A stretch of 5,872 nt of DNA, from the IMG/VR virus record IMGVR_UViG_3300011888_000020. The stretch is one strand, 5' to 3'. Made by a program: the position numbers and the translations under genes. Numbering within the stretch: position 1 is the first letter of the stretch; every line of letters begins with the position of its first letter. The notes beneath the pieces were generated by a model. It was not told the DNA's origin. It ran no database searches and saw only the letters and a program-made list of their open reading frames with translations. The DNA is from a virus (Duplodnaviria > Heunggongvirae > Uroviricota > Caudoviricetes). Shown here piece by piece: positions 1 through 5,872 of this stretch.

Positions 1-3
1 CCC

Positions 4-57
4 TTACTTGTTCAGGTTGTATTGTTCTTTCTTTGTAATTTGTTGATTTTCTTGCAT
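4..57 (-). other. Short ttcA-like 5' coding fragment at the prophage left junction (17 codons, MQENQQITKKEQYNLNK, then TAA at 4-6)
   Basis: Minus-strand ATG at 57-55 translates to MQENQQITKKEQYNLNK, which I recognise as the N-terminus of E. coli TtcA, the gene Rac is known to integrate into. The frame hits TAA at 6-4 instead of continuing. Too short and too close to the window edge to call a gene. Confidence 0.3.
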
Positions 58-108
58 TATTTCAGTTCTCTGGTACTAAATGGGGCAAATTGGGGGCAAA
101 CTTTGCAA

Positions 109-1344
109 CTACGATAACCGCGCATTCAACATGGCTATCTGTTCGTCGTTCATGTCATCAATCCACATACCGTAAATTTCATACACCATCTGCGCAGTTT
201 CATGCCCCATTTGGCTGGCTATAAATGCCGGGTTCGCTCCTGCCGTCAACAGCCAGCAGGCAAAAGTATGCCGCGTATGGTACGGATTACGGCGGCGAAT
301 ACCAGCACGTTTTACTGCTGCATTCCACCTTGCCCCCAAACTGCTTACCGAGTAATAAGGTTTTTGTTTTCCGTTACACACCCTGGGCATGAAAACAAAA
401 TGCAGTTTTTGCTTTTCGGTTCTGCCGTACTCCCGATGATAAAAGGTGATTTCGCTTTTGCGATGATGCCCGGTCAGTTTGTATTGCTCCTTCAGTGCTT
501 CAAGAGCAGGCTGCAGTAGTGTTACTGTTCGGATCCCGGCATTTGTTTTTGGGGGACCGAACATATCAAGTATCGTCAGGTTTCTTCTGACATTCACTAT
601 TCCCTTTTCGAGATCCACATCCTCCCACGCCAGAGCTGCCAGTTCCCCGTGACGAAGTCCTGAGTAAACGGCAAATTTCCACAAGTTCTGGCTCTGTCCT
701 TTTTCACTTTCCATTAATGCATTGAATTCTGTTTTAGATAACGGATCAGGCTTTATTCTGTTTCGCTGTAATTTTTTTACTCCTTCAAATGGTTTGGTTG
801 ATATAAATCCCGACTGATACGCAAAACGCAACAGCGAACAGAGCAGGGCGATATAGTTATCAACTGTGCGCACGGTTCTTCCTTTTTTGTTGGATCTTGG
901 ATTATCCAGGTAAAGCGTTTCTCCATGCAGCAGTTCATTCCGGTAGTTTAAGATATCGCTATAACGAATATGTGATATCGGGGTACTTTCACAAATTATT
1001 ATTCTGAGTGTTTTTAATTGTGATTTCGTTTTCTTCATTGTGTTTGTTGTTAACTCTGTCTCTTTAATTTTTGTCCAGATATCACAAAGCTCTCCGAACG
1101 TTTTTATGACTCTCGTTGTCACCATTTTTGCCCCAGTGCTGGACTGGGGAAAACGTCTTAAATACTCAAATTCACCGGAGTTTATTTCATGAACTATCAG
1201 CGATCTTAAATTTCCGGCCTTTTTAATATTACTGTTTGTAATCTCCCAGCCTTTTAATGTTTCCCGACATCGTTTTCCTCGAAACATGAACCAGATGCGA
1301 ATGTATCTACCTCTAATCTCGACACCTGTTGGTAATTTAGACAT
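109..1344 (-). CDS. intR: Phage tyrosine integrase (Rac prophage IntR), 411 aa
   Basis: ATG at 1344-1342 to TAG at 111-109. Translation carries tyrosine-recombinase hallmarks: GLRHGEL (box I Arg), HTRHTFA (H-x-x-R) and C-terminal GHETAQMVYEIYGMW with the catalytic Tyr. The start lies 1 nt after the ydaQ stop, a classic xis-int arrangement. The protein matches my memory of K-12 IntR. Confidence 0.93.
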   Translation of the reverse strand: MSKLPTGVEIRGRYIRIWFMFRGKRCRETLKGWEITNSNIKKAGNLRSLIVHEINSGEFEYLRRFPQSSTGAKMVTTRVIKTFGELCDIWTKIKETELTTNTMKKTKSQLKTLRIIICESTPISHIRYSDILNYRNELLHGETLYLDNPRSNKKGRTVRTVDNYIALLCSLLRFAYQSGFISTKPFEGVKKLQRNRIKPDPLSKTEFNALMESEKGQSQNLWKFAVYSGLRHGELAALAWEDVDLEKGIVNVRRNLTILDMFGPPKTNAGIRTVTLLQPALEALKEQYKLTGHHRKSEITFYHREYGRTEKQKLHFVFMPRVCNGKQKPYYSVSSLGARWNAAVKRAGIRRRNPYHTRHTFACWLLTAGANPAFIASQMGHETAQMVYEIYGMWIDDMNDEQIAMLNARLS

Positions 1345-1345
1345 A

Positions 1346-1561
1346 TCATGAGTCTTTGATAAACTGATTTATCTTTGGATAGTTGTACCAGATAATCCCT
1401 CGTTTGCTGTCTGGCTTACCTAAAGGAGATACTCGTTTGAAGTGGAAGCCCTCCACCCAACAGTTCTGGCGGTATGCTTCAATTTGTCTGGCCCCCAGAC
1501 CAGTGCGAAGCATCAGGCCGTATTCAACCATCCACTCTTCATTAAAGATTACTTGTGCCAT
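1346..1561 (-). CDS. ydaQ: Small excisionase-like protein (YdaQ/XisR), 71 aa
   Basis: ATG at 1561-1559 is preceded by GAGGTGA. The track's longer ORF begins at a TTG at 1585 with no Shine-Dalgarno. The stop TGA at 1348-1346 is 1 nt from the int[19 protein letters not shown]... matches my memory of Rac YdaQ. Confidence 0.82.
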
Positions 1562-1639
1562 CGCATCACCTCTGGCAGGCGCCAATGTTAGACTGAAATT
1601 GACGCCCGATGTTGATTATTAATAATCAGCTATGAAGTT

Positions 1640-1849
1640 TTAATTTGAATACAATGCAATTCTCGAGGACTGAAGTTTCTCGCAATTAAAATTTATCAGT
1701 TTTACTTTCTGCTCTCTGGAAACGCCTGCTTCTTTTTTACCTGAGAGCATTTTTTCGCATTCTGATTTCGTTAGTTTAGATTTTGAATATCTTGTCCAGT
1801 TAGTAGAAGTGCCACCTTCCTTTTCAATAGTGGCGGTAATTTTATACAT
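1640..1849 (-). CDS. ydaC: Rac prophage small protein YdaC, function unknown, 69 aa
   Basis: ATG at 1849-1847 is preceded by a strong GGAGG (minus strand, rc of 1851-1860) with a 5-nt spacer. The track's 93-aa version starts at ATG 1921 with no Shine-Dalgarno and overlaps ralR. MYKITATIEKEGG... matches my memory of YdaC. Confidence 0.78.
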   Translation of the reverse strand: MYKITATIEKEGGTSTNWTRYSKSKLTKSECEKMLSGKKEAGVSREQKVKLINFNCEKLQSSRIALYSN

Positions 1850-2036
1850 GAACACCTCCATTATTATTTCCAGTGGTTCGTTTATTCCATCTTTCGAGTG
1901 CTTCTTTTTCACTTCCACCATAACCGGTTCGGGATTCGCATCCGTTACACTTCGCTCGGTAATATCCTGAAATGGCTTTCACCGTTACTGATGGACAACC
2001 ACAAAATGGACATGGTTTAACATTGTCATATCTCAT
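1842..2036 (-). CDS. ralR: RalR / Lar-family restriction alleviation protein, 64 aa, four-Cys zinc-ribbon-like motif
   Basis: ATG at 2036-2034; an in-frame ATG 12 nt upstream (2048-2046) is an alternative start. The protein MRYDNVKPCPFCGC...KCNGC has CxxC...CxxC. Its 3' end overlaps the ydaC start by 8 nt. Matches my memory of K-12 RalR. Confidence 0.85.
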   Translation of the reverse strand: MRYDNVKPCPFCGCPSVTVKAISGYYRAKCNGCESRTGYGGSEKEALERWNKRTTGNNNGGVHV

Positions 2037-2063
2037 AATTTTTCTCATAAAAAATATTTCAAG

Positions 2064-2086
2064 TTGGCGGTGCATTACACCGCCAG
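2064..2086. promoter_or_regulatory. Intergenic stem-loop between recT stop and ralR start (GGCGGTG / CACCGCC, 5-nt loop)
   Basis: A perfect 7-bp GC-rich inverted repeat at 2066-2072 / 2078-2084, extendable by one T-A pair and a wobble pair. On the minus-strand transcript it is followed after about 10 nt by a U-run (AACUUGAAAUAUUUUUU) just before the ralR ATG. Confidence 0.4.
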
Positions 2087-2092
2087 GCTGAA

Positions 2093-2902
2093 TTATTCCT
2101 CTGAATTATCGATTACACTGTATTCCCCGGTTAATACAGAGGAATCTGCAGGATCGATTGTCAGTGGTTCCTTTTCATCCATTGATACTGCACGCTGGAT
2201 CTCAATTGATACGGGCAGATATTTGAACAGGCGACGAATAGCCGTTTTCTTTGCCATTTCTTCCCAGTGAGTTACCCACGGCCCGTTATTACCAGCTTTA
2301 CTCAGGCTGCGCACCAGCTCAATCTGTTTGCGCGTCATAACTTCAAACTGAGTACCTCCGTCTTTCAGTCTTGCGACAGCATAGACGTGGGTAACCGGGG
2401 CATCTTCGTTTTCTCCCGGGCGGTGTATTAACTTTTCATCAAGGCCAAATTCGAAGCTAAACTCGTCACCTTCACGGACAACACGGGCTGACAGGCTGGC
2501 GATTTGACCAGAACGGCGAGCCAGATCAATCATGCCGCGATAGCCAATGATTAGCTGAACGTTCTTTTTACCGCTCTTTTCGTTTTTATTACCAAAAGGC
2601 AGTAAATATGCATGACCGAGGGCGCTACCTGGCTCAAGTCCGAGCTGTGAACACTGTACGATCGCACTGACAAAACTCATAGTGTCACAGTTTCCTAACG
2701 CCGGAACTTTACGAATTTCTGTGGTGGCGATACGGATCATACGTTCAGCCGTCATATGGCGTGGAAGAGCTGCTGCCAGTTGCTCTTTCATTGATGGCTG
2801 GTTAATAAAACTAATCACGTCGCTATTTTTAACTGCTGCTGGTGCACGGTTTCCCTGAGTTTTTTGCAGATCGGCTTTTGCGATTGGTGGTTGCTTAGTC
2901 AT
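2093..2902 (-). CDS. recT: RecT single-strand annealing protein (RecT/Red-beta family), 269 aa
   Basis: ATG at 2902-2900 is preceded by AAGGA with an 8-nt spacer. The track's 288-aa ORF starts at a CTG at 2959. The stop is TAA at 2095-2093. [24 protein letters not shown]... matches my memory of K-12 RecT. The recE stop overlaps recT codons 2-3. Confidence 0.95.
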
Positions 2903-5445
2903 TTGCATATTCCTTAGCCCAGCGGGGCAGTGATAATGTCTTAATAGCTGGCCATTCATCGGTATTCAGGCAGTCAGACAGGGTTCGCAGATTGCGGTGA
3001 TATTCCTGTTGACCTGCCAGTTTTGCTTCTTCGCCCATCATGAAAATTTCAACCGGATAACGTCCGCATTCAATAGTTGTGCTGGCAACCAGAAAAACGA
3101 AAGTTGGCTGCACTCCAAACTGTGCTTCATAACCGTCACTGTAGAATGCATCCTGAACGTGATAGCGGTAGTCGTAATAAGCGGTTTNNNNNNNNNNACG
3201 GCCATGATCCAGTGAAATTCAGGGATAATTTTGTCCGGACGGCACCGACACAAAATTCCTGTTTCAGGATCTTCCCAGTAAATTGATGATTCAGCGTGTC
3301 CGGCGCTTTCAACAAGCCATTGCCCCAGCGGCAAAGCCATAACGCTTTGATACATGAGTTCAATTTTCCGGCCTTCTTCCGCAGTGATAACCGTTTTTCC
3401 TGTGCTTGCGCATTCCATCAGAAACGCTTTCTCTTCTTCTTTTCCGGCGTTTGTACGGCGGTTAAATTCAGGTGCTACGATAAAGCGGTTACTGAATTCT
3501 TCCTGTTCAAGTACCCGGCAGTGGAAAGCAGTTCCTAAATCGAGCGTTTTTGTCTTTGTGGTGTCCACGGGGGCATTTTTACGCCACAAATATAGTGCCG
3601 GAGTATCAGCAATGTCATCGAGCTGAGACTTACTGATACCGGGACCCGCGTGGTAATTCTCATTCGAAATTCCGTAATAAATACCTGGCTCTATGTCTTC
3701 TACGATTACGGGATCTGCGACTTCGCCAGTTTCATCACTGCAATCGCGATGCGGATCGCTGCCAGCATTCTCATTGTGCGGATGTTCAGCGCCTTCCATT
3801 TCCTCCGGATCATTTTCCTTAGCTTCAACCTGACTCTCTTCATCACCGCACCACAGTCAGGGCAGTTATCCCCGCCAGTCTGGCCGCAGGCATTGCAGGC
3901 TATTTCCGGTTCCTGTTGCACTACTGGCTCAGGTTGATTCATATCCGGGCTGGTTTTTTCCGTTTCTGGCTGGTTCTGGTACACACAATCGCGAGTCTGG
4001 ATCCCCTTTACCCATTTCGGATCGTTCGGGTCGCTAATTCCGTCAACAAATTCACCACGTGATGCAGCAAGCAATTTATCGGCATCGACAGGATTTTTTG
4101 ATGGAATGTTTTTCCGGGCTTCATGGAGTTCTGCCCGCAGTTCCTGATATTTCGCATCAACAGAATTTACCTGTGACTGAGCATCCAGCGGCTGCGTGTC
4201 CTGATGATGTTCAGTTGCGTCCTGTTCCATTGTTTCAGCCTCTCCCTGTTCAACTGCCGTTGTTCCAGATGGTTGCGGTTTTTCTTCATCATCCTGTTTT
4301 CCTTCTTCTGTTACTCGCTGCGGCATCGGGGCAGAGGAGCGACCGCAGGCAATATCCACGATTTCCGGATCAGGGTTGGCATGATCGGTTTCAGTCAGTA
4401 CTTTGTTCAGATATTCAGTGACGTGCGCGGGGATGACCTCGATCCCAATTGGTGCTTCTTTTACGGACGCAACCACGATGGCGCGGGAATAATCCAGCCC
4501 GCCAGGCATGGTGATGAATTTGTCGCGGAAAACAGAAAAGGGCGGTTTATTTTCAGCGATAATTTCCTCAATGCGTTTAGCGTGTGCCGGATGAAGGTTA
4601 TAGATGTCCAGATCCATTGAACGGGCCAGTACGCCAGTGGCTACGTCGCGCGCCAGTGACGTCAGATCGTGTACGAAACCTTCGCCGCGATCGGTGAGGC
4701 TTCCGCCGCCAGCATTAGCACCGGAAGCCGTGCGAGTGATGTGTGAAACACGATTACCCTTCATCCACTCTTTTGTCAGCAGTCCTCGATCGGTGTAGTC
4801 AGCGTTCAGGTATGCTTCGAAAAAAGCAGTTATCAGTCCCAGGTTTGAATTACCAGGATTAGGGAAAACTTTGTCAGTGTCACGAACCAGTTTGTGGAGT
4901 TCGCGAATTTCCAGCGGGTCGAGCAGGCTGGTTTTGTGGGAAACAGCCAGGGCAGTAACAGCCGGTAGTTCTTCAGCCCGAGCAATGTGTAATGCCTGGA
5001 GTCCGTCGCGTGAAACGTGCGTTACCGGTTTTTCGCTGCCGTGTTGAGCAAGCCAACGAATGGGCAGTTCCTGGCCAGAAATTGGGAGTAGCATATTCTC
5101 CTCAATCTCAGTCATGTCTTCGCCGTTGACGTTGGTATTGCCTTGATAGTGAGCGTTGTCTGGTGCTGCTCCCGGTTTTAGTTCCCATGTCATGGAGTCT
5201 TTGCTGAGTTGATAGCGTTCACTCCAGGTAAAATCGATCTCACCTTCAGCGGGCAGGTCATTAACGACAGGAAAATTCGTGGCAACAGCTTTAAAATAGC
5301 TGCTCAGTTTTTTACCTGACTTAACGATCAGGTAGTCCAGAGTGGCACAGGTCGATTCAAAATCGTTGCTTGCCCACAGGACGACGTCAGGTTCACCGGA
5401 TGATTTTTTCGCTTTCCGTAACAGGAAGAGTGGTTTTGTGCTCAT
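2895..5445 (-). pseudogene. recE: recE (exonuclease VIII), disrupted in this sequence by a frameshift after codon 535 and an N-run in the nuclease domain
   Basis: Three minus-strand ORFs in three different frames each match contiguous parts of RecE: 5445-3706 (residues 1-535 plus a 44-aa out-of-frame tail), 3799-3198 (MEGAEHP...[14 protein letters not shown]) and 3187-2895 ([29 protein letters not shown]...KEYAND). The start ATG at 5445-5443 has GAGG upstream. The stop TAA at 2897-2895 overlaps the recT start. Confidence 0.88.
3188..3197. other. Run of 10 N (assembly gap or masked bases) inside the recE nuclease domain
   Basis: Directly visible in the sequence. It sits between the third base of the Val codon at 3199-3197 and the first base of the Lys codon at 3188-3186. 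The recE frame differs on the two sides, so the N count does not equal the true length. Confidence 0.95.
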
Positions 5446-5516
5446 TGTTTTTTAACCTCAACTCAGATTAAAATTCGTTTTGTTCAGTGAATGATCTTGC
5501 CGGATACACACTGTTC

Positions 5517-5541
5517 ATAGCCTGCGTCATACGCAGGCTAT
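5517..5541. terminator. Perfect 11-bp stem / 3-nt loop hairpin directly downstream of the racC stop and upstream of recE
   Basis: ATAGCCTGCGT-cat-ACGCAGGCTAT pairs perfectly (5517-5527 with 5531-5541). On the plus strand it is followed by TTCTTTC (intrinsic-terminator-like). On the minus strand it is preceded by an A-rich run and not followed by a U-tract. Confidence 0.45.
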
Positions 5542-5546
5542 TTCTT

Positions 5547-5822
5547 TCAGATTTCACCTTTTAATTTCATTGCAATTAGAGTTGCCAGAAATTCGGCTTT
5601 TTTTTCTGTGGGCAGATTCTTTCCGATATGCACCAGGCACATTTTTTTGACACCTTCATCAAGTGTTTTTACGTTGCCTGATGGACCATCGATATCAACC
5701 ACAGTGAATGGGGTTTCTTTATTTTCTGTTTTAATTACGTAGCCAATGCGCTTTCCTTCCAGATTCACCTCGTGAACAATGTCATCGGTAGTTACAACAG
5801 TGGCTTCATAATTGGTAATCAT
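5547..5822 (-). CDS. racC: Rac prophage protein RacC, function unknown, 91 aa
   Basis: ATG at 5822-5820 is preceded by AAGGAG with a 6-nt spacer; the stop is TGA at 5549-5547. MITNYEATVVTTDDIVHEV... matches my memory of RacC. The start overlaps the upstream ORF's stop as ATGA. Confidence 0.85.
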   Translation of the reverse strand: MITNYEATVVTTDDIVHEVNLEGKRIGYVIKTENKETPFTVVDIDGPSGNVKTLDEGVKKMCLVHIGKNLPTEKKAEFLATLIAMKLKGEI

Positions 5823-5872
5823 GTTTTCTCCTTTATTAAGGTTGAGGGAATACCTGCCATTTTCTGCATAAA
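5819..5872 (-). CDS. 3' end of an upstream ORF running off the right edge (probably the Rac ydaE-equivalent, by position)
   Basis: An open minus-strand frame from the window edge ends ...FMQKMAGIPSTLIKEKT with TGA at 5821-5819, overlapping the racC ATG. Only 17 codons are visible. The ydaE assignment is by synteny only. Confidence 0.4.
   Translation of the reverse strand, partial: FMQKMAGIPSTLIKEKT

Follow-up and report, generated by a model that had tools for sequence, protein, structure and literature searches.

The plus-strand interval 1665-1843 of the DNA analysed here is very probably ralA, the known Hfq-dependent antitoxin small RNA of the Rac RalR/RalA type I toxin-antitoxin pair, and the antitoxin gene that was missing from an earlier reading of this sequence is now located. 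The window, by which we mean the whole stretch of 5872 bases, is, judged by its sequence, the integrase-bearing left end of Rac, a cryptic prophage of E. coli, with the gene order ttcA′ - intR - xisR - rcbA - ralR - recT - recE - racC. The RalR/RalA locus that it carries is already known, as it is the same locus that was described by Guo et al. in 2014 (PMC4041452). The first-pass annotation had proposed a RalR/RalA locus with RalA encoded nearby, and this proved correct, as the matches to the Rfam family RF02694 and to K-12 b4714 adjoin ralR. It had also held that RalA could not be placed, which is true of a reading without tools, but a covariance model and the reference annotation together give 1665-1843 on the plus strand. 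Neither of the places that it had put forward, an AT-rich stretch at 1599-1660 and a hairpin at 2066-2084, is the site of RalA; the body of the gene lies between the two, antisense to rcbA, a location that the annotation had left out of account.

The identity, position and orientation of ralA, together with its pairing segment, were observed in the present analysis; its 5′ end, its activity in trans, the compensatory mutations, the binding of Hfq and the toxicity and DNase activity of RalR have been reported in the K-12 literature.

The ralA gene and its surroundings in Rac

When all Rfam families were scanned against the window, the sole match was RF02694 (RalA), at 1665-1843 on the plus strand, with 224 bits (gathering score 170), an E value of 2e-54 and coverage of model positions 1-179 of 179. 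The ralA gene of K-12 (b4714, 1413556-1413734 on the plus strand) falls on exactly the same positions and is identical at 178 of 179 nucleotides. The lone difference, G to A at window position 1807 (RalA nt 143), turns a U.G pair of a long-range helix (helix 2) into a U-A pair, replaces Pro15 of RcbA with Ser (P15S) and is common to at least 30 sequenced strains. Gene coordinates in the window are those of the K-12 annotation transferred by alignment, supplemented by family matches where these are given:

Up to 57, minus strand: 5′ end of ttcA
109-1344, minus strand: intR
1346-1561, minus strand: xisR
1640-1849, minus strand: rcbA/ydaC (K-12 b1347 mapping; PF06688, NF007283)
1665-1843, plus strand: ralA, 179-nt sRNA antitoxin gene (Rfam RF02694; K-12 b4714 mapping)
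1842-2036, minus strand: ralR (lar), 64-aa Lar-family protein (K-12 b1348 identity; NF007260, TIGR03655, PF14354)
2093-2902, minus strand: recT
about 2895-5445, minus strand: recE, interrupted in the window
5547-5822, minus strand: racC

RalA is thus encoded entirely within rcbA/ydaC, on the antisense strand, and is convergent with ralR, whose stop codon it overlaps by 2 nt. The published K-12 Rac system (PMC4041452; RF02694; b4714, b1348) has the same locus, gene order and orientation as the window, as well as the same 16-nt pairing segments, 5′ stem-loop and terminator-like hairpin; the differences are the substitution at 1807 in ralA and the interruption of recE in the window. Over window positions 8-3187, alignment with K-12 MG1655 (NC_000913.3) revealed three substitutions. 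A megablast search with positions 1300-2400 found this part of the window in 1,935 genomes among the 5,426 complete ones of E. coli; many of the matches are 100% identical, and their annotation reads intR, xisR, rcbA, ralR and recT.

The ralR reading frame with a CxxC...CxxC motif that the first-pass annotation had noticed is borne out, with C9-P-F-C12 and C30-N-G-C33 in the 64-aa product, and the interval that it had given for the locus, 1842-2092, corresponds to ralR plus the 56-nt recT-ralR spacer, with the end of recT at 2093. The protein is 100% identical to K-12 RalR (b1348) and exceeds the cut-offs of the NCBIfam equivalog NF007260 'RalR' (166 bits, cut-off 113), of TIGR03655 Lar (55.3 bits, cut-off 39.6) and of Pfam PF14354 (53.5 bits, cut-off 28.6). 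Among alleles, 20 of the 30 variable sites in ralR are at the third codon position (p = 0.0002). A sequence search of the PDB with RalR gave no meaningful relative. By sequence, RalR is a member of the Lar and lambda Ral restriction-alleviation proteins (TIGR03655, PF14354), and it was first described as Lar (King and Murray 1995); in PMC4041452, by contrast with the restriction alleviation of the Lar family, the reported activity is DNase toxicity. A promoter-like sequence at 2062-2035 on the minus strand was considered as the ralR promoter and rejected because its −10 element overlaps the ralR start codon.

Ends and fold of RalA

The features discussed from here on are the following:

1650-1655, plus strand: probable RalA −10 element, TACAAT, at −12 to −7 of the dRNA-seq start site 1662
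1666-1703, plus strand: RalA 5′ stem-loop (nt 2-39), on which the Rfam consensus structure and the RNAfold minimum free energy (MFE) fold concur
1727-1742, plus strand: RalA nt 63-78, the pairing segment, UGCUUCUUUUUUACCU, repeated directly at 1899-1914
1810-1843, plus strand: RalA terminator-like hairpin with UUUU (stem 1810-1815 / 1830-1835, U4 at 1840-1843)
1899-1914, minus strand: RalA target in ralR mRNA, AAGUGAAAAAGAAGCA (CDS nt 123-138, codons 41-46, GSEKEA)
2053-2097 (core 2066-2084), minus strand: recT-ralR intercistronic hairpin, from an inverted repeat and RNA folding

Two methods have mapped the 5′ end of RalA in K-12. In PMC4041452, primer extension placed it 62 nt before the 16-nt repeat and, because the repeat starts at 1727, the +1 position corresponds to window 1665. 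Differential RNA-seq gave a transcription start site for ralA at K-12 position 1413553 (PMC7967276, supplementary table 1), which is window 1662, 3 nt upstream of the annotated ralA start, and the same paper reported RNA fragments starting GAGGACTGAAGT, which is window 1665-1676. The transcript 5′-end sequence, GAGGACUGAAGU, is identical in the window and in K-12.

Upstream of these ends, TACAAT at 1650-1655, which we assign to the xisR-rcbA spacer, is the probable −10 element of the RalA promoter; it becomes TATAAT in three alleles (L014-L016, variation at 1652), and no good −35 element was found for it. The AT-rich stretch at 1599-1660 is real (29% G+C, compared with 46% for the window), and the idea that it harbours RNA signals survives only as regards this probable promoter, the gene body being downstream. 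A promoter-like site in the same stretch, TTGACG-16-AATAAT (1599-1626 on the plus strand, 10 of 12 matches), was rejected for RalA because it would put the start of transcription some 30 nt upstream of the two mapped 5′ ends, and because it lies outside the insert of a plasmid that still gives antitoxin activity. That insert, in pCA24N-ralR-ralA, runs from the ralR start codon to the ydaC stop codon (PMC4041452), which corresponds to window 1640-2036, so that only 25 nt upstream of RalA +1 are retained.

For the 3′ end, the literature offers a prediction, based on a 5-bp stem, a 14-nt loop and four U (PMC4041452). In the window, the corresponding hairpin has 6 bp, a 14-nt loop and a folding energy of −6.6 kcal/mol, and its U-run starts four bases past the stem; a generic terminator scan of both strands of 1340-2300 called no terminator. 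In the portion of the Term-seq supplementary tables (eLife 62438) available to us, the names ralA, ralR, rcbA and ydaC are absent. RalA has been listed among the least often detected K-12 genes, with detection in 61 of 3,325 RNA-seq samples (PMC10392735), and a literature search for RalA with RIL-seq found no report; two papers on the Rac prophage do no more than cite Guo et al. (2014).

The 5′ hairpin of RalA has been called stabilising (PMC4041452). As a whole, the fold of RalA is not more stable than those of shuffled sequences (z = −0.76), and an alignment of 14 sequences gave no significant covariation for the Rfam structure, a weak test given the low diversity of these sequences. Three pairs are changed on both sides, a count reached by 50 of 500 shuffles, while the covariation score was reached by 81 of 500, and most departures in the alignment break pairs. 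An alternative in which the core of the seed occupies an apical loop (inverted repeat 1710-1722 / 1737-1749) was discarded, as it lies about 5 kcal/mol above the MFE.

Pairing of RalA with the ralR message

The position of the 16-nt repeat agrees with the published one, RalA nt 63-78, 62 nt from the 5′ end. Between 1727-1742 and 1899-1914 there are 11 contiguous Watson-Crick pairs and, over all 16 positions, 14 Watson-Crick pairs, one G.U pair and one mismatch; the isolated 16-mer duplex has an energy of −17.5 kcal/mol. The two pairing segments appear as direct repeats because both lie in minus-strand coding sequences, encoding GSEKEA in ralR and GKKEA in rcbA, and on the plus strand they form the longest and top-ranking direct repeat within 1560-2100. 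Part of the seed, RalA nt 63-70, is predicted to be paired within RalA.

Statistically, this pairing exceeds chance only weakly. Among 1000 dinucleotide shuffles of RalA, 16 reached an 11-nt run of complementarity to the ralR reading frame. When every 16-mer of ralR mRNA was compared with both strands of the entire window, a search that the first-pass annotation had suggested, 1727-1742 was indeed the single best hit (14/16), but 43 of 100 block-shuffled windows contained a hit as good or better, and complementarity alone therefore could not have placed RalA. Elsewhere in the window, at 699-709 and 4452-4462, there are unrelated 11-nt matches to the A-rich segment of ralR. A global RNAduplex comparison of RalA with ralR mRNA was set aside as uninformative, since the long duplexes it returned were spurious and 41 shuffles in 1000 did as well. 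The pairing gains its weight from its position inside the match to the RalA model and from published genetics.

In those experiments, purified RalR degraded DNA and its over-production was toxic, and a plasmid with the ralR reading frame alone was neutralised by RalA supplied from a second plasmid. Point mutants in the seed weakened antitoxin activity and a four-base seed mutant abolished it, while a matching synonymous change in ralR restored the activity of the four-base mutant. RalA lowered the level of RalR protein and not that of ralR mRNA, and Hfq turned out to bind RalA, to stabilise it and to be required for antitoxin activity; an EMSA was also reported in that study (all PMC4041452).

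Taken with the map given above, these reports point to a mechanism in which RalA would be transcribed from the weak promoter with TACAAT at 1650-1655, antisense across all of rcbA, and would end at a weak hairpin and U4 overlapping the ralR stop codon by 2 nt; nucleotides 63-78 would then pair with codons 41-46 of ralR mRNA and, with the required participation of Hfq, less RalR protein would be made. Of this scheme, we infer the promoter, the 3′ end and the way in which pairing deep in the coding region might block translation.

Alleles and diverged loci

Twelve further alleles were aligned with the window, comprising ten from E. coli (91-99% identical), the K-12 reference and one from E. ruysiae, and two diverged loci, from Citrobacter braakii (L008) and from a MAG (L009), were analysed separately. 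In 10 of the 12 alleles, neither partner has a change in the 11-nt pairing core. One of the other two (L017) has a change in the core that gives a G.U pair, and the second (L018, strain CEC15) has a 12-nt deletion that removes RalA nt 59-70, is in frame for rcbA and leaves ralR intact. Co-variation of the two 16-nt segments was considered and discarded as a source of evidence, given that there is almost no variation within E. coli and that the pairing is absent in diverged homologues. In the C. braakii and MAG loci, the homologues of ralR and rcbA are intact and adjacent; the segments homologous to the pairing sites are unmatched, and the longest complementary run, 7-8 nt, equals the mean for shuffled sequences.

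RalA scores above the Rfam threshold were obtained only for Rac-type alleles, for instance in E. ruysiae (220 bits) and L025 (218 bits). The model reaches 35 bits in the C. braakii locus and 29 bits in the MAG locus, with many broken pairs, and, when placed antisense to DUF1187 genes, it scores 24-38 bits overall, 29-38 bits in diverged ralR-rcbA loci and 24-30 bits where ralR is absent. Judged by these comparisons, the sub-threshold scores reflect similarity of DUF1187 coding sequence and no conserved small RNA. Three other loci (L021-L023) carry DUF1187 genes, with 60-62% identity, that follow a Dam-like methyltransferase or an unrelated reading frame of 64 aa, and no Lar/RalR gene was found near them. 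In two further loci (L024 and L025), a ralR homologue that had not been called as a gene is present.

Several of these results would also be expected if the plus-strand transcript were low-level antisense noise. The repeat would then have arisen by coincidence, from two coding sequences that each specify (K/E)-K-E-A, and the antitoxin effect would be seen upon over-expression and play no part at native levels. The 16-nt match is no better than chance, and each of its copies, GSEKEA in ralR and GKKEA in rcbA, is in codons subject to protein selection. The −35 element and the terminator are weak, detection of RalA is very rare, the structure does not covary, a natural allele has lost the seed while ralR remains intact, and the sub-threshold scores track DUF1187 coding similarity. 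Nevertheless, we regard this reading as quite improbable: the transcription start site is reproducible by two methods, some alleles have improved the −10 element to TATAAT, Hfq binding and Hfq-dependent stability have been reported, and the compensatory-mutation genetics favours pairing (PMC4041452). Deletion of ydaC has, in addition, been linked to more double-strand breaks, which fits the loss of RalA (PMC4041452, Discussion).

The gene around RalA

The assignment of 1665-1843 to ralA implies that the small RNA shares its DNA with a second gene, and our data on that gene disagree with the published account. Guo et al. concluded that ydaC encodes no protein, as a His-tagged product was not seen and as mutants in its start codon and with an early stop retained antitoxin activity (PMC4041452). 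Such mutants establish that antitoxin activity needs no protein; the absence of a protein product is not thereby demonstrated. RcbA matches Pfam DUF1187 (PF06688) with 126.5 bits and NCBIfam NF007283 with 136 bits, and 19 of the 31 sites that vary among alleles are at the third codon position (p = 0.0013). Its dN/dS is 0.09 between E. coli and C. braakii and 0.05 between C. braakii and the MAG, and the reading frame is intact at 60% amino-acid identity. This pattern of substitution marks rcbA as a protein-coding gene under purifying selection, contrary to PMC4041452. With its ATG, rcbA overlaps the stop of ralR by 8 nt, which suggests a ralR-rcbA bicistronic message, and no terminator was called between the two genes. 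Such a message would be a perfect complement of RalA over its full length.

One might then ask whether RalA is mainly a cis-antisense RNA of such a ralR-rcbA message, with the 16-nt trans site being secondary and lineage-specific. In that case, the 179-bp perfect duplex with the rcbA part would be a substrate for RNase III, and the effect would be coupled to ralR through the stop/start overlap. The location of RalA fully inside rcbA on the opposite strand, the 8-nt overlap with no terminator between, and the reality of rcbA as a gene under selection are all in line with this idea, as are the chance-level 16-nt match and its loss in diverged loci; leakage through the weak terminator would also carry RalA antisense into ralR. 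Against it, a ralR-only plasmid containing no rcbA sequence is neutralised by RalA in trans, seed mutations abolish neutralisation and matching ralR mutations restore it, and added RalA does not reduce ralR mRNA (PMC4041452). Because of the two-plasmid and compensatory-mutation experiments, we rank this possibility below the published trans mechanism and consider it unlikely. We give a similarly modest chance to a version of it in which RalA is above all a cis-antisense RNA of rcbA, a gene carried on the bicistronic message, and the 16-nt trans pairing is a recent by-product, specific to E. coli Rac, of the shared motif encoding KEA.

The selection acting on rcbA could also be taken to mean that the RcbA protein, described as a 'double-strand break reduction protein', is the partner that matters for RalR, as a proteic inhibitor or a cofactor, rather than any RNA. 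The gene is translationally coupled to ralR by the overlap and under strong purifying selection, and the ralR-rcbA pair is retained in diverged loci that lack the RalA pairing. However, antitoxin activity persists in the ydaC start-codon and early-stop mutants (PMC4041452), and there are DUF1187 genes, 60-62% identical, that have no Lar/RalR gene near them, so that the protein does not depend on RalR. As an obligate partner of RalR, RcbA was rejected because DUF1187 genes exist without RalR, and we consider the protein-partner reading as a whole very unlikely.

The recT-ralR hairpin

The hairpin that had been noticed at 2066-2084 is real: GGCGGTG-CATTA-CACCGCC forms the core of an inverted repeat with 20-nt arms (2053-2072 / 2078-2097). 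As minus-strand RNA it has an energy of −24 kcal/mol (z = −5.4), and none of 200 shuffles was as stable. The suggestion that it might be a site for RalA is not upheld, as it is an element of the mRNA strand upstream of ralR and is unrelated to RalA. The recT stop codon falls within it, and 17 nt separate its end from the ralR start. In 12 of 12 alleles, including four with a different RecT-family gene upstream, the core stem, UGGCGGUG...CACCGCCA, is the same, while the loop and flanks vary. No U-run is adjacent to it, and the generic scan calls no terminator there. We conjecture that it is probably an intercistronic RNA element, for example one that acts in RNA processing or stability or as a partial terminator.

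Comparison with other type I systems

RalR/RalA resembles TisB/IstR-1, ShoB/OhsC and ZorO/OrzO in that a short small RNA antitoxin with its own promoter is encoded beside the toxin gene, and in that the two RNAs pair over 16-21 nt with no full antisense overlap, a likeness already drawn in PMC4041452. The differences are considerable. TisB, ShoB and ZorO are small membrane peptides, whereas RalR is a 64-aa zinc-ribbon-like Lar protein reported to be a DNase; the antitoxins of those systems pair with a 5′ UTR or standby site, whereas RalA pairs deep in the coding region. Unlike these systems, moreover, RalA needs Hfq and its gene lies inside another protein gene. With Hok/Sok, Ibs/Sib and SymE/SymR, RalR/RalA has in common that the antitoxin RNA comes from the other strand of the toxin locus. 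In contrast to those pairs, RalA and ralR overlap by only 2 nt, and the full antisense partner of RalA is rcbA.

Implications

About one complete E. coli genome in three carries the RalR/RalA locus, a textbook system. Its antitoxin gene is not recognisable by complementarity or structure alone, and bona fide RalA is restricted to Rac-type alleles of Escherichia and Shigella. If RalA were to prove mainly a cis-antisense RNA, Guo et al. would be wrong in stating that ydaC encodes no protein, and the physiological regulation of ralR and rcbA would pass through the 179-bp overlap. Annotations of this locus should retain both RalA and its host gene, rcbA.

rcbA as a Protein-Coding Gene

The paper that defined RalA (PMC4041452) concluded that ydaC, also named rcbA, encodes no protein. 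In our comparison of homologous loci, the gene evolves as a protein-coding one, and we list it as follows.

1640-1849, minus strand: rcbA/ydaC, evolving as a protein-coding gene

Its variable sites are in excess at the third codon position (p = 0.0013), dN/dS lies between 0.05 and 0.09, and the match to DUF1187 scores 126 bits. The open reading frame has 69 aa both in K-12 and in the window, and 62 aa in most other alleles, where a stop lies at codon 63. Genes of the DUF1187 family with 60-62% identity sit at the same place in the prophage, directly before the excisionase and integrase genes, in three loci from Logan assemblies (L021-L023), of which one, P0068, carries the name Klebsiella oxytoca. 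No Lar/RalR gene accompanies the DUF1187 gene in these three loci; the DUF1187 gene has a 13-nt overlap with the end of either a Dam-like methyltransferase gene or an unrelated small ORF.

Natural Variants of ralA and ralR

In E. coli CEC15 (L018, NZ_CP133657.1), a 12-nt deletion, the counterpart of window 1723-1734, removes RalA nt 59-70; half of the segment that pairs is thereby lost, 8 of the 11 core bases among it. The deletion keeps the rcbA reading frame, and the ralR gene of this strain is complete, with no difference from K-12. In E. coli strain 222 (L019, NZ_CP020516.1), ralR has a premature stop (W50*, the counterpart of window 1887), the annotated product being 49 aa long. Several further genomes, one of them an O157:H7 strain, have a BLAST score equal to that of L019, the score alone being compared.

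Records and Assembly

Two records bear the names of unrelated organisms on sequence of the E. coli Rac segment, namely, a MAG labelled "uncultured Roseburia sp." (L005) and Actinobacillus phage vB_Apl-pPE4 (H76, PP818812.1). They are identical or 90.6% identical to the segment in the window; the Roseburia label probably stems from bin contamination, and PP818812.1 is probably mislabelled or derived from E. coli.

In the window itself, recE is interrupted at 3188-3197, a run of 10 N that corresponds to 29 bases in K-12, and at 3840/3841, where a 31-nt K-12 stretch flanked by a CATC repeat is absent after position 3840. This loss shifts the frame, leaving ORFs at 3706-5445 and 3038-3799, and the region needs three alignment pieces even against the best-matching complete genomes. 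The interruption resembles an artefact of assembly or masking, or else a private deletion.

A Hairpin and a Candidate Operator

We list two further sequence elements.

2053-2097, minus strand: strong intercistronic hairpin between recT and ralR (z = -5.4)
1614-1627: perfect 14-nt palindrome, GATTATTAATAATC, midway between the divergent xisR and ralA transcription starts

The core stem of the hairpin is unchanged across alleles with different loops, different flanks and even a different recombinase gene upstream. The palindrome spans the -35 regions of both xisR (listed transcription starts K-12 1413467/1413473, window 1576/1582, minus strand) and ralA (listed start window 1662, plus strand); in a consensus scan it reads as two back-to-back -10-like hexamers. 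It is a candidate operator for a regulator that xisR and ralA would share.

Follow-up and report, generated by a model that had tools for sequence, protein, structure and literature searches.

A frameshifting 31-bp loss in recE at the left end of a Rac prophage: a commonplace lesion of a dead gene or, possibly, an error of the draft assembly

The recE gene in the window, that is, the whole 5,872-nt stretch of DNA analysed here, cannot be read through as one protein, and the question raised by this locus is whether the bases were lost in the source DNA or in the making of the sequence. A sequence-only reading had named a pseudogenising deletion and an assembly error as the two explanations. Comparison with complete genomes and searches of large collections indicate that this was the right pair of options; the two remain close, an even chance being given to the deletion and somewhat less than that to the error.

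The locus and its place in Rac

The window is the intR-to-racC end (left end) of the Rac prophage of E. coli. It is 99.9% identical to strain EC93, and about ten further closest complete genomes are likewise 99.9% identical. All genes lie on the minus strand, and the order racC-recE-recT-ralR-rcbA-xisR-intR is the same in the annotated Rac prophages of EC93 and H1 (DNA identity to EC93 99.7-100%). Genes were assigned from the list of open reading frames (ORFs) together with the annotation of near-identical complete genomes, and those that matter for the argument are:

109-1344, minus strand: intR (ORF list and annotated relatives)
2093-2902, minus strand: recT, intact (annotation of EC93 and H1, mapped via the 100% identical block)
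ATG at 5445 down to about 2895, minus strand: recE (ORF list and annotated relatives)
5547-5822, minus strand: racC (ORF list and annotated relatives)

Thus, recE lies between racC and recT, and recE and recT overlap by 8 nt, the recT start codon preceding the end of recE, as annotated in EC93 and H1. In EC93, recE is a single 2,601-nt ORF of 866 codons (WP_021565075.1); the window holds no uninterrupted ORF of about 866 codons, the frame being shifted after codon 535.

Two further observations concern the locus as a whole. The RalA antitoxin sRNA, which is expected for Rac, is present in full length (Rfam RF02694, 224 bits) at 1665-1843 on the plus strand, opposite the ralR toxin gene. At the other side of the window, beyond intR, positions 1-7 (GTAAGGG, minus strand) depart from the ttcA flank of EC93, so the prophage flank of the source strain differs from that of EC93. 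A 60-mer that includes these positions occurs exactly in other E. coli, for example, APEC O1, which argues that this end is natural; in APEC O1 and other strains, the matching flank consists of an integrase remnant followed by the omptin gene region.

The 31-bp deletion and its occurrence elsewhere

The frame had been said to be lost after codon 535 (3843-3841) and to run through 44 out-of-frame codons to a stop at 3706, and both statements are borne out by the ORF list and the translation. The minus-strand ORF at 3706-5445 encodes 579 amino acids, namely, 535 RecE residues and a 44-residue shifted tail. Codon 535 is an ATG, and beyond the junction authentic RecE resumes in another frame, so that recE is composed in the window of the following parts:

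3841-5445, minus strand: codons 1-535, the authentic N-terminal region, equal to residues 1-535 of EC93 RecE except for N249S
3841-3844, minus strand: the deletion junction, with one GATG retained from two flanking copies (alignment with intact recE)
3706-3840, minus strand: 44 out-of-frame codons (KRVRLKLRK...KSQIP), then the stop codon at 3708-3706 (ORF list and translation)
3198-3841, minus strand: codons 546-759 and two bases of codon 760 in the other frame, comprising the start of the nuclease domain and Asp748 (translation; 99.8% identical to EC93)
2895-3187, minus strand: codons 771-866 and the stop codon, identical to EC93 (100% over 3,180 nt)

The loss had been estimated at about 31 bp and proved to be exactly that. 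A pairwise DNA alignment with the intact recE of strain H1 contains a single gap of exactly 31 nt and otherwise no difference over 300 nt, and the best 30 hits of a 401-nt query each cover 432 nt, in two pieces. Since these are direct comparisons with intact genes, chance is not at issue for the gap. The missing segment is GGCGACGCAACATACCAGGAAACATTCGATG or, in the other register, GATGGGCGACGCAACATACCAGGAAACATTC; in the intact 866-codon gene it encodes G536-D545 plus one base, and these residues are the very GDATYQETFD that the sequence-only reading had named for K-12 RecE at this point. The junction reads GTGATG/AAGAGA where intact recE has GATGGGCGACGC, and the junction string GTGCGGTGATGAAGAGAGTCAGG stands against the intact string GTGCGGTGATGGGCGACGCAAC.

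A direct repeat of 4 nt (GATG) borders the missing 31 bp, and one copy is left at 3844-3841. Microhomology of at least 4 nt accompanies only 0.5% of the 1,940 distinct 31-bp deletions that are possible in recE, which argues that the event was guided by homology and that its end points are not random. The lesion thus has what would be expected of a pseudogene made by slippage: a length that is not divisible by 3 (31 bp), a premature stop (after 44 shifted codons), and a short direct repeat at both ends with one copy retained (GATG...GATG). A hairpin that would promote slippage was considered as well and rejected; a 7-bp inverted repeat (CCTGACT/AGTCAGG) brackets the site, and the fold is no better than that of shuffled sequence (z = -1.1).

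It is on these grounds that the loss of 31 bp from recE in the source DNA, through a slip between the GATG copies, is the reading that we prefer, with a probability that we place at one half. An ordinary Rac recE would have lost the segment between two GATG copies 31 nt apart, the likely routes being replication slippage or microhomology-mediated joining. The clean flanks of the gap and its exact size speak for such an event, and the repeat at the junction is a slippage signature. Moreover, a repeat of only 4 nt does not allow a de Bruijn or overlap assembler to create such a junction, so that it was most likely present in the sequenced molecules. The interior of the block is otherwise clean, and the ORF stays open for 535 codons.

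Other carriers of the junction were sought in several collections. A 48-nt query across the junction, designed so that intact genes cannot seed a match, found none among the complete E. coli genomes (0 of 5,426) and none in the plasmid and phage collections, and exact scans for the 39-nt junction string found none in the GTDB representatives, IMG/VR and the JGI metagenomes. The intact string, used as a positive control, matched four GTDB genome contigs, and none of the recE copies there carries an indel when compared with EC93 (three copies are complete, and the fourth is truncated by the locus end). An exact look-up of the 579-aa product found no record of it. When the junction peptide was searched against proteins, none was found to have the GAVM/KRVRLK junction; the hits were short E. 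coli and Shigella ORFs in which the switch from the RecE frame into this alternative frame takes place elsewhere, at four points. In the literature, nothing specific on described natural recE pseudogenes was found.

To judge from these records, frameshifted recE-like genes are common in public genomes, but the allele of the window is private. The first point, decay of recE with frame switches at four other points, favours a real deletion. The second weighs against it: a junction that was found nowhere else, with a product that is not on record, leaves the deletion without independent confirmation, and its uniqueness among all collections searched counts in favour of an artefact.

Marks of a draft sequence and a repeated module

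The sequence-only reading had not included three findings that all bear on the question of an artefact: an N gap with an adjoining Asp759 change, the one-sided distribution of private differences, and a repeat module shared with paralogs. The differences from EC93 within recE, apart from the 31-bp deletion, are:

3188-3197: run of 10 N replacing 29 bp of the reference, GAAAACTACGGCGGATATTCAACGATTCA (comparison with EC93)
3201, minus strand: private GAC to GCC change, catalytic Asp759 to Ala, 3 nt from the N run (comparison with EC93 and translation)
4700, minus strand: private A-to-G change, Asn249 to Ser (comparison with EC93)

The gene as written is therefore broken twice, by the 31-bp deletion and by the N gap. 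The 29 replaced bases begin with the third base of codon 760, end with the first base of codon 770 and span the PD-(D/E)XK motif with catalytic Lys761; the run of 10 N resembles a scaffold gap whose length was set wrongly. The change of Asp759 adjoins the gap by 3 nt and hence may be an error. For a 60-mer that carries it, there is no full-length exact match among the matches listed; 1,731 of the 1,732 matching genomes fall into the 95-99% identity band, and the genomes among the matches listed agree at 98.3%. It looks like an error at a contig end rather than a real active-site mutation, and it should not be accepted at face value. The N249S change, in this background, occurs in 0 of 5,426 complete genomes, the best genome still having one mismatch; a 1,975-nt stretch of the surrounding block is one base off the best genome.

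A cluster of further differences lies at the end of the window upstream of racC (5826-5866), where five private differences are found in the last 47 nt. They comprise CC to C, AAA to AAAA, AAAAA to AAAA and two substitutions, so that three are changes in homopolymer length; one of the five shortens the spacer between the GGAG and the ATG of racC. Only the A5-to-A4 change was found elsewhere, in one genome (strain E89), and no exact match to the stretch was found. The cluster is probably low-quality contig-end sequence.

All private differences lie in 3198-5872, and there is none in the 3,180 nt of window 1-3187 that were aligned without difference to EC93. This confinement to one block, with the other half 100% identical to EC93, shows that the source is of draft quality. 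A mis-sized N gap, an adjoining mismatch and the cluster of errors upstream of racC, each of them private, occur together, a pattern typical of a draft scaffold that joins two contigs whose ends are prone to error.

These marks count against a real deletion, and they support the other explanation, namely, that the 31-bp loss is a sequencing, library or assembly artefact and that recE of the strain is intact, which we regard as a serious possibility with a probability under one half. It might have arisen by a wrong contig join or gap closure inside a short repeat shared with paralogs, from a single chimeric read, or from a deleted clone at low coverage. The two losses in recE are, in addition, of similar, roughly k-mer size (31 nt and 29 nt) and only 645 nt apart. 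However, no assembler step could be reconstructed that gives the exact break points: graph assemblers need a shared (k-1)-mer, and the break points share only 4 nt instead of at least k-1 bases. Common scaffolders either insert Ns or require longer overlaps, and a Velvet-style join writes at least 10 Ns. The bookkeeping of a de Bruijn assembler, in which k or k-1 bases are lost at a Velvet-style join, was tried as an account of the two losses and stays speculative; the N gap fits it loosely, and the clean 31-bp deletion with its break points does not. The microhomology, for its part, is equally consistent with genuine slippage.

A module of about 300 nt in recE (window positions of about 3700-4000), which contains a Cys4 motif and an acidic linker, has 82-86% DNA identity to exonuclease genes of other lambdoid prophages, and this part of recE is for that reason present in several copies in most E. 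coli genomes.

In E. coli, the sequence surrounding the deletion is multi-copy and occurs at 6,809 places in 4,083 genomes, with as many as 7 in one genome. In over 2,600 complete genomes, the weaker module match (80-90% identity) is the only one, and the Rac-carrying records among the matches listed mostly have at least two places. In three sampled paralogs, the longest exact identities to Rac recE are 46, 45 and 34 nt, each of which contains the whole of the deleted segment. A test of whether the deletion falls within identity shared with paralogs was written down before it was run: only 2 of 921 possible microhomology deletions (5-100 nt) in recE fall inside the exact-identity island, so that such a position is unlikely by chance. 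The 31-bp deletion is thus a lesion in repeated sequence, and the coincidence lends mild to moderate support, though no proof, to a repeat-related artefact, at the expense of a real deletion. Nevertheless, the region of the N gap, examined in the same way, is essentially single-copy (1,732 records, 1,820 places), so that repeats do not explain both lesions. The idea that the private SNPs are bases copied from paralogs, by chimeric assembly or gene conversion, was rejected and does not aid the artefact either, as these bases are absent from the six diverged alleles checked.

Consequences for RecE and comparison with known systems

The N-terminal domain of RecE is retained in the window, where PF06630 (Exonuc_VIII) is matched over its full profile at residues 2-178 (E = 3e-98). 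The nuclease domain is incomplete: PF12684 (PD-(D/E)XK) is interrupted by the N run, and the window ORF matches only positions 1-119 of the 233 of the profile, against 1-222 for EC93 RecE. The numbering of Asp748, Asp759 and Lys761 in an 866-aa protein, on which the earlier count of missing codons had relied, was confirmed in EC93 RecE, where all three stand at the published positions of this reference protein. In the window, Asp748 is present, a GCC codon (Ala) stands in place of Asp759, and the Ns cover Lys761. No Pfam match was found for the 44-residue shifted tail.

The nuclease domain comprises residues 564-866 (PMC11611040), and the claim that the lesion splits the N-terminal region from it therefore stands. 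The break at codons 535/546 comes shortly after a conserved CxxC-x7-CxxC motif and, counted from the resumed codon 546, precedes the domain by 18 codons. For the N-terminal two-thirds of RecE no function is known, and in genetic terms the nuclease domain is enough by itself (PMC11611040), which counts in favour of a real deletion. Linear-linear recombination is improved by full-length RecE, according to Fu et al. 2012 as cited in PMC11611040.

The CxxC-x7-CxxC motif is located at recE codons of about 517-531 (window 3850-3897, minus strand) and closely precedes the deletion. All diverged recE-like fragments retrieved have the four cysteines at unchanged spacing, whereas the residues next to them vary; the motif is possibly a zinc-binding knuckle within the N-terminal region of RecE.

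If the deletion is real, one may ask whether the split could be functional, such that a 535-aa N-terminal region and a nuclease domain are made as two proteins in a counterpart of the RecE truncation used in recombineering. The start of the second protein would be:

3797-3799, minus strand: ATG of Met560; the nuclease domain has no other in-frame start codon ahead of it (from the sequence; the ORF at 3038-3799 begins here)

This in-frame ATG is preceded by a GGAGG and lies 4 codons upstream of the domain boundary at 564, and the nuclease domain alone can replace full-length RecE genetically (PMC11611040). However, the GGAGG is only 2 nt upstream of the ATG, which is poor spacing for translation initiation, and no internal promoter-like site was found upstream of Met560 in 3500-4100. 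The ATG also sits 93 nt inside the shifted ORF, so that terminating ribosomes cannot restart there. In addition, the arrangement is not conserved as a split gene or programmed frameshift would be (0 of 5,426 genomes, and no protein with the junction), and the downstream domain as written is disrupted by D759A and the N gap. A functional split of this kind is thus very improbable. The same low probability applies to a strain that makes the N-terminal region (535 aa with the 44-aa tail) without the nuclease, and perhaps the nuclease separately from Met560; if true, such a strain would amount to a natural experiment on the role of the N-terminal two-thirds of RecE by itself.

In the gene as written, the frame shifts after codon 535 and stops 44 codons on, and the only possible product is the 579-aa protein without the PD-(D/E)XK nuclease domain. 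Under the preferred reading, a slip between the GATG copies in the source DNA, the nuclease domain would probably not be made at all, because a restart at Met560 would depend on a badly spaced ribosome-binding site within a shifted frame that is still translated, with no promoter-like site before it. Expression of recT would presumably be reduced as well, since its start overlaps the end of recE and recE stops early. In wild-type Rac, recET is silent unless activated by sbcA-type mutations, and hence no phenotype would be expected; recE is a dispensable, normally silent gene in a defective prophage. The deletion would then be a case of neutral decay, confined to one strain, in a gene of a cryptic prophage.

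It should be noted that the biological weight of the lesion is very small under either of the two main explanations, as it affects a dispensable cryptic-prophage gene of which frameshifted copies are common. It represents no new biological feature, being a lesion of the kind usual in dead genes or possibly an error of the draft assembly. Its value lies in annotation: recE in IMGVR_UViG_3300011888_000020 should be labelled as a pseudogene or carry a low-quality flag.

The closest known system is RecE of Rac itself (exodeoxyribonuclease VIII, K-12 b1350 and orthologues such as that of EC93), with which the window shares the locus, the gene order, the Exonuc_VIII domain and the start of the PDDEXK domain. 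It differs by the lack of 31 bp, the N run over Lys761, D759A and N249S, and by having no single 866-codon ORF. The truncated RecE forms used in genetics and recombineering separate the same two parts, and the break at 535/546 in the window falls into the linker before the nuclease domain. However, these forms are in-frame and have a proper start codon, whereas the nuclease part in the window is out of frame and has no credible start, and for this reason loss of the nuclease would be expected rather than a working truncated enzyme. Chu, Templin and Clark are said to have described in 1989 that sbcA-type racC-recE gene fusions suppress a recE frameshift.

The paralogous genes of about 820 aa that are annotated as 'exonuclease' or '3'-5' exonuclease' (WP_000102132.1, WP_074522321.1) and lie between dicB and xis-int share the module with the 34-46-nt exact island at the deletion. 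Their remainder was not alignable with recE at the DNA level in the search, and they are part of other prophages located elsewhere (next to potC or ompW).

The frameshifted recE-like ORFs of E. coli and Shigella (P0001, P0002, P0003, P0007 and P0023) resemble the window allele. They are RecE-like through the region of CxxC...CxxC-GAVM and then enter the same alternative frame. The switch occurs after GAVM (in a different event, with the ten codons kept in shifted form), EEYQV, DDPE or EHPH, and these ORFs represent diverged alleles, none of which has the GAVM/KRVRLK junction of the window. The allele is new, being absent from every collection searched, but of a routine type, either a loss-of-function deletion that is private or an error of draft assembly.

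What the first reader, a model, noticed from the sequence alone, without database searches (positions are those of the whole stretch)
3186..3205. N-run masks the catalytic Lys region of RecE and the adjacent catalytic Asp759 codon reads Ala
The PD-(D/E)XK nuclease motif reads [15 protein letters not shown]-[N gap] on the minus strand. By the published numbering the residue after HWIM is the catalytic Asp759 and Lys761 follows Val760. Here codon 759 is GCC (Ala; plus strand GGC at 3200-3202, a single-base difference from GAC). The 10 N then replace what should be about 29 nt covering Lys761 through Phe769. This is either low-quality sequence at a contig end or a nuclease-dead allele.
Basis: partly seen in the sequence, partly recalled or inferred. 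Interest (0 to 1): 0.45.

Follow-up and report, generated by a model that had tools for sequence, protein, structure and literature searches.

The report
Assembly gap inside Rac recE gene
A run of ten N's is an ordinary assembly gap that removes 29 bases from the active site of the well-known prophage exonuclease gene recE, and the "Asp-to-Ala" change three bases from the gap edge is most likely a sequencing error, not a nuclease-dead variant.

Summary
The window is the int-to-racC arm of the E. coli Rac prophage, on the minus strand. Ten N's at 3188-3197 replace exactly 29 nt of recE, from the last base of Val760 to the first base of Lys770. Codon 759 reads GCC (plus strand GGC, 3200-3202) instead of GAC.

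Asp748, Asp759, Lys761 and His652 are invariant in 120 of 120 homologues, so the change would hit an essential PD-(D/E)XK residue if it were real.

It is probably not real:
- GCC at 759 occurs in 0 of about 1,550 complete E. coli genomes; 1,536 carry the exact GAC 63-mer.
- GCC is absent from three large contig collections.
- It lies 3 nt from a contig edge.
- One window end also has four private differences within 40 nt.
- The 3,180 nt on the other side of the gap are 100% identical to strain H10, which has GAC and VKTTADIQRFK.

The frame change across the N-run is a by-product of writing 10 N for 29 nt.

As written, the gene is broken whatever codon 759 reads.

Best reading: a scaffold gap plus an edge miscall in a low-quality draft. 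Low interest.

The parts
3188..3197 (.). Run of 10 N: an assembly or scaffold gap that stands for 29 nt of recE (third base of Val760 to first base of Lys770, including catalytic Lys761).
   Evidence: L001 positions 5335-5363 (29 nt) have no counterpart in the window, and the flanks align up to both gap edges.
3200..3202 (-). Codon 759 of recE reads GCC (Ala) instead of GAC (Asp). The differing base is plus-strand 3201 (G instead of T), 3 nt from the gap edge.
   Evidence: 0 of 1552 complete E. coli genomes match the GCC 63-mer exactly, against 1536 for the GAC 63-mer. The position is invariant Asp in 120/120 homologues.
2895..5445 (-). recE (exodeoxyribonuclease VIII) of the Rac prophage. As written it is broken into three frames by a 31-nt deletion and by the 10-N gap. 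The nuclease domain (residues 606-866) lies at about 2895-3660.
   Evidence: 99.9% identity to annotated recE; PF06630 and PF12684; PDB 3H4R, E = 5.6e-103.
3841..3844 (-). Junction (GATG) of a private 31-nt deletion after codon 535 of recE. The deleted sequence is GGCGACGCAACATACCAGGAAACATTCGATG, between two GATG direct repeats. The deletion shifts the frame, and the ORF 3706..5445 (579 aa) ends prematurely.
   Evidence: The junction is absent from 1397 complete E. coli genomes that match its flank and from genome, metagenome and viral contig collections.
5833..5867 (.). Cluster of private differences at the window end, upstream of racC: CCAGA written as CAGAA, one G>C and one T>A. This shows that the sequence quality drops at a contig end.
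   Evidence: The best of 1541 genomes still differs at 4 of 100 positions.
2093..2902 (-). recT, intact and 100% identical to strain H10. It overlaps the recE stop by 8 nt.

Best explanation
The window is a short scaffold from a draft or low-coverage assembly of an E. coli Rac prophage (ttcA/att, intR, xisR, rcbA, ralR/RalA, recT, recE, racC). The 10-N run is a scaffolding gap of conventional minimum length placed between two contigs that are really 29 nt apart. It hides Lys761 and its neighbours and creates an apparent frameshift only because 10 is not 29. The GCC at codon 759 lies in the last four bases of the upstream contig, where consensus rests on the fewest reads and the poorest read ends. 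It is most likely a single-base miscall of GAC. The underlying gene most likely has the ordinary D759-V-K761 active site. Shown: the gap geometry, the uniqueness of GCC, the invariance of Asp759, and the error cluster at one window end. Inferred: that the source is low coverage, and that the A>C change is an error and not a mutation.
For: (1) Geometry: both flanks of the N-run align collinearly to recE of strain H10, with exactly 29 reference bases missing. The 3,180 nt downstream are 100% identical to H10, whose recE has GAC and VKTTADIQRFK. (2) Uniqueness: the GCC-containing 63-mer matches 0 of 1552 complete E. coli genomes exactly; all sit at one or more mismatches. The GAC version matches 1536 exactly. 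The 23-mer GAATTTCACTGGATCATGGCCGT is absent from GTDB genome contigs, JGI metagenome contigs and IMG/VR. (3) Position: the mismatch is 3 nt from the contig edge. (4) The same sequence has four more private differences within 40 nt of its 5872 end. About 5-6 of 7-8 private events therefore fall in the 3.4% of the sequence that lies within 50 nt of a contig end (binomial about 4e-8 for the first count; the events are not independent, and that count was revised). (5) Asp759 is invariant in 120/120 homologues down to 53% identity, so a natural Ala there is unexpected a priori.
Against: No reads or quality values are available, so the error cannot be shown directly. The window also has private changes far from any contig end: N249S at 4700 and the 31-nt deletion. 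The source may therefore be a truly divergent, decaying recE in which a real D759A would be unremarkable. The contig edge on the other side of the gap, and the window end at position 1, are error-free.
Confidence: 0.8

Rival explanations
1. Real nuclease-dead allele. The source strain truly carries recE D759A, a substitution of a metal-binding PD-(D/E)XK carboxylate that would abolish exonuclease VIII activity. It would have arisen by neutral decay of a silent, already frameshifted cryptic-prophage gene. The N-run is still just an assembly gap.
For: The base is written as an unambiguous C. The same recE has other private changes away from contig ends: the 31-nt frameshifting deletion at codon 535 and N249S. 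These would be consistent with relaxed selection on a pseudogene. From general knowledge, not tested here: recE in Rac is normally not expressed without sbcA mutations.
Against: GCC is found in no other sequence in any collection searched. It sits 3 nt from a gap edge, which a random private SNP would do with a probability of roughly 0.1-0.3%. Asp759 is invariant in 120/120 homologues.
Confidence: 0.13
2. The gap hides a structural change and not 29 ordinary bases. For example, an insertion sequence or other repeat inserted in recE with loss of 29 nt, which broke the assembly and was bridged with a 10-N gap of unknown length. The 'GCC' would then be the first bases of the foreign junction.
For: Repeats are a common cause of contig breaks, and a 10-N run is often a placeholder and not a measured length (general knowledge). 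The window ends at an att-type repeat, which shows that repeats did break this assembly.
Against: After the single mismatch, the next three bases (CGT) again match the reference. That is expected for a substitution and has about a 1/64 chance for foreign sequence. A simple insertion would leave the two flanks abutting or duplicated, not 29 nt apart. No IS-like bases are visible at either edge.
Confidence: 0.05
3. The N-run is a deliberate mask applied to the sequence by a database or pipeline, not an assembler gap.
For: One of the collections used here states that a few stretches are masked as N (tool description).
Against: A mask normally preserves length, but here 10 N replace 29 nt. The 29 nt are unremarkable coding sequence present in more than 1,500 public genomes.
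Confidence: 0.02

Closest known systems
RecE (exodeoxyribonuclease VIII) of the E. coli Rac prophage; nuclease-domain structure PDB 3H4R
   Same: 99.9% nucleotide identity over the whole gene to annotated recE in many complete genomes. The residues upstream of the gap match 3H4R chain A almost residue for residue (E = 5.6e-103). The domain architecture is the same (PF06630 plus PF12684). The gene order intR-xisR-rcbA-ralR-recT-recE-racC is the same.
   Different: As written, the window copy has Ala at 759, lacks residues 761-769 (hidden by N), has a 31-nt deletion after codon 535, and has N249S. None of these is seen in any complete E. coli genome searched.
Scaffold gaps and contig-end miscalls in draft assemblies
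   Same: A fixed-length 10-N run does not equal the true distance. The flanks are perfectly collinear with a reference. A lone mismatch lies within 4 nt of the edge. A further cluster of private differences lies at one scaffold end.
   Different: The assembler and read data are unknown, so the class is inferred from the pattern and not demonstrated.
Engineered active-site mutants of lambda-Exo/RecE-type PD-(D/E)XK exonucleases (for example lambda Exo K131A, used for crystallography; PMC11611040)
   Same: D759A would be the same kind of lesion: loss of a conserved catalytic side chain in the (D/E)XK motif.
   Different: The window has native chromosomal prophage context (att, int, ralR/RalA), not a vector. 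There is no evidence of engineering.

Membership tests
RecE / exodeoxyribonuclease VIII (Rac prophage) | Near-identical full-length sequence and synteny with recT in a Rac prophage | tested here: met
   100% coverage at 99.9% identity to annotated recE and recT; the gene neighbourhood; collinear alignment.
RecE / exodeoxyribonuclease VIII (Rac prophage) | N-terminal Exonuc_VIII domain (PF06630) plus C-terminal PDDEXK-like nuclease domain (PF12684) | tested here: met
   the reference protein hits both families. The window fragments on both sides of the gap hit PF12684 (E = 2.1e-12 and 2.6e-07).
PD-(D/E)XK nuclease superfamily (active enzyme) | Complete catalytic motif: Asp748 ... Asp759-x-Lys761 (plus His652 in RecE) | tested here: not met
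   As written, 759 is Ala and 761 is hidden by N. His652 and Asp748 are present. All four residues are invariant in 120/120 homologues. The failure is most likely an artefact of the sequence and not of the gene.
PD-(D/E)XK nuclease superfamily (active enzyme) | Uninterrupted open reading frame | tested here: not met
   A 31-nt deletion shifts the frame after codon 535. The 10-N/29-nt mismatch shifts it again.
Assembly gap / contig-end error | Flanks collinear with a reference, and N-run length unrelated to the true distance | tested here: met
   29 nt missing, 10 N written.
Assembly gap / contig-end error | Low read depth or low base quality at the disputed base | not testable with these tools
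   No reads or qualities are available, and the source contig could not be found in any collection.

The most novel reading that the evidence does not exclude
A natural Rac-prophage recE allele with the catalytic Asp759 replaced by Ala: a nuclease-dead RecE fixed in a wild E. coli lineage, together with a 31-nt frameshifting deletion. It would document stepwise inactivation of the RecET recombination module in a cryptic prophage.
Probability: 0.12. Interest if true: 0.2.

Novelty: not a real feature. Interest (0 to 1): 0.07.

Why it matters
It matters little biologically. RecE and its PD-(D/E)XK active site are well characterised, and decay of cryptic-prophage genes is commonplace. The practical value is as a caution. 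Taken at face value, this sequence would be annotated as a recE pseudogene with a dead active site. The evidence instead points to a scaffold gap of arbitrary length and an edge miscall. If D759A were real, it would be one more lesion in a gene that is already frameshifted as written.

Tried and rejected
(1) I tried to find the source contig or any second copy of the lesions.
- An exact look-up of the truncated 579-aa RecE product found nothing.
- Exact scans for the deletion junction found nothing in genome, metagenome or viral contigs.
- Exact scans for the GCC 23-mer found nothing in the same three collections.
- A whole-window search of the phage collection gave a best identity of 98.5%.
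- A whole-window search of the plasmid collection gave no full-length match.
The source therefore remains unidentified.

(2) I first counted the unaligned 7 nt at window position 1-7 as a contig-end error. I rejected that. The first 80 nt match APEC O1 and other genomes 80/80, next to an integrase remnant, so this is a real alternative att flank.

(3) I first counted the A5-to-A4 homopolymer change near the 5872 end as private. It is shared with strain E89, so it is a polymorphism.

(4) I tried to read the RecE structure paper (PMC2688778) for the published roles of Asp759 and Lys761, but it is not held. I substituted a conservation test and a review (PMC11611040).

(5) I considered an IS insertion hidden in the gap and deliberate masking. 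Both fit the geometry poorly; see the rival explanations.

Full report
**1. What is in the window**

The 5,872-nt window contains a single non-ACGT run, 10 N at 3188-3197. A megablast search of the recE region against 5,426 complete E. coli genomes gives 99.9% identity and full coverage to annotated recE and recT.

The closest record, strain H10 (L001), shows the Rac prophage order ttcA-intR-xisR-rcbA-ralR-recT-recE-(racC-like ORF)-ydaE-kilR. All window genes lie on the minus strand:

| Gene | Window coordinates |
|---|---|
| intR | 109-1344 |
| xisR | 1346-1561 |
| rcbA | 1640-1849 |
| ralR | 1842-2036 |
| recT | 2093-2902 |
| recE | 2895-5445 |
| racC | 5547-5822 |

Rfam finds the RalA antitoxin sRNA at 1665-1843 on the plus strand.

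**2. Check of the observation**

The minus strand reads ...[18 protein letters not shown] followed by the N-run. In the H10 RecE protein (866 aa), HWIM is 755-758, so the next residue is 759.

The pairwise alignment shows one mismatch in the 647 nt upstream of the gap. ATGGACGT in the reference is ATGGCCGT in the window, which makes GAC (Asp) into GCC (Ala). On the plus strand this is 3201 T to G.

The reference bases with no counterpart are GAAAACTACGGCGGATATTCAACGATTCA, 29 nt. They comprise the third base of Val760, Lys761 to Phe769, and the first base of Lys770.

Because 10 N replace 29 nt, the frames on the two sides differ. Frame 0 ends ...HWIMAVXXX, and frame 2 continues [11 protein letters not shown]...KEYAND*. 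That apparent frameshift is purely an effect of the gap length.

**3. Is residue 759 really catalytic?**

- The region is the PDDEXK-like domain PF12684.
- It matches the solved RecE nuclease domain 3H4R almost residue for residue (E = 5.6e-103).
- A review of these exonucleases states that RecE and lambda Exo share the PD-(D/E)XK active site, with His-652 replacing Glu-85 of lambda Exo (PMC11611040).
- I could not read the primary structure paper, so I tested conservation instead. In 120 homologues returned by a search of 5.8 billion proteins, down to 53% identity, Asp748, Asp759 and Lys761 are each 120/120 and His652 is 119/119.

Ala at 759 would therefore remove an invariant active-site carboxylate. 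By analogy with other PD-(D/E)XK enzymes it should abolish nuclease activity; that step is inference.

**4. Is the Ala codon real?**

| Test | Result |
|---|---|
| 63-mer centred on the codon, with GCC, against complete E. coli genomes | 0 of 1,552 matching genomes at 99% or more; the listed best hits are 62/63 |
| Same 63-mer with GAC | 1,536 genomes match exactly |
| 23-mer ending ...ATGGCCGT in GTDB genome contigs | absent |
| Same 23-mer in JGI metagenome contigs | absent |
| Same 23-mer in IMG/VR viral contigs | absent |

The change is private to this sequence, and it lies 3 nt from a contig edge.

The window shows the same behaviour at its 5872 end. Within 40 nt of the end there are four differences that no complete genome shares: CCAGA written as CAGAA, a G>C and a T>A.

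By contrast, the 3,180 nt from the other gap edge to position 8 are 100% identical to H10.

A first count put 6 of 8 private events within 50 nt of a contig end, which is 3.4% of the sequence (binomial about 4e-8). After two corrections the count is 5 of 7:
- The 7-nt tail at position 1-7 is real sequence.
- One homopolymer difference is a shared polymorphism.

The clustering is still very strong, although the events are not independent. This pattern is what low-depth, low-quality contig ends look like.

**5.

The same recE carries a 31-nt deletion after codon 535. GGCGACGCAACATACCAGGAAACATTCGATG is lost between two GATG repeats, with the junction at plus 3841-3844. It shifts the frame, and the ORF 3706-5445 ends after 44 out-of-frame codons.

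- No complete E. coli genome has this junction; 0 of 1,397 genomes that match the flank cover it.
- Genome, metagenome and viral contig collections do not have it either.
- A further private substitution, AAC>AGC (N249S) at plus 4700, is also absent from 1,659 genomes.

These interior private changes cut both ways. They may be additional assembly or sequencing defects of a poor draft. A missing stretch of about 30 nt occurs twice, once closed and once left as N. Alternatively, they may be real lesions in a decaying gene. In the second case a real D759A would be less surprising, and also less meaningful, because the full-length protein could not be made anyway.

**6. Mechanistic reading**

*Most likely (about 0.8).* The window is a short two-contig scaffold from a draft or low-coverage assembly.
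- One end stops 7 nt beyond the att-type repeat next to int. The 80-nt end sequence occurs about twice per genome, and occurs 80/80 in APEC O1 beside an integrase remnant.
- The 10 N are a placeholder gap. As far as I recall, several assemblers and archive conventions use 10 N as the minimum gap; this is my own knowledge and was not tested.
- The true distance is 29 nt, and the A>C at the fourth base from the edge is a miscall.
- The underlying gene then has the ordinary D759-V-K761 motif, as in the genome that is identical over the adjacent 3.2 kb.

*Rivals.*
- A real D759A in a pseudogenising recE (about 0.13).
- A hidden insertion or rearrangement in the gap (about 0.05). This is disfavoured because the three bases after the mismatch return to the reference, and because the flanks are 29 nt apart and do not abut.
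- Deliberate masking (about 0.02). This is disfavoured because length is not preserved.

**7. Comparison with the known, and novelty**

The locus is a member of the RecE / exodeoxyribonuclease VIII family by sequence, domain content and synteny, all tested and met. As written it fails the tests for an active PD-(D/E)XK enzyme, with an incomplete motif and a broken frame. Those failures are most plausibly properties of the record and not of the organism.

Nothing here departs from known biology. The finding is best classified as not a real feature, that is, a sequence artefact in a well-known gene. The residual novel reading, a natural nuclease-dead RecE allele, has roughly 0.12 probability. 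It would be of modest interest even if true, given the upstream frameshift and the normally silent state of recE in Rac (general knowledge).

**8. What would settle it**

Read-level support at plus 3201, or PCR and Sanger sequencing across 3100-3300 and across 3750-3950 for the deletion.

Noticed in passing
window 3841-3844 (minus strand, recE codon 535): Private 31-nt deletion between two GATG direct repeats. It frameshifts recE, and the ORF 3706-5445 ends after 44 out-of-frame codons. It is absent from about 1,400 complete E. coli genomes and from the genome, metagenome and viral contig collections. It could be a real slippage deletion or a mis-closed assembly gap. Its size (31 nt) is close to the 29 nt hidden by the N-run.
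   Followed up: partly
window 4700 (minus strand, recE codon 249): AAC>AGC (Asn249Ser), a substitution found in none of 1,659 complete E. coli genomes that carry this segment. It is far from any contig end, so it is either a real lineage-specific SNP or an interior error.
   Followed up: partly
window 1-80: The last 7 nt beyond the int-proximal att region (plus CCCTTAC) do not match the ttcA flank of strain H10. The whole 80 nt matches APEC O1 and others 80/80, next to an integrase remnant upstream of an omptin gene. The segment occurs about twice per genome. This suggests the contig ends at an att-type repeat, and that this Rac-like element has a different flank from the canonical ttcA site.
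   Followed up: partly
window 5833-5867: Four private differences within 40 nt of the window end, upstream of racC (CCAGA>CAGAA, G>C, T>A). A fifth difference from H10 (A5>A4 before the racC ATG) is a shared polymorphism, also present in strain E89.
   Followed up: yes
window 1665-1843 (+): RalA antitoxin sRNA (Rfam RF02694, 224 bits, full length), antisense to rcbA/ralR. This is the type I toxin-antitoxin pair RalR/RalA of Rac, and it is intact here.
   Followed up: no
window 3038-3799 (minus strand): Downstream of the 31-nt deletion, an internal ATG (Met560 of RecE) opens a frame that contains the whole nuclease domain. From memory, N-terminally truncated RecE fragments starting near residue 588-602 are active in recombineering. 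If the deletion is real, a nuclease-domain-only product is conceivable but unsupported.
   Followed up: no
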